Positions 1 to 64,000 of a stretch of 64,000 nt of DNA are shown here, piece by piece (positions within the stretch are counted from its first letter, which is position 1; every line of letters starts with the position of its first letter). The stretch lies in assembly GCF_013004595.1 (NCBI RefSeq), contig NZ_JABEMC010000002.1:62001-126000 (forward strand). The letters are read 5' to 3'. The position numbers were made by a program, and so were the translations under genes. Source of the stretch: Brevibacterium luteolum (GTDB lineage: Bacteria; Actinomycetota; Actinomycetes; Actinomycetales; Brevibacteriaceae). Under the pieces are notes generated by a model, which ran no database searches, was not told where the DNA came from, and was given only the letters and a program-made list of their open reading frames with translations.

Positions 1-923
1 AGCGTCGGTTGCACGGTCTGCTGCGCGGTCTGCTGCGGTTTCTGCGGAGGCGAGCTGCGCGCCGAGCCATGCGCCTTGGGAGGCGGCTGCGGCTTCGGAT
101 TCCTGGGCACCCCAGGCTGCCATCGGACCGGTGGCGGGGTGGGCAAGATCACCGATCGCCCAGACGTTCGGGACGGTGGTGCCGCCGGCGCACACGTGCA
201 GGCCGGCGTCGACGCGGAGCCGGCCGGCGCCGTCGCGGTCCCAGTCGGCGGGCAGCTCGGGCAGCACGGGGGCGGCGCCGATGGCGGCGATCCACAGTGC
301 GTGGGCGGCGTAGTCGCTCGGGTCGGCATCGAGGACGAACCGCACGCCGGCGGCGGCGTGGCGGTCCATGAGCGCTCGGCTGATCGCCGGATGGTGGGCT
401 GCGGCCAGCGGCTGGTCCCCGCGCAGGTAGACGGTGACCTGGTGTCCGGCGTCGGCGGCGCTGCGGGCGGCTTCGAGGGCGAGGTAGCCGGAGCCGAGGA
501 TGCCGATGTCGGTGTTCGTCTTGGCTGCTTGCCGGATCGCTGCGGCGTCGGCGGCGGTGCGGATGGTGTGGACGGGTCCGCCGGGCAGTGGGGTCTGGGG
601 CCGGCGTGCGCGCAGGCCGGTGGCGATGACGATGCGGCTGGCGTCGATCCGGCGGTGCTGCTGCTCGCTGCCGCCGGCGAGGGTGATGTGCCCGGGCGCG
701 ATGTGCGTCGCACCAGTGCTCATGAGGGTGGCTTCGGGGGTGGGCAGCGGGGTGTGGCTGAGCTCGCGGGCGAAGAGGGTCTTCGACAGCGGCGGCAGTT
801 CGCAGCGCTCGGGCCGCGGGTCGATGAGGATGAGGTCGGCGGTGCCGCCGGAGTCCCGGTAGCTGCGGGTGCATTCGGTGCCGGCGAGGCCGGCGCCGAT
901 GATGGCGATGGTGTCCATAGGGC

Positions 924-927
<4 letters not shown>
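1..927 (-). CDS. FAD-dependent pyridine nucleotide-disulfide oxidoreductase (ferredoxin-reductase-like), 3'-partial
   Basis: Not in the ORF track because it runs off the window. Manual translation: MSPMDTIAIIGAGLAG... (GxGxxG), PPLSK, ATG, GSGYLALEAA, WAIGD. Its ATG overlaps the gltD stop (ATGA). Confidence 0.85.
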
Positions 928-2337
<1,410 letters not shown>

Positions 2338-2345
<8 letters not shown>

Positions 2346-5300
2346 GCTGTGCCTCCAGGATCTGCTGCCAGGCGGTGTCGCCGTCGGGGTCGAGGCCGTG
2401 GCTGCGGCAGTTGTGCCGGATGGTCTCGACCGTGCGGTACTGCCGTGGGGTGACGGCGGTGAAGCGGGCGAGGGTGTCGTGGCCGCGGGCCATGCGGGCG
2501 AGCAGTTCGGCGGCCAGCGGTGAGCCGGTCAGGTGGACGTGGTCTCTCAGCAGTGCGGTGACGGTGGCGGCGTCGTCGCGGCTGAGCCGGCCGATGCTGA
2601 GGGAGTCGGCGCTGCGTTCGGCGGTGTTGAGCTTGTCTGCGGTGAAGTCGAGCAGGTAGGCGGTGCCGCCGGACATGCCGGCGGCGAAGTTCCGGCCGAC
2701 GGGCCCGAGGATGAGGGCGGTGCCGCCGGTCATGTACTCCAGGCCGTGGTCGCCGATGCCTTCGACGACGGCGGTGGCCCCGGAGTTGCGGACGAGGAAC
2801 CGTTCGCCGACCTGGCCGCTGATGTGGAGCCGGCCGCTGGTGGCGCCGTAGCCGATGACGTTTCCGGCGATGACGTTGTCCTCCGGCCGGCCGGCAGTGC
2901 TGGCTGCCGGCTGCAGGGAGATGATGCCGCCGGAGAGTCCTTTGCCGACGTAGTCGTTGGCCTCGCCGTGCATCCGCAGGGTGATGCCGGCGGGCAGGAA
3001 GGCGCCGAGGGACTGTCCGGCGGTGCCGGTGAGGCTGACATCGATGGTGTGGTCGGGCAGTGTGTCGGTGAGGAAGGTGCGGGTGACGGTGTGGCCGAGG
3101 AGTGTTCCGACGGAGCGGTCGACGTTGGTGATGCGGGCATGCAGGGTGACCGGCTGCCGGGAGGTCAGGGCCGCCTCGGCGCCGGTGATGAGCTGGGTGT
3201 CGATGCGGGCTGTGGGCACCTGCGGGCCGGTGCGGGTGCAGTGCCGTTCGCTGCCTGGAACGGCGACGGTGAGGATGTCGCTGACGTTGAGGCCGGCGGC
3301 CTTCCACTGCTGTTCGGCGGTGCGGGTATCGAGCCGGTCGACGCGCCCGATGGCCTCGTCGAGGCTGCGGAAGCCGAGGGCGGCGAGGTGCTCGCGGACT
3401 TCTGCGGCGAGGAACTGGAAGAACCGCACGACGTGTTCGACCTGGCCGGTGTAGCGGGAGCGCAGCTCCGGGTTCTGGGTGGCGATGCCGACCGGGCAGG
3501 TGTCCTTGTGGCAGACGCGCATCATGATGCAGCCGGTGACGACGAGCGGGGCGGTGGCGAAGCCGAACTCCTCGGCTCCGAGCAGAGCGGCGATGATGAC
3601 GTCGCGGCCGGTTTTGAGCTGCCCGTCGACTTGGACGGCGACGCGGCCGCGCAGCCCGTTGAGGGCGAGGGTCTGCTGGGTTTCGGCCAGGCCGAGCTCC
3701 CATGGGGTGCCGGCATGTTTGAGGGAGTTGAGCGGGCTGGCGCCGGTGCCGCCGTCGTGGCCGGAGATGAGGATGACGTCAGCGCCTGCTTTGGCGACTC
3801 CGGCGGCGACGGTGCCCACACCGCTGGAGGAGACGAGTTTGACGTGGATGCGCGCCTGCGGGTTGGCGAGTTTGAGGTCGTGGATGAGCTGGGCGAGGTC
3901 TTCGATGGAGTAGATGTCGTGGTGCGGCGGCGGGGAGATGAGGCCGACGCCCGGGGTGGAGTGCCGGGTGGCGGCGATCCACGGGTAGACCTTGCCTGGG
4001 GGCAGCTGGCCGCCTTCGCCGGGTTTGGCGCCTTGGGCCATTTTGATCTGAATGTCGTCAGCGCAGGTGAGGTAGAGGCTGGTAACGCCGAAGCGGCCGC
4101 TGGCGACCTGTTTGACGGCGGAGCGGCGCAGCGGGTCGAGGAGACGGTCGGTGTCCTCGCCGCCTTCGCCGGTGTTGGATCTGCCGCCGAGGCGGTTCAT
4201 CGCGATGGCGAGGGTTTCGTGGGCTTCCTGGGAGATGGAGCCGTAGCTCATCGCGCCGGTGGCGAAGCGGCGGATGATCGCACTGGCCGGTTCGACCTCG
4301 TCGAGTGGGATGGGTCCGTCGGGGCCGGGCTTCAGGTCGAAGAGCCCGCGCAGGGTCTGCAGGCCGGTGGCCTGTTCGTCGACACGGCGCGTGTAGCGGC
4401 GGAAGTGGGTTTCGTCGCCGGTGCGGGTGGCGTGCTGGAGGGTGAAGATCGTCTCCGGGTCGAACAGGTGGGGTGGGCCTTCGCGCCGAAACTGGTATTC
4501 GCCGCCGATCGGCAGCGGCCGGTGTGCCTGCGGTGGGTGGTCTGCGGGGTAGGCGGCCTGGTGGCGGGCTTCGACTTCGGCGGCGATGCCGTCGATGCCG
4601 ATGCCTTCGAGCCGGGCGGTCGTGCCAGAGAAGTACTTGTCGACAAAGGATCCCTTGAGCCCGGCGGCTTCGAAGGTCTGGGCGCCGCAGTAGGACTGGA
4701 TGGTGGAGATACCCATCTTCGACATGATCTTCAGCAGGCCCCGGCCGAGGGCGCGGAGGATGTTGCGCACGGCGGTCTGTTCGTCGATGCCGGTGATGCG
4801 GCCGGAGCGGACCATCGCCTCGGCGGTCTCCATCGCCAGGTAGGGGTTGACGGCAGAGGCGCCGAAGCCCATGAGCACGGCGACGTGGTGGACTTCGCGG
4901 ACGTCGCCGGCTTCGGCGATGAGGCTCACGGAGGTGCGCTGTCGCTCGCGGATGAGGTGATGGTGAACGGCCGAGATCATGAGCAGGGATGGGATCGGGG
5001 CGAGTTCGGCGGTGGAGTGGCGGTCGGAGAGGATAAGGAACCGGGCACCGGCGGCGACGGCTGCGCTGGCTTCGGTGCACAGCTGCTCGAGGCGCTTGGC
5101 GAGGTGGGTGCCGCGGCCACCGGGGGTGTAGAGACCGCTGAGCACGACGGTGGCGGGGTGGCCGTCGACGCCGCGGGTGTCGGGCAGGCGGAGGAGCTTG
5201 GCGAGTTCATCGTTGTTGATGACAGGGTGGGGCAGCAGCACCTGGTGAGCGTTGGCGGGGCCGTCGTCGAGGAGGTTGCCCTCTCCCCCGGCTCCCATCG

Positions 5301-6975
5301 ACAGGCTCGTGACGAGGTGTTCGCGGATGGCGTCGAGGGGCGGGTTCGTCACCTGCGCGAAGTTCTGGCTGAAGTAGTCGAACAGCAGGCGCGGACGTTC
5401 GGCGTAGGCGGCGATCGGGGTGTCGGTGCCCATCGCGCCGATCGGCTCGCTGGCGGTTTCGGCCATCGGGCCGATGAGGACGCGAAGCTCCTCTTCGGTG
5501 TAGCCGAAGGCGCGCTGTCGGCGGACGACGGAGGCCTGCGGGTGGATGATGTGCTCGCGGTCGGGGAGGTCTTCGAGCCGGACGGTGTGGGCGGCCAGCC
5601 AGTCGGCGTAGGGGTGGCCAGCGGCGAGTTCGGCTTTGATCTCGGTGTCGGAGACGATGCGTTCGGCGACGGTGTCGACGAGGAACATGCGCCCGGGGGC
5701 GAGCCGGCCGCGTTCGATGACGGTGGAGGGGTCGATGTCGATGACGCCGGTTTCGCTGGCAAGCACGACGAGGTCGTCGGTGACGGTGTAACGGGCAGGG
5801 CGCAGGCCGTTGCGGTCGAGCACGGCTCCGGCGCAGCGGCCGTCGGTGAAGGCGACGCAGGCCGGGCCGTCCCATGGCTCCATGATGAGGGAGTGGTACT
5901 CGTAGAAGGCGCGGCGCTGCGGGCTCATGTGGGGGTCGTTCTGCCAGGCTTCGGGGATCATCATCATGACCGCGTGGGGCAGGGACCGGCCAGCCATGAC
6001 GAGGAGTTCGAGGACTTCGTCGAAAGAGGCGGAGTCGCTGGAGGCGTCGGTGACGATCGGGCAGAGCCGGGAGACGTCACGGGTGGAGCCATCGGACCAT
6101 GGTGAGGCGAGCCGGTCGGAGGCCAGCCGCGATTCGCGGGCGCGCATCCAGTTGCGGTTGCCGCGCACAGTGTTGATCTCGCCGTTGTGGGCGATCATGC
6201 GGAACGGCTGCGCCAGAGACCATGACGGGAAGGTGTTCGTCGAGAACCGCGAGTGCACGAGTGCGATGCGGGAGGTGAAGCGCTCGTCCTGCAGATCGGG
6301 GTAGAACGGCGCGAGCTGGGCGGTGGTGAGCATGCCCTTGTAGGTGAGGGTGCGTGATGAGAGCGATGGGAAGTAGATCCCGGCGTGTTCGCAGCGCTTG
6401 CGCACGGCGAAGGCGCGGCGTTCGATCTCGGTCTCGTCGATGCTGCCGGTGGACTCGAGCGCGGTCGGCAGTTCGGGACTGAGGGCGAGGATCACCTGCT
6501 CGAAACGGGGCATGACCTCGCGGGCGGAGGCGCCTGCGGCCTCGGCGTCGACCGGGAGCACGCGCCAGCCGAGCACGGTCATGCCCTCCTCAGCTGCCAC
6601 CTCGGCGACGGTGCGGCGGCCGGTTTCCGGGTGCTGCGGGTCGAGGAACGCGGTGCCGATGGCGTAGCTGCCGGCAGGCGGCAGCGGCGTGTCGATGACG
6701 CCGCGGAGGAAGGCGTCGGGGATCTGCACGGTGATGCCGGCACCGTCACCGGAGCCGGAGTCGCCGCCGACGGCTCCGCGGTGCTCCATGTTCCGCAGCG
6801 CGTCGAGCGCCTGTTCGACGATGGTGTGATCGGCTGCGCCGCGGTAGCGCACGAGCATCGCCAGACCGCAGGCGTCGTGTTCGGCAGCGGGATCGTAGAG
6901 GCCTTGGGCAGGCGGGACCGCACTGTATTGCGTGTGTGCAGTCATAGGGCGTGGCGTCTGTGAGCCGTGCTGCAT
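2338..6975 (-). CDS. gltB: Glutamate synthase large (alpha) subunit
   Basis: EHDACG N-terminal nucleophile, HSRFSTNT, HNGEINT, QGAKPGEGGQLP, CIMMRVCH..TCP. Start set at ATG 6975, preceded by AGGAGG. Confidence 0.97.
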
Positions 6976-7309
6976 GCGAGCCTCCTGTCCTCGGGCGTTG
7001 CTGTCGTGAACACCAGGAGGGCGTGCTGACGCGACTGCCTCGACATGGGACGCCACCAGCAGCTCGGAGGATGCACGGTGTGACTCTCTGTGCGAGACGT
7101 CTGCGCTGGCGCCTCCTAAGCGGGGGTTCAGACTAGCGGCAGGTCGGATCTGTCCCGTGATCCGTTTCACATTCTGGTCATCGGTTCGGGCGACCAGGGG
7201 GACGGCAGATGGCGCTTATGCGGCGGGCCGTACGCTATTCAGTTATCAAAGAGCGATCTGACACTGCCGTGCGGCAGGCAGAGGTTCGGGGGCATTGATC
7301 GGATCGGAG

Positions 7310-8890
7310 TCACGGAGCGGGCTGTGCGGTAGAGACGGCGAGCAGCTGCTGGGCGTGGCGCTGCCCGATCGGCGCTGATGGCGGATGTGACGGCAGGGTG
7401 GTGCCTCCGGGCAGGGTCCAGGTCAGCATTCCGGTGTCAGGATTGCGTGAGACGCGGAGTCTGCCTTCGGTTTTCATCTGATGGTGTTCCCGGCAAAGCG
7501 GGTGGAGGTTCGTCATCGCTGTCGGCCCTCCCCCGCCGGGGTCTTCGTGCTTGAACGGCTCGATGTGGTCGAGTTCGGCCTTGACTGCCGAGCGGTCACA
7601 ACCGGGAAGTGTGCAGAACTGCCATTTCTCGACGAGCGCGACGCGCATGCGTTCGGGAATCGTGTAGCTTTCGGCCGCATGGTCGAGGACGGCGCCGCTT
7701 GCCGGGTCTGTCAACAGCCGGTAGACCGTGGAGTGACCGGAGCCGACGAGGTGGCGCGCAAGGGCGGGAGCGATCGGGCTGCCATCGACCGTGCCGGGAA
7801 CGCTGGCGCCCTCACGCTCGTCGAGGAGGGTGAGTGCGGGCACGGTGATGGTGACGCGGGCCTGGCGTTTGAGCCATTCGCCGTCGACGGGGCATTCGAT
7901 ACCCACGTCGTCGAAGAGTTCACTGATGCGCTCGGCCGTAGCCTCCATGTCGACGCGTGCAGGGTTTGCCGCTTCCACGGTGGCGGCATCGAGGTCTTCG
8001 GCACTGGCGGTGCCGATGGTGCCGGCGGGACGCGACCCGACAAGGAAGTCGAACATCAGCTCATTCAGGGTGCGGTCGTCGCTGATGGCCCGACCTTCTG
8101 GTATGCCGAAGGCCGAGGTCAGACCCCGGATGGCGCTGCGGGCCATCCCGGCGAGTCGGGCGCCGAGGAGCGCGATGTCGTGGGCGGGGCCGCGGGCGAT
8201 GAGCGTGCCCTGTCCGTGTGCATCGAAGTGGGTTTCGACGGTGCGCCGGTCCCGGATCTCGCGGGTGCGCTGTTCCCGGGTGGTGATGGCGGCGATGAGC
8301 TGGGTGACTGCTCGCTTGAATGCGGTCATGTCGGAGACGCGGATGCGGATGAGCCCGGCATCGAATTCTGCCAGCTGCTGCGATTCGAGGGACCGGGACC
8401 GTTCCGCGGCGTAGAGGTAACGGTCGAAGCCGACAAGCCCAACGCGCGCTTGGGCGGTGAACGCCGGCAGTCCGATCAGACCGCACGCTGCCGTATGGAT
8501 GCGCAGGCGGACCTGCCGGACGGTGGTGTCGAGAGCGTCAGCCAGGTGCATAAGCGAGGTGGCCGAGAGTCGTTCGAGAAGCCAAACACAGGCCTGGTGC
8601 CGCCGTTCAGCCTCGTTGCAGAGGTCTGTGACGTCACGGTCGGCGAGCCCGAGCGCGCGCGGATCGGCGGCAAGCCAGCGGATGGCGGCGATCTGCTCGG
8701 CGAAGTCTTCGCGCGCATCAGCCGAGGTGCGGGCGAGGAAGGCGTCGAAGAGATGTCCGAGCTCCGTCATACGCTGGGAGTCGATGGCGCGGGCGGCGGA
8801 GGTGAGGCGGTAGAGGCAGTCACTGAAGTCCGCGACACCGAGCAGAGCATCGTCACCCTCTCGGGCCATCGGCTGCTGCGTTACGGACAT
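7310..8890 (-). CDS. DUF222 / HNH endonuclease (13E12-repeat-like) protein
   Basis: C-terminal CTLPGC...ELDHIEPF...GGPTAMTNLHPLCREHHQMKT; start chosen at MSVTQQ (8911 is an alternative). Confidence 0.85.
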   Translation of the reverse strand: MSVTQQPMAREGDDALLGVADFSDCLYRLTSAARAIDSQRMTELGHLFDAFLARTSADAREDFAEQIAAIRWLAADPRALGLADRDVTDLCNEAERRHQACVWLLERLSATSLMHLADALDTTVRQVRLRIHTAACGLIGLPAFTAQARVGLVGFDRYLYAAERSRSLESQQLAEFDAGLIRIRVSDMTAFKRAVTQLIAAITTREQRTREIRDRRTVETHFDAHGQGTLIARGPAHDIALLGARLAGMARSAIRGLTSAFGIPEGRAISDDRTLNELMFDFLVGSRPAGTIGTASAEDLDAATVEAANPARVDMEATAERISELFDDVGIECPVDGEWLKRQARVTITVPALTLLDEREGASVPGTVDGSPIAPALARHLVGSGHSTVYRLLTDPASGAVLDHAAESYTIPERMRVALVEKWQFCTLPGCDRSAVKAELDHIEPFKHEDPGGGGPTAMTNLHPLCREHHQMKTEGRLRVSRNPDTGMLTWTLPGGTTLPSHPPSAPIGQRHAQQLLAVSTAQPAP

Positions 8891-8936
8891 CTTCGTCACC
8901 TCATCTCGCACATCAACTGCGCGCTCTGTACGCTCA

Positions 8937-9014
8937 ATTATACATCAGTACGAATCCATTTCACATCAGATTCGATTACTCTCAGGCAGCTCACATATTC
9001 GAACGCACAGTCGA
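8937..9014 (-). promoter_or_regulatory. -10 box (TATAAT) and imperfect LexA/SOS box upstream of the HNH gene
   Basis: attata at 8937-8942 is TATAAT on the minus strand. TCGAACgcacAGTCGA at 8999-9014 compares with consensus TCGAAC-N4-GTTCGA (2 mismatches). Confidence 0.5.
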
Positions 9015-9106
9015 GTATCGGCGGAGGGGCGCTGTTCGAGGGAGCGGAACCACCGCTCCCGGACACGGCAGACTCCCCTCCGCCATGGCAGCCGCTGCCT
9101 CCCGAG

Positions 9107-9190
9107 GCAGAGATCCCGGCAACGGAAACCACGACTTGAGGAATGGAGACTACGACCTCGGCAGCGGGGACCACGACCTCGGCGACGGGG
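9107..9190. repeat. Degenerate 21-bp tandem repeat (about 4 units)
   Basis: accacgacttgaggaatggag / actacgacctcggcagcgggg / accacgacctcggcgacgggg at 9128, 9149 and 9170, plus a weaker unit at 9107. Confidence 0.75.
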
Positions 9191-9413
9191 ACCCGGGCCA
9201 CGCGATGGGCGACTGCAACGGGGCCATACGCGGAAGCGAAGGAGGCGCACGGAAGCGCGCACAAGCAGCGGGAGGGTGCGGTTATCCGCGCCCTCCCTGA
9301 GCTATCCGCGGCGGGCCTTACGACGGCCGGCCAGCCCTGCCCCAGCCAGCCTCAACGCCAGCCAGCCTCGCCCCAGCCGGCCGCGCGCACCCGCGCTCGA
9401 CGCGCACCCTCCC

Positions 9414-11300
9414 CTACACGCGGGCGCGGATCTCGCGGGCGAGTTCGCGGCGCTTGGCCTGCTCGACGGGGTCGGGCACGGGCAGCGAGGCGATGAGTTT
9501 GCGGGTGTAGTCGTGCTGCGGGCTGCCGAGCACCTGCGCGCCGGTGCCCTCTTCGAGCAGGCGGCCGTGGAAGAGCACGCCGATGCGGTCGGAGAGCATG
9601 TCGACGACGGCGAGGTCGTGGCTGATGAACAGCGCGGCGTAGTGGAACCGCTCCTGCAGCTCAGCGAAGAGCTCGAGCACGCGCGCCTGGACGGACACGT
9701 CTAGGGCACTGGTGGGCTCGTCGGCGATGAGCAACTCGGGATTGAGCGCGATGCCACGGGCGAGCGAGGCGCGCTGGCGCTGACCGCCGGAGAGCTCGTG
9801 CGGGTAGCGCTGGGCGTAGGCCTCGGGCAGCTGAACGGCTTCGAGCAGCTCGCGGGTGCGCTGGCGGCGGTCGTGAGCGGACATGTCCGGCTGGTGCACG
9901 GCGATCGGCTCAGCGACGCACTCGCCGATGCTCAAGTGCGGGTTGAAAGACGCCGCCGGGTCCTGGAAGACGAATCCGATGCGCTTGCGCAGCGGCTTGA
10001 ACTTCCGCTCCTTGAACCCGACCATCTCGTGGCCGAACACGGTGAGCGAGCCGCCGGTGGCCTTCGTCAGGCCGGCGATCGCACGCCCGATGGTCGTCTT
10101 GCCGGAGCCGGACTCGCCGACCATACCGAACACCTCACCAGGCCGGATCTCGAAGCTGACCCCGTCGACGGCGGTGAAGTCGGGCTTGCCGATCCCGCCG
10201 GGGTAGACGATCTCCAGGTCTCGGGCCACGACGATCGGGGCGGCGTCCGGGCCGGTGCGCCCCGCCTCGGCGCCGGTGGCCGTTCCCGAGGCGCCGGCGG
10301 CCTCTCCCGAGGTGGTGGCCGCCCCAGCAGACCCCGCTCCCGAGGCGCCGGTCGCCTCACCAGCCCCAGCCTCGGCTCCCAGCCCGCCGGCCTCGCGCTC
10401 GGACACCGAGGTCAGGCGCGGCACGGCGGCGAGCAGGCTGCGGGTGTACTCTTCGCGCGGATCGGCGAACAGCGTCTGCACATCGGCGGTCTCGACGAGG
10501 TCGCCGCGGTACATGACGGCCACGCGGTCGGCGAGGTCGGCGACAACGCCCATGTTGTGGGTGATGAGCACGATCGCGGTGTCCATCTCGTCGCGCAGGT
10601 CGCGCAGCAGGTCGAGGATCTCGGCCTGCACGGTGACGTCGAGGGCGGTGGTGGGCTCGTCGGCGATAATGAGCTTCGCTCCGAGCGCGAGCGCCATCGC
10701 GATGACGATGCGCTGCTTCTGTCCGCCGGAGAACTGGTGCGGGTAGTAGTCGCAGCGTTCGGACGCGTTGGGAATGCCGACCTTCTCCATCGCCTCGACG
10801 ACGCGGGCGCGCAGCTCTTTGCGGCCCATCTTGGGATTGTGCACGCGCAGGCCCTCGGCGATCTGCCAGCCGACGGTGAACACCGGGTTGAGGGCGGTCG
10901 AGGGCTCCTGGAACACCATCGAGGCGGATCTGCCGCGCAGTTCGCGCAGCTGTTCGCGGCTGGCGGTCACGACGTTGTCGCCGGAGACGATGATCGCCCC
11001 GCCGACGGTCGCGGTCTCGGGCAGCAGGCGCAGGATCGACTTGGCGGTCACGGTCTTGCCGGAGCCGGATTCGCCGACGATCGCAAGCACTTCGCCTGGC
11101 GCGACGGCAAGCGAGAGGTCGTTGACGGCGTGCACGTCACCGCCGTCGGTGGCGAAGGTGATGTCGAGGTCCTCGATGCTCAGCAGCGGCTCGCGCCCCG
11201 CGCCCGAGGCGGTGCTCGCCTGTCCTGCCTCCGCTCCCGAGGCGGTGGCCTCGTGGCCGCCGCCGGCACCTGTGGCTGGGGTGTGGCTGTCGTCTGTCAT
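9414..11300 (-). CDS. Peptide/nickel ABC transporter ATP-binding protein (two NBDs fused)
   Basis: Two GESGSGKT Walker A motifs, FSGGQ and LSGGQ signatures, DEPT Walker B. Start MTDDSH overlaps the upstream stop (ATGA). Confidence 0.93.
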   Translation of the reverse strand: MTDDSHTPATGAGGGHEATASGAEAGQASTASGAGREPLLSIEDLDITFATDGGDVHAVNDLSLAVAPGEVLAIVGESGSGKTVTAKSILRLLPETATVGGAIIVSGDNVVTASREQLRELRGRSASMVFQEPSTALNPVFTVGWQIAEGLRVHNPKMGRKELRARVVEAMEKVGIPNASERCDYYPHQFSGGQKQRIVIAMALALGAKLIIADEPTTALDVTVQAEILDLLRDLRDEMDTAIVLITHNMGVVADLADRVAVMYRGDLVETADVQTLFADPREEYTRSLLAAVPRLTSVSEREAGGLGAEAGAGEATGASGAGSAGAATTSGEAAGASGTATGAEAGRTGPDAAPIVVARDLEIVYPGGIGKPDFTAVDGVSFEIRPGEVFGMVGESGSGKTTIGRAIAGLTKATGGSLTVFGHEMVGFKERKFKPLRKRIGFVFQDPAASFNPHLSIGECVAEPIAVHQPDMSAHDRRQRTRELLEAVQLPEAYAQRYPHELSGGQRQRASLARGIALNPELLIADEPTSALDVSVQARVLELFAELQERFHYAALFISHDLAVVDMLSDRIGVLFHGRLLEEGTGAQVLGSPQHDYTRKLIASLPVPDPVEQAKRRELAREIRARV

Positions 11301-12304
11301 GCGTTCTCCACCTTCTTTGCGCGGGCCTTCTTCCTGCGCACGCGCAGCCGGGGGTCGTTGAGGTCGTTGATGGACTCGCCGACGAGCGTGATGCCCAGCA
11401 CCGTCATGACGATGGCGGTGCCGGGGAACACGGAGGTCCACCAGATGCCGGAGGTGACGTCGGCCAGTGCCTTGTTCAGGTCGTATCCCCACTCGGAGGC
11501 CGAGGTCGGCTCGATGCCGAAGCCGAGGAAGCCAAGGGCTGCCAGGGTGAGGATCGCCTCGGAGGCGTTGAGCGTGAAGATGAGCGGCAGGTTGCGGGTG
11601 GCGTTGCGGTAGATGTGGCGGGCCACGATCCGCGTCTTCGACACGCCGATGACCTGGGCAGCCTCGACGAAGGGCTCGGCCTTCAGCCGCACGGTCTCAG
11701 CGCGTACCACCCGGAAGTACTGCGGGATGAACACGACGGTGATCGAGATCGCTGCGGCGAACACGCCGCCGATGACGTTGGACTGCCCGCCGGAGATGAC
11801 GATCGTCATGACAATCGCCAGCAGCAGAGTCGGGAAAGCGTAGATGGCATCGGCGACGACGACGAGGATCCTATCGAGCCAGCCGCCGATGTAGCCGGAG
11901 ACGAGCCCGAGGATGACGCCGAGGAAGATCGACATGAGCACGGCGACGACGATGACGAACACAGCGGTACGCGCGCCCCAGATGACGCGGGAGAGCACGT
12001 CGAATCCGCCGACGGTGGTGCCCCACGGGTGCTTGGAGCTCGGCGGCTGCTGGGCGCCGAAGCGCCCGGCCTCGTCGGCGAGCTGATTGAACCCGTAGGG
12101 GGCCAGCAGCGGGGCGAGCAGGGCGGTCAGCAGCACGATCGCGCACATGACGAGGCCTGCGATGAGCATGCCGCGCTGCAGCCCGACGGACTGCTTGAGG
12201 TGGCTGATGACCGGCACCCGCGAAGTCCAATGCCGCTTCGAGGCGCCGGTGGCGGCGTGTGCGCTGCCGGTGCTGTCGTTCGTGCGATCGGTTGGCTGGG
12301 TCAT
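11297..12304 (-). CDS. Peptide ABC transporter permease (DppC/OppC-like)
   Basis: HPWGTTVGGFDVLSRVIWGART, EAA loop, LGFLGFG..EWG. Real start is MTQPTD at 12304; the longer ORF prefix is out of frame with the upstream permease. Confidence 0.92.
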   Translation of the reverse strand: MTQPTDRTNDSTGSAHAATGASKRHWTSRVPVISHLKQSVGLQRGMLIAGLVMCAIVLLTALLAPLLAPYGFNQLADEAGRFGAQQPPSSKHPWGTTVGGFDVLSRVIWGARTAVFVIVVAVLMSIFLGVILGLVSGYIGGWLDRILVVVADAIYAFPTLLLAIVMTIVISGGQSNVIGGVFAAAISITVVFIPQYFRVVRAETVRLKAEPFVEAAQVIGVSKTRIVARHIYRNATRNLPLIFTLNASEAILTLAALGFLGFGIEPTSASEWGYDLNKALADVTSGIWWTSVFPGTAIVMTVLGITLVGESINDLNDPRLRVRRKKARAKKVENA

Positions 12305-13395
12305 CAGTACCTCACTCGCGGGTCGATGAGGGCGGCGATGATGTCGACGATGAAGTTCGTCACCGCGACGATGACGGCGAGCATGACGACGATGCCCTGC
12401 ACGGCGACGAAGTCGCGGGCGGTCAGGTAGTGGGCGAGCTGGAAGCCCAGCCCCTTCCACTCGAACGTCGTCTCCGTCAGCACCGCGCCTGCGAGCATGA
12501 GGGCGATCTGCATGCCCATGACGGTGATGATCGGGATGAGTGCTGGCCGGTAGGCGTGGCGAGTCACGAGCCTGAACTCGGACACACCTCGGGAGCGGCC
12601 GGATTCGATGTACTGCTGACCGAGCGTGCCGATGAGGTTGGTGCGCACGAGGCGGAGGAACGTTCCGCCGGTGAGCAGGCCGAGTGCGATCGCCGGCAGC
12701 ACGGCGTGGCTCATGACGTCGGTGAAAGCGGCCATGTCGCCGATCCGCAGTGCATCGATGAAGTAGATGCGGGTGGGTGCGACCACCCCGCCCATGACGA
12801 GTTCGGTCGAGGAGCTTGCACGGCCGGCGATCGGCAGGATCGGGAAGAGCACGCCGAAGATGAGCTTGAGGATGAGGCCGGCGAAGAACACCGGGGTGGC
12901 GTAGCCGAGGATCGCGAGCACGCGCAGGGTGGCGTCGGGCCAGGTGTCGCGGAAGCGGGCGGCGATCATGCCCAGCGGGATGCCGAGCAGCAGCGCGACG
13001 ATGAGCGCGAAGAACACGAGCTCCAGCGTCGCGGCCCCGTAGGTCATGAGGATCGAGGTGACCGGGCGGTTGTCCGACAGGGTGGTGCCGAAGTCGCCGC
13101 GCAGCATGTTTCCGAGGTATTCGAAGTACTGCACGAGGATCGGCCGGTCGTAACCGGCCGCGGCGACGCGCTCGGCCAGCTGCGCTTGGGTCAGGCGCCC
13201 GCCGAGGGCGGCGGTGATCGGGTCGCCGGTGATGCGCATGAGGAAGAAGACGAGGGTGGTGAGGATCCACACGGTCGGGATGATGAGCAGGAACCGGATG
13301 AGGATGTATCTCCCCAGGCCGGATCCGGAGCTGCGTTTGGCCGTCTTCGCTGCTGGATCCTCAGCGAGATCGGGCACCTGGACGCTTGCGGTCAT
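12304..13395 (-). CDS. Peptide ABC transporter permease (DppB/OppB-like)
   Basis: GDFGTTL, EAA-type loop ESGRSRGV, ETTFEWKGLG, IDPRVRY. Confidence 0.93.
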   Translation of the reverse strand: MTASVQVPDLAEDPAAKTAKRSSGSGLGRYILIRFLLIIPTVWILTTLVFFLMRITGDPITAALGGRLTQAQLAERVAAAGYDRPILVQYFEYLGNMLRGDFGTTLSDNRPVTSILMTYGAATLELVFFALIVALLLGIPLGMIAARFRDTWPDATLRVLAILGYATPVFFAGLILKLIFGVLFPILPIAGRASSSTELVMGGVVAPTRIYFIDALRIGDMAAFTDVMSHAVLPAIALGLLTGGTFLRLVRTNLIGTLGQQYIESGRSRGVSEFRLVTRHAYRPALIPIITVMGMQIALMLAGAVLTETTFEWKGLGFQLAHYLTARDFVAVQGIVVMLAVIVAVTNFIVDIIAALIDPRVRY

Positions 13396-13535
13396 GGGCT
13401 CACATTTCGTGGGTTGGGATCTGGGTGGTTCTGGTCTCCGCCGCCGAGGCGTCTCTCGCCTCCCGGCAGACCGGAGCCGAGGCGGGGGTCTGGTGGGATC
13501 CCCGCCTCGGCTGCGGTGCGCGGTTCAGTCGGGCG

Positions 13536-15173
13536 TCACTTCTCCAGCAGCGCCAGGCGGAACTGGAAGGACGGGTCGAGGGTCTCGTCGACGCCCTTGA
13601 CGTCCTTGCCGGCGACGGCGATCTGGTTGCCCTGCAGCAGCGGCAGGGTCGGCAGATCTTCGCCGATGATGTCCTGCGCCTTGCCGAGCTCCTCAGCGCG
13701 CTTGCCCTCGTCGGCCTCGGAGCCCTGCTCCTTGAGCAGCGTGTTGAGCTCGTCGTTGGTGTAGTGGTTGGCGAGGAACGACGGGTTCTCCTCGGTGTTG
13801 TAGAAGAACGGCACGAGGTAGTTGTCGCCGTCGGCGTAGTCGGGGAACCAGCCGAGCTGGTACAGCGGGTAGACGTCGGCGGTGCGGTCCTCGGCGTACT
13901 TGACCCATTCGGTGGACTGCAGGTCGACGGTGAACAGGTCGGTCGACTCCAGCTGGTCCTTGATGAGCGCGTACTCGTCACCGGAGGACGGGCCGTAGTG
14001 GTCGGGGTTGTACTGCAGCTTCAGCTCGACCGGGGTCTCAACACCGGCGTCCTCGAGGCGCTTCTTGGCCTTCTCAGCATCGGCGCCGCCGTTGCCGTCG
14101 CCGTACATCTCCTTGAGCGATTCCTTGGCTGCCGGCAGTTCGGTGGGCATGTGCGAGTACAGCGGGGTGTAGGTGCCCTTGTAGACCTGGTCGGCCACGG
14201 CCTCACGGTCGATCGAGTCGGCCATCGCCTGGCGGACGGCCAGTGCCTTGTCCTCGTCGGCCTCATCGGTCTTGGCACCGTAGGGCATGGTGTCGAGGTT
14301 GAAGACGATGTAGCGGATCTCACCGCCGGGGCCCTGGTGGACCTCGACGCTGTCGCTGCCTTCGAGGTCTTCGATGTCGGTGGCCGACAGCGAACGCCAG
14401 GCCACATCGATCTGACCCTTCTCGACGTCGAGCTTCATGTTGTTGGCGTCGGAGTAGTAGCGCATCTGCACGTTGGACGTCTTGGCCTCGCCGAGCGCGC
14501 CCTGGTATTCGGGGTTGGCTTCGTAGGCGACGAGCTCGTTGAACTGGTACGAGCCGATCTTGTACGGGCCGCCGAAGGCGTCGCCGGAGACGATGTCGTC
14601 ATCGGGGGTGATCTCGTCGGCGGAGAAGGTGTCCTCATCGACGATCGGGCCGGCCGGCCCGGCGAGCACCTGCGGGAAGATCTGGTCGTTCTCCTTGTTC
14701 AGCTTGAACTGGACCGTCAGGTCATCCGGGGTCTCAACGGATTCGAGGCTGCCGAGCAGGGAGGACGGGCCGTTGGGGTCGGCGATGCCCAGCTGGCGGT
14801 CGAAGGAGAACTTCACATCGGAGGACGTCAGCTCGTTGCCGTTGGAGAACGTCAGGCCCTCCTTGAGCTTGACCTCGAAGGTCTTCGGGTCGGTGAAGTC
14901 GGCCGATTCGGCGATGTCGTTCTCGATGTCGGCGGTGCCGGGCTTGTAGCTCAGCAGGAAGGGGAACACCTGCTTCATGACGAAGAAGGAGCCGTTGTCG
15001 TACGAGCCGGCCGGGTCGAGGACGGTCACCTTGTCGGTGGTGCCGATGGTGAGCGCATCACCGGACTCTCCTTCGCCACCGCCGCCGGTGGTCGAGGTGG
15101 AGCAGGCCGACAGCACCATCGCTGCCGCGCCGAGCGCTGCGCCGGTGGCCAGCAGCTTGCGTGATCGGAACAT
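13536..15173 (-). CDS. Family 5 ABC substrate-binding lipoprotein
   Basis: Lipobox LSAC, LKEGLTFSNG..LTSSDVKFSF, VRQAMA; first gene of the ABC operon. Confidence 0.93.
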   Translation of the reverse strand: MFRSRKLLATGAALGAAAMVLSACSTSTTGGGGEGESGDALTIGTTDKVTVLDPAGSYDNGSFFVMKQVFPFLLSYKPGTADIENDIAESADFTDPKTFEVKLKEGLTFSNGNELTSSDVKFSFDRQLGIADPNGPSSLLGSLESVETPDDLTVQFKLNKENDQIFPQVLAGPAGPIVDEDTFSADEITPDDDIVSGDAFGGPYKIGSYQFNELVAYEANPEYQGALGEAKTSNVQMRYYSDANNMKLDVEKGQIDVAWRSLSATDIEDLEGSDSVEVHQGPGGEIRYIVFNLDTMPYGAKTDEADEDKALAVRQAMADSIDREAVADQVYKGTYTPLYSHMPTELPAAKESLKEMYGDGNGGADAEKAKKRLEDAGVETPVELKLQYNPDHYGPSSGDEYALIKDQLESTDLFTVDLQSTEWVKYAEDRTADVYPLYQLGWFPDYADGDNYLVPFFYNTEENPSFLANHYTNDELNTLLKEQGSEADEGKRAEELGKAQDIIGEDLPTLPLLQGNQIAVAGKDVKGVDETLDPSFQFRLALLEK

Positions 15174-15547
15174 GAACGCGCCTTTCGTCATTCAGGAGTG
15201 GAGCAGACGTCATCCTAGTGCTGCGGTGTCACGAGGCGACGGCTTGAGCCATGTATATCCCAGATCGCAACCGAAGTGTGACCGTGGGCACGGGACTCCC
15301 CCGCACCTGCGGACGTTCGACAGCGTGCGACCCGAATACCAGGACGTTCGTCACGCCGCTAGGGGGATGCGGCGATTCACAGTGAATTGACACACACCAC
15401 TGAATGTGGCTGAATCACCTCTTGTGATGCCGCGCACAAGGATCGTGCGCGTGCCGCTGTTCCCCCTCCCCTCCCGCATCCGGGACCGGAGGATGCTGCC
15501 GCCTTACCCGAGGCGGTGGCTGGGCTGATTTCCTAAGGAGTCCTTTC

Positions 15548-17110
15548 ATGTCAGACATCATCAGTCTGCTCAACGACCTCGTCTGGTCGCCGGTGCTCGT
15601 GTACCTGTGCCTGGGCGTGGGCGTGTTCTTCACGATCCGCACGAAGGCGATCCAGATCCGCCGGATCGGCGACATCTTCGTCTACATGTTCACCGGCAAG
15701 GGCTCCTCCTCGGGGGTCTCGTCCTTCCAGTCCCTGGCGGTCTCGCTGTCCGGCCGCGTAGGCACCGGCAACATCGCCGGTGTCGCCACCGCGATCGCGC
15801 TCGGCGGCCCGGGTGCGGTGTTCTGGATGTGGACGGTCGCCCTGCTCGGCGCCTCCACCTCGTTCGTCGAGTCGACGCTGGGCCAGATCTACAAGGAGCG
15901 CGACCGCGACACCGGTGAGTACCGCGGCGGCCCGGCCTACTACCTGGCCAAGGCCTATGCGCACACGAAGGCCAAGGGCCTGTTCCAGCTCTACGGCGCG
16001 ATCTTCGCCTGTGTCACGATCTTCGCCATGAGCTCGCTGCTGCCCGGCGTGCAGGCCAACGGCATCTCCTCGGCGATGGCCAATGCGTGGGGCCTGGAGC
16101 CGTGGATCCCGGCTGTGGGCATCGTCATCGTGCTCGGCTTCATCATCATCGGCGGCATCAAGCGCATCGCGAACTTCGCTTCGATCGTCGTGCCGTTCAT
16201 GGCTGTCATCTACATCATCGGTGCGCTCGTCGTCGTCATCATCAATGCCGGCGCCATCCCTGAGGTCATCTCGCTCATCTTCTCCTCGGCCTTCGGCGTC
16301 AACGCCGCTTTCGGTGCCGTCATCGGCGAGGCTGTGGCCTGGGGCGTCAAGCGCGGCATCTACTCCAATGAGGCCGGCCAGGGCACCGGCCCGCACGCCG
16401 CAGCCGCCTCGGAGGTCTCCCACCCGGCCAAGCAGGGCCTGGTGCAGGCCGGCGCGGTCTACATCGACACGCTGCTCGTGTGCTCGGCCACGGCGTTCAT
16501 GATCCTCTCGACCGGCATGTACCGCGTGTATGAGGGTGAGGACGGCGGCCCGCTCGTCGGCGAGGGCGGACGTCTGCCCGAGGGCGTCGAGGCAGGCCCC
16601 GGCTATGTGCAGAACAGCTTCGACACGATCGTGCCGGGCCTGGGTGCGAGCTTCATCGCGGTCTCGCTGGCGTTCTTCGCCTTCACGACGATCGTGGCCT
16701 ACTACTACATGGCAGAGACGAACCTCTCCTACCTGCTGCGCAACTCGCGCAACACGCTGCTGCGCAGCGTCCTCATGCGCCTGCTGCAGCTGGCGATCCT
16801 CGTGGCCGTCGTCATCGGTGCGGTCGGCGGTGCCGGCGACGCCTGGACGCTCGGCGACATCGGTGTGGGTCTCATGGCGTGGCTCAACATCATCGGCATC
16901 CTGCTCATCCAGGGTCCGGCGTTCAAGATCCTCAAGGACTTCGAGGCCCAGCGCAAGGCCGGCAAGGATCCGGTCTACATCCCGGAGAAGTGCCCGATCC
17001 CGGGTGCTGAGCACTGGGAGTCGGGTCTGCACATCGAGGCGCACGAGGAGGCCACCGGTCAGAAGATCGACCGCCGCACCGGCGATCTCCTCGACCTCCC
17101 GCGCCCCTGA
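15548..17110 (+). CDS. Alanine/glycine:cation symporter (AGCS family)
   Basis: GRVGTGNIAGVATAI..GGPGAVFWMW, RGIYSNEAGQG; AAGGAG RBS. Confidence 0.95.
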   Translation: MSDIISLLNDLVWSPVLVYLCLGVGVFFTIRTKAIQIRRIGDIFVYMFTGKGSSSGVSSFQSLAVSLSGRVGTGNIAGVATAIALGGPGAVFWMWTVALLGASTSFVESTLGQIYKERDRDTGEYRGGPAYYLAKAYAHTKAKGLFQLYGAIFACVTIFAMSSLLPGVQANGISSAMANAWGLEPWIPAVGIVIVLGFIIIGGIKRIANFASIVVPFMAVIYIIGALVVVIINAGAIPEVISLIFSSAFGVNAAFGAVIGEAVAWGVKRGIYSNEAGQGTGPHAAAASEVSHPAKQGLVQAGAVYIDTLLVCSATAFMILSTGMYRVYEGEDGGPLVGEGGRLPEGVEAGPGYVQNSFDTIVPGLGASFIAVSLAFFAFTTIVAYYYMAETNLSYLLRNSRNTLLRSVLMRLLQLAILVAVVIGAVGGAGDAWTLGDIGVGLMAWLNIIGILLIQGPAFKILKDFEAQRKAGKDPVYIPEKCPIPGAEHWESGLHIEAHEEATGQKIDRRTGDLLDLPRP

Positions 17111-17118
17111 TCTGCTGG

Positions 17119-17166
17119 CCTGACCGGCAGGGCACCTGACCGGCGGGTCACCTGACCGGCAGGTCA
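17119..17166. repeat. Three 16-bp tandem repeats CCTGACCGGCRGGKCA
   Basis: cctgaccggcagggca / cctgaccggcgggtca / cctgaccggcaggtca. Confidence 0.85.
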
Positions 17167-17175
17167 CGTGACTGA

Positions 17176-17216
17176 ACCGGCCCTGGCCGATGGAGATCCC
17201 ATCGGCCAGGGCCGGT
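17176..17216. terminator. Perfect 18-bp-arm hairpin between convergent genes
   Basis: accggccctggccgatgg-agatc-ccatcggccagggccggt. Confidence 0.75.
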
Positions 17217-17234
17217 CTCATGTCTGCGAAGCCC

Positions 17235-18803
17235 TCACCCGTGCACGAACTCGATCGTCGTCGCCGTGCTCGGGGCGATGTCCATGACGAGCCGCCCGTC
17301 CTCGGCGGTCTTCACGCCGCTGCCGGAGTCGGCGAATTCGGCGAGCTCCCGGTATCCGGTCTGGCTCTGCGCGGCATTCGAGGGCGCATGGATCTGCGCG
17401 GCGCGTTCGGCGGTGAACCCCTCCGGGACACTCACGGTCACCTCGCGGCTGCCGTACTGGGCGGCGTCGGCGTTGTTGACGATGGTGACGATGTAGGAGC
17501 CCTCGGTGCGCACGGCGTAGGCGTAGGCGTCGCTGCCGCTGACGGCGACGTCGTGGAAGGTTCCGCCCACGCCGATCTCGGACAGCCGCAGGCCCTGGAA
17601 GTTCGGCTGCGTGAGCACCTCACCGTCGCCGTCCTCGCCAGTGCCCTCGGCGGAGCAGACGACCGACATCGGCGCTCCGCCCTTGCAGGCGCCGAGCATC
17701 GAGTGCATGTTCATCCGCTCGACGCCCATCTCGGCGGCATGCAGCACGTAGTCGACGGTCCACAGCGCCGAGGCGTGGGTGCGGGAGGTGTCGTTGGTTC
17801 CCGGGCAACTGGTCGGCCCGGTCTCCTCGACCCATAAGGGGATGTCGGCGGCTGTGGCCTTGTCCAGCCCGATCGACAGGAGGCGTTCGGCGCTGTCGTG
17901 GGCCAGTGGGTTGACGAGGTTCTCCCATTCGGGCCCGCGCCCGGGGACTACGTCCGAGGTGCATTCGTAGGTGGCATACCAGTGCTGGCTCAAGGCTACG
18001 GTCTCGTCGAATCCGGCATCGAGGAACGCGGTCATCCATGAGCCTTCGGCCACGCCTGGCCCGACGAGGCTGACGTCGTCGCCGACGCGCTGCTCGATCG
18101 CCGACCTGTACGCTTCGACTTGCTTGAGGTAGGCGTCCTCATCCCACTCCCCGGCCTCGCGGATCTTGAGCCCCTCGCGGTGATCGGCGGTGAACCCGTT
18201 GGGTTCATTGCCGATCGACACCGCCAGCAGGTGGGATCCGAAGGCCTGCTGCGCATGGGCGACCATGTCTGCGCCGCGCTCCGGATCGTAGTCACCCAGT
18301 GGGATGCCGAGAGTCACACTCGCGTCGACCTTTTCGACCGTACGCGCGACGCGGTTGAGATCCTCTGGAGTCACGGCGACTCTGCCAGCTGGCGGCTGTT
18401 CCCCCGACGAGGTCCAGAACATGCCCCGGTCGAGCTGGTTGCCCCCGAACCGCAAGCCCGGGCTGCCGAGTTCGGCCAGCACGTCGTCGAGGTTCCCGGC
18501 GTCAGGGTCCCAGCGCGGATCAGCCAGGTCCGTGGCCTCGAAGGAGATGCCGATGTTGTCAGCTGACAGCGCAGTACTCGCGGGGTCCGTGCTGACGCCT
18601 ACGTCCACTGGATCGGGGTTGGGCGCATCAGAGCCGAGTTTCTGCACAAAGGGCACGACTGCGTCGCCAGCCTCACCCCGACCAGATGTGTCGTCTGAGC
18701 GGTCGCGCTCTTTCCCGTTGGTGCAGCCCGTGACGAGGACGGTGATGGCAAGCACTGACGCCACGCCGGCCGTAACGAGCCGGTGCCGAGCTGAGGTTGT
18801 CAC
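17235..18803 (-). CDS. Lipoprotein, glycoside hydrolase clan GH-A (GH79-like)
   Basis: Lipobox VTGC; LRFGGN, IGNEPN (acid/base) and WVEETG (nucleophile) motifs. Overlaps the LCP stop. Confidence 0.7.
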   Translation of the reverse strand: MTTSARHRLVTAGVASVLAITVLVTGCTNGKERDRSDDTSGRGEAGDAVVPFVQKLGSDAPNPDPVDVGVSTDPASTALSADNIGISFEATDLADPRWDPDAGNLDDVLAELGSPGLRFGGNQLDRGMFWTSSGEQPPAGRVAVTPEDLNRVARTVEKVDASVTLGIPLGDYDPERGADMVAHAQQAFGSHLLAVSIGNEPNGFTADHREGLKIREAGEWDEDAYLKQVEAYRSAIEQRVGDDVSLVGPGVAEGSWMTAFLDAGFDETVALSQHWYATYECTSDVVPGRGPEWENLVNPLAHDSAERLLSIGLDKATAADIPLWVEETGPTSCPGTNDTSRTHASALWTVDYVLHAAEMGVERMNMHSMLGACKGGAPMSVVCSAEGTGEDGDGEVLTQPNFQGLRLSEIGVGGTFHDVAVSGSDAYAYAVRTEGSYIVTIVNNADAAQYGSREVTVSVPEGFTAERAAQIHAPSNAAQSQTGYRELAEFADSGSGVKTAEDGRLVMDIAPSTATTIEFVHG

Positions 18804-19843
18804 AGGTGCTGCTGGTCGGCGTTTGCCGCGTAGTCCTTCACGGTGTCGTCCTTGAAGGCCTTGCGGACGTTCTCGAGTTCTTTCTCGTCGACCTTGACGT
18901 ATGACTGGCCATCGGATGATCGGCCGACACCCGCGATGGGAGCGGTGAAGAAGTCGATATCGTCGCTGCGGATATCGCGCATCGCCAGCGCATACCGGGA
19001 GATCGCTGAGGAATGCAGTCCCGAGTCCAGGTACATGTACGGCGAGAAGTCCCGGACCATGCCGGTGACCTTGTTCGGGTTGGACAAGGTATCAGCGTCG
19101 ACGATCTTGCCGAACAGAGAGGACATGAACTCCTGCTGGTTGCGGGCACGCTGTAGGTCTCCGTCGGCGAACTGCTTTCGTGCGCGAACGAAAGCCAGCG
19201 CTGCTTCACCGTCGAGGTGGTTTGTTCCCTCCGTGAAGCTGTGACCGCCGCTCGAGAACGCCTGCGAGGATTCGACATCGACACCGCCCACCGAGTCGGT
19301 GAGCAGCTGGAAGCCCTCGAAGTCGATCATCGCCACGTGGTTGATCGGCGCGCCGATGAAGTCCTCAACAGTGCTGACGGCGAGCGGCAAGCCTCCATAC
19401 GACAAGGCCGCGTTGATCTTCGCCTTGCCGTGACCTTCGATCTCGACCCAGGAGTCACGCGGGATCGACATGAACTGGATGCTCGAACGATCCTCTGGGA
19501 CGTGGGCAACCATGATGGTGTCAGAGCGGAGTCCGCGCGAGTTCGAGAAGTCCACCTGATCCATGGGCTCATCTGCGCCGAGCACAAGGATGTTCATCGC
19601 TCCGCCATCGACCGGCGGCGGCGTCTTGTCACCGAAGACCTGCTCGTCAGGGATCGTGTTCGAGTTCTTGTCAAAGGTCCGGCCGAGGTACCACGCATAT
19701 CCGCCGACCGTTGCAACGAGTACAAGAACAAGGATGAGGAATCCGAAAAGAATCTTCCTGCCAGTTCGGCGAGGCTTGCGCCGCGGTCTCTGGCGACGCT
19801 CCGAGGCATCCTCAAATATGTCGTCGGGCATTACATGCGTCAT
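18800..19843 (-). CDS. LCP (LytR-CpsA-Psr) family glycopolymer transferase
   Basis: TM helix, NILVLGAD, RSDTIMV, SIPRDSWV, KINAA, FVRAR..GDLQRARNQQ; exact start uncertain. Confidence 0.92.
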   Translation of the reverse strand: MTHVMPDDIFEDASERRQRPRRKPRRTGRKILFGFLILVLVLVATVGGYAWYLGRTFDKNSNTIPDEQVFGDKTPPPVDGGAMNILVLGADEPMDQVDFSNSRGLRSDTIMVAHVPEDRSSIQFMSIPRDSWVEIEGHGKAKINAALSYGGLPLAVSTVEDFIGAPINHVAMIDFEGFQLLTDSVGGVDVESSQAFSSGGHSFTEGTNHLDGEAALAFVRARKQFADGDLQRARNQQEFMSSLFGKIVDADTLSNPNKVTGMVRDFSPYMYLDSGLHSSAISRYALAMRDIRSDDIDFFTAPIAGVGRSSDGQSYVKVDEKELENVRKAFKDDTVKDYAANADQQHL

Positions 19844-20020
19844 TGGTTGTCCTACTCGTTCCACAGGTATCGGGAGCTGCTGACCCCTGAGGCGTCGATG
19901 GCGGTCGCCTGACTTCTGACGGCATACAGTCTTCAGAGTCTTTCCGCACAATGATAGAGCGGGACTGCTGAAGGTTTGGTTGACTTCACGACTGGATAGA
20001 TTCCAGGAAGGTGAGAGGTC

Positions 20021-20323
20021 ATGCCGAAGATCTACACCGATGAGTTCAAGCAGTCAGCGCTCGAGCTCGTGGGCGACGGAATGTCCCAGAAGCAGGTGTG
20101 CGCTGATCTTGGGATCTCGAAGTCAGCCCTGCGGGCCTGGGTCCGTGACTCCCGCCTGCGCGAGCACGGCCTCGAGCCCGTGCGCGATCCCGAGGGGTCA
20201 CGCGCCCAGGCGGCAGCACTCAAACGCATCCGCGAGCTAGAACGAGAGAACAAGATCCTGCGTGAAGCAGCAGCGTATCTCTCGCAGGCGAACTTGAAGC
20301 TCGGCGGTCAGCACCCAAAATGA
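20021..20323 (+). CDS. IS3 transposase OrfA (HTH)
   Basis: YTDEFKQSA..VCADLGISKSALRAWV..RELERENKILREAA. Confidence 0.93.
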   Translation: MPKIYTDEFKQSALELVGDGMSQKQVCADLGISKSALRAWVRDSRLREHGLEPVRDPEGSRAQAAALKRIRELERENKILREAAAYLSQANLKLGGQHPK

Positions 20324-21204
20324 TGTACCCGCTGGTCCGTGATCTTGCTGCCACCGGCGTGCCGGTGGCAGTGACCTGTCGGGTGCTCGGCTTTACCACG
20401 CAGGGGTTCTACAAATGGTGTGCGAATCCGGTCTCAGCCCGGGACTGGGAGGAGGCGCACCTGCTCAATGCCGCCTACGACATCCATGCAGATGACCCGG
20501 AGTTCGGATATCGCTTCATCGCTGATGAACTCGCTGCTGCCGGCTACTGCACTTCTGAGCGTCGTGTGTGGCGATTGTGTTCGCGGCAGGGATTGTTCTC
20601 TCACACGGTCAAACGGGCCCGGAAACGTGGTCAGAAGCCCGGCCCGCCGGTGTGTGATGACCTCGTCGAACGTGACTTCACAGCTCAGGCAGTCAACGAG
20701 TTGTGGCTGACCGATATCACCGAGCATCACACCGGTGAGGGCAAGCTGTATATGTGCGCGGTCAAGGACGTGTTCAGCAATAGAATCGTCGGCTATGCCA
20801 TCGATTCGCGCATGAAATCGCGGCTGGCTGTGGCGGCGATTGAGGACGCTGTCACCCGTCGCGGCCGGTCACACGCTGTAGCCGGCTGCGTGGTGCACTC
20901 CGACCGAGGTTCACAATTCAGGTCGCGAAAATTTCAGCAGACGCTGAAACGTCTCGGACTGATCGCCTCGATGGGCCGAGTCGGTGCCGCTGGAGACAAT
21001 GCGGCGATGGAATCGTTCTTCGCTGTGTTGCAAAAGAACGTCCTCAACCGGCGCCGGTGGGCCACCCGCGCACAGCTTCGCATAGCAATCGTCCACTGGG
21101 TCGAGCGGACCTATCACCAGAAGCGTCGGCAGCGCCGTCTGGGTAAACTGACCCCGGTTGAATACGAACTGGTTCACCACACAGCCGCCGTCCTGGCGGC
21201 ATAA
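20320..21204 (+). CDS. IS3 transposase OrfB (DDE integrase core)
   Basis: WLTDITE, HSDRGSQF, DNAAMESFF. In the -1 frame, with slippery heptamer C-CCA-AAA at 20314-20320. Confidence 0.93.
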   Translation: MMYPLVRDLAATGVPVAVTCRVLGFTTQGFYKWCANPVSARDWEEAHLLNAAYDIHADDPEFGYRFIADELAAAGYCTSERRVWRLCSRQGLFSHTVKRARKRGQKPGPPVCDDLVERDFTAQAVNELWLTDITEHHTGEGKLYMCAVKDVFSNRIVGYAIDSRMKSRLAVAAIEDAVTRRGRSHAVAGCVVHSDRGSQFRSRKFQQTLKRLGLIASMGRVGAAGDNAAMESFFAVLQKNVLNRRRWATRAQLRIAIVHWVERTYHQKRRQRRLGKLTPVEYELVHHTAAVLAA

Positions 21205-21236
21205 ACGCCAGATTCAACCAAACCTTCAGCAGTCCC

Positions 21237-21956
21237 CTCAACGGCGATGCCGGCGAACGTGCCCGCGATCTCTACCGTCTGTTCTGCGACGGCGAGTTCC
21301 ACATCACCGACGCCCGCACGGCCGAGATGGCCAAACTTGTCGAGAATGCCTACCGCGACGTCAACATCGCCTTCTCCAACGAGCTCTCCGTCGTCGCCTC
21401 GAAGCTCAACGTCGACGTGTGGGAGCTCATCGACCTGGCAAACCACCATCCGCGCGTCAACATCCTTCAGCCTGGACCTGGTGTCGGCGGACACTGCATC
21501 GCCGTCGATCCGTGGTTCCTCGTCTCGGCAGCACCTGAGGAGAGCCAGCTCATCCGCACCGCCCGCGAGGTGAACGACAACAAGCCCGAGTTCGTCCTGA
21601 ACCACGTGGTGCCCAAAGCCCAGCGATTCAAGGAACCCCGGGTGGCCGTTCTCGGGCTGGCGTTCAAGCCGGACATCGACGACCTGCGCGAAAGCCCGGC
21701 CATGTACATCGCCGAAACCCTTGCCGATCGTCTTCCTGAGGGCACAATCCTCGCTGTCGAGCCGAACATCGACGAGCTCCCTGCCTCGCTGGCCGATAAG
21801 GGAAATGTCGAACTCACCGAGCTCGAAGACGCCGTCCAGACAGCCGACATCGTGCTGCTGCTGGTCGACCACTCGGAGTTCAAGAACTACGACCAGCGCC
21901 GCCTGCAGAGCACTATCGTCTACGACACCCGCGGCACCTGGCGCACCCTGCTCTGA
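21237..21956 (+). pseudogene. wecC: UDP-N-acetyl-D-mannosamine dehydrogenase-like, 5'-truncated at the IS end
   Basis: The frame is open right up to the IS end (LNGDAGERARDLY...TAEMAKLVENAYRDVNIAF). Has GPGVGGHCIAVDP and GLAFKPDIDDLRESP; the N-terminal NAD-binding domain is missing. Confidence 0.82.
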
Positions 21957-21968
21957 TCGATTCCTCGT

Positions 21969-22005
21969 CGTGACCGGTGAACCCTCCGTGGGTTCACCGG
22001 TCACG
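21969..22005. terminator. Perfect 16-bp-arm hairpin after wecC
   Basis: cgtgaccggtgaaccc-tccgt-gggttcaccggtcacg. Confidence 0.7.
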
Positions 22006-22049
22006 TCTGTCTGAGTCCGACTCCCAGGCTGCAGACCTACCGTGGGCGC

Positions 22050-22949
22050 ATGCCGTCTTCCCGCCGCCCGGACTTCACCCGTGTCGAAGCCGCCATAGAC
22101 TCGTGGGCAAACCAACGACTGGCAGCCGGAAATCTTGATCGCAGTGGGCGGTTGGGCCACATCATCACCGAGTTCACCGTCTTCGTCCTCAAACAGGCGT
22201 GGGCGTGCCTGTTCGGCGCGGCAATGCTGGCAGCGCTCGTCCTCACACACGTCTTCTACCCGGCCGAAGCCGGGCTGTCCCGCAGCGATGCACTCGTGCT
22301 CATCGCCATCGGCATCCAAGTGGTCATGGTGATCGGCCGACTCGAGACCGGCCGCGAGCTGTGGGTCATCGTCATCTTCCATGTCGTGGGCACTGGGATG
22401 GAGCTGTTCAAGACCTCCGTCGGCTCGTGGAGCTACGGAGGTGACGGCCTGCTATTCATCGGCTCAGTCCCGCTGTACACCGGGTTCATGTACGCTGCCG
22501 TCGGCTCCTACCTCGTGCGCGTCTTCAAGCTCTTCCACCTGCGCTTCAGCCACTATCCGCCGATCTGGCTGACGGCCCTCATCGCCGCAGCGATCTACGC
22601 GAACTTCTTCACCCACCACTACCTGCCCGACATCCGCTGGCTGCTCGTCGCCGCGGTCCTCCTCGTGTGGGGACGGTGCATGATGCACTTCCGCAACCAC
22701 CGCGATCAGCCGTACCGCCGGATGCCGGTGCTCGTCTCATTCATCGGGGTGGCCTTCTTCATCTGGATCGCCGAGAACATCGGCACCTACACCGGCTCGT
22801 GGATCTATCCGCACCAGAACGACGGCTGGGAGCTCGTCTCGATCTCCAAGCTGGTCGCCTGGTTCCTGCTCATGATCATCTCCGTCGTCCTCGTCACCCT
22901 CGTCTACCGGCCCCAGCCACCAACGCCGGATACCGGCACCCGGACGTGA
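22050..22949 (+). CDS. DUF817-family membrane protein
   Basis: KQAWACLFG, VPLYTGFMYAAVGSY, FFIWIAENIGT..WIYPHQ. Confidence 0.8.
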   Translation: MPSSRRPDFTRVEAAIDSWANQRLAAGNLDRSGRLGHIITEFTVFVLKQAWACLFGAAMLAALVLTHVFYPAEAGLSRSDALVLIAIGIQVVMVIGRLETGRELWVIVIFHVVGTGMELFKTSVGSWSYGGDGLLFIGSVPLYTGFMYAAVGSYLVRVFKLFHLRFSHYPPIWLTALIAAAIYANFFTHHYLPDIRWLLVAAVLLVWGRCMMHFRNHRDQPYRRMPVLVSFIGVAFFIWIAENIGTYTGSWIYPHQNDGWELVSISKLVAWFLLMIISVVLVTLVYRPQPPTPDTGTRT

Positions 22950-23017
22950 CAACGGCGGCCCCACCTCGGGAACGGGAAGATGCCGTCTGAGGTGGAGCCG
23001 CCGGTGCTGTGGTCAGG

Positions 23018-24040
<1,023 letters not shown>

Positions 24041-24166
24041 GGGCTTCTCCTTCGACGAGCAGGGATGGACGCATGGTCGGTCGTACTCCCGATCTTGTCA
24101 CCTCAGGGTCCGTATTGCCACATGTGCATCGGCTGCAGGCGGGCGGTTCCGGGCTAAAGTCGAACC

Positions 24167-25561
24167 ATGACCTCTTCTCCCCCGCCCTCCGGCGGCCCGG
24201 CCCCGGAGCAGACCGCCGCAGCACAGATGCAGGCCGGCACCGCAGCCGGCCCGACCCCGCGCGGGGGCTCGCGCACGGCGATCGCCGCGTGGGCGCTGTG
24301 GGATTGGGGTTCGGCTGCGTTCAACGCCGTCATCATCACCTTCGTCTTCGCCCCGTATCTCACGAAGGCCGTCGCCTCGACCGAGGAGGCCGGCTCGAGT
24401 GCGCTCGGCTGGTCGATGGCCGGCGCAGGCCTCATCATCGCCCTCATCGCGCCGGCAGCCGGCACCCGCGCTGATGCCGGCGGGCGGCACAAGATGTGGC
24501 TGGGCATCCACACGCTCATCGTCATCGCGAGCATGGCCGGCATGTTCTGGGTCAAGGACACCCCCGACCACCTCGCCCTCGGGCTCATCCTGCTGGCCGT
24601 CGGCAGCATCTTCTTCGAGTTCGCCGAGGTCTCCTACAACGGGCTCATGATCCGCATCACGACACCGGCGAACATCGGCAAGGTCTCCGGATTCGGCTGG
24701 GGCATGGGCTATGTCGGCGGGCTCGTACTCCTCGTCATCCTGCTCTTCACCGTCATCCAGCCCGAGGTCGGGATCTTCGGCGCCACGGATGCCGAGGGCC
24801 TGCGCTACCGGATCGTCGCGGTGATCTCCGCGGTGTGGTTCCTGCTGTTTGCGATCCCCGTCTTCCTCTTCGCACCCGGTGCCGCCGACACGGCAGCCAT
24901 GCGCGAACAGGGCAATCCGGTCGTCGCCTTCGCCCGTGACTACAAGGCACTGGTCATCCGGCTGGTGACGATGTGGCGCGATGAGCGCCGGACGCTGAAG
25001 TTCTTCATCGCCTCGGCCGTGTTCCGCGACGGGCTGGCGGCCATCTTCGCCTTCGCAGGCGTCCTGGCAGCTGGCTCCTACGGGTTCTCCCCCGCTGATG
25101 TCATCATCCTCGGCGTCGCAGCCAACATCGTCGCCGGCATCGGGTCGGTCCTCGCCGGGTTCCTCGATGACCGGTTCGGGCCCAAGAGCGTCATCATCGG
25201 CGGGCTCATCGTCCTCATCGTCGCCGGCACCCCGATCGTCTTCACCGACAGCGTCACCGTGTTCTGGGTGTGCGCCATGGTGCTGAGCTTCTGCGTGGGG
25301 CCGGTGCAGGCGGCCAGCCGCTCCTTCCTCGCCCGCATCACCCCGCCGGAGAAGGCCGGAGAGAACTTCGGCCTCTACGCCACCACCGGCCGGGCCGTCA
25401 GCTTCTTAGGCCCGGCGATGTTCGCCGTGTCCATCGCGATCTTCGGCTTCCAGCGCGCCGGAGTCATCGGCATCATCGCCGTGCTGGCCCTCGGGCTCAT
25501 CCTCGTCATCCCCGTCCCCGAAGGCTCCGCCAAGGCGGCGACCGGACGCCGGGACACCTGA
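24167..25561 (+). CDS. MFS transporter (UMF1/Atg22-like)
   Basis: WALWDWGSAAF, SGFGWGMGYVGG, FGLYATTGRAVSFLGP; multiple TM segments. Confidence 0.88.
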   Translation: MTSSPPPSGGPAPEQTAAAQMQAGTAAGPTPRGGSRTAIAAWALWDWGSAAFNAVIITFVFAPYLTKAVASTEEAGSSALGWSMAGAGLIIALIAPAAGTRADAGGRHKMWLGIHTLIVIASMAGMFWVKDTPDHLALGLILLAVGSIFFEFAEVSYNGLMIRITTPANIGKVSGFGWGMGYVGGLVLLVILLFTVIQPEVGIFGATDAEGLRYRIVAVISAVWFLLFAIPVFLFAPGAADTAAMREQGNPVVAFARDYKALVIRLVTMWRDERRTLKFFIASAVFRDGLAAIFAFAGVLAAGSYGFSPADVIILGVAANIVAGIGSVLAGFLDDRFGPKSVIIGGLIVLIVAGTPIVFTDSVTVFWVCAMVLSFCVGPVQAASRSFLARITPPEKAGENFGLYATTGRAVSFLGPAMFAVSIAIFGFQRAGVIGIIAVLALGLILVIPVPEGSAKAATGRRDT

Positions 25562-25688
25562 CCACCGCCTCGGGCGCGGCCACAAGCCGAGACCAGCCCT
25601 CCTGCCGCCAGCCGATCGAGTTGTGAGACCTCAGCCACAGGCTTAGACTGAACGCACGCTCACTTATCGAACGATCGAGGTAGTTCTT

Positions 25689-26882
25689 ATGGATCATCTG
25701 CTCAGCCCGGAAGAGCTCGATTTCGCCCATCAGATGCGCGAGTTCTTCCGCACCGAAATCCCGGAGGAAATCCGCTACCGCCAGGCCATCGGCCAGGAGC
25801 TTTCCAAAGAGGACATCGTCACCAGCCAGCGCATCCTCAACAAGCACGGCTACGCGGTGCCGAACTGGCCGGTCGAATGGGGTGGCCAGGACTGGACGCC
25901 CGTGCAGCGCCACATCTGGCTTGAGGAGATGCAGCTGGCCTCCGTGCCGACTCCGCTGCCGTTCAACACCGCGATGGTCGGCCCGGTGATCGCGACGTTC
26001 GGCTCCCGGGAGCTCAAGGAGCGCTTCCTGCCGGCCACAGCCAACATCGACATCTGGTGGTCCCAGGGCTTCTCCGAGCCCAACGCCGGCTCCGACCTCG
26101 CCTCGGTCAAGACCTCGGCCGTGCGCAAGGGCGATGTCTACATCGTCAACGGCCAGAAGACCTGGACGACGCTCGGCCAGTACGGCGACTGGATCTTCAA
26201 CCTCGTGCGCACCGACCCGGATGCCAAGAAGCAGGCCGGCATCTCGTTCCTGCTCATCGACATGAAGTCCCCCGGTGTCACCGTCCGCCCGATCGAGCTC
26301 ATCGACGGCGGCCACGAGGTCAACGAAGTGTTCTTCGACAACGTCGAGGTCCCCGTCGAGAATCTCGTCGGCGAAGAGAACAAGGGCTGGACGTACGCGA
26401 AGTTCCTGCTCGGCAACGAGCGCACCGGCATCGCCCGGATCGGCGACTCGAAGGTCGCACTGGCCCGCGTCAAGGCCTACGCCGCGGCCACCAAGACCTC
26501 CCGCGGCACGCTGCTCGACGACCCGCTGTTCGCCGCCCGCCTGACGAAGGTCGAAGCCGAACTCACCGCGCTCGAGTTCACCCAGCTGCGGATCCTCTCG
26601 ACCCAGGTCGCAGGCGATGACAAGCCGGATCCGCGCTCCTCGGTGCTCAAGCTGCGCGGCTCGATGATCCAGCAGGACATCTCCGAGCTCATGATGGACG
26701 TGCTCGGCCCGCAGGGCATCGACTTCGTCGACAGCCGCGAGGTGCCCACCGGCTTCACGACCCTGCCTCCGGGTGCTGTCGATGCCGGCCCGCACTACTA
26801 CAACTACCGCAAGGTCACCATCTACGGCGGCTCCTCGGAAGTCCAGCGCTCGATCATCTCGAAGGCTCTGCTCGGACTCTGA
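25689..26882 (+). CDS. Acyl-CoA dehydrogenase (PimC-like subunit)
   Basis: QGFSEPNAGSDLA, NGQKTWT, EVFFDNV, TIYGGSSEVQR. Confidence 0.92.
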   Translation: MDHLLSPEELDFAHQMREFFRTEIPEEIRYRQAIGQELSKEDIVTSQRILNKHGYAVPNWPVEWGGQDWTPVQRHIWLEEMQLASVPTPLPFNTAMVGPVIATFGSRELKERFLPATANIDIWWSQGFSEPNAGSDLASVKTSAVRKGDVYIVNGQKTWTTLGQYGDWIFNLVRTDPDAKKQAGISFLLIDMKSPGVTVRPIELIDGGHEVNEVFFDNVEVPVENLVGEENKGWTYAKFLLGNERTGIARIGDSKVALARVKAYAAATKTSRGTLLDDPLFAARLTKVEAELTALEFTQLRILSTQVAGDDKPDPRSSVLKLRGSMIQQDISELMMDVLGPQGIDFVDSREVPTGFTTLPPGAVDAGPHYYNYRKVTIYGGSSEVQRSIISKALLGL

Positions 26883-26919
26883 TCCGCAGGCTCGACTCTT
26901 TCACCACTAGGAGAACTCA

Positions 26920-28062
26920 ATGGATCTCGAACTCACAGACGTCCAGCAGGAGCTTGCCTCGACCGTCGGCCGCCTGCTTTCCACCAAATACGACGCCGCC
27001 GCCCGCGACGAGGTGCTCGCCTCCGAAGCCGGCTACAGCGCGGACATGTGGAACCAGTTCGCTGAGATCGGCCTGCTCGGCCTGCCGATCGACGAAGACT
27101 ACGACGGCGCCGACATGGGATTTGCCGAAGTCGCCGTCGTCATGGAGCAGTTCGGCCGCGCACTGACCTTGGAGCCGTACCTGGCCACCGTCGTGCTCGG
27201 TGCCGGGCTCATCACCGCCGTCGGCACCGACGAGCAGAAGTCGGAGCTGCTGCCCGGCGTGGCCGCCGGTGAGACGAAGCTGGCGTTCGCCGCCTACGAA
27301 CCGGCCGGACGCTACGATCTCACGCAGCCGGGCACCACCGCCTCGGTCTCGGAGTCCGGCGGAACGCTGACCGGCGAGAAGTCCGGGGTGCTCGGACTCG
27401 GAGCCGCTGACCGGCTCATCGTCTCCGCTGCCGTCGACGGCGGGGTGGGCCTGTTCCTCGTCGACCCGGCTGCCGAGGGTGTGACGATCGACGTGCGTAC
27501 GCAGGCCGATGGCCACAAGGCCGGCTCGGTGCTCTTCGACAGCGCCCCGGCCACCCGCCTGGGCGAAGGCGATGCTTCAGAAGCAATCGCTGCCGTCATC
27601 GACACCGCCAACGCCGCCCTGTGCGCCGAGGCCGTTGGCGCGATGGAGGCCTCGCTGAAGATGACCGCGGAGTACCTGCACACCCGCGAGCAGTTCGGCT
27701 TCCCGATCGGCCGCAACCAGGTCCTGCAGCACCGGGCAGCCGACCTGTACGCCACGCTCGAGTACGCCAAGAGCATGGCCCTGTACGCCAAGCTCGCCGT
27801 CATCGAGAACAACCCGCAGACCCGCCACCGGGACGTCATCGCAGCCAAGCTCGTCATCGACGACGCCTGCCGGCACATCAGCCAGGAGGCGATCCAGATG
27901 CACGGCGGCATCGGCATGACGATGGAGTACCCGATCGGCCACTACGCCAAGCGGCTGACGGTCATTCCGCGCACCTTCGACGAAGCCGACGCCTTGAGCG
28001 CCGAGCTTGCCGAGATGGGCGGGCTCATCGAAGCCCGCGCAGCCGACCTGCAGGCCGGCTGA
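26920..28062 (+). CDS. Acyl-CoA dehydrogenase (PimD-like partner subunit)
   Basis: REQFGFPIG..QVLQHR, IQMHGGIGMTMEY; tandem with the previous gene. Confidence 0.9.
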   Translation: MDLELTDVQQELASTVGRLLSTKYDAAARDEVLASEAGYSADMWNQFAEIGLLGLPIDEDYDGADMGFAEVAVVMEQFGRALTLEPYLATVVLGAGLITAVGTDEQKSELLPGVAAGETKLAFAAYEPAGRYDLTQPGTTASVSESGGTLTGEKSGVLGLGAADRLIVSAAVDGGVGLFLVDPAAEGVTIDVRTQADGHKAGSVLFDSAPATRLGEGDASEAIAAVIDTANAALCAEAVGAMEASLKMTAEYLHTREQFGFPIGRNQVLQHRAADLYATLEYAKSMALYAKLAVIENNPQTRHRDVIAAKLVIDDACRHISQEAIQMHGGIGMTMEYPIGHYAKRLTVIPRTFDEADALSAELAEMGGLIEARAADLQAG

Positions 28063-28112
28063 GACCGCGGGCGGCAGACCGAGACTCCCTGCCTGACCCG
28101 CGCGCTCCCCTG

Positions 28113-28152
28113 AACCGACCCCGAGGTGGTGAGAACCGCCTCGGGGTCGGTT
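28113..28152. terminator. Long hairpin (terminator or REP-like)
   Basis: aaccgaccccgaggtggt-gaga-accgcctcggggtcggtt. Confidence 0.65.
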
Positions 28153-28252
28153 GCTGCGCAGACGATGGGCACGGTGGCTGCCGGCGGTGAGTTCGGTTAG
28201 GTTGAGGAGTGCACTGCGCTGCCGCCAGTGATGACCCACTGAAGGAACCGCG

Positions 28253-29473
28253 ATGACCCTGCCCCGGATTTCTGCGACCCGCCACCTGGCAGTCGTCGTC
28301 CTGCTCGTCCTCACCGTCCTGCTCACCGGCTGCATGAAGATCAACGGCGACCTCGCCATCAGCAGGGACCTGATGGTCTCCGGCACCGTCGACGCACTCA
28401 TCGAGCGCACTGCCGTTGAAGACCTCAGCGCATTCGACTCCAGCACCTACGGCTCAGGCACCGGCGACGCTGACACCCTGATCGATGAGTCGATCGAAAG
28501 GGCACGGCAGACCCTGCCTGCAGGTGTCACGGTGGAGAAGATCGCCGATGAGCAGTACATCGGGGCGCGCTACACCTACGATGCGGTCGACCCCAGCCAT
28601 ACCGCGGTGGAGGACTTCGGCCTCAGCGGACTGCACCTCAGTGACCAGGACGACGAGATCACCCTGCGCATGCCCAACTTCCTCCTCATCGATGACGTCG
28701 GCCCCAGCTATGGGTCCGCCGGCTGGAGTCATGCTCCCGGCCGGTTCATGTTCGATCAGGCGAAGATGACGTTCACGTTCCCCGGTCGTGTCGTCAGCGC
28801 ACCCGGCGGCGAGGTCAAGGGGAAGACGGTGACGTTCGACCTGCGGCAATTCTCAGGCGACACCGTCACGGTGACGGCGAAGGCCTCGTCGTTTCCCTGG
28901 TGGGTCCTGTTCGTCGTCGGCGGGGTGCTCGTGCTGCTCATCGTGGCCGGAGTCATCATCGCCGTCATCGCGCGCAAGAAGCGTCAGCGGCAGGCGATGC
29001 CGCCTGCGCCTGGTTACGGTGGGCCCGGTTACGGTGGGCCCGGTTATGGAGCAGGTCCCTGGATGCCAGGGCCGGGAGGACCCGGATACGGCGGGCAAGG
29101 GTACGGTTCAGCAGGACCGGGGCCTGCAGGTCCCGGGTATCCCGGGCCGGTGGGTGCTGCAGGTCCGCCGCCAGCTGGGCCCGGTGCGGGCCCGCCGCAG
29201 AATCAGCCGATGCCCCCGCACGCTCAGCCGGGGACCTATGGTCAGCCCACCCCATATACGTCTGGTCCTGCGCACCAGCCGGGCCAGCCTCATTCGGGAG
29301 CTGCGCATCCGGGGCCGGCACAGCCGGGGCAGCCAGGTATGCCGCACCCAGGGCCTGCGCAGCCGGGACCGGGGCAGCCGGGCCCAGGGCCTGAGTCGGC
29401 TGCGCCGAATGACCACCGTCGTTTTGCCCCACCCGAATCGCGCACGCACATGAAACGGTCGGGCGCAGACTGA
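28253..29473 (+). CDS. LppM/DUF3153-like lipoprotein with C-terminal TM helix and Pro/Gly/Gln-rich tail
   Basis: Lipobox LTGC, TFPGRV..APGG, SSFPWWVLFV TM helix, RKKR stop-transfer. Confidence 0.7.
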   Translation: MTLPRISATRHLAVVVLLVLTVLLTGCMKINGDLAISRDLMVSGTVDALIERTAVEDLSAFDSSTYGSGTGDADTLIDESIERARQTLPAGVTVEKIADEQYIGARYTYDAVDPSHTAVEDFGLSGLHLSDQDDEITLRMPNFLLIDDVGPSYGSAGWSHAPGRFMFDQAKMTFTFPGRVVSAPGGEVKGKTVTFDLRQFSGDTVTVTAKASSFPWWVLFVVGGVLVLLIVAGVIIAVIARKKRQRQAMPPAPGYGGPGYGGPGYGAGPWMPGPGGPGYGGQGYGSAGPGPAGPGYPGPVGAAGPPPAGPGAGPPQNQPMPPHAQPGTYGQPTPYTSGPAHQPGQPHSGAAHPGPAQPGQPGMPHPGPAQPGPGQPGPGPESAAPNDHRRFAPPESRTHMKRSGAD

Positions 29474-29496
29474 TACCTCCTGCAACGATGCACCAC

Positions 29497-29534
29497 ATGT
29501 AGCTCATGGTCTTATCAAGCTACATCGCTACAAT
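29497..29534 (+). promoter_or_regulatory. Inverted-repeat operator and -10 box of the TA operon
   Basis: ATGTAGCT-N13-AGCTACAT (29497-29525), then TACAAT (29529-29534) and GGAGG before ATG 29554. Confidence 0.6.
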
Positions 29535-29553
29535 AGCGTGGAGGAGGGCCGCC

Positions 29554-30177
29554 ATGACCATCAGCAGTTCAGACCAGTTTCACGTCAGCGATGTCAACGA
29601 CCACCTCGAGGTCGTAGGAGCCAGCAAGGAAGAATTGGAGCAAGCTTTCGCTCTGATCCGGGCCAGTCGGCACAAGAAAGTCGAAGCTCGGGCTGCTTTC
29701 GCGTCCTACGTCCGCCAGACGATGTTCGACGAGAGCGCAGCGCTCATTTCGCTTGCATCGCAGAAGCAGGTCCAACGAAGCGCGGGCCTCCGGCAGCACC
29801 TCATGGACGTCGAGGGCTTCGAAACCTATGCTTCTCTGGCAGAAACACGCAACTCTCTGGAGAGCTCTGTTCGCACGTGGGTTTCGCGGAAGCGGAAGCG
29901 CAATGAGCTGTTCACCATCGAGCTCAATGGGGCCACCATGATTCCCACGGTTCAGCTCACGAGCTCAGGTGATGAGGACCCTCGCATTGTCGAACTCATG
30001 CGCCCCCTCCTCGACGCCGGCCTCGACGGCTGGTCACTCTGGGCATGGCTCACACAGCCGAACGGGCTGCTCAGTGGAGAAGTTCCAGCCGAAGTGGTGA
30101 AGACCAACACTCGACGAGCGGTACGAGCCGCGGACCGCTACGCGGCTGAGATCCGGCGCGCGACGGAAAGCGCATGA
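29554..30177 (+). CDS. Putative antitoxin with Xre/MbcA/ParS-like C-terminal toxin-binding domain
   Basis: HTH-like segment (YASLAETRNSLESSVRTWV) and WAWLTQPNGLLSGEVPAEV; ATGA overlap with the RES gene. Confidence 0.7.
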   Translation: MTISSSDQFHVSDVNDHLEVVGASKEELEQAFALIRASRHKKVEARAAFASYVRQTMFDESAALISLASQKQVQRSAGLRQHLMDVEGFETYASLAETRNSLESSVRTWVSRKRKRNELFTIELNGATMIPTVQLTSSGDEDPRIVELMRPLLDAGLDGWSLWAWLTQPNGLLSGEVPAEVVKTNTRRAVRAADRYAAEIRRATESA

Positions 30178-30908
30178 CCCGCATCTTCCCTCCCCAAGAC
30201 CTACAATGTCCTGACCCGAAGAGATGCACGGTAGCCGCTATTGAACTCAGTGGTCTAGCAGAAGCTGGCGACCTGCCTATCGTCACTATCCCGAAAACGC
30301 GGCACTGGTATTGGGTCTACGACACGCAGGACGGGTACAGCCACCCAAACCCTGGTTTCGGAGACACGAGGTTCGCACCATTCGATGCACTCGACACACA
30401 GGAGCGTGTTCCGACGCTCTACCTCGCTGAATCACTTTCTGCAGCACTACTCGAAACCAGCTTCCATGACGTTCATACGCAGACACCGCGAGTCGTGTCG
30501 GAACTATCGCTGCACGACAAACTGCACGCTCGGCTCATTCCGCCCTGTGATGTGGAGCTGACCGATCTTCGGGACTCCCAGCTGAGCCGACTCGGCTACA
30601 CGCGACCTCAGCTTGCGAGCAGCTCACCCGAGCACTATCCGTGCACGCGCCGGGTGGCCCGGGCAGTTCACGCAGCTCCACAGAACTGTGCAGGAATCAT
30701 CTGGCATTCGCGCCAGGCGGAGCTCAGCAGCGCAGGTCCTGCTGAGGTGGCCGTTGTCTTCGCAGACCGCGTCGCGCATACACGCGGAGCCTGGAAGCTC
30801 GGCCCCTACCGAGACGCTTACGGTTCCCTTCTCGAAGGGACTGGCCGTCTCATCCTCGATGAGGTCGCTGAGACCCTCAACGTCACCATCTCGCAGATCG
30901 ATCTCTGA
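30174..30908 (+). CDS. RES-domain protein (putative NAD+-consuming toxin)
   Basis: TRFAPF..PTLYLAESLSAALLET, DLR, YPCTRR, GIIWHSRQ (R, E and S motifs). Confidence 0.8.
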   Translation: MTRIFPPQDLQCPDPKRCTVAAIELSGLAEAGDLPIVTIPKTRHWYWVYDTQDGYSHPNPGFGDTRFAPFDALDTQERVPTLYLAESLSAALLETSFHDVHTQTPRVVSELSLHDKLHARLIPPCDVELTDLRDSQLSRLGYTRPQLASSSPEHYPCTRRVARAVHAAPQNCAGIIWHSRQAELSSAGPAEVAVVFADRVAHTRGAWKLGPYRDAYGSLLEGTGRLILDEVAETLNVTISQIDL

Positions 30909-30940
30909 CCGCCTGCCGGCGCGGTCTCCCTGCACACGGC

Positions 30941-30972
30941 TGAGGGGCCCAGACGGCTGTCTGGACCCCTCA
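30941..30972. terminator. Hairpin between convergent genes
   Basis: tgaggggcccagac-ggct-gtctggacccctca. Confidence 0.6.
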
Positions 30973-31003
30973 ATGCTCAGCGCATGTCATGCGCGCTCAG
31001 CTC

Positions 31004-32116
31004 TCACTGTCGTGGTGGCTGCGGACCTGAACCATATCCGGGATTGCCGTAGCCCGGCTGTCCCGGGCCCTGCTGGGGCGGCTGTCCGAACTGCTGACCG
31101 GGCTGCCCCTGTCCCCACTGCGGTTGCGAACCACCCTGCTGCCCGTAGGACCCTGGTGCCGAACCGGGTGCCTGCGGTGGCTGCACGCGGCCGGGTCCAC
31201 CGGGCTGCCCCTGCTGAGGCGGCTGACCATACGGGCCAGGCTGGCTCTGCGGTCCGGGGTGTCCGTACTGGCCGGGAGCCGAAGGGCCGGCGCTGGGCTG
31301 TCCGTACTGGCTCTGATGACCGTACTGGCCGGGTACGCCGTAGGAGGCGGCAGCGGCGGGACCGCCCTGGTGCTGCTGTTGCTTCTTCTTCCGCGAGAGC
31401 AGGACGGCGAGCAGAATGCCGCCGCCGATGAGCAGCAGCAGAAGGATGCCGCCGATGACGAAGAGGACCCACCACGGGAAAGACGAGCTCTTCGCCTTGA
31501 CGGTGATGGTGTCGCCGTCGAAGCTCTTCAGGTCGTAGGTGACGACATTGTCCTCGATCTGACCACCGGGGGCGTCGATGATCTTGCCGGGGAACGTGAG
31601 CTTGACGGTGGCCTCGGTGAACAGACTGGCGGGATCGCCACCAGCGGTCTCGTATTCGCCGACACCGGATCCCAGATCGGAGGAGCGGATGAAGTTCGGC
31701 ATCGAGAACGAGATCTCGCCGTTCTCCTTGCTGATCGACAGGCCATCAAGACCAGTCTCAGTGCCGCCGGTCAGCGCATTCGGGTCGACCTTGTCGAGAA
31801 TGAGCTTCATGCCGAGGTCGGTGTCCGTGGAGATCTTCTCCACCGTCATCCCTTCAGGCGCCTCAGCCTCTGCTTCCCGGATGGACTCGTCGACATCGCC
31901 TTCATAGTCAGTCGACGTTCCGTAGCTGCCGTACTGGGAGGACTGGTCTTCGAGCATCTGCCGGTCGAACGTGTACTGCATGGTGCCGCTGAGCTTGAGG
32001 TCCTTGTCGATCTCCATGTCGAAGCTGACGGCCATGCATCCGGTGAGGACGAACCCCAGCAGAAGCATCAGGCCCACAGCCAGCGGCTTCGTCACACGGT
32101 CTGTCAGCGTCTTCAT
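31004..32116 (-). CDS. Second LppM/DUF3153-like lipoprotein with Pro/Gly/Gln-rich tail
   Basis: Lipobox LTGC, MPNF, TFPGKI..APGG, SSFPWWVLFV; clear paralogue of 28253..29473. Confidence 0.7.
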   Translation of the reverse strand: MKTLTDRVTKPLAVGLMLLLGFVLTGCMAVSFDMEIDKDLKLSGTMQYTFDRQMLEDQSSQYGSYGTSTDYEGDVDESIREAEAEAPEGMTVEKISTDTDLGMKLILDKVDPNALTGGTETGLDGLSISKENGEISFSMPNFIRSSDLGSGVGEYETAGGDPASLFTEATVKLTFPGKIIDAPGGQIEDNVVTYDLKSFDGDTITVKAKSSSFPWWVLFVIGGILLLLLIGGGILLAVLLSRKKKQQQHQGGPAAAASYGVPGQYGHQSQYGQPSAGPSAPGQYGHPGPQSQPGPYGQPPQQGQPGGPGRVQPPQAPGSAPGSYGQQGGSQPQWGQGQPGQQFGQPPQQGPGQPGYGNPGYGSGPQPPRQ

Positions 32117-32241
32117 GGGGCACCTCTCACGCATCGTCACCGCCACAGCTTCGCAGCGCTGGTCTCAACCTATCAGGACACATGCGGGCTCGCCATGCAT
32201 CGCTGTTCCAGTTTCGACACTCGGCATCGTTGCCGGCGACC

Positions 32242-33477
32242 TCAGCCGGTGAGCTTCCCGTTGCGGGCGATGAGCCGGCCTGCCTTGAACACGAACCGCT
32301 CATCCGGGCAGTCCATGATCGCAGCGGTCACGGTGTCGGCCTTGGCCAGCAGCAGGTCGGCTGGGGCACCGACGGCCAATCCCGCCTCGGCGTCGGAGGT
32401 CACGTCACCGGCAGGGGCGTGCGGGACACCGTCGAGGATGTGGCGGCCGCCGCGGGAGGCGACGTCGAGGCAGTGCTCGATGTCGGCATCGGCGCGGAAG
32501 CCGTTGGTGAAGGCCAGCTGCCACACCCGGCGCAGCACATCACCGTCACCGTAGGGGCTCCAGTAGTCGCGCTGGCCGTCCTCACCGAGGCCCACCCGCA
32601 CGCCGGTCTCGGCGAGCATCCCCAGCGGCAGCACGGTGCCGGCCGGGGCGACAGTGGTGACGGCGATCTGGTTCGCCGCCAGCATCTCGGCCAGCCTGCG
32701 CTGTTCGCGCTCGGCGACGCTGCCGAGGACGAAGCAGTGTGAGACGGTCACCTTGCCCTGCATGCCCGCTGCCTGCGTGCGGGCGATGATCTCTTCGAGG
32801 CTGAACACGCCGACGGTGCCGCGTTCGTGGAGATGGATGTCGATGCCGAGGCCGTACTTCTCGGCCCAGCCGAAGACCATGTCGAGGTGCGTCTTCGGGT
32901 CCCGGTCATACGTCGTCGGGTCGAGCCCGCCGATGAGGTCAGCTCCGGCGGCCAGCCCCTGTTCGACGTAGCGCGGGGCGTCGGCATCGCGCAGCAGCCC
33001 GGCCTGCGGGAAGGCGACGATCTCCATGTCGACGATCCCGGCCAGGGTCTCCTTGGCGGCGTGGAGGGCTTCGAAGCGCTCGAGCTGGCAGTCGGAGTCG
33101 ATCTGGGCGTGCGTGCGGATGCGGGTGGCGCCGGAGGCGACCATCCGGCTGGCGGCGTAAACGGCCTGGTCGTAGGCGCTGCGCTCACCGTGGCGCCAGT
33201 TGGCGCGGTCGTTCATGATGAGCTCGTGCAGGCTGGATCCGGCGGTGTGCGGCCTAAACGTCTGGCCCAGCCGGTTCGAGTCGAGGTGGGCGTGGACATC
33301 CCCCAGGCTCGGCATGACGACGTAACCGGTCGCGTCGATGACGTCCGCGGTCGAGGCGGGGGCCGCCTCGGCGGCGGGAGCGATGGCTGCGATGGTGCCG
33401 TCATCGAGGGTGATGTCGACGGGGTCTGCGTCAGGGGCGCGGTTGAACAGGCGGGCGCCGGTGAGGATGGTAGGCAT
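32242..33477 (-). CDS. Metal-dependent amidohydrolase (cytosine-deaminase-like)
   Basis: DVHAHLD, VAFPQAG, DIHLHE, SHC, GEDG..DYWSPYGDGD. Confidence 0.88.
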   Translation of the reverse strand: MPTILTGARLFNRAPDADPVDITLDDGTIAAIAPAAEAAPASTADVIDATGYVVMPSLGDVHAHLDSNRLGQTFRPHTAGSSLHELIMNDRANWRHGERSAYDQAVYAASRMVASGATRIRTHAQIDSDCQLERFEALHAAKETLAGIVDMEIVAFPQAGLLRDADAPRYVEQGLAAGADLIGGLDPTTYDRDPKTHLDMVFGWAEKYGLGIDIHLHERGTVGVFSLEEIIARTQAAGMQGKVTVSHCFVLGSVAEREQRRLAEMLAANQIAVTTVAPAGTVLPLGMLAETGVRVGLGEDGQRDYWSPYGDGDVLRRVWQLAFTNGFRADADIEHCLDVASRGGRHILDGVPHAPAGDVTSDAEAGLAVGAPADLLLAKADTVTAAIMDCPDERFVFKAGRLIARNGKLTG

Positions 33478-33530
33478 GATCTGAGTCTATGCCCGCTGGC
33501 GCATGGCTGGAGGTGTACGGCAGGTGGGGC

Positions 33531-34199
33531 TCAGCTGACCGGCTGGCCGAAGGCGTGCCGGCGGATCCAGGCGTGCATGGCGATCGCGGCGGCGGCTGCG
33601 GCGTTCATCGACCGGGTCGAGCCGTACTGCTGGATCGAGAGCACCGCCTCACAGGCGGTGTGGGCGGCGTCGGTGAGGCCGGGGCCCTCCTGGCCGAAGA
33701 GGAACACGCACTTCTCCGGCAGCTCGTAGGTCTCCAGGGGCACGGAGTCGGGGAAGTTGTCGACGCCGATGAGCGGGAGGCTCCGCTCGGCACACCAGGC
33801 GGCCAGCGCCTCGGCGTCGGGGTGGTGGTGCAGGTGCTGGTAGCGGTCGGTGACCATCGCCCCGCGGCGGTTCCAGCGGCGCCGACCGACGATGTGGACG
33901 GCGGCGGCGTTGAAGGCGTTGGCGGTGCGCACGACCGAGCCGATGTTGAGGTCGTGCTGCCAGTTCTCGACGGCGACGTGGAAGCCGTGGCGGGTGCGGT
34001 CGAGGTCGGCGACGATCGCCTCGAGCTTCCAGTACCGGTACTTGTCGACGACGTTGCGGCGGTCGCCTTCGGCGAGCAGTTCCGGGTCGTAGTGCTCGCC
34101 GGTTGGCCACTCACCGGCCCAGGAGCCGACGCCGACGGTGGTGTCGGCATCGGCCCCTGGTGCAGGTGCTGGGTGCTCAGCACCCGGTGGCTGGGTCAC
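33531..34199 (-). CDS. TrmH/SpoU-family RNA methyltransferase
   Basis: NIGSVVRTANAF, FGQEGPGL, GSTRSMN. Confidence 0.92.
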   Translation of the reverse strand: MTQPPGAEHPAPAPGADADTTVGVGSWAGEWPTGEHYDPELLAEGDRRNVVDKYRYWKLEAIVADLDRTRHGFHVAVENWQHDLNIGSVVRTANAFNAAAVHIVGRRRWNRRGAMVTDRYQHLHHHPDAEALAAWCAERSLPLIGVDNFPDSVPLETYELPEKCVFLFGQEGPGLTDAAHTACEAVLSIQQYGSTRSMNAAAAAAIAMHAWIRRHAFGQPVS

Positions 34200-35839
34200 G
34201 GCTTCTTCTTGGAGCCGGACTTCTTGGCGGCAGGCTTCTTCGCCGCAGGCTTCGACTTCGTGGCGGTCTTCGCAGCCGTCGACCCGCTGGAGGACTCGTC
34301 AGCGTCGTCGACGTCGTCAGTCTCGTCCGCCTCGGCGCCGGCATCGTCTGCATCTGCGGAGTCGTCGGCGGCAGCGGACTTCTTGTCCGCCTCGGCACCG
34401 GCGCCCTTCTTGCGCAGCTTGACGGTGCGTCCGCCGTGTCCGGCGCCGCGCAGCAGGTTCTTCTCATAGGCGCCTGAAGAGAGGCCGAAGGCCATGAGCG
34501 CAAGGACGAGCGCGATGCCGGCGGCCAGCAGGCCCTCCCACCACTCGGCCTGGCCGGCGAAGTAGCGCATCGGCATGGCGACCGGGGCGGTGAACGGGAT
34601 GAAGGACAGGATCCGCAGGATGTCGGCCTTGAGCGCGAAGACCATCGGCACGAAGGCGCCGGCGGCGGCGAGCAGCACGATGAGGCCGTAGCCGATCTGG
34701 CGGGCGCGGCGCCCGGCTGGGGTGGCGGCCCACAGGAACAGCGACATGTACAGCAGCACAACGATGAGGAAGATCGCCGAGAACCAGCCGATGCCCGGGA
34801 GTGCGGCCATCGCCAGGGAGTTGAACGAGGCGATCGACAGGCCGAGCATGAGCACGCCGACGGTGATGACGAGGTAGACGAGTGCGAGCACCGTCAGCCC
34901 GTAGACCCGGCCCCAGGCAGCGGCCCTGGGCGGGATGGTGGCGGCGATGACCTCGGCGAGGCGGTTGCGCTTCTCGACCCGGGCGTTGGCGTACAGGGCA
35001 GCACCGAGGGTGAGCACGGAGGCGAGCAGCAGCAGGGCCATGCCCCAGACGAACACCGAGCTAGCCGCGGCCGGCACGGGTGGTTCCTCCAGGTAGGTCA
35101 CCGGCATCTCCGGCTGCAGCTTGTTCATGATCTCCGTCGGCTTGGAGTTCAGCGCCACCAGCTGCTGCTGGCCCATGCCCGAGGGGTCGACGAGGAGTGC
35201 GGCATCGGCTTCGCCGGTGCGCACGAGCTCCTGGGCCTTCTCCACGGAGTCGACGTCCTTGATTTTCAGGCCCAGCTGCTGTTCGGCAGCTGCGGCCTGT
35301 TCGCCGAGGCCGACGGTGGCCAGAGTCGAGTCGCCGGTGGAGCCTTCCGGGCTGGCGTTCTGCGCGCCGATGATGATCGCGGCGATGACGGCCAGGCCGA
35401 GGATCAGGCTGGTGACGTAGAACAGCGGCGAGCGGGACACGGACACGGTCTCGCGGTTGGACACGAGCCAGGCGGCCTGCCGGCCGGTGAGGTCGCGGAA
35501 CTCAGACACGAGCCCGGTCTTGGGTTCGCTGCCGGGATCCGGGCGGTCTTCGCGCAGCTCATAGGGCACATCGGCATCGGTGAGCAGATCGTCATCGGAG
35601 TCGATCGTCTCGACCGGGATCTCGTCCTCGGAATCGACGTCTGTCTCAGCGTCAGCCTCAGCGTCTGCGTCCTCGGCGAGGGCATCGGCTTCGCCGGGTT
35701 CGGTGTCCTCATCGAGGATGACGAGGTCGTCATCGGCGCCGGGAGCCGTCGGGTCGGCCGGGTCGACCGGGGCGCTGGCCTCAGCTGGGTCAGTGGGGTC
35801 GACCGGGTCGGTGAGGTCCTTCTTGTTCTTGTCGTTCAC
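34196..35839 (-). CDS. ABC-2 type permease with acidic N-terminal extension
   Basis: EKRNRLAEVI, SFIPFTAPVAMPMR; several TM segments; follows an ATPase gene. Confidence 0.82.
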   Translation of the reverse strand: MNDKNKKDLTDPVDPTDPAEASAPVDPADPTAPGADDDLVILDEDTEPGEADALAEDADAEADAETDVDSEDEIPVETIDSDDDLLTDADVPYELREDRPDPGSEPKTGLVSEFRDLTGRQAAWLVSNRETVSVSRSPLFYVTSLILGLAVIAAIIIGAQNASPEGSTGDSTLATVGLGEQAAAAEQQLGLKIKDVDSVEKAQELVRTGEADAALLVDPSGMGQQQLVALNSKPTEIMNKLQPEMPVTYLEEPPVPAAASSVFVWGMALLLLASVLTLGAALYANARVEKRNRLAEVIAATIPPRAAAWGRVYGLTVLALVYLVITVGVLMLGLSIASFNSLAMAALPGIGWFSAIFLIVVLLYMSLFLWAATPAGRRARQIGYGLIVLLAAAGAFVPMVFALKADILRILSFIPFTAPVAMPMRYFAGQAEWWEGLLAAGIALVLALMAFGLSSGAYEKNLLRGAGHGGRTVKLRKKGAGAEADKKSAAADDSADADDAGAEADETDDVDDADESSSGSTAAKTATKSKPAAKKPAAKKSGSKKKP

Positions 35840-36742
35840 TCAGATCCTCTCCTTCAGCAGCTCGGCCAGGCTCGCGTTGTGCGCACCATATTCTGTCACG
35901 CCGCTCGTCTCAGCCACGGCAGCGAAGGCCCCCTGCGGATCGGATGCGGAGAAGACCACCAGCTCGCGGTCAGCTGCGCCGGTCTCCTCATCGTCTGCGA
36001 CATCGATGCCAGGGTGAGCGGCCAGGCTGGTGCGTCCCGCCTCGGCGGCGGCAGCGCTCTCGTAGCGGACGGCGTACTGGTTCGCGTCCCGGCGCAGCGT
36101 GGCCAGTGCACCCTTCCCGACGACTGTGCCGCGGTCGAGGGCGATGACGTCATCAGCGACCGATTCGGTCAGCTCATAGGAATCGGAGGTGAAGATGACC
36201 GGGACGCCGGAGTCGGCGTGGTCGCGCAGCAGGCTGAAGACCTTCTCGGTGCTCGCGGCATCGAGACCGTCAAACGGGTCGTCGAGCACGACGACGTCCG
36301 GGTCGGCAGCGAGCACGGCGGCGATCTCAGCACGGGCGACCTCGGTGCCCGACAGGTGCGACAGCGGCGCGTAGGCGCGGTCGGACAGGTCGAGGCGCGA
36401 GAGCAGAATGACGGCGTTGCGCTCGGCTGCCCCCATCGTCATGCCGTGCAGGCGGGCGAGGTAGACGATCTGCTCGAGGACCTTCATCCCCGGGTAGCCG
36501 CCGCGTTCGGCGGGCAGATAGCCGAAGTTCTGCCGGTCGCCGAAGCCCAGTTCGTGGCCTTCGAGTTCGACGGTGCCATCATCGGGGGTGATGAGGCCCA
36601 TGATGACGCGGACGAGTTCGGTCTTGCCGGAGCCGCGCTGGCCGACGATGCCGGTCAGGCGGCGCGGGCGGGCGGTCAGCGATACGTCCTTCAGCCACGT
36701 CTTGCGGCCGGACTTGAGCGTGATGCCGGTGAGTTCGAGCAC
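35840..36742 (-). CDS. ABC ATP-binding protein with degenerate catalytic motifs
   Basis: Walker A GQRGSGKT, GYLP.ERG.YP, LSGTE, VLDDP. Confidence 0.85.
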   Translation of the reverse strand: MLELTGITLKSGRKTWLKDVSLTARPRRLTGIVGQRGSGKTELVRVIMGLITPDDGTVELEGHELGFGDRQNFGYLPAERGGYPGMKVLEQIVYLARLHGMTMGAAERNAVILLSRLDLSDRAYAPLSHLSGTEVARAEIAAVLAADPDVVVLDDPFDGLDAASTEKVFSLLRDHADSGVPVIFTSDSYELTESVADDVIALDRGTVVGKGALATLRRDANQYAVRYESAAAAEAGRTSLAAHPGIDVADDEETGAADRELVVFSASDPQGAFAAVAETSGVTEYGAHNASLAELLKERI

Positions 36743-36878
36743 GGGTGGTCCTTCGATTGACGGGGGTGCGCGCCGCGTGCGGCGCCGGGTCTAGTGTTGC
36801 GTGCGGTGTCAGCTGCCGTCCAATCCCAGCGGTGGCGGCACCGGGCCCGAGGTGCCGGTCCGGTTGGGATCGTGACGC

Positions 36879-37439
36879 TCAGTCGAGACCGAGGTCGCTG
36901 GTGCTCAGCGCGATGAGGTACGGCAGGCCTGCGGCCTCGACGCGCTCCTTGGCACCGGTGTTGCGGTCCATCACGACGGCGACGGCGATGACCTCAGCAC
37001 CGGCTTCGCGCAGCGCCTCGACAGCGGTGAGCACGGAGCCGCCGGTCGTCGAGGTGTCCTCGACGGCGATGACCTTGCGGCCGGCCACATCGGGACCTTC
37101 GACGCGGCGGCCCATGCCGTGTTCCTTGGCGGCCTTGCGCACGACGAAGGTGTCCTTGGGGGTGCCGCGGACGACGGAGCGGTGCATGATCGCGGTGCCG
37201 ACCGGGTCGGCGCCCATCGTCAGGCCGCCGATCGCCTCGACCTCGTCGAGGTAGCCGGTGGATTCCAGCAGGTCGAGCATGACGTCGCCGATGAGCGGGG
37301 CGCTGCGGTGGTCGAGGGTGACCCGGCGCAGGTCGAGGTAGTAGTCGGCCTCCTTGCCGGAGGACAGCGTGACCTTTCCGCGCACGACGGCGAGTTCGTC
37401 GATGAGCTGCAGCAGCTGGGATTTCGCAGTTTCTGACAT
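36879..37439 (-). CDS. pyrE: Orotate phosphoribosyltransferase
   Basis: LSSGKEADYYLDLRR, GGLTMGADP, VRK..KEHG, VEDTSTTGGS. Confidence 0.96.
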   Translation of the reverse strand: MSETAKSQLLQLIDELAVVRGKVTLSSGKEADYYLDLRRVTLDHRSAPLIGDVMLDLLESTGYLDEVEAIGGLTMGADPVGTAIMHRSVVRGTPKDTFVVRKAAKEHGMGRRVEGPDVAGRKVIAVEDTSTTGGSVLTAVEALREAGAEVIAVAVVMDRNTGAKERVEAAGLPYLIALSTSDLGLD

Positions 37440-37494
37440 GCGCTCAGTCTACGTGGACGAAGCCGAGTGCCAGCTGAAGAGGTCCTGCCTGGAG

Positions 37495-37612
37495 AAACAC
37501 AAAGACCCCGGGGCGCGTCACGCGTCTTCCCGGGGCCTTTGCAGCACTCCCCTCGAGTACCCGGACGCATCCCCATACGTCCGTCATTCGCCCGATCCCC
37601 ACCGGGTCGAAT
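37495..37612 (-). ncRNA. Candidate small RNA: three G-rich-loop hairpins plus an intrinsic terminator
   Basis: Stems CCCGGU-GGGG-AUCGGG, GGACGUAU-GGGG-AUGCGUCC and GUACUC-GAGGG-GAGUGC, then AAAGGCCCCGGG..CCCGGGGUCUUUGUGUUU. Each stem has a G-U pair only on the minus strand; AT-rich DNA lies upstream. Confidence 0.6.
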
Positions 37613-37861
37613 TATCACCATTTAACCATGGATTAGTTGATTTGTGAACTTGTCCTGCGAAGAAAATCTCACCGGTCACACGCGCCACCCGAGTCCGGAA
37701 ATCGGCCTCTTACCTGCGTTTATATTGCATGTTTGGCTTTGCATATGCGAAGCGGCTGATAGGCGGAAGGGGCTGCTCGTGGCGAGGCGTGCCGCTCGCT
37801 GTGCCCGGCTGCCGATTCCCCAAAGGCACCTTGTCTTCACTGCGCGGGCGGCCTCGGGAGT

Positions 37862-38701
37862 TCAGCGGCGTGGCTGCCGGGTGAAGCGGAAGCCGTTGCT
37901 GGCGAACCGGATGAGGGGTCTGGGCAGCACCTGGGCTGCGGCGTAGGCGAGCTTGTACTGCAGGCCGGGCACGGAGACGACCCTGCCTGCGCGGGCATCG
38001 CGCAGCCCCTGCCGGGCGACGGTCGAGGCGTCGACCCAGGCTGCGGCCGGCAGATGCGACATGTCGACGTCCATGCGGTCGTGGAACTCGGTGCGCACGA
38101 ACCCGGGCAGCACCGCGGTGGCGGTCACGCCGGTGCCGGCGAGTGCGGCGGCGAGGCTTTCGGTGAAGATGAGCACATGCGACTTCGCTCCGGCGTAGGT
38201 GCCCATCGTCGTGACCGCGGCCATCGAGGCGATGTTGACGATGCCACCGCGGCCGCGGGCGCGCATCGCATGGGCTGCATGCCAGGAGATGTCCTCAACG
38301 GCGCGGATGAGCACGGTGTCGAGCTTCGCGAGCTCCGCCGGGTCGGTTCTCAGCACCGAAGAGCGCAGTCCGTAGCCGGCGCTGTTGACGACGACGTCGA
38401 CGCGGCGGGAGTCGATGAGGTCGGTGACCTGCCGGATCCCGCCGATCGTCCCGTCGCCCTCAGTCCGGCTGAGATCGCAGCTGAGCACCTCGCAGACGAT
38501 CCGGTAGCGGTGCATGAGCCTGACGGCTGTGGCGTCGAGGCGCTCGAGGTCGCGGGCGACGAGGATGAGCCGGTAGCCGTCGGCGGCGAGCTCATGGGCG
38601 ATCGCCAGCCCGATGCCGCTGGTGGCACCCGTGATGAGGGCGACCGGCGCCTCGGGCGCGGGGGCAGCGGGCACGGAACTCAGGCTGGGTGTCGATGCCA
38701 T
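37862..38701 (-). CDS. Short-chain dehydrogenase/reductase
   Basis: TGATSGIG, VNSAG, YAGAK, PGFVRTEF. Confidence 0.92.
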   Translation of the reverse strand: MASTPSLSSVPAAPAPEAPVALITGATSGIGLAIAHELAADGYRLILVARDLERLDATAVRLMHRYRIVCEVLSCDLSRTEGDGTIGGIRQVTDLIDSRRVDVVVNSAGYGLRSSVLRTDPAELAKLDTVLIRAVEDISWHAAHAMRARGRGGIVNIASMAAVTTMGTYAGAKSHVLIFTESLAAALAGTGVTATAVLPGFVRTEFHDRMDVDMSHLPAAAWVDASTVARQGLRDARAGRVVSVPGLQYKLAYAAAQVLPRPLIRFASNGFRFTRQPRR

Positions 38702-38724
38702 GGCCACAGCATAAGCGCACACGG

Positions 38725-38759
38725 CTGATCCCGCCCTGTCATCTGCAGGGCGGGATCAG
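38725..38759. terminator. Hairpin downstream of glcB
   Basis: ctgatcccgccctg-N7-cagggcgggatcag. Confidence 0.7.
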
Positions 38760-38770
38760 ACGGCTGCCGC

Positions 38771-40969
38771 TCAGGCGCGCTGCTCGGCCTTCTTGGCCCG
38801 GCGGGCGCGGTGCAGGATCGGCTCGGTGTAGCCGCTGGGCTGGCTGGCGCCGTCGACGATGAGCGAGCGGGCGGCTTCGAAGGCGATGCCGCTGCCCTTG
38901 CCGTCGGTGACGAGCGGCTCGTAGTTCGGATCGCCGGCGTTCTGCTCATCGACCACGGCGGCTAGGCGGTTGAGGCTCTCGTCAACCTGGTCGAGGCTGA
39001 TGACGTCATGGGCGAGCCAGTTGGCCAGCAGCTGGCTGGAGATGCGCAGGGTGGCGCGGTCCTCCATGAGAGCGACGTCGTGGATGTCGGGCACCTTCGA
39101 GCAGCCGACACCCTGGTCGACCCAGCGCACCACGTAGCCGAGGATCGACTGGACGTTCTCATCGACCTCGGTCTGGCGCTCCTCGTCGCTCAGCGAGGCC
39201 GGGTCGCCCAGCGGCAGCACGAGCAGCGGGTCGAGCCCGGCGGGTTCACGGGTGGCGATCTCGCTCTGGATCTCGAAGGCGTCTGCCTGGTGGTAGTGCA
39301 GCGCGTGCAGGGTGGCGGCGGTCGGCGAGGGCACCCAGGCGGCGGTCGCGCCGGCCTTCACGTGGCCGATCTTCTGCTTAAGCATGTCGTGCATGAGGTC
39401 GGGCATCGCCCACATGCCCTTGCCGATCTGGGCGTGGCCGCGGAAGCCGGCGGCCAGGCCGATATCGACATTGGCATCCTCGTAGGCCTTGAGGAAGCTC
39501 TGGGACTTCATCTCGGCCTTGCGCACGACCGGCCCGGCCTGCATCGAGGTGTGGATCTCATCGCCGGTGCGGTCGAGGAAGCCGGTGTTGATGAATACGA
39601 CGCGGTCGGCTGCCTGGGCGATCGCGGCGGCGAGGTTGGCGCTCGTGCGGCGCTCCTCGTCCATGATGCCGATCTTGAGCGTGCGCGCAGGCAGGTCAAG
39701 GAGCTGCTCGACGCGGGCGAAGAGCTCGACGGCGAAGGCGACTTCGTCGGGCCCGTGCATCTTCGGCTTGACGATGTACATCGAGCCAGCACGCGAGTTG
39801 CCGGTTCCTGCTCGCAGGGCCGGTGCGGCGGCGAGCGCGGTCATGATGGCGTCGAGGATGCCCTCGGGGACCTCCTTGCCGTCGGCGCCGAGCACGGCGT
39901 CGGTGGTCATGAGGTGGCCGACGTTGCGCACGAACAGCACCGACCGGCCCGGCAGGGAGATCTCGCCGCTGCCATTGGGGGCGACATAGGTGCGGTCGGG
40001 GTTGAGCGAGCGGGTGAAGGTGCGGCCGTTCTTCGTCACCTCTTGGGACAGGGTGCCGGTGGCCAGGCCGCGCCAGTTGCGGTAGCAGTGCGTCTTGTCC
40101 TCGGCATCGACGGCGGCGACGGAGTCTTCGAGGTCGATGATGGTGGTGACGGCGGATTCGACGACGATGTCTTCGATGCCGGCGGCGTCGGTCTTTCCGA
40201 TCGTGCCGGTGGGGTCGAAGACGATGTCGATGTGCAGGCCGTTGTGCAGCAGCAGGACGTTCGTCGGCGAGTCCGGGTCACCAGCGAAGCCGGCGAACAC
40301 CTCGGGCTTGGCGAGCGTGGCCTCACTGCCGCCGTTGAGTGTCACGTGCAGCTGGCCATCGGCGATCCGGTAGCCGGTGGCGTCGGCGTGCGAGCCCTCG
40401 GTGAGTGCTGCGGCCTGGTCGAGCAGTTCGCGGCCCTTGGCGATGACGGCGGCGCCGCGGGTCGGGTTGTAGCCGCTGCCCGGTGCCAGCTCACCGCTCT
40501 GGTCGATGGCGTCGGTGCCGTAGTAGGCGTCGTAGAGCGAACCCCAGCGGGCATTGGCGGCGTTGATGGCGAAGCGGGCGTTGGAGACCGGCACGACGAG
40601 CTGCGGGCCGGCCTGGTCGGTGATCTCCGGGTCGACGTTCTCGGTGGTGACCGTGACGTTCTCCGGTGCGGGGACGAGGTAGCCGATCTCCTCGAGGAAC
40701 GCCCGGTACTCCTTGGCATCCGGGGCGCCGGGGTTTTTGCGGTGGTAGTCGTCGATCTTGTGCTGCAGCTGCTCGCGGATGTCCAGCAGCTCGCGGTTGC
40801 GCGGGGTGAGGTCGGCCAGCAGCTCAGCGACTCCGCTCCAGAACGCGTCGGCCTTGATGCCGGCCGCCGGCAGCGCCTCGCGTTCGGTGAAGTCAGCCAG
40901 CTCAGCGGCGACCTGCAGACCAGCGCGGGTCACTGTGTTCGATGCGGTCGTCTGATTATTGTCAGTCAT
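38771..40969 (-). CDS. glcB: Malate synthase G
   Basis: [64 protein letters not shown]. Confidence 0.97.
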
Positions 40970-41023
40970 CGTCATTCCTCCATGCCGGGGATGCAGGGGG
41001 ATGCTGCGAGCGGGCATACCTGC

Positions 41024-41047
41024 ACTATAGATTCCATTACGTGGAAT
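41024..41047 (-). promoter_or_regulatory. glcB -10 box and adjacent palindromic operator (IclR-type candidate)
   Basis: TATAGT on the minus strand at 41024-41029; ATTCCA-ttacg-TGGAAT at 41031-41047. Confidence 0.6.
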
Positions 41048-41102
41048 AGTGTATCTATATTGCGGATGCTTGTGAAGCAGCTCTCAACGACCGGGTTCGT
41101 CG

Positions 41103-41243
41103 GGCATTGAGAGCACCAGATTCGGCCATGACAATGCGGGTGATGGGATCGGCTCCGATCTTCTTCATCCGGTTGAGGGAGACGGCAATGCCCCGCTCGA
41201 CTGCCGCGCAGCCGCCGGAACGTCCTGTTCCAGCTCCGCAGGG
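41103..41243 (-). pseudogene. Remnant of a FAD-linked oxidase (GlcD-like) gene
   Basis: PCGAGTGRSGGCAAVERGIAVSLNRMKKIGADPITRIVMAESGALNA resembles the PRGAGTGLSGG...GIVLSLERM FAD_binding_4 segment. Confidence 0.55.
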
Positions 41244-41342
41244 GTCGGCCGTCGTCTGCATTGCGGGCGCTCACCTCGGTCCGCTGACGAGGTGCGGGCC
41301 CGGGGAGGCGGCAGCGGCTGTGTCCTCGGTTAGAGTGGGGGC

Positions 41343-42134
41343 GTGCGAATCGCTACGTGGAACGTGAACTCTGTCAGGGCCCGCGCCGAACGCATCGGTG
41401 CATGGCTGGAGCGCTCGGATGCCGATGTGCTCGCCATCCAGGAACTCAAGTGCAAGGACGCGCAGATGCCTGTCGCGGTCTTCGAGGAGCGCGGGTACGA
41501 AGTCGCCTATCACGGGCTGAACCAGTGGAACGGGGTGGCGATCGCCTCCCGGGTGGGGCTTGCCGATGTGCAGCTCGGCTTCGAGAACGTGCCCGGCTTC
41601 GGCGATGACGACGCCGTGGAGGCCCGCGCCATCAACGCCGACTGCGGCGGGGTGCGCGTGCATTCGCTGTATGTGCCCAACGGCCGCGAGCTCGATCACC
41701 CGCACTATGACTACAAGCTGCGGTGGCTGTCGGCGCTGCGCCAGGACGTCTCCGCGCAGCTAGCCGAAGACCCTAAGGCCAAGCTCGTGCTCTGCGGTGA
41801 CTTCAATGTCGCCCCGCACGATGAGGACGTGTGGGACATGGAGGCCTTCGCCGGCTGCACGCACGTCTCCCAGCCTGAGCGCGACGCCTTTCAGGCACTC
41901 CTCGACGCCGGCCTGACCGATGTCGCCCGCCCGTTCACTCCCGGCCCCGGTGTGTACACGTACTGGGACTACCAGAAGCTGCGCTTCCCCAAGAAGGAGG
42001 GCATGCGCATCGACTTCCAGCTCGCCTCCGCGACCCTCGCCGAGGCAGCGACCGGTGCGTTCATCGATCGCGAGGAGCGCAAGGGCAAGGGAGCATCCGA
42101 CCACGCCCCGGTCGTCGTCGACTACGCGCTCTGA
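41343..42134 (+). CDS. xth: Exodeoxyribonuclease III
   Basis: MRIATWNVNS, QELK, YVPNG, GDFNVAP, RIDF, SDHAP. Confidence 0.95.
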   Translation: MRIATWNVNSVRARAERIGAWLERSDADVLAIQELKCKDAQMPVAVFEERGYEVAYHGLNQWNGVAIASRVGLADVQLGFENVPGFGDDDAVEARAINADCGGVRVHSLYVPNGRELDHPHYDYKLRWLSALRQDVSAQLAEDPKAKLVLCGDFNVAPHDEDVWDMEAFAGCTHVSQPERDAFQALLDAGLTDVARPFTPGPGVYTYWDYQKLRFPKKEGMRIDFQLASATLAEAATGAFIDREERKGKGASDHAPVVVDYAL

Positions 42135-42220
42135 GCTGACCCTCAGCCGGCCTCGCTAGCCTGACGGGAAACCGCGCACCGGCCGCTGCGGCCGGTGACC
42201 GATCCCCGAAAGGCTCCCGC

Positions 42221-42454
42221 ATGCACACGCAGTCGCACCGTCTCCTCCCCTGGTCCAGTGCCGGTCTCGCCGCCCTCGGCGTGGGCCTGCTCATCACCTG
42301 GGCCGTCAGCATGTACAACTACGGCGTCTACGTCGATGAGCACGCACTCGGCGGGGACATCCGGCCGATCGAAATCATCCTCTTCCTCTCCGGGGTTGGG
42401 GCCGTCATCGCAGCGATGGTTCTCTTCGTCATCTGGCAGCGGCGCAGCGCCTAG
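42221..42454 (+). CDS. Small two-TM membrane protein
   Basis: 77-aa ORF with two hydrophobic helices and GC-ending codons; followed by a terminator. Confidence 0.65.
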   Translation: MHTQSHRLLPWSSAGLAALGVGLLITWAVSMYNYGVYVDEHALGGDIRPIEIILFLSGVGAVIAAMVLFVIWQRRSA

Positions 42455-42466
42455 ACACAGACGAAG

Positions 42467-42500
42467 AAGCGGCGGGCTGGTTCTCACCAGCCCGCCGCTT
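42467..42500. terminator. Bidirectional terminator hairpin
   Basis: aagcggcgggctgg-ttctca-ccagcccgccgctt. Confidence 0.75.
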
Positions 42501-42513
42501 GCTCTGCCGAGGG

Positions 42514-45180
42514 TCAGTCGATGACCTCGCCATCGATGATCTCGGGATCATCCCCGTCATCGTCAGCCTCGCCTCCCGTGACAGAGGTGAGGGTCAGACC
42601 CTCCCCAGCGCCCGCCTCGGCGCTGGTGTCCGGGCGATCGACGCGCACGGTGTCGCCGTCGCGCACAGCACCGGCGAGGATCTCGCGGGCCAGCCGGTCG
42701 CCGATCTCGCGCTGCACGAGCCGGCGCAGCGGGCGAGCGCCGTAGGCCGGGTCGTAACCCTCCCGGGCGAGCCACTCGGCGGCCGCCGGAGTGATCTCCA
42801 GGTTGATCCGGCGCTCGGTGAGCCGGGCCTGCATGGCAGCGATCTGCAGGTCGACGATCCGGGCGAGCTCGTCCTGGCTGAGGGCATCGAAGATGACGAT
42901 GTCATCGAGCCGGTTGAGGAACTCGGGCTTGAACGCCGAATGCACCACACCCATCACCTGTTTGTGCTGCTGTTCGACGTCGAGCGTCTGGTCGACCAGG
43001 AACTGCGAGCCCAGGTTCGAGGTGAGGATGAGGATCGTGTTGCGGAAGTCCACGGTCCGGCCCTGGCCGTCGGTCAGGCGACCGTCGTCGAGGACCTGGA
43101 GCAGGATGTCGAAGACATCCGCGTGGGCCTTCTCCACCTCATCAAGCAGCACCACCGAATACGGGCGGCGGCGCACCGCCTCGGTCAGCTGACCACCAGA
43201 TTCGTAACCGACGTATCCGGGAGGCGCACCGACGAGACGGGAGACCGAGTGCTTCTCGCCGTACTCACTCATATCGATGCGCACGAGCGCGCGCTCGTCA
43301 TCGAAGAGGAAGTCGGCAAGCGCCTTCGCCAGCTCGGTCTTGCCCACACCGGTCGGACCGAGGAACAGGAACGAACCGGTCGGGCGGTTCGGGTCCGAGA
43401 CCCCGGCGCGCGAACGGCGGATCGCATCGGCGACCGAGCGCACGGCAGACTGCTGGCCGATGAGCCGGCGGCCGATGTACTCCTCAGCATGCAGGAGCTT
43501 CTCGCGCTCGCCTTCGAGTAGCCGGCCGGCGGGAATGCCGGTCCAGGCTGCGACGACCTCGGCGATGTCGTTCTCAGTGACCTGGTCGCCGACCATCGTC
43601 TGCGCACCGGCCCTGGACTCAGCCGCCTCGGCTTCGGCGATCTGCTTCTCCACGGCCGGGATCTCGCCGTAGAGCAGGCGCGAGGCCTTCTCCAGGTCGA
43701 CGTCGCGGCGGGCAATCTCGGCCTGCGAGCGCAGCTCGTCGAGCTTCTCGCGCAGCTCGCCGACGCGGTTGATGTCCGCGCGCTGTTTCTCCCATGCGGC
43801 GTTGAGACCGGCGAGCTCCTCCTGCTTGTCAGCCAGGTCCTCGCGCAGGGCGGCCAGCCGCTCGACCGAGGCCGGATCGGATTCCTTGGCCAGGGCCATC
43901 TCCTCCATCTTCAGCCGGTCGACGGCGCGGGAGAGCTCGTCGATCTCGACGGGAGCGGAGTCGATCTCCATGCGCAGCCGGCTGGCGGCCTCATCGACGA
44001 GGTCGATGGCCTTGTCCGGCAGCTGACGGTCGGCGATGTAGCGGTTCGACAGGCTGGCCGCGGCCACGAGTGCGGAGTCGGCGATCGTGACCTTGTGGTG
44101 GGCTTCGTAGCGCTCCTTGAGCCCGCGCAGGATCGCGATGGTGTCCTCGACACTCGGCTCGCCGACGAACACCTGCTGGAAGCGGCGTTCGAGCGCGGGA
44201 TCCTTTTCGATGTTCTCGCGGTACTCATCAAGCGTGGTGGCACCGACCATGCGCAGCTCACCGCGGGCGAGCATCGGTTTGAGCATGTTGCCGGCGTCCA
44301 TCGAGGAGTCACCGGAGGCACCGGCACCCACAAGCGTGTGCAGCTCGTCGATGAAGGTGATGACCTGGCCGTCGGAGGACTTGATCTCCTCGAGCACGGC
44401 CTTGAGGCGCTCCTCGAACTCACCGCGGTACTTCGCGCCTGCGACCATCGCGGAGAGGTCGAGGCTGATGAGGCTCTTGTTGCGCAGCGATTCGGGCACG
44501 TCACCGGCGACGATGCGCTGGGCGAGGCCTTCGACGACGGCGGTCTTGCCGACGCCGGGTTCGCCGATGAGCACCGGGTTGTTCTTTGTGCGGCGCGAGA
44601 GCACCTGCACGACCCGGCGGATCTCCGAGTCACGGCCGATGACCGGATCGAGTTTGCCCTCGCGAGCCTGGGCGGTGAGGTCGACGCCGAACTTCTCCAG
44701 GGACTGGAAGGTGTCCTCGGGGTTCTCGCTGGTGACCTTTCTGCCGCCGCGCACCTCGGGCAGGGCGGCGAGCAGGCCGTCGCGCGTGACGGACTGGCTG
44801 GTCAGCAGCCGGCCGACCTCGCCGGTGTCAGCGGCTGCGGCGATGAGCAGGTGCTCAGTGGAGACGAATTGATCGCCGAGGGCCTGCATCTCCTGTTCGG
44901 CGTTGTTGATGAGCTGCAGTGCCTGACGGGACAGCTGGGGCTGGGAGACCGACGAGCCCGAGGCCGACGGCAGACCGGCGACGGTCCGCTCAGCCTCTGC
45001 CCGAATGGCGGCCGGGTCGGCGCCCATGTGCTCGAGCAAGGCGGCGGCGATGCTCTCAGGCTGGCTGAGCAGTGCCGTAAGCAGGTGAGCCGGCTCGACC
45101 TGCGAGTTGCCGCGGGTGACGGCATCCTTGACCGCTGCGGAGAGCACCTCCTGCGATTTGGTGGTGAACTTGGCTTCCAT
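42514..45180 (-). CDS. clpB: ATP-dependent chaperone ClpB
   Basis: GEPGVGKT and GPTGVGKT NBDs, long coiled-coil middle domain, GARPLRR; start MEAKFT with an AGGA RBS. Confidence 0.97.
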
Positions 45181-45258
45181 AGGAGTTCCTTTCGGCGCCG
45201 GCATACCGACGCGGATCAGCATGAATGTGAATCTTCTGATCAGCACAACACCGTCAAA

Positions 45259-45279
45259 CTTGAGTCTATTCCACTCAAC
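45259..45279. promoter_or_regulatory. HAIR (HspR operator) upstream of clpB
   Basis: CTTGAGT-ctattcc-ACTCAAC versus consensus CTTGAGT-N7-ACTCAAG. Confidence 0.88.
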
Positions 45280-45473
45280 CCTGGTTTTCGAGAGGTTTGA
45301 TGCGCATACGCCACCCGTGAGGAAGGCTGCGAAAGTCCCATCTCAACGCCGGTGGTCGCACGAGTGAGGCGCTCGCCAAAGGCCCGATCAGCTCAACGGG
45401 CACCGCCCTTCAGGCCACAGCAGATCGGTTTCCGACGGGCCCACATGCGCAAAATGTCGGGACCATCGGACAG

Positions 45474-46058
45474 TCAGTCGGAGTTGGTCTGACCCGCCAG
45501 CACATCTGACACAGCACGGGCAAAACGGGGCGCACCACTTCGCGACAGCTTCGCGAGCAAGGTCTCCACGGTGACCGGCGGCCGCCTCATTGCAGCCGCT
45601 TGGTCTTTCACGACTCGGCAGATCGCACCCGGACTCAGGTCAAGTTGGTCCAGCAAGAAGTCATCGAGCCGAGTCGCTTCCAACCCGAGAGGTTCTAGAA
45701 CCCTTTCAGGGAAGTCCTTGGTGTTCTCGGTGATGATTGCATCAGCGCGACCGCGGAGGGCAGCCGCGACTACGTGCCGGTCATCAGGGTCGGGTAACTC
45801 GACAGCTCGCTCAATGGGCTCCCATCCTTCGACGAGGGCGTCCTTGAACGCATAGTCCATCGAACGAAATCGGCTGAGGAATCTACTCTCGTCCACCTCT
45901 GGGTGAGTTCGCGCTAACGCCTTTAGCGCCTCGTCGACAACCTTGGCCGACCACAAGGGACGAAAGGTCCCCGCATCAGCGATACGCAGCAAGGTGTCAC
46001 ACGGCGCAATCGGCACCAACACGCATGCGTCAAGGACGACTGTGAAGCGCGACGTCAG
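45474..46058 (-). CDS. PIN-domain protein (VapC50-like putative toxin); start non-canonical
   Basis: The frame extends upstream of GTG 46022 to LTSRFTVVLDAC. Also has LWS..VVDE, PDPDDRHVVAAA, ITENTKDFP. Confidence 0.85.
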   Translation of the reverse strand: MTSRFTVVLDACVLVPIAPCDTLLRIADAGTFRPLWSAKVVDEALKALARTHPEVDESRFLSRFRSMDYAFKDALVEGWEPIERAVELPDPDDRHVVAAALRGRADAIITENTKDFPERVLEPLGLEATRLDDFLLDQLDLSPGAICRVVKDQAAAMRRPPVTVETLLAKLSRSGAPRFARAVSDVLAGQTNSD

Positions 46059-46565
46059 TCACGACTTCCGTGCCTCAGCCAGCGCCTCCCGATAGGCCGC
46101 GGGCTCGACATCGTATAGACCGTCCTCTTCGGCTTGCCGAGTCAGCTCGTCCAGCCGGCTGCGGCGTTCCGCGCGCTTGCGTTCCCGATACGCCAGAACA
46201 TCGTGCAACCGAAGCCTACGGTGCCGCGACTGTCCGAATCGCTCGAACGGCAACTCATGCTCTTCCAGTAGACGAACCAAGGTATTCCGGCTTACGCCTA
46301 GCAGATCGGCGGCCTGCTGTGTTGTCAGCTGCTTGTCGATCGGCTCAATACTGACGGATGCTCCTCGTTCCATCGCGCTCACGACCCTGCGGAGCACCTC
46401 GTACGCAGGGAGTGGCAACGGGATCTGTTCACCGTCCGGACCCAGAAGCACAGCTGGAGCAGGCTGATTCTCCAGGAAGCGCGCCAATTCGAGCATGTCG
46501 TGGAGATCCTCAGGAGGTTCGACGACATGCTCGTCTCGCGCACCCCGGTTCTTGGTATTGCTCAT
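46059..46565 (-). CDS. Excisionase-type HTH protein (putative antitoxin)
   Basis: LTTQQAADLLGVSRNTLVRLL..HRRLRLHDV; GATAAT 6 nt before the ATG suggests a leaderless start. Confidence 0.85.
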   Translation of the reverse strand: MSNTKNRGARDEHVVEPPEDLHDMLELARFLENQPAPAVLLGPDGEQIPLPLPAYEVLRRVVSAMERGASVSIEPIDKQLTTQQAADLLGVSRNTLVRLLEEHELPFERFGQSRHRRLRLHDVLAYRERKRAERRSRLDELTRQAEEDGLYDVEPAAYREALAEARKS

Positions 46566-46694
46566 GCCTATATTATCGCCCAAAACGGTCAAATCAGCCA
46601 TATCGACCATACCTTCGGATGCAGAACCGCATCTTTGACCAGACGCCAGAGCGCCACAAGCGCAGGCGTCCGTGGCGGGTGTCACACTGGTGCC

Positions 46695-47522
46695 ATGACG
46701 AACGAATCTGCCACCACCGCCTCGGGACCGGCCACCACTGATGCACCTGTCACTGTCACCGTCGAGGGCGCGGTCGCCCTCGTCATGATCGATGCCGCCC
46801 AGACCCGCAACGCCCTGTCGATGCCGGTCATGAGTGCGCTCATCGACGCGCTCACCGAGATCGGCGAGCGCACCGATGTGCACGCTGTTGTGCTCTCGAC
46901 TGCCGGGCACGTGTTCTGCTCCGGCCACGATCTCAAGGAGATCCGCGGGGCCGACCATGCCCGGCAGCAGGAGATCTTCGAGCGCTGCTCGCAGCTCATG
47001 CTGCTCATCCAGTCGATCCCGCAGCCGGTCATCGCCGCTGTCCAGGGTGTTGCCACGGCGGCCGGCTGCCAGCTGGTGGCCACCTGCGATCTCGCAGTCG
47101 CTGCCGAATCAGCCCGGTTCGGCACCCCGGGTGTGCGCATCGGGCTGTTCTGCTCGACGCCGATGGTTGCGCTCTCGCGTGCGGTGCCGCGCAAGACGGC
47201 GATGCGGATGCTCATGACCGGTGACCTGCTCACCTCCGAGGAGGCGATGGGGTTCGGGCTCGTCTCCCATGTCGTGGCTGATGACGAGCTCGCCGCTGCC
47301 GCCTCGGAAGTGGCGCAGAAGGTCGCCGAGGCCTCGGCTGCGACCGTGGCGATCGGCAAGGAGGCGTTCTACCAGCAGATTCACCTCGATACGCCGGGCG
47401 CGTACGCGCAGATGTCAGAGACGATGGCCGCCAATGCCGTCATGCCCGATGCGCAGGAGGGCATCGATGCATTCCTGACGAAGCGCCAGCCGCAGTGGCA
47501 GCACCGCACGGACGGCACCTGA
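46695..47522 (+). CDS. Enoyl-CoA hydratase/isomerase
   Basis: FCSGHDL, ATAAGCQLVATCD, TPGVRIGLFC, DAQEGIDAFL. Confidence 0.92.
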   Translation: MTNESATTASGPATTDAPVTVTVEGAVALVMIDAAQTRNALSMPVMSALIDALTEIGERTDVHAVVLSTAGHVFCSGHDLKEIRGADHARQQEIFERCSQLMLLIQSIPQPVIAAVQGVATAAGCQLVATCDLAVAAESARFGTPGVRIGLFCSTPMVALSRAVPRKTAMRMLMTGDLLTSEEAMGFGLVSHVVADDELAAAASEVAQKVAEASAATVAIGKEAFYQQIHLDTPGAYAQMSETMAANAVMPDAQEGIDAFLTKRQPQWQHRTDGT

Positions 47523-47565
47523 TCCAGGTCGCGGGACGGACTGCTGAGCTTGGTCGCGAACCGGG

Positions 47566-49059
47566 TCAGCCGGCGGTGGCGTCGAAGCGGTCGAGGAACC
47601 GCTTCGCCCAGCCGGTGGGCTTCGGGTCGACTCCGTGCAGGGACATGCGGGCACCTCTGGCCTTCCCGCGCTCGGTCGCGGTGAAGGTGGGGTGACCGCC
47701 GGTCGACAGAGTGATGAGCGCCCTGCCGTCCCAGCCGGTGTCACGCAGCACCTCGATGAGCCCATCCTGGCTGACCGCACTCGTGAGGTCCTGGCTGTCG
47801 GTCTGGTGGAGATCGATCCGGAAGTCAGCGCCCGTGCCGCCGACGTAGTTCGACATGCGCACTGAGGTGAAACCGGCATCCCACAGGGCGGTCAGCAGGT
47901 CGGCATGGGCCGGCCACTCTGCGGCCGGAAACCTCGAGCTGTCGTCCGGGTAGGCGGTGTTGCTGACGCTGAGCTCCACGTCGCCGGGCAGCGGCCACGT
48001 GCTGCCGCTGAGCAGGTCGGCAAGCTCGCGCAGCTCGGTGCTGGAGCGGGTCACGACGTCCATCGACTGCCGGTTGAGGGCGATGTGCTCGACGGTGATG
48101 CCGCGCTCGGCCAGCAGGTCCCGGGCCTGGAAGTAGGCGTCAGCGTCCGCCCGCCCGTCGCCGAACTCCACGCGCAGCCCCTCAGCAGATCCCGCCGTGA
48201 GGTCAGAGAGCTCACCGGCCCCGTATTCGGCGGCGAAGACGTCGAGGACGTCTGGGATGTCGGCATCGTGTTCGACGAGCACAGTCGCATCGGGACGTTC
48301 GAGGGAGTGCGTCCACTGGACGGTGAAGGGCAGGCTGCCGGCCTGCTCTGCGGTGTCGTAGAACCGGGTGATGGCGTCCTGGACGCCTGGTTCGGACATG
48401 TCGACACGGGCGGTGACGCTCGGCTCCCAGTCGTCTCCGTCCCCGCCGGAGGTGCCTGGGCCGTGTTCGACGAGCTCGACCTCGTCTGCTGCCGCGGCTC
48501 GGCGCACGCCGAGGAGGAGCTGGCGCTCACCGGCGGCAGCGTCGGTGAGCCAGCTGCGCATATCGGTTCCGAAGGCGAGCGTGACGCTGGCGTTCATGTT
48601 CTCGCCGATCTCCCCGCCCGTGACATCGGGCAGGCTGGTGAGGAACGGCAGCTGGGAGAGGTTGAGCGGTCCCGGCTGCGGAATGCTGGTGGTGACATCG
48701 TGGACGACGTGCCCGACGGTGCCGGTGAACCGGCCGGACTCCACGCTCACCTCCGGTGGTCCCTGCGGGTAGCGGTAGTCGTTGACGCGTGCGAGGAGGG
48801 CTTTCGCGGTGTCGTCGAGGGCATCGGGATCGGTGTCTGCGTCGACGGTGACGGTGACGTCGGTGCCCGAACGCGTCACCGCGGTGACGCCGGCCAGACC
48901 CTCGATCTCCGTGACGAGCTCGTCGTAGGTCGATTCCGGCAGTGGTTTCGCCGGCTGCGTGCACGCGCTCAGCGCACCGCCGGTGAGCAGCAGGCAGAGC
49001 AGCGCCGCAACGATCCGGAGTCGAAGTGGCCGGAGATCAAGGTGCGGTGTGCTGCTCAT
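47566..49059 (-). CDS. Hypothetical lipoprotein
   Basis: Signal peptide with LSAC lipobox; 497-aa ORF with typical codon usage. Confidence 0.7.
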   Translation of the reverse strand: MSSTPHLDLRPLRLRIVAALLCLLLTGGALSACTQPAKPLPESTYDELVTEIEGLAGVTAVTRSGTDVTVTVDADTDPDALDDTAKALLARVNDYRYPQGPPEVSVESGRFTGTVGHVVHDVTTSIPQPGPLNLSQLPFLTSLPDVTGGEIGENMNASVTLAFGTDMRSWLTDAAAGERQLLLGVRRAAAADEVELVEHGPGTSGGDGDDWEPSVTARVDMSEPGVQDAITRFYDTAEQAGSLPFTVQWTHSLERPDATVLVEHDADIPDVLDVFAAEYGAGELSDLTAGSAEGLRVEFGDGRADADAYFQARDLLAERGITVEHIALNRQSMDVVTRSSTELRELADLLSGSTWPLPGDVELSVSNTAYPDDSSRFPAAEWPAHADLLTALWDAGFTSVRMSNYVGGTGADFRIDLHQTDSQDLTSAVSQDGLIEVLRDTGWDGRALITLSTGGHPTFTATERGKARGARMSLHGVDPKPTGWAKRFLDRFDATAG

Positions 49060-49136
49060 GCCTCCAGGCTATGGACGGGCACCGGCCGTGCGGTCACAGC
49101 GATGTGCCGGTTCGGGCACACCGTCTGCAAGCGGCG

Positions 49137-49178
49137 ACCACCGCCTCGGGAACGGGAGAACCACCTCGGGAACGGGGT
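49137..49178. repeat. Two 21-bp tandem units of a dispersed intergenic repeat
   Basis: accaccgcctcgggaacggga / gaaccacctcgggaacggggt; ccacctcgggaacggg also occurs at 22961. Confidence 0.7.
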
Positions 49179-49267
49179 GCTCAGGGGAGTCACAGCAGAC
49201 ACGGCGCGGGCAATGACGGCAGGCCGCGGGCGGGCGCATTAGCCTGATCGCAAGGAGAGGAGTCGAA

Positions 49268-50224
49268 GTGAGAGTCGTCGTCACGGGTGCTGCCGGTTAC
49301 GTCGGTCAAGCGATCGCCCGCAGGCTGGCCGAATCCGGTCGCAGGGTCACGAGCGTCGGGCTGGCCGACCCGCAGATCAGCGGGGTCGAGCACCACGAGT
49401 GGGACATCCGCGAGGAGATTCCCCAGCAGCTGCGGGGCCGGCTGCGCTTCACCGATGCCGTCGTCCACGCTGCGGTCATCGACGACGACTGGGCGCGCGA
49501 GGACGAGCTGCAGGCCGTCAACGTCACCGGCACCCGCCATGTGCTCGACGCGTTCCCCAAGCCGCGGATGATCTGCCTGTCCAGCACGGCCGTCTACGCG
49601 CCGGCCGATGCGCACCGCTACCTGTACGAGGAGGGCGGGCCGGTCGACCCGGACCGGTACCTGTGCGCCTATGAGCGCATCCTCGCCGAGGCCGAACGGG
49701 TCATCGCCCGGGTGCGGCCCGAAGCGCTCGTGCTGCGCCCGAACGCCGTGTACGGGCCAGACGATACGACGCTGTGGCCGATCCTGGAGCGGATGGCCGA
49801 CGGCGGTGTGCTCAAGCTGCCGGCAGGCGGGCGGCACACGATGACGATGACGCACATCGACACGCTCACCGCAGCCGTCGATGCCGCGCTGACGAAGCCG
49901 GAGGCCTACGGGCCGATGAACATCGGCGACCCGCAGCCCTATGTCGTGCACGAAGCGCTCAACACCTACCTCGGGCGGTTCGGCCACCCCTCGCTCGAAC
50001 TCGACACGATCGCCGCCGACCTTGCGCTTGTCAAGGCGTGGTTCGCGGAGCGCAAGGCGCGCCGGAAGAAGCGCCGCCCGCCGTACACCCGGCATGCGAT
50101 GCGGAATCTGGCTCGGGAGCGGACGTACAGTCTGTCGCGGATGCACCGGATGCTCGGGATCGAGGGTGTGCAGGGGCTGCGCCGCTCGGGTGCGGCTGCC
50201 GGGCGGGTGCCGCGACGCGACTGA
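49268..50224 (+). CDS. NAD-dependent epimerase/dehydratase-family protein
   Basis: TGAAGYVG, VHAA, VNVTGT, SSTAVY, LRPNAVYGP. Confidence 0.85.
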   Translation: MRVVVTGAAGYVGQAIARRLAESGRRVTSVGLADPQISGVEHHEWDIREEIPQQLRGRLRFTDAVVHAAVIDDDWAREDELQAVNVTGTRHVLDAFPKPRMICLSSTAVYAPADAHRYLYEEGGPVDPDRYLCAYERILAEAERVIARVRPEALVLRPNAVYGPDDTTLWPILERMADGGVLKLPAGGRHTMTMTHIDTLTAAVDAALTKPEAYGPMNIGDPQPYVVHEALNTYLGRFGHPSLELDTIAADLALVKAWFAERKARRKKRRPPYTRHAMRNLARERTYSLSRMHRMLGIEGVQGLRRSGAAAGRVPRRD

Positions 50225-50254
50225 GGGGCCCGCCCAGGTGGGCAGACCCCTCAG
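50221..50254. terminator. Hairpin between convergent genes
   Basis: ctgaggggcccgccc-aggt-gggcagacccctcag. Confidence 0.55.
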
Positions 50255-50278
50255 TGTCTGTGGTGCTGGTGACGCGGC

Positions 50279-50455
50279 CTAGAGCTGGCGGCGCCGGTTG
50301 GCCATGGTGATGAAGGCCAGCAGCAGCGCGAGAACTCCGACGCCGATGCAGATGTAGCCGACCATCGTCAGGTCCATGACGCTCCAGGCGTCTCGGACGG
50401 CGAAGGCCAGGATCGCGCCGATGAGGATGAGGAAGACTCCGACTCCGAATCCCAT
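50279..50455 (-). CDS. Small membrane protein (DUF6458-like), 58 aa
   Basis: Manual translation MGFGVGVFLILIGAILAFAVRDAWSVMDLTMVGYICIGVGVLALLLAFITMANRRRQL; GGAG RBS; below the ORF-track cutoff. Confidence 0.75.
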   Translation of the reverse strand: MGFGVGVFLILIGAILAFAVRDAWSVMDLTMVGYICIGVGVLALLLAFITMANRRRQL

Positions 50456-50639
50456 GGGTTGCTCCGTTTCTGTCGCGCCGGAGCGCTGATCGCGCCCGAC
50501 TCGGTCAGTTTCAGTATTGACGAAGTGCCCGCCTGAGACAACGACCCGGCGGAGTTTGGTGATGACAGGTGTGCAGGCACCGGTGATCTGAGTCGTTTCG
50601 GATGCATCTGCGGTGCCCGAGGTGCCGGTCGCGGGGATC

Positions 50640-51893
50640 TCAGACGGCGGGCTGGGAGTGTCGGTACTGGTCAGGGGGGTCGCGGAAGATCGGGCAGCTC
50701 ATGCAGCGCGGCCCGCCGCGGCCGCGGCCGAGTTCGGTGCCGGCGATCGGGATGACATCGATGCCGTGCTCGGCCAGCAGCGTGTTGGCACCGGTGTTGC
50801 GGGCGTAGGCGATGACCGCACCAGGAGCGACGGCAAGCACATTGAGGCCGTCGTGCCACTGCTCGCGTTCAGCAGCGTAGGGGTCCTGGTCGGGGACGAG
50901 GACGCGCATCCTCTCGCGGCCGAGCGCCTCGGCCATCGCTGAGTGCATCTGCGCGGCCGGATAGTCGGTGATCGACAGCTCGCCTGACTGGCTGCCGGGG
51001 GTGATGAGGTAGGACGGCAGCGGGTCGAGGCCGCCGTAGCAGAGGAAGGTCCGCTCATCGACCATAGTCATGACGGTGTCAAGGTGCATGAACGACCGCC
51101 GCTCAGGCATCCGCAGCGCCAGCACCCGTTCAGCCGCTCCTGCGGTCATGAGGGTGCGGGTGAGCCGTTCGACCCCGGCTGGGGTGGTGCGCTCGCTCAT
51201 CCCGATCATGACCGCGCCGTTGCCGAGGACGAAGATGTCGCCGCCTTCGGTGGTTGCGATCCCGGATTCGCCGCCGGCACTCCAGTGGGCGAAGCCGGCG
51301 GCTGCGAAGCGGGGATGCCAGCGGTAGACGGCCTCGTAGCTGATGGTCTCGCGTTTGCGGGCGCGCTTGCGCATCGAGTTGATCGCCACCCCACCGTAGA
51401 TCCAGGCAGAGGCGTCGCGGCTGTAGAGGTGGTTGGGCAGCGGCGGCAGCACGAAGTCACCGTCATCCAGGTCGGCCAGCCACAGCGAGCCGGGCACTGC
51501 AACGCGGTCGACCACCTCGCGTTTGGTGATCCCGCCGATGAGCACCGCGGTGAGCCCGGTGGCATCCATGGCCGCGAGCATCTAAGAAAGCGGTGCGGCC
51601 GCGACTGGGCCGCAGGCACGCTCGTCGACGACCGCCTCAAGCACGGCGGTCTTCGCCTCGGGCACTGTGAGGGTTTCGGCGAGCAGGTCGCTGAAGAGGT
51701 GGACGGTGACTCCGGCCTCGCGCAGGGCTGTGATGAAGCCGTCGTGTTCGCTGCGGGCTACTTCGGCGAAGGGCACGTCGTCGAAGAGCAGTTCGCCCAT
51801 ATTGCTCGGGGTCAGCCGCTCCAGCTCGATGCCGGGCCGGTGCACGATGACCTCCCGCAGCCGCCCGGTCTCGGAGCCGACCCCCAGCGTCAT
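50640..51893 (-). pseudogene. arcA: Arginine deiminase interrupted by one in-frame TAG (51582-51584)
   Basis: [55 protein letters not shown]; both halves are in the same frame. Confidence 0.85.
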
Positions 51894-51894
51894 C

Positions 51895-52824
51895 TCAGCC
51901 CCGGATCGCCGCAAGCCACTCGTGGGCGGCGGTGAAGGCCTGGGCGGTCATATCCGGGTCGACGACGACCTTCTCCCCATCAGCCGAGGGGTAGGAGCCG
52001 AGGAACTGCAGACGGCGGGCGATCCGGTGCACGCCGGCCAGCGCCTCGGCCATCCGCGGTTCGGCCACATGCCCCTGCGCGTCGATGGAGAACTGGTAGA
52101 GGCCCAGCCCGTCGCCGGTGGGCCGGGATTCAATGCGTGAGAGGTTGACCCCGCGGGTGGAGAACTGCTCCAGCAGCTCCAGCAGCGCACCGGCCCGGTC
52201 CGAGGCGAGCGCGGCGACGAGCGTCGTCTTATCCGCCCCGGTGGGTTCGGGCAGTTCGCGTTTGGTGGAGACGAGCACGAACCGGGTGTCGGCGTCCTTG
52301 CGGTCGCCGATGTCGTCGGCGAGCGCCGTGAGACCGTAGCGTTCGGCGGCCAGGGCCGGGCAGATCGCGACCTGGTAGTCGACGTCCGACTCTGCGAGGT
52401 CGCGGGCGGCGGCCGCGGTTGAGGCGGCGGGGATGTAGTGGGCGGCCGCCAGGTTCTCAGACAGCCAGGCCCTCGTCTGCGCTTCGGCGTGCGGGTGGGT
52501 GGAGAACGCGGTGACGTCGGCAAGCTCGGTGCCGGGTTTGACGGCGAGGACGAAGCGCACGCGCACGACGGTTTCGGCCACGATCTGCAGCTCGTCGTGC
52601 TGGGTGAGCGCGTCGAGGGTTGCCGGCACGCCGCCTTCGAGTGAGTTCTCGATCGGCACGACCGCGCCGGTCAGCTCGCCTGCGGCCACGGCGGCCAGGG
52701 CGGCGTCGGCGCTGCGCATGGGCGTGCGGACAGCGTCCATCCGGTCGTGGGCGGTGAGCAGCTGGATGAGTGCGGCCTCGGTGAAGGTCGCCTCGGGTCC
52801 GAGGTAGCCGAAGGACAGGGTCAC
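51895..52824 (-). CDS. pheA: Prephenate dehydratase
   Basis: YLGPEATFT, PIENSLEG, TRF, NLSRIESRP, FLGSYP. Confidence 0.95.
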   Translation of the reverse strand: MTLSFGYLGPEATFTEAALIQLLTAHDRMDAVRTPMRSADAALAAVAAGELTGAVVPIENSLEGGVPATLDALTQHDELQIVAETVVRVRFVLAVKPGTELADVTAFSTHPHAEAQTRAWLSENLAAAHYIPAASTAAAARDLAESDVDYQVAICPALAAERYGLTALADDIGDRKDADTRFVLVSTKRELPEPTGADKTTLVAALASDRAGALLELLEQFSTRGVNLSRIESRPTGDGLGLYQFSIDAQGHVAEPRMAEALAGVHRIARRLQFLGSYPSADGEKVVVDPDMTAQAFTAAHEWLAAIRG

Positions 52825-52849
52825 AGTTGTGGTCTCCTTTCGGGGCGGG

Positions 52850-53605
52850 TCAGCGGGTGCCGCGCCCGAGGCGGTGACGGGCTCGGCGGGCCCGGCGCAC
52901 CGTGAGTGCTCGGAGCACGTCGCGGTACTGGGCGGCCCGGTGCAGCTGGGCCTTGAGGTCCTTGCCGGTCACCCGGTGGTGGAGGTCGCATTCGACCTCT
53001 TCGACGCGCAGCCCGGCGTCGAGGACGTCGATGGTCATGGCGGTCTCGACTCCCCAGCCGGCGGCGAACGGCAGGGCGGCTTCGAAGGCCTCACGGCTCA
53101 GACACCGCATGCCCGATAACGGCTGGGTGGCCTCGAAGCCGGTGAGCTCGGCGATGCCCTTCTTCGCCAGGCCGACGACGAACCCGAATCCGCCGCCGGA
53201 GCGCTTCTGCGGCGGCAGGATCGCAATCGTCATATCGGCCTCGCCGGCGAGCACCGGTGCGGTCAGAGGTGCGGTGGCGACGGCGGAGTCCTCCAAGTCG
53301 GCGTCGATGAACAGCAGCGCCCGGTGCTCTGGCTGCTGGCCGGTGGGCGCTTCAGTGATCTCGCGGTTGCGCACGGCGAACGCGCCCGTCATCATCGCTG
53401 CGGCCTTGCCGCGGTTCTTCCGGTGCACGAGCACCTGCGCCCCGGCCTGGCGGGCCAGGTTCGCGGTGTCGTCGGAGGAGCCGTCGTCGACGACGATGAC
53501 GAGGTCGACACCGGGGATCTGCCGGGTGGCGGCCACGGTCGCGGCGATCCGCTCGGCTTCATCCTTGGCCGGGATAATCGCGGCGACAGCTGTGGGTGCA
53601 GACAT
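52850..53605 (-). CDS. Glycosyltransferase family 2
   Basis: IIPAKDE, VVDDGSSD, NRGKAAA, FIDAD, QPLSGMR. Confidence 0.88.
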   Translation of the reverse strand: MSAPTAVAAIIPAKDEAERIAATVAATRQIPGVDLVIVVDDGSSDDTANLARQAGAQVLVHRKNRGKAAAMMTGAFAVRNREITEAPTGQQPEHRALLFIDADLEDSAVATAPLTAPVLAGEADMTIAILPPQKRSGGGFGFVVGLAKKGIAELTGFEATQPLSGMRCLSREAFEAALPFAAGWGVETAMTIDVLDAGLRVEEVECDLHHRVTGKDLKAQLHRAAQYRDVLRALTVRRARRARHRLGRGTR

Positions 53606-53640
53606 CGGATCCTGCCTCCTGAGGTGCAGCGGGCGGTGGG

Positions 53641-54522
53641 TCAGCGGATGGTGAGCTGGCGGGAGACGACGCCGGCCTTGGCGCGGCGTTCGTCGTAGTC
53701 GAGACTGCCGGACTCGTTCATCGCGGCATCGAGCTTCTTGGCGAACTCGCCCAGCGGCTCTTCGACCGCGTCGGGCTGGGTGCCGTCGGGCAGCTCCCAG
53801 ACGGGGATGACGATGCCGTGGGCGCGGAAGCAGCCGAGGTAGCGGCCGAGCCCGGAGACGGTGTTCTCGCCGCGGGCGTGCAGGCGGGCCAGGCCGTTCA
53901 TGACGGTGTCCTCGTCCTGCTTCTGCGCCCAGCGCAGGTAGATGTGCCCGCCCATCTCGGTCCAGTATGCGGAGTCGGCGGAGACGAGCTTCTCCGTCGG
54001 GCTGATCGACTCGTTGGCCTGTTCGAGCGCACCGGCGAGGTCCTCATCGCGGTGCTCGGGGTCATCGGCGAGCCAGTAGTCGAAGGTCTCCTGCACGCTG
54101 ACGGTGAAGGGAGCAGAGGTGTCGAGGATGTCCTGCAGTCGCGGGCCGGAACCGGGGTTGGCGTTGGCCTCAGCGTAGGTGCCGGGCTCGGCGTCCTTGA
54201 CCTTGAGGATCGCTGCGGCGATGTCGCGGGAGGGATCCGGGGAGGCGACCGGGACCTGCATGCCGGCCATGATGACGCCGTCCTGGCGGTGCAGTGCCTG
54301 CCAGGCCGCCGGCAGCAGCGAGGCGATGACGATCTCGCCGCCGCCGTGCTCCTCGTTCAGCTTCGCAGTCGCGGTCGCGGCGGGCACGAGTTCGCGCAGG
54401 CACACGAGGTCGGCTTCGAATGGCAGGCCCTCGAAGGGGCGCTTGACGAAGCCGGCGGCCTGCTGTTTGGCCAGGCGCTTGGCGATGAGCTCTTCCTTGG
54501 ACTTCTTGGACTTCTTTCCCAT
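53641..54522 (-). CDS. DUF5926-like conserved actinobacterial protein
   Basis: MGKKSK..RPFEGLP.EADLVCLRELVPAATA..FRAHG..PVW..SRQLTIR. Confidence 0.75.
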   Translation of the reverse strand: MGKKSKKSKEELIAKRLAKQQAAGFVKRPFEGLPFEADLVCLRELVPAATATAKLNEEHGGGEIVIASLLPAAWQALHRQDGVIMAGMQVPVASPDPSRDIAAAILKVKDAEPGTYAEANANPGSGPRLQDILDTSAPFTVSVQETFDYWLADDPEHRDEDLAGALEQANESISPTEKLVSADSAYWTEMGGHIYLRWAQKQDEDTVMNGLARLHARGENTVSGLGRYLGCFRAHGIVIPVWELPDGTQPDAVEEPLGEFAKKLDAAMNESGSLDYDERRAKAGVVSRQLTIR

Positions 54523-54568
54523 GCCGGTCAGTGTATCGCCCGCACCCGGTGCCGATATCGTGGGTCTC

Positions 54569-55126
54569 ATGGCTCTCCTCCACTCCGGACTCCACGATTC
54601 CGCCGTCGCCCAGCGCCATCTGCGCTACGCCCAGCGGCTCGTCGACGCCGGCTACAGCTTCGACCTGCTCACTGCCGATGACCACGGCCCCGCTGCCGAG
54701 GTGCTGCGGGCTGCCGAGGCGACCGGAGCCTCGGGCGCGGACTTCGCGTTCCTTCCGCAGGACTCCGGGCTCATCGCCCGGTCCGCCGATGGGCAGATCG
54801 CCGCCGTGCTCGCCGTCACCGCGGTGAGCTTCGACAACGGCCAGGCGCTGCTCATCCGGGCGCTGGCCACCGCCGAGGAGTTCCGCTCGCAGGGGCTTGC
54901 CACGGTGCTGGCGGGCATGGCCCCGCAGGTGCTCTCGGCTGCCGGGCTGCCGACCCGCTGCCTGCTCGTGGCCTCCGCTTCCGAGGCGCGGGCCACGTTC
55001 GCACACCGGGCCGGGTTCCGCGTACTCACCCCAGGCTCGGAGCTGCCGATCGACCTCGGCGGCATCGAGACCGACGTCTTCGGTGAGATCGGCGACCGGT
55101 GCTGGTGCCTCAAAGAAGTGAAGTAG
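54569..55126 (+). CDS. GNAT-family acetyltransferase-like protein
   Basis: LATAEEFRSQGLAT acetyl-CoA motif A; F..AGF. Confidence 0.7.
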   Translation: MALLHSGLHDSAVAQRHLRYAQRLVDAGYSFDLLTADDHGPAAEVLRAAEATGASGADFAFLPQDSGLIARSADGQIAAVLAVTAVSFDNGQALLIRALATAEEFRSQGLATVLAGMAPQVLSAAGLPTRCLLVASASEARATFAHRAGFRVLTPGSELPIDLGGIETDVFGEIGDRCWCLKEVK

Positions 55127-55139
55127 AGCGCAGAGGGCC

Positions 55140-55169
55140 TGAGCGTTTTGAGCGTTTCTCGAGTAGAAT
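55140..55169 (+). promoter_or_regulatory. 9-bp direct repeats and -10 box of a leaderless HTH-PIN operon
   Basis: TGAGCGTTT twice (55140-55157); TAGAAT at 55164-55169, 6 nt before ATG 55176. Confidence 0.6.
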
Positions 55170-55175
55170 GAGGAT

Positions 55176-55577
55176 ATGGCTGGAGCAACGAAACACGAGC
55201 GATCCTCAGAGCTGCGCGACGTCGTCGACGAAGCTTTGGACACGATGCCGAATCTCACTGACAATGTCCGGGCAGCATTCGGCAGGCTCATCGACGTGCT
55301 CGAATCCAGCGGCGACGCCGTCGTGTTTCCCGCCGAGGCGTCGCTCTCCACGACTCAAGCAGCCGACCTTCTCGGTGTCAGCCGAATGACAGTCGTGCGA
55401 CTCATCGACCGCGGCGAACTCCACGCAGACACCAGCTCGGTGCACCGCCGTATTCCGGTGTCGGAGCTGAAGCGCTACCAGACCGAATTCCGCCGCCGAC
55501 AGCGCACGGCAATGAGTGAGCTTGCCGAGGACATCACCGCGACCACGCCCGCCGACCGGGTGATCGAAACCCGGTGA
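55176..55577 (+). CDS. Excisionase-type HTH protein (putative antitoxin)
   Basis: LSTTQAADLLGVSRMTVVRLIDRGEL..HRRI. Confidence 0.85.
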   Translation: MAGATKHERSSELRDVVDEALDTMPNLTDNVRAAFGRLIDVLESSGDAVVFPAEASLSTTQAADLLGVSRMTVVRLIDRGELHADTSSVHRRIPVSELKRYQTEFRRRQRTAMSELAEDITATTPADRVIETR

Positions 55578-56146
55578 GTGCAACGAAATCAGGCAGCGCT
55601 CCTGCGGTCGTCCTCGATGCTTGCACATTGGTGCCCATCAGACTCGCGACGACCTTACTTTGGCTGGCAGAAGCCGGAATCTTCGAGCTGCTCTGGTCCG
55701 AGCAGATCCTCGGCGAGGTGCAGCGCACGCTCCCCAAACTCGGCCTCAGCCCTGAACGAGCTGAGCGGCGCGTTGGCTCCATGCGGTACGCGTTCGGGGA
55801 AGCGGCACTTGTCGACGACTTTGACCACCTTATTCCTGCTCTGACATGCGATCCAAAGGACCGACATGTGCTAGCCGCAGCCGTGCGCGCAGAGGCTGAT
55901 CTCATCGTGGCGTTCAACCTCAAGGACTTCCCTGCCGAAGCTGTGTCCGGCCGAGAAATCGATGTCGTACATCCGGATACGTTTCTGACCGCTCTGGTCA
56001 CAGAGAATCCTGTCGTTGTCATCAAGGCAGTTGAACGCGGTTGCGCCGAGCTGAAGGATCCGCCACAGACCGCCTTGCAGTTCCTAGCGTCGCTCGCCTC
56101 GACTGTTCCGGCTTTCGCCGATACGGCTGCCGGTGAAATCAGATGA
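55574..56146 (+). CDS. PIN-domain protein (VapC50-like putative toxin)
   Basis: VVLDAC, LWSEQILGE, DPKDRHVLAAA, NLKDFP; GTGA overlap with the HTH gene. Confidence 0.87.
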   Translation: MSATKSGSAPAVVLDACTLVPIRLATTLLWLAEAGIFELLWSEQILGEVQRTLPKLGLSPERAERRVGSMRYAFGEAALVDDFDHLIPALTCDPKDRHVLAAAVRAEADLIVAFNLKDFPAEAVSGREIDVVHPDTFLTALVTENPVVVIKAVERGCAELKDPPQTALQFLASLASTVPAFADTAAGEIR

Positions 56147-56189
56147 GAAATCGAGTTCTGTGTTTCCACACGTCTTATCTCGCCCCCCC

Positions 56190-56358
56190 ATCATCGAGAT
56201 GTCTTGGCCTGTAAGCAGATGTGACCCCTACTGCCAGGAATTGAAACAGTCACGGGTGACGGCGGGTTGATCCTGATTTCGGAGTCAGCCCGGGCAATAC
56301 AAAAGCCCCGGGCGCATGCTGAGGCAGAGGCAACACCGGGGCGTTCGCTTCTATTGTA
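56190..56358 (-). mobile_element. Possible orphan IS110-family left-end non-coding region
   Basis: Minus strand reads TACAATAGAAGCGAACGCCCCGG...TCAGGATCAACCCGCCGTCACCCG...GGTCACATCTGCTTACAGGCCAAGAC. This resembles (from recall, unverified) the leaders of actinobacterial IS110 transposases; no transposase follows. Confidence 0.4.
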
Positions 56359-56366
56359 ATGCGAGC

Positions 56367-57542
56367 TCATTCGGTTCGGCCCTTCCAGTTGCGCAGCGCA
56401 ATGGCGCCGACTGCGACGGCGGCGATTGCGGCAATCACCACCCCGATGACAAGTGCTGATTGGGCTGGAACTCTCTTGACAGCTACTGCGGGTGCCGCAG
56501 CGCTCAACCCGTACCCGAGGCCGCTGAGTGAGTACAGCAGAGAGAAGCCCACGACGTGCAGATCGGGTCTCAGCTGCTGACGCAGCGTCAGATTGCGCGC
56601 GACGATACACACCGACTGAGCGACTCCTACGACGCACAGCAGGACGGGAAATGCTGGTGTCGACACGCTCAGGCCCGCTGCTCCTGCAGCGACCGTCATC
56701 ACTGTCAGGGCCAACCAGCTGTGCGCGGCAGGTGCGCCTGGGATCCTCAGCCAGCCGTACAACAGCACCCCGCCGATGCTGGCGATGGCCATCGCTGAAA
56801 GCAGAACACCGGCACGCGCTGGGTTCTCTCCGCTGTCGACGAGCATGGCCGACAGCAGCAGCTCCACGAAGGACACGATGCTCATCGCGAGACCTGCGCT
56901 GATGAAGATCGGCCAGAGGACTGAAAGCGATGCCCACCGCGTTGTTCCCGGTGCTTCACGCACAGGCTTCTGGACCGCCGTGGCTTCGGGCATGACCCGA
57001 ACGGAGACGGCACCAGCAAGCAGCAGCAGTCCGCACACGGCGAATACCGCCCGCGGTGACAGTGAGAAGCTGAGCGCGGCGACGAGTGCGGGCGCGACGG
57101 CCCAACATGCCATCGTCACACCGACTTCGAGGCTGAACGACCGGTGCATCTGGTCGCCGTGCACGATATTTCCCACCCCTGTCCGCAGCACTCCGGGAAC
57201 TGCCGCCGCTCCACCGCCGGCCAACACGGCGATCAGCCAGGCCGCTGGTTGCACTGCGCCGCCCAGGATCGCGACCGTTGAGTAGGCGCCTGCGCTGAGG
57301 AGCAGACCGACAGTCGCTTCTCGTCGGAAGTACGCGGGACTCAGCCGCACTCCGAGCAGCGGAGCACAGCAGGCTTCAGCCACAGCGAAAAGTCCGGCCA
57401 ACACGAGTCCGTGAGCGTACGAGTCGAGGAGCTGGCTTCCGAGGAAGGCCATCGCAAGAGGTGTCATCGCCACCGGCAGTCGCGTCGCGGCGATGCTCAC
57501 CAGCCAGATGACGTACTCGAGTCGTGCTGAACGTTGCGTCAT
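56367..57542 (-). CDS. Divergent MFS-like transporter
   Basis: About 12 hydrophobic segments, TRLPVAMTPLA N-terminus; atypical codon usage. Confidence 0.75.
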   Translation of the reverse strand: MTQRSARLEYVIWLVSIAATRLPVAMTPLAMAFLGSQLLDSYAHGLVLAGLFAVAEACCAPLLGVRLSPAYFRREATVGLLLSAGAYSTVAILGGAVQPAAWLIAVLAGGGAAAVPGVLRTGVGNIVHGDQMHRSFSLEVGVTMACWAVAPALVAALSFSLSPRAVFAVCGLLLLAGAVSVRVMPEATAVQKPVREAPGTTRWASLSVLWPIFISAGLAMSIVSFVELLLSAMLVDSGENPARAGVLLSAMAIASIGGVLLYGWLRIPGAPAAHSWLALTVMTVAAGAAGLSVSTPAFPVLLCVVGVAQSVCIVARNLTLRQQLRPDLHVVGFSLLYSLSGLGYGLSAAAPAVAVKRVPAQSALVIGVVIAAIAAVAVGAIALRNWKGRTE

Positions 57543-57597
57543 TGCACCGTCAGCACAGCCGCACTCACTCCGCGATCACCTGCACCGAGTCGCTGTC

Positions 57598-57891
57598 TCA
57601 GCTGCGCTCACCGCTGAGGATTGCCTCACGTGCTGACTCCATGAGCGCTGCTGGCTTCCCCGCCCGATCTCGGCTGAGCTGGCGATGGGCCGCAGGAAGG
57701 TCTTGCATCAACCGCGACACCGTCGACTTCGGAATCTGTGTCATGCGGGCGATCTCCCGGACGCCGACACCGGCATCAGCAAGCCTACCGATCGCCTCAA
57801 GTTCTATCTCCTTAGCTGCGACTGTGACAGCCTCGTGATAGACCCGAGCGCGCTGGCACGCACTCACGAGCGGCTCCCATTCCTCCACCAC
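57598..57891 (-). CDS. Small HTH DNA-binding protein
   Basis: GVGVREIARMTQIPKSTVSRL; GTG start after GGAGG. Confidence 0.65.
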   Translation of the reverse strand: MVEEWEPLVSACQRARVYHEAVTVAAKEIELEAIGRLADAGVGVREIARMTQIPKSTVSRLMQDLPAAHRQLSRDRAGKPAALMESAREAILSGERS

Positions 57892-57912
57892 GCTGACCCT
57901 CCATCTCCTCAA

Positions 57913-57958
57913 CTGTCCCACGCGGGACACTGCTACATTACTGTCCCACGTGGGACAG
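57913..57958. promoter_or_regulatory. Twin 18-bp palindromic operators
   Basis: ctgtcccacgcgggacac (57913-57930) and the perfect ctgtcccacgtgggacag (57941-57958) flank TAATGT on the minus strand. Confidence 0.7.
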
Positions 57959-58104
57959 CGGCCGTCAAGAGCCCTAATCCAGCGAGGGGTGCCGGACGCG
58001 TGCGTGACCGTCTTCACGCCCGCACCATCGGCGAATCGGGAATAGGCTTTCAGGTGTGCTGGTTGGCGCAGAGTCCACCGCACCACCACCGGCAAGGAGC
58101 CCAT

Positions 58105-59328
58105 ATGCCTGCAGCAGCGCCGCCCGCACGCGCAGCGGTCAGCCCGCTGGAGGCCAAGCTCGCCGTGTTCGCCCTGGCGATCGGCGCCTTCGGCATCGGC
58201 ACCGCCGAGTTCGCCACGATGGGCCTGCTGCCGCAGATCGCCGAGGGCCTTAACGCCTCAATCACCCAGGCCGGTCATGCGGTGTCGCTGTATGCGCTCG
58301 GCGTCGTCATCGGCGCACCGGTCATCACTGCGTTGGCGGCCAAGATAGACCGCCGCTGGCTGCTGCTGAGCCTCATGGTCGTCTTCATCGTCGGCAGCGT
58401 CGGATCGACCCTGGCCCCGACGATGCACCTCATGCTCGTCTCCCGATTCATCACCGGCCTCCCGCACGGTGCGTTCCTCGGCGTCGGCGCCGTCGTCGCC
58501 GCAACCCTGGCACCAGCGCACCGCAAGGGCACCGCAATGGCCCGGGTGATGCTGGGTCTGACGATCGCGAACATCATCGGTGTCCCCGCCGCTGCCGCAC
58601 TCGGCACGGAGTTCGGCTGGCGGGTCGCCTATGCGCTCGTCGCGTTCATCGGCCTGCTGACCCTGGTGGCCGTGTTCTTCCTCGTCCCACAGACCGCGCC
58701 GGCTGCAGCACCGTCGATCCGCGGTGAGCTGCGCACCATGAAGCGCCCACAGGTGATCCTCACCCTCATCGCCGGATCGGTGGGTTTCGGCGGCATGTTC
58801 GCTCTCTACACCTACATCGCACCGACCCTGACCGAGCTCACCGGGCTGCCCGCCTCGGTGATCCCATGGGTGCTCGTGTGCTTCGGGGTCGGCATGACCG
58901 TCGGCACCTTCGTCGCAGGCCCGCTCGTCGATCGGTCGATCGAGCGCTCGGCTGTCATCGGGCTCGTCGGCCTGGGCATCGTGCTGCTGACCTTCGGGCT
59001 GTTCGCCCACGTGCCGGCGTTGGCGATCGGCTGCGTGTCGGTCATCGGCATCTTCAGCTCACTGTTCGTCACTGCCCTGCAGGCCAGGCTCATGCGCGAA
59101 TCCCACGACGCGCCCTCGTTGACTGCGGCGATGAACCATGCGGCATTCAACTTCGCCAACGCGCTCGGCGCGTTCGCCGGCGGCATCGTCATCGACGCCG
59201 GACTCGGCTTCCGCGCACCAGCGCTCACCGGTGTCGGGCTGACCGTCGTCGGGCTGGTCGTCACGACGATCGCGATCACCACCTACCGCCAGTCACGCGC
59301 CCGTCAGGTCATCGACGTCGAAGGGTGA
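58105..59328 (+). CDS. MFS transporter, DHA1 family (YdhP/Cmx-like)
   Basis: ALAIGAFGIGTAEFATMGLLP, SLYALG, GLPHGAF, GLTIANIIGVP; AAGGAG RBS. Confidence 0.9.
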   Translation: MPAAAPPARAAVSPLEAKLAVFALAIGAFGIGTAEFATMGLLPQIAEGLNASITQAGHAVSLYALGVVIGAPVITALAAKIDRRWLLLSLMVVFIVGSVGSTLAPTMHLMLVSRFITGLPHGAFLGVGAVVAATLAPAHRKGTAMARVMLGLTIANIIGVPAAAALGTEFGWRVAYALVAFIGLLTLVAVFFLVPQTAPAAAPSIRGELRTMKRPQVILTLIAGSVGFGGMFALYTYIAPTLTELTGLPASVIPWVLVCFGVGMTVGTFVAGPLVDRSIERSAVIGLVGLGIVLLTFGLFAHVPALAIGCVSVIGIFSSLFVTALQARLMRESHDAPSLTAAMNHAAFNFANALGAFAGGIVIDAGLGFRAPALTGVGLTVVGLVVTTIAITTYRQSRARQVIDVEG

Positions 59329-60159
59329 GTGGTCTGCGGCGCTCAACCGTGCGCACTCGTCCATCAGCTGCCGCACCCCGACAGCGAAAGCACGTTCAGC
59401 TTCTGTATGAAATCCCGTTTGAGCGATCACGTTGTCAGCCGCGCGAATCAGTTCGGCTTGCATCTGACCATCGGGTAGCGTGACGGCAGCCAGGCACACC
59501 TGCTCGACGTCTTCGACAAGCTCTTCAACATCTATGGCCAGATCATATTCTGGATCGGCCCGATGCCGACTGTGATCGATTGGCAGCAAGCGGAAGTTCG
59601 GGCAGTGTTCGCAGAGGAGTTCTTCTGCTCGCTCACGCAGTTTCACGACTTCTTCGTCAAGCACTGATCCGTCTGGAGCGACTGCGAGAATCAGCGTTCT
59701 GTCCGAAAAGTGTCCTCCGCCCAACGCTCGCGACACACCTGCTGTGGCGATCGTTCCAGCCAGCACACATACACCGAAGACCGGCAGCCAGAAAACCGCA
59801 ATCTCCGAGGGCCGGTCAGCGACGCCTTCGCTGGTGAGCATGTGGAGCCACGGCGCTGAATGCACCGGAGACACCAGCAAGACCACTCCCACGGCTCCGA
59901 GCCCGGTCAGCGGCAGCGTACCTCGTACCGTTGAGAAGGAAGCTGCACCGGCGAACAGACCACATCCGAACCCGGAAAGCATCATCCAAGCGAAGAAAGT
60001 GATGAACCCACCGACGATTGGCTCGACTTCGAGCGCAACTGTCAGCGGGTCGGGTGCGGTCACGATTGACACAGCGACACTGCTGAGACCATAACCGGTT
60101 GCAGTGACGACAAACAACGGCGACCATGACGGGATCAGCCACCGCTTCATCAACCGCAT
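59293..60159 (-). CDS. Hypothetical membrane protein
   Basis: N-terminal hydrophobic helices plus a soluble C-terminus; atypical codon usage. Confidence 0.55.
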   Translation of the reverse strand: MRLMKRWLIPSWSPLFVVTATGYGLSSVAVSIVTAPDPLTVALEVEPIVGGFITFFAWMMLSGFGCGLFAGAASFSTVRGTLPLTGLGAVGVVLLVSPVHSAPWLHMLTSEGVADRPSEIAVFWLPVFGVCVLAGTIATAGVSRALGGGHFSDRTLILAVAPDGSVLDEEVVKLRERAEELLCEHCPNFRLLPIDHSRHRADPEYDLAIDVEELVEDVEQVCLAAVTLPDGQMQAELIRAADNVIAQTGFHTEAERAFAVGVRQLMDECARLSAADHSPFDVDDLTGA

Positions 60160-60287
60160 AGGCCAATCCTCACAATGTCAGACGTCAGTGAGATCACTAT
60201 ACTCACGACGATCCGTAACTGGCCGCCGTTGAGGGCCCTCCATCGGTTGACCGCCAGCCGGGTGTCTCACCGCCGGCCGATACCACT

Positions 60288-61421
60288 TCACTTCCCGCCG
60301 GTGATCTCCGCGTACAGCGCTGCGAGCAGATCCTTGACCCGGGTGTCGACATCCTCTGACTGCATCTCATTGGTGAGGAACGAGAACGCGATCCCATGCT
60401 CGGGCCAGGCGCCGTGCAGTCCCCCGCCGGCCCCGGAGTGCCCGAAGGCCGCCTCGACCGGCCCGTAGGCGCCGATCGGGTCGGCGAGTTCGAACCCAAG
60501 GCCGAAGCGCAGCGGCCGGTCGTTGATCGCATCGATCCCCTCCGACCAGGTGCGGGTGAACACCTCACGCGTCTGCCGGGAGAGGATTGCGCCGTCTGCC
60601 AGCAGCAGCGCGTAGAACCGCGCCATCGACTCCGCTGTCGCGATGCCACCGCCGGCGGCCTGCTGGGCGGCATGGAAGGCGCGGGTGTTGAACGGGCTGT
60701 CCCCGGAAAGCAGCAGCCCGGCGTACATCCGGTCGACGATCGCCCGGCGCTCGGGGTCGTCATCGAGGAACGTCGAGACCCGATAGCCGGCCGCCTGGTG
60801 GATCGGCGCAACCCGGTCCTCCAGCTCCGCAGGCAGCCCGAGGTGGATGTCGAGGCCGTGCGGGCCGGCGATGCGTTCGGCGATGAGCTCGCCGACATCA
60901 GCGCCGGTGACCCGCCACACGAGCTCGGAGAGCAGATAGCCATAGGTGATCGCATGGTAGGCGACCTTGGTGCCTGGTGACCACAAAGGCTGCTGGGCTG
61001 CGAGCCGGCTGGCCATGAGCCGGTTGTCGTACTGCTCGCCGGGCCCGGCCGGATCCGGGTCGACATAGGGCAGCCCGACCGTGTGATTCAAAAGCTGGCA
61101 CACCGGCACTTCGTCCTTGCCGGCAGCCGCGAACTCCGGCCAGTACCGGGCGACGGGTGCCTCGACGTCGATGAGCCCGTCATCGACGAGCATCCCGACG
61201 ACGGCTGCGGCCAGGCCCTTCGTCCCGGAGAACAGCACAGCCATCGTCTCCGGCGTCCACACCTCGGGCGCAGCAGCCCCGCCACGGCAGGTGTGCCCGC
61301 CGGCCAGGCTGCAGATGAGCTCGCCGTCGCGGCACACGGCGAACGCCATGCCGCCGCCGCTTGCGCGCACGTGCCGGTCGAAGACCTCGGCGACAGAGCC
61401 GGACTCAGAGGCTGGGGACAT
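60288..61421 (-). CDS. Serine hydrolase, beta-lactamase/esterase family VIII fold
   Basis: FSGTK (SxxK), LLNHTVGL, YHAITY, FGHSGAGG. Confidence 0.9.
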   Translation of the reverse strand: MSPASESGSVAEVFDRHVRASGGGMAFAVCRDGELICSLAGGHTCRGGAAAPEVWTPETMAVLFSGTKGLAAAVVGMLVDDGLIDVEAPVARYWPEFAAAGKDEVPVCQLLNHTVGLPYVDPDPAGPGEQYDNRLMASRLAAQQPLWSPGTKVAYHAITYGYLLSELVWRVTGADVGELIAERIAGPHGLDIHLGLPAELEDRVAPIHQAAGYRVSTFLDDDPERRAIVDRMYAGLLLSGDSPFNTRAFHAAQQAAGGGIATAESMARFYALLLADGAILSRQTREVFTRTWSEGIDAINDRPLRFGLGFELADPIGAYGPVEAAFGHSGAGGGLHGAWPEHGIAFSFLTNEMQSEDVDTRVKDLLAALYAEITGGK

Positions 61422-63345
61422 TGGTCAGCAACTCCTGTGTGTACGTGTGCTGCGGGTTCTCCAGCACCATATCGACCGGGCCGTCATCGACGATCCGGCC
61501 GCCGTTGAGCACCGCCACGCGGGAGGCGATGTGGCGGGCAAGGGCGATGTTGTGGGTGACGAAGAGCATCGCCAGACCGCGTTCGTCCTGCAGGGTGCGC
61601 AGCAGCGAGATGATGCTGGCCTGCACGGACACATCGAGGGCAGAGGTGATCTCATCGCAGATGAGGACGCTGGGCATGTTCACCAGGGCGCGGGCGATCG
61701 CCGCACGCTGCCGCTCACCACCCGACAGGTCACCCGGGCGCCGGTCGTGGAACTGGCGGCCGAGCCGCACCGCATCGAGGGCGTCCTTGACCTGCTCGCG
61801 GCGTTGGGCGGCACTGAGCCCACCGGCCATCTCCAGGGGCACGGCCAGCGATTCGCCGATCGTGCGCCGGGGATTGAGTGAGGAGAACGGCGACTGGAAG
61901 ATGTACTGGATGTCGGTGCGCTGGCCGATGCTGCGCTGCCGCGTCGAACGCGCGATCGTCTCGCCACGGTAGATGACATCGCCGGTGTAGCCGTCGTTGA
62001 GGCCTGCGATCGAGCGCGCCAACGTCGTCTTGCCGGAACCGGATTCACCCAGCAGGAGGGTGCACTCCCCGGCCTGCAGGTCGAGGTCGATCGATTTGAG
62101 GATCGTCTTCGGCCCGTAGCTCAGGCCCAATCCGCGCACCTGCAGCACCGCATCGAGCGCCGGCGCCGTCGGCTGCGGCTCGCCCACCTGGTTTGCCGTC
62201 GTCGCCCCGCCCGTACCCGAGGTGCCTGTCGCTGGGCTCGCGGTACCGGCGGTGCCGGACTCTGGGCTCGCGGTGCCGGTTTCCGAGCCCGAGGCGGTGG
62301 CCGCCTCGGCGGCGGGGCTTGCGTGGGTGGCATCGGTGGTGAGCAGGTGGGTCTTCTGGCTCTTCTCAGCGTCCTTGGCTCTGGCTTCGGCGGCGGCCTT
62401 CTCGTGCTCTGGCACGTCAGCGCGTTCGAAGTCGCCGATCCGGTTGCGTCCGGCCAGATCCGGCACGGCAGCCAGCAGCGTCTTCGTGTAGTCGTGCTGG
62501 GGGCGTTCGAGCACATCGGCGCATGAGCCGTGTTCGACGATGCGCCCGCGCAGCATCACCGCGATTCGGTCGGCGATCTCTGCCACGACGGCGAGGTCGT
62601 GGGTGATGTAGAGGCCGGCCACCTTGTTGCGCACGGTCATCTCGCGGATGGTGTCCAGCACCTGCGCCTGGGTGGCGACGTCGAGGCCGGTGGTCGGTTC
62701 GTCGAGGACGAGCACATCGGGATACATCGCAAAGGCCATCGCAATCCCGATGCGCTGCTGCTGCCCGCCTGAGAGCTGGTGCGGCCAGCGCCGCTGGTAG
62801 GCCTCGTCATCGGGCAGGCCGACTTCGCGCAGCACCTGACGGACCCGCTCGGCGCGTTCCTCGGCGGAGGAGCCGAAGCCGTGGATGTCGAGGACCTCGC
62901 TGATCTGCTCGCCGACGCGCATGCCGGGGTTGAGTGAGAGCGCAGGATCCTGCGGAATGTAGGACACCCGCGCTCCGCGCAGCTGCCGCAGCGTGGCATC
63001 GGGCAGGGCGGTCATCTCCGCCGGTTCGTCGGCATCGGAGGGGTAGAGCCACACGGTGCCGCCGGCATGGGTGAGCCCGGTGCGGAAGTGGCCGAGCACC
63101 GCGAGCCCGACGGTCGTCTTGCCCGAGCCGGATTCGCCGACAAGCGCGAGGATCTCCGAGGGTTTGAGGTCGAGGTCGACGTCGGTGATGACGTCGGCTC
63201 CCGAGGCGGTGGCGGTGATGTGCAGATCGTCGATCTCGAGGACGTTGCCGCCCTCCTGTGCCCGCGCGTGCCAGGCTGAGGAGCGGCGCGCAGACGGGCT
63301 GACCGTGGCGATGCTGCCGGTGGAAGTCGTGTCGAAGCTGCTCAT
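61405..63345 (-). CDS. Peptide/nickel ABC transporter ATP-binding protein (two NBDs)
   Basis: Two GESGSGKT motifs, LSGGQ and LSGGE, DEPT and DEIT. Confidence 0.93.
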   Translation of the reverse strand: MSSFDTTSTGSIATVSPSARRSSAWHARAQEGGNVLEIDDLHITATASGADVITDVDLDLKPSEILALVGESGSGKTTVGLAVLGHFRTGLTHAGGTVWLYPSDADEPAEMTALPDATLRQLRGARVSYIPQDPALSLNPGMRVGEQISEVLDIHGFGSSAEERAERVRQVLREVGLPDDEAYQRRWPHQLSGGQQQRIGIAMAFAMYPDVLVLDEPTTGLDVATQAQVLDTIREMTVRNKVAGLYITHDLAVVAEIADRIAVMLRGRIVEHGSCADVLERPQHDYTKTLLAAVPDLAGRNRIGDFERADVPEHEKAAAEARAKDAEKSQKTHLLTTDATHASPAAEAATASGSETGTASPESGTAGTASPATGTSGTGGATTANQVGEPQPTAPALDAVLQVRGLGLSYGPKTILKSIDLDLQAGECTLLLGESGSGKTTLARSIAGLNDGYTGDVIYRGETIARSTRQRSIGQRTDIQYIFQSPFSSLNPRRTIGESLAVPLEMAGGLSAAQRREQVKDALDAVRLGRQFHDRRPGDLSGGERQRAAIARALVNMPSVLICDEITSALDVSVQASIISLLRTLQDERGLAMLFVTHNIALARHIASRVAVLNGGRIVDDGPVDMVLENPQHTYTQELLTNVPSL

Positions 63346-64000
63346 TGCTCACCTACATTCGATGTGGCCGAGGCCCGTGCGATCGAGTCGGCGATGAGGT
63401 TCGTGCCGATGGTCAGCAGTGCGATCGCTGCCACCGGCAGAAGCACACCCCAGGGCTGGATGGACAGTGCGATGCGGTTCTCGTTGATCATCAGGCCCCA
63501 GTCGGCGGTCGGCGGCTGCATGCCCAAACCCAGGAAGGACAGCGAAGCGATCGCACCGATCGAATATGTCAGGCGCAGGCCGGCCTCAACGGCCATCGGG
63601 CCGGTGATGTTGGGCATGATCTCGCGGGTCAGCAGCCGCAGACGCGGCATCGCGTACATTTCGGCCGCCCGGATGTAGTCCTCGTTGATGACTCCGAGAG
63701 TGGCCGAGCGGGCCACGCGTGCGATGCGCGGGGCGTGGGTGATGCCGATGACGGTGATGAGCACCCAGCCCCGAGGCCCGAGCACGGTGATCGCCAGCAG
63801 CGCGAAGACGAGCTGCGGAATCGCCAGCAGTACATCGTTGCTGCGCATGATGAGCGAGTCGAGCCAGCCGCCGGTGTAGGCCGCGGTCATCCCGAAGAGC
63901 ACGCCGAGCACCAGGCCGATGAGGGTGGCGAGCAGCGCGTAGAGGAGGAGCGTCAGGCCGCCGCCGATGAACCGGGTGAAGACATCGCGTCCGAGGTTGT
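63342..64000 (-). CDS. Peptide ABC permease (DppC-like), 5'-partial
   Basis: NLGRDVFTR at the window edge, SLSFLGLGMQPPTADWG. Confidence 0.9.
   Translation of the reverse strand, partial: NLGRDVFTRFIGGGLTLLLYALLATLIGLVLGVLFGMTAAYTGGWLDSLIMRSNDVLLAIPQLVFALLAITVLGPRGWVLITVIGITHAPRIARVARSATLGVINEDYIRAAEMYAMPRLRLLTREIMPNITGPMAVEAGLRLTYSIGAIASLSFLGLGMQPPTADWGLMINENRIALSIQPWGVLLPVAAIALLTIGTNLIADSIARASATSNVGEQ

What the first reader, a model, noticed from the sequence alone, without database searches (positions are those of the whole stretch)
37495..37612. Candidate novel sRNA with three G-rich-loop hairpins upstream of pyrE
Seen: on the minus strand, AT-rich promoter-like DNA (about 37610-37750) is followed by three consecutive stem-loops with different stems but the same GGGGA motif at the apex (37587-37611, 37563-37582, 37543-37561), then a 12-bp GC hairpin with a U-rich tail (37540-37495). 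All four stems contain a pair that is G-U on the minus strand but an A-C mismatch on the plus strand, which indicates selection on RNA structure and gives the orientation. Known: repeated-loop sRNAs exist (6C RNA with C-loops, cuckoo RNAs, CsrB/Rsm with GGA loops). Inference: a modular sRNA of about 120 nt presenting G-loops, either a protein sponge or a partner of C-rich RNAs such as 6C. It could instead be an attenuator leader for pyrE, which starts about 55 nt downstream. I do not recognise it as a described family.
Basis: partly seen in the sequence, partly recalled or inferred. Interest (0 to 1): 0.8.

Follow-up and report, generated by a model that had tools for sequence, protein, structure and literature searches.

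The report
Brevibacterium small RNA with G-loops
This is a previously undescribed small RNA gene of about 120 bases, found only in Brevibacterium and its close kin, that displays three GGGG-tipped hairpins and stands on its own rather than controlling the neighbouring pyrE gene; what it binds is still unknown.

Summary
On the minus strand, 37612-37499 folds into three hairpins with GGGG at the apex plus a GC-rich terminator (z -5.8). No Rfam family matches it. The element is a sharp conservation island in 64 of 72 Brevibacteriaceae genomes, spanning four genera. It was not found in 142 genomes of 23 other families of the order.

A conserved -35 / extended -10 promoter ends 7-8 nt before hairpin 1. 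Hairpin 1 and the terminator covary. Hairpins 2 and 3 (41 nt) are almost invariant.

It is not a pyrE leader:
- pyrE carries its own -10 hexamer 6-7 nt before the ATG, so it looks leaderless, in 24 of 24 loci.
- Other genes separate the RNA from pyrE in many species.
- One clade lacks the RNA and keeps pyrE.

CsrA is not found in any of 72 family genomes. Hfq and ProQ are not found in this genome. 6C is not found in Brevibacterium. I found no family-wide target.

Verdict: a new, family-restricted, stand-alone sRNA gene. Its exposed G-loops most likely bind C-rich RNA or an unknown protein. A discrete transcript is not yet shown.

The parts
37643..37648 (-). -35-like hexamer (TTCACA here; TTTACA in most relatives)
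   Evidence: TTTACA in 36 and TTCACA in 4 of 50 aligned loci. The spacer to the -10 is 17-19 nt in 49 of 50. This is read from sequence; no start site has been mapped.
37620..37628 (-). Extended -10-like element (TG, one base, then TTAAAT at 37625-37620)
   Evidence: the hexamer is TNNAAT in about 39 of 50 loci and a TG lies one base upstream in most rows. It lacks the A at position 2, so the strict scan does not list it.
37612..37614 (-). Predicted transcription start
   Evidence: Inferred only. P1 begins 7-8 nt after the -10 hexamer in 50 of 50 loci.
37586..37612 (-). Hairpin 1 (P1) with GGGG loop (37600-37597) closed by U-A
   Evidence: Fold. Six of 10 pairs change on both sides with pairing kept. 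The loop and its closing U-A are invariant, also in three other genera.
37562..37583 (-). Hairpin 2 with GGGG loop (37574-37571)
   Evidence: Fold. It is invariant apart from A-U to G-U changes in 21 BLAST-found copies and in copies found by the covariance model in four genera.
37543..37561 (-). Hairpin 3 with GAGGG/GGGG loop (37553-37549)
   Evidence: Fold. Four of 7 pairs never vary and 3 vary on one side only. Unpaired probability of the first three G is 0.8-0.84.
37489..37542 (-). Intrinsic-terminator-like GC stem (37542-37499) and U-rich tail (37498-37489)
   Evidence: Fold. Six of 10 counted pairs change on both sides. The U-rich run lies only on this strand. One search does not list it, because the loop is over 8 nt.
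37446..37451 (-). pyrE's own -10 hexamer (TAGACT), 6 nt before the ATG; not part of the sRNA
   Evidence: a TA(G/C)(A/G)(A/C)T hexamer lies 6-7 nt before the pyrE ATG in 24 of 24 loci. It is also kept in the 5 genomes that lack the sRNA.
36879..37439 (-). pyrE (orotate phosphoribosyltransferase), the downstream neighbour
   Evidence: ORF; Pfam PF00156.
37862..38722 (-). Short-chain dehydrogenase gene, the conserved upstream neighbour
   Evidence: Pfam PF00106. It lies upstream on the same strand in 45 of 50 loci.

Best explanation
It is a stand-alone small non-coding RNA gene of about 120 nt (about 37613 to 37490, minus strand), restricted to Brevibacteriaceae. A housekeeping-type promoter (-35, and a -10 preceded by TG) starts transcription at the base of hairpin 1, and a GC-rich hairpin with a U-rich tail ends it. 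The working surface is the three apical GGGG(A) loops, held out on stable stems. The 41-nt H2-H3 core is under sequence-level selection. The RNA most likely acts in trans and without a known chaperone, by pairing its G-loops with C-rich, UCCCC-like single-stranded stretches of other RNAs. That would make it the mirror image of the C-rich-loop sRNAs, working as a regulator or a sponge. Shown here: the structure, the strand, the conservation, covariation in P1 and the terminator, and independence from pyrE. Inferred: the transcript ends, action in trans, and the nature of the partner.
For: Fold and strand. There is no Rfam family at gathering score or at E up to 10, and no tRNA or tmRNA. BLAST in relatives matches only query positions about 90-202, that is window about 37611-37499, at 84-90% identity in 20 of 24 genomes of the genus, while the flanks do not match. 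The covariance model finds it in 64 of 72 family genomes from 4 genera, essentially one copy each, and in 0 of 142 genomes of 23 other families of the order. An exact 30-nt core pattern occurs in 49 species records, 48 labelled Brevibacterium and one Sediminivirga luteola. Covariation: 97.4% of cells are paired, and 13 pairs change on both sides against 4.6 in shuffles (0 of 500 reach it). All but one of those 13 pairs lie in P1 and the terminator. The promoter hexamers and their spacing are conserved. Independence from pyrE rests on four points. pyrE has its own -10 hexamer 6-7 nt before the ATG in 24 of 24 loci. pyrE is within about 140 nt in only 12 of 50 loci, and is not within the 1.5 kb held in 26 of 50. 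Five genomes without the RNA have the dehydrogenase gene and pyrE 57-130 nt apart, with the pyrE promoter kept. Those five form one clade, support 100/99. Precedent for G-rich regions that pair with C-rich sRNAs: RosA (PMC8216469, passages read) and RsaI (bioRxiv 10.1101/278127, passages read). 6C acts through C-rich loops without chaperones (PMC6486639, title and abstract start only).
Against: No discrete transcript is shown. The RNA-library data were assembled contigs, which cannot give ends, strand or level. The -10 hexamer lacks the usual A at position 2, and the strict scan found no promoter or terminator. No C-rich partner was found. 6C was not found in Brevibacterium. No cluster of three CCCC-loop hairpins exists in the genome. 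Genome-wide complementarity has no outlier. The two best candidate 5' regions are kept only in the closest relatives, and their genes occur in only 26 and 16 of 72 genomes. That the stems of H2 and H3 are invariant, and not only the loops, is not explained by loop-only pairing. It fits a protein partner, or long-range pairing, at least as well. The 49 pattern-fetched loci are invariant in H2-H3 by construction. The unbiased sets are.
Confidence: 0.5

Rival explanations
1. It is a protein-binding decoy or scaffold RNA. The three GGGG(A) loops and the invariant H2-H3 stems would be recognition sites for an as yet unidentified RNA-binding protein, which the RNA titrates or delivers. This would work like CsrB/RsmZ, but with another protein.
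For: Each of the three loops holds GGA at the apex of a hairpin. The 41 nt of H2-H3 are invariant across four genera while P1 and the terminator drift and covary. That is typical of sequence-specific recognition. No RNA partner was found.
Against: CsrA, the only protein family known to read GGA loops in this way, was not found in 0 of 72 family genomes, while the controls rang. Hfq and ProQ were not found in G000. No candidate protein was identified, and no gene for one is linked to the locus. Three sites is few for a sponge.
Confidence: 0.22
2. It is a transcription-attenuating leader of pyrE. Transcription from the upstream promoter would stop at the terminator or read through into pyrE, depending on pyrimidine supply.
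For: In the window the terminator ends about 55 nt before the pyrE ATG. The RNA lies within about 140 nt of pyrE in 12 of 50 loci, which is probably the ancestral order.
Against: pyrE has its own conserved -10 hexamer 6-7 nt before the ATG in 24 of 24 loci, so its mRNA would be leaderless. Other genes lie between the RNA and pyrE in many species. A whole clade lacks the RNA and keeps pyrE and its promoter. The PyrR-site model and every other Rfam cis-regulator failed to match. No alternative anti-terminator pairing is evident.
Confidence: 0.04
3. It is a structured RNA of another kind that happens to be transcribed alone, such as a ligand- or metal-sensing aptamer acting in trans, or a processing or stability element at the 3' end of the dehydrogenase transcript.
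For: It keeps tight linkage to the dehydrogenase gene upstream, in 45 of 50 loci. Its core is extremely conserved.
Against: It has its own conserved promoter 150-310 nt after the dehydrogenase stop. In known aptamers the conserved positions lie in junctions and loops, not along whole stems. There is no multi-helix junction, and the three hairpins abut end to end.
Confidence: 0.08

Closest known systems
RosA (Bacillus subtilis) and RsaI/RsaOG (Staphylococcus aureus), stand-alone sRNAs with G-rich regions
   Same: They are independent sRNA genes whose single-stranded G-rich tracts pair with the C-rich regions of other sRNAs: RoxS and FsrA for RosA, RsaG, RsaD and RsaE for RsaI (passages read). 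Here three G-tracts are likewise exposed.
   Different: There is no sequence or Rfam relationship. Those RNAs are from Firmicutes and are 144-229 nt long. Here all the G-tracts sit as near-identical apical loops, and no C-rich sRNA partner has been found in the genome.
6C RNA (Rfam RF01066) of Actinobacteria
   Same: Same phylum and similar size. It is a row of hairpins with a homopolymer-rich loop motif, said to act without a chaperone (PMC6486639, title and abstract start only).
   Different: The loops are G-rich, not C-rich, on the transcribed strand. The 6C model does not match on either strand. 6C itself was not found in 6 Brevibacterium genomes, against 33 of 101 genomes of the order.
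CsrB/RsmY/RsmZ protein-sponge RNAs
   Same: They present repeated GGA-containing hairpin loops.
   Different: There are only three sites. No Rfam match. The partner protein CsrA was not found in 0 of 72 genomes of the family.
PyrR-binding attenuators of pyr genes (Rfam RF00515)
   Same: It lies next to a pyrimidine gene in some species, and a hairpin with a terminator precedes the gene.
   Different: No match to the model. pyrE has its own promoter and looks leaderless. The element is separable from pyrE and can be lost without it.

Membership tests
6C RNA (RF01066) | Match to the Rfam covariance model at or above 47 bits | tested here: not met
   No hit at gathering score in the window, nor at E up to 10 in 37380-37900 on either strand.
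6C RNA (RF01066) | C-rich apical loops on the transcribed strand | tested here: not met
   The loops are GGGG on the strand that carries the G-U pairs, the promoter and the U-tail.
CsrB/Rsm-type sponge | Several GGA motifs in hairpin loops | tested here: met
   Three loops hold GGGGA, with unpaired probability 0.8-1.0.
CsrB/Rsm-type sponge | A CsrA/RsmA protein encoded in the genome | tested here: not met
   PF02599 was not found in G000 or in 0 of 72 family genomes. The controls E. coli, B. subtilis and T. maritima rang.
CsrB/Rsm-type sponge | Match to a CsrB/CsrC/RsmX/Y/Z Rfam model | tested here: not met
   cmscan against all 4227 Rfam families gave no such hit.
PyrR-site or other pyr attenuator | Lies inside the 5' leader of the regulated pyr transcript | tested here: not met
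   The pyrE -10 hexamer lies 6-7 nt before the ATG in 24 of 24 loci. The element is up to 1.3 kb or more away in many species, and absent in a clade that keeps pyrE.
PyrR-site or other pyr attenuator | Match to RF00515 | tested here: not met
   No hit at E up to 10.
G-rich sponge sRNAs (RosA, RsaI) | Accessible G-rich tracts | tested here: met
G-rich sponge sRNAs (RosA, RsaI) | A C-rich-region sRNA partner in the same genome | tested here: inconclusive
   6C was not found. No triple CCCC-loop cluster exists, and the 5 double clusters are not convincing. Only motif scans of one genome were possible.
G-rich sponge sRNAs (RosA, RsaI) | Sequence or structure homology (Rfam model for RsaOG) | tested here: not met
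   No Rfam hit.
Independent sRNA gene (generic) | Own promoter and own terminator | tested here: met
   They are conserved in sequence and spacing, and the terminator covaries. Both are predictions: the strict consensus scan lists neither.
Independent sRNA gene (generic) | A discrete transcript of the predicted size and strand | tested here: inconclusive
   Only assembled contigs of RNA libraries were available. They cover the locus but cannot show ends or strand.

The most novel reading that the evidence does not exclude
The RNA is one half of an undescribed post-transcriptional control system of Brevibacteriaceae. Its invariant 41-nt double hairpin would be the specific docking site of a still unknown RNA-binding protein, or of an unknown C-rich sRNA. 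Such a hub would be lineage-specific, in a phylum where Hfq, ProQ and CsrA are missing. The clade that lost the RNA should have lost the partner too.
Probability: 0.15. Interest if true: 0.8.

Novelty: new member of a known kind. Interest (0 to 1): 0.45.

Why it matters
Regulatory RNAs of Actinobacteria outside Mycobacterium, Streptomyces and Corynebacterium are almost unmapped. My one literature search on Brevibacterium small RNAs returned nothing relevant.

This candidate comes with unusually clean comparative support. It has an unusual design: three near-identical G-loops and a 41-nt core invariant across four genera. This is the mirror image of the C-rich-loop sRNAs (6C, RoxS/RsaE) that dominate Gram-positive riboregulation.

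It also has a natural control, a clade that has lost it. That makes the search for its partner directly testable by comparative genomics, or by affinity capture in harmless cheese strains.

It corrects an easy annotation error as well. The hairpins upstream of pyrE are not a pyrimidine attenuator, and pyrE here looks leaderless.

Tried and rejected
**RNA-seq.**
- One search, with the B. aurantiacum locus L052:1100-2000, listed 13 runs on record as RNA, all kept as contigs.
- I laid four of them, from four studies. Three gave single contigs across most or all of the stretch, which says nothing about a transcript.
- In X2, short pieces at 1443-1488 and 1459-1540 have depths of 49.5 and 37.4, against 8-14 for the flanks. 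They lie inside the element (1446-1576 there). They may come from other species that share the core, so I count this as no evidence.

**6C as partner.** Not found in G000. Not found in 5 further Brevibacterium genomes, while 33 of 101 genomes of the order had it.

**C-rich-loop partner RNA in G000.**
- There are no triple CCCC-loop clusters.
- Of 5 non-coding double clusters, one is the antisense of the element itself.
- One lies in what looks like the origin region next to dnaA.
- One at C1:251796 has no Rfam match.

**Pairing scans.**
- Duplex energies on seeded windows gave only diffuse GC-rich duplexes.
- Exact complements of the loop regions were at chance numbers.
- The longest Watson-Crick plus G-U runs against the invariant 45 nt fall off geometrically (12 nt: 893, down to 18 nt: 2), with no outlier.
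- The twin site at C16:124140 lies in a terminator-like hairpin.

**Candidate target sites.**
- The best two-block chain in the genome is 9 + 11 nt with a 4-nt bulge, at C12:230712, upstream of an NlpC/P60-like gene.
- A triple AUCCCC site overlaps the start of a 177-aa protein at C18:2700.
- Both were followed into relatives. The genes occur in 26 and 16 of 72 genomes, and the sites are kept only in the nearest relatives.
- They are therefore not family-wide targets.

**Other checks.**
- Short identities between the loops and ribosomal RNA (one seen, on contig C10) are within chance expectation for 9-10-mers.
- A coding reading is rejected. A 52-aa ORF overlaps the element, but changes in P1 are compensatory, and 1-nt indels in the terminator loop break any frame.
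- A looser three-loop pattern found only G000 among 401 genomes of the class.

Full report
**1. What is in the sequence.**
Read on the minus strand, 37625-37485 folds into four abutting helices:
- P1/H1, 37612-37586
- H2, 37583-37562
- H3, 37561-37543
- a long GC-rich stem, 37542-37499, followed by a U-rich tail

The MFE is -73.9 kcal/mol, z = -5.76, and 0 of 200 shuffles fold as well. The plus strand folds less well (-52 kcal/mol, z = -3.73).

The three hairpins carry GGGG at their tips: 37600-37597, 37574-37571 and 37552-37549. These are predicted unpaired with probability 1.0, 1.0 and 0.8-0.84.

Three GGGG-loop hairpins within 90 nt occur at only 10 places in the whole 2.97-Mb genome, counting both strands.

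The flanking genes are pyrE (37439-36879) downstream and a short-chain dehydrogenase (38722-37862) upstream. Malate synthase G lies beyond the dehydrogenase. All are on the minus strand.

**2. It matches nothing described.**
cmscan against all 4227 Rfam 15 families gave no hit at gathering score in the 64-kb window. In 37380-37900 at E up to 10 it gave only two chance-level hits, E = 7 and 9.5, both on the plus strand and outside the element. ARAGORN finds no tRNA or tmRNA.

A literature search for Brevibacterium with small RNA / sRNA returned nothing on such an RNA (listing and abstract starts only). Earlier notes of this scan hold nothing.

**3. Distribution.**
A 261-nt query (37700-37440, minus strand) matched 20 of 24 other genomes of the same genus. 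It matched only over query positions about 90-202, which is window about 37611-37499, at 84-90% identity. One more divergent genome matched at 76%, and two matched only in part. The flanks did not match. One 29-nt hit in another family (E = 0.006) is noise.

A covariance model built from 21 copies gave these results:

| Set searched | Genomes with a match |
|---|---|
| Order, 151 genomes | 9, all of this genus; 0 of 142 in 23 other families |
| Family, 72 genomes | 64 (60 of 68 other genomes of the genus, plus G000, and 3 of 3 other genera) |

There is essentially one copy per genome.

An exact 30-nt pattern across H2-H3 occurs in 49 species records of the genome collection. Forty-eight are labelled Brevibacterium and one is Sediminivirga luteola. 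A looser three-loop pattern found only G000 among 401 genomes of the class.

By its dehydrogenase gene, the window's genome groups with B. otitidis, B. gallinarum and a Brevibacterium sp..

**4. Evidence that it is a gene for a structured RNA on the minus strand.**
On 34 distinct copies, 97.4% of cells pair. Thirteen of 36 pairs show changes on both sides with pairing kept, against a shuffle mean of 4.6, and 0 of 500 shuffles reach 13. Sliding the 3' partners drops pairing to 39-51%.

The double changes lie in P1 (6 of 10 pairs) and the terminator (6 of 10). H2 has one, at its outermost pair, and H3 has none.

G-U pairs that would be A-C on the other strand are invariant or dominant in every helix. 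The few changes in H2 are A-U to G-U. This fixes the strand.

One caution: the 49 loci were fetched with a pattern covering the 3' half of H2 and all of H3, so invariance there is built in. The unbiased sets show the same thing. These are the 21 BLAST-found copies and the copies found by the covariance model in three other genera and in divergent species. In both, 41 nt of H2-H3 are invariant apart from G-U-forming changes, while P1 and the terminator drift and compensate.

**5. Promoter and ends (inferred).**
Upstream of P1, 40 of 50 loci carry TTTACA or TTCACA. After 17-19 nt (49 of 50) there follows a TNNAAT hexamer (about 39 of 50), which is mostly preceded by TG and one base. P1 starts 7-8 nt after that hexamer in 50 of 50 loci.

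In the window these are 37648-37643 and 37625-37620, which predicts a start near 37613. With the terminator tail ending near 37490, the RNA would be about 120 nt.

The strict consensus scan lists neither promoter nor terminator here. Both are therefore predictions supported by conservation, not by a consensus match.

**6. It is not a pyrE leader.**
Three independent lines show this.
- **pyrE has its own promoter.** In all 24 loci where the pyrE start is held, a TA(G/C)(A/G)(A/C)T hexamer lies 6-7 nt before the ATG (window 37451-37446). This is the layout of a leaderless mRNA. It holds whether the RNA lies 84 nt or 1344 nt upstream.
- **The two are often apart.** pyrE is within about 140 nt of H3 in only 12 of 50 loci. 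It is within the 1.5 kb held in 24 of 50, and not within it in 26 of 50. The dehydrogenase gene stays upstream in 45 of 50. Insertions therefore always fall after the terminator.
- **A clade lacks the RNA and keeps pyrE.** Eight Brevibacterium genomes give no match (four rechecked with E up to 1). In the five whose locus I fetched, the dehydrogenase gene and pyrE are 57-130 nt apart. There are no G-loop hairpins, and the pyrE -10 hexamer is intact.

In a tree of the dehydrogenase, those five form one clade nested among carriers (support 100/99). That fits a single loss.

**7. What it might bind.**
The loops resemble CsrA sites in having GGA at a hairpin tip. But CsrA was not found in G000 or in any of 72 family genomes, with positive controls. 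Hfq and ProQ were not found in G000 either.

The same search found it in 33 of 101 genomes of the order.

My own scans of the laid genome found no cluster of three CCCC-loop hairpins and no convincing pair. They found no outlier in contiguous complementarity to the invariant core.

Three non-coding places hold three [A/C]UCCCC motifs within 80 nt. Two were worth following.
- One lies upstream of an NlpC/P60-like gene and contains the best two-block complement in the genome: 9 + 11 nt with a 4-nt bulge opposite H2-3'/H3. The next best are 17 nt, seven times over.
- The other overlaps the ribosome-binding site and start codon of a 177-aa protein.

Both genes are patchy (26 and 16 of 72 genomes), and the sites survive only in the nearest relatives. 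They may be lineage-specific targets, but they cannot explain family-wide conservation.

**8. Expression data.**
RNA-library runs that hold the B. aurantiacum locus exist in several studies, but only as assembled contigs. Laid on the locus, they cover it. One run breaks into short, deeper pieces inside the element. This cannot show a start, an end, the strand or the level, so I do not count it.

**9. Best reading.**
It is a stand-alone sRNA gene restricted to Brevibacteriaceae, and I am confident of this at about 0.85.

The most likely mechanism is trans action through the three exposed G-loops on C-rich single-stranded RNA, without a classical chaperone. The closest working analogues are RosA and RsaI, whose G-rich regions pair with the C-rich regions of other sRNAs. 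In design it is the mirror image of 6C.

The invariance of whole stems in H2-H3 is not explained by loop pairing alone. It keeps a protein-decoy reading alive, at about 0.2. The statement as a whole, gene plus G-loop pairing, I put at 0.5.

**10. Novelty and interest.**
This is a new RNA family of a familiar kind. It is well supported comparatively and unusual in design, and a natural loss clade makes partner discovery tractable. However, its transcript is not shown, it has no known target, and it occurs in a narrow taxon. Interest is 0.45.

Noticed in passing
window 37437-37451 (minus strand): pyrE looks leaderless. A TAGACT-type hexamer sits 6-7 nt before the ATG in 24 of 24 Brevibacteriaceae loci, and also in 5 genomes that lack the sRNA.
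   Followed up: yes
L109:990-1180 (G000 contig C12:230590-230780, outside the window): A C-rich intergenic region lies upstream of a secreted NlpC/P60-like gene. It holds 22-nt tandem repeats with AUCCCC and CCCCAC motifs, and a 9 + 11-nt complement to H2-3'/H3 of the sRNA, the best two-block match in the genome. It is kept only in the closest relatives.
   Followed up: yes
L136:900-935 (G000 contig C18:2699-2731, minus strand): Three AUCCCC motifs within 32 nt cover the Shine-Dalgarno region and start codon of a 177-aa protein of unknown family. Two are 9-nt perfect complements of the H1 and H2 loops. The gene occurs in 16 of 72 genomes, and the site only in close relatives.
   Followed up: yes
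loci L033-L081, downstream of the sRNA terminator: The gap between the sRNA terminator and pyrE is a hot spot for gene insertion. In 12 of the 24 loci that hold pyrE it starts 255-1344 nt beyond hairpin 3, and in 26 of 50 loci it is not within the 1.5 kb held. The inserted genes were not identified.
   Followed up: partly
G000 contig C15:58300-58800 (minus strand): Downstream of a cspA-like gene and its terminator lies what looks like the C-terminal remnant of a fatty-acid desaturase with no start, preceded by a C-rich stretch.
   Followed up: no
L102 (G000 contig C12:367850-368300): Repeated TTCCACA-like boxes lie beside the 3' end of a dnaA-like reading frame. This is probably the replication origin region, named from recall of DnaA-box features.
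   Followed up: no
G000 contig C10, around 2744: A 10-nt string identical in sense to the H3 loop region lies in what I take, from recall, to be the 23S rRNA gene on the opposite strand. It is within chance expectation.
   Followed up: no
L052:1443-1540 (B. aurantiacum locus): In one RNA-library run (X2) the contig pieces inside the sRNA have k-mer depths of 37-50, against 8-14 in the flanks. This is suggestive only, because contigs of other species that share the core could add to the depth.
   Followed up: no
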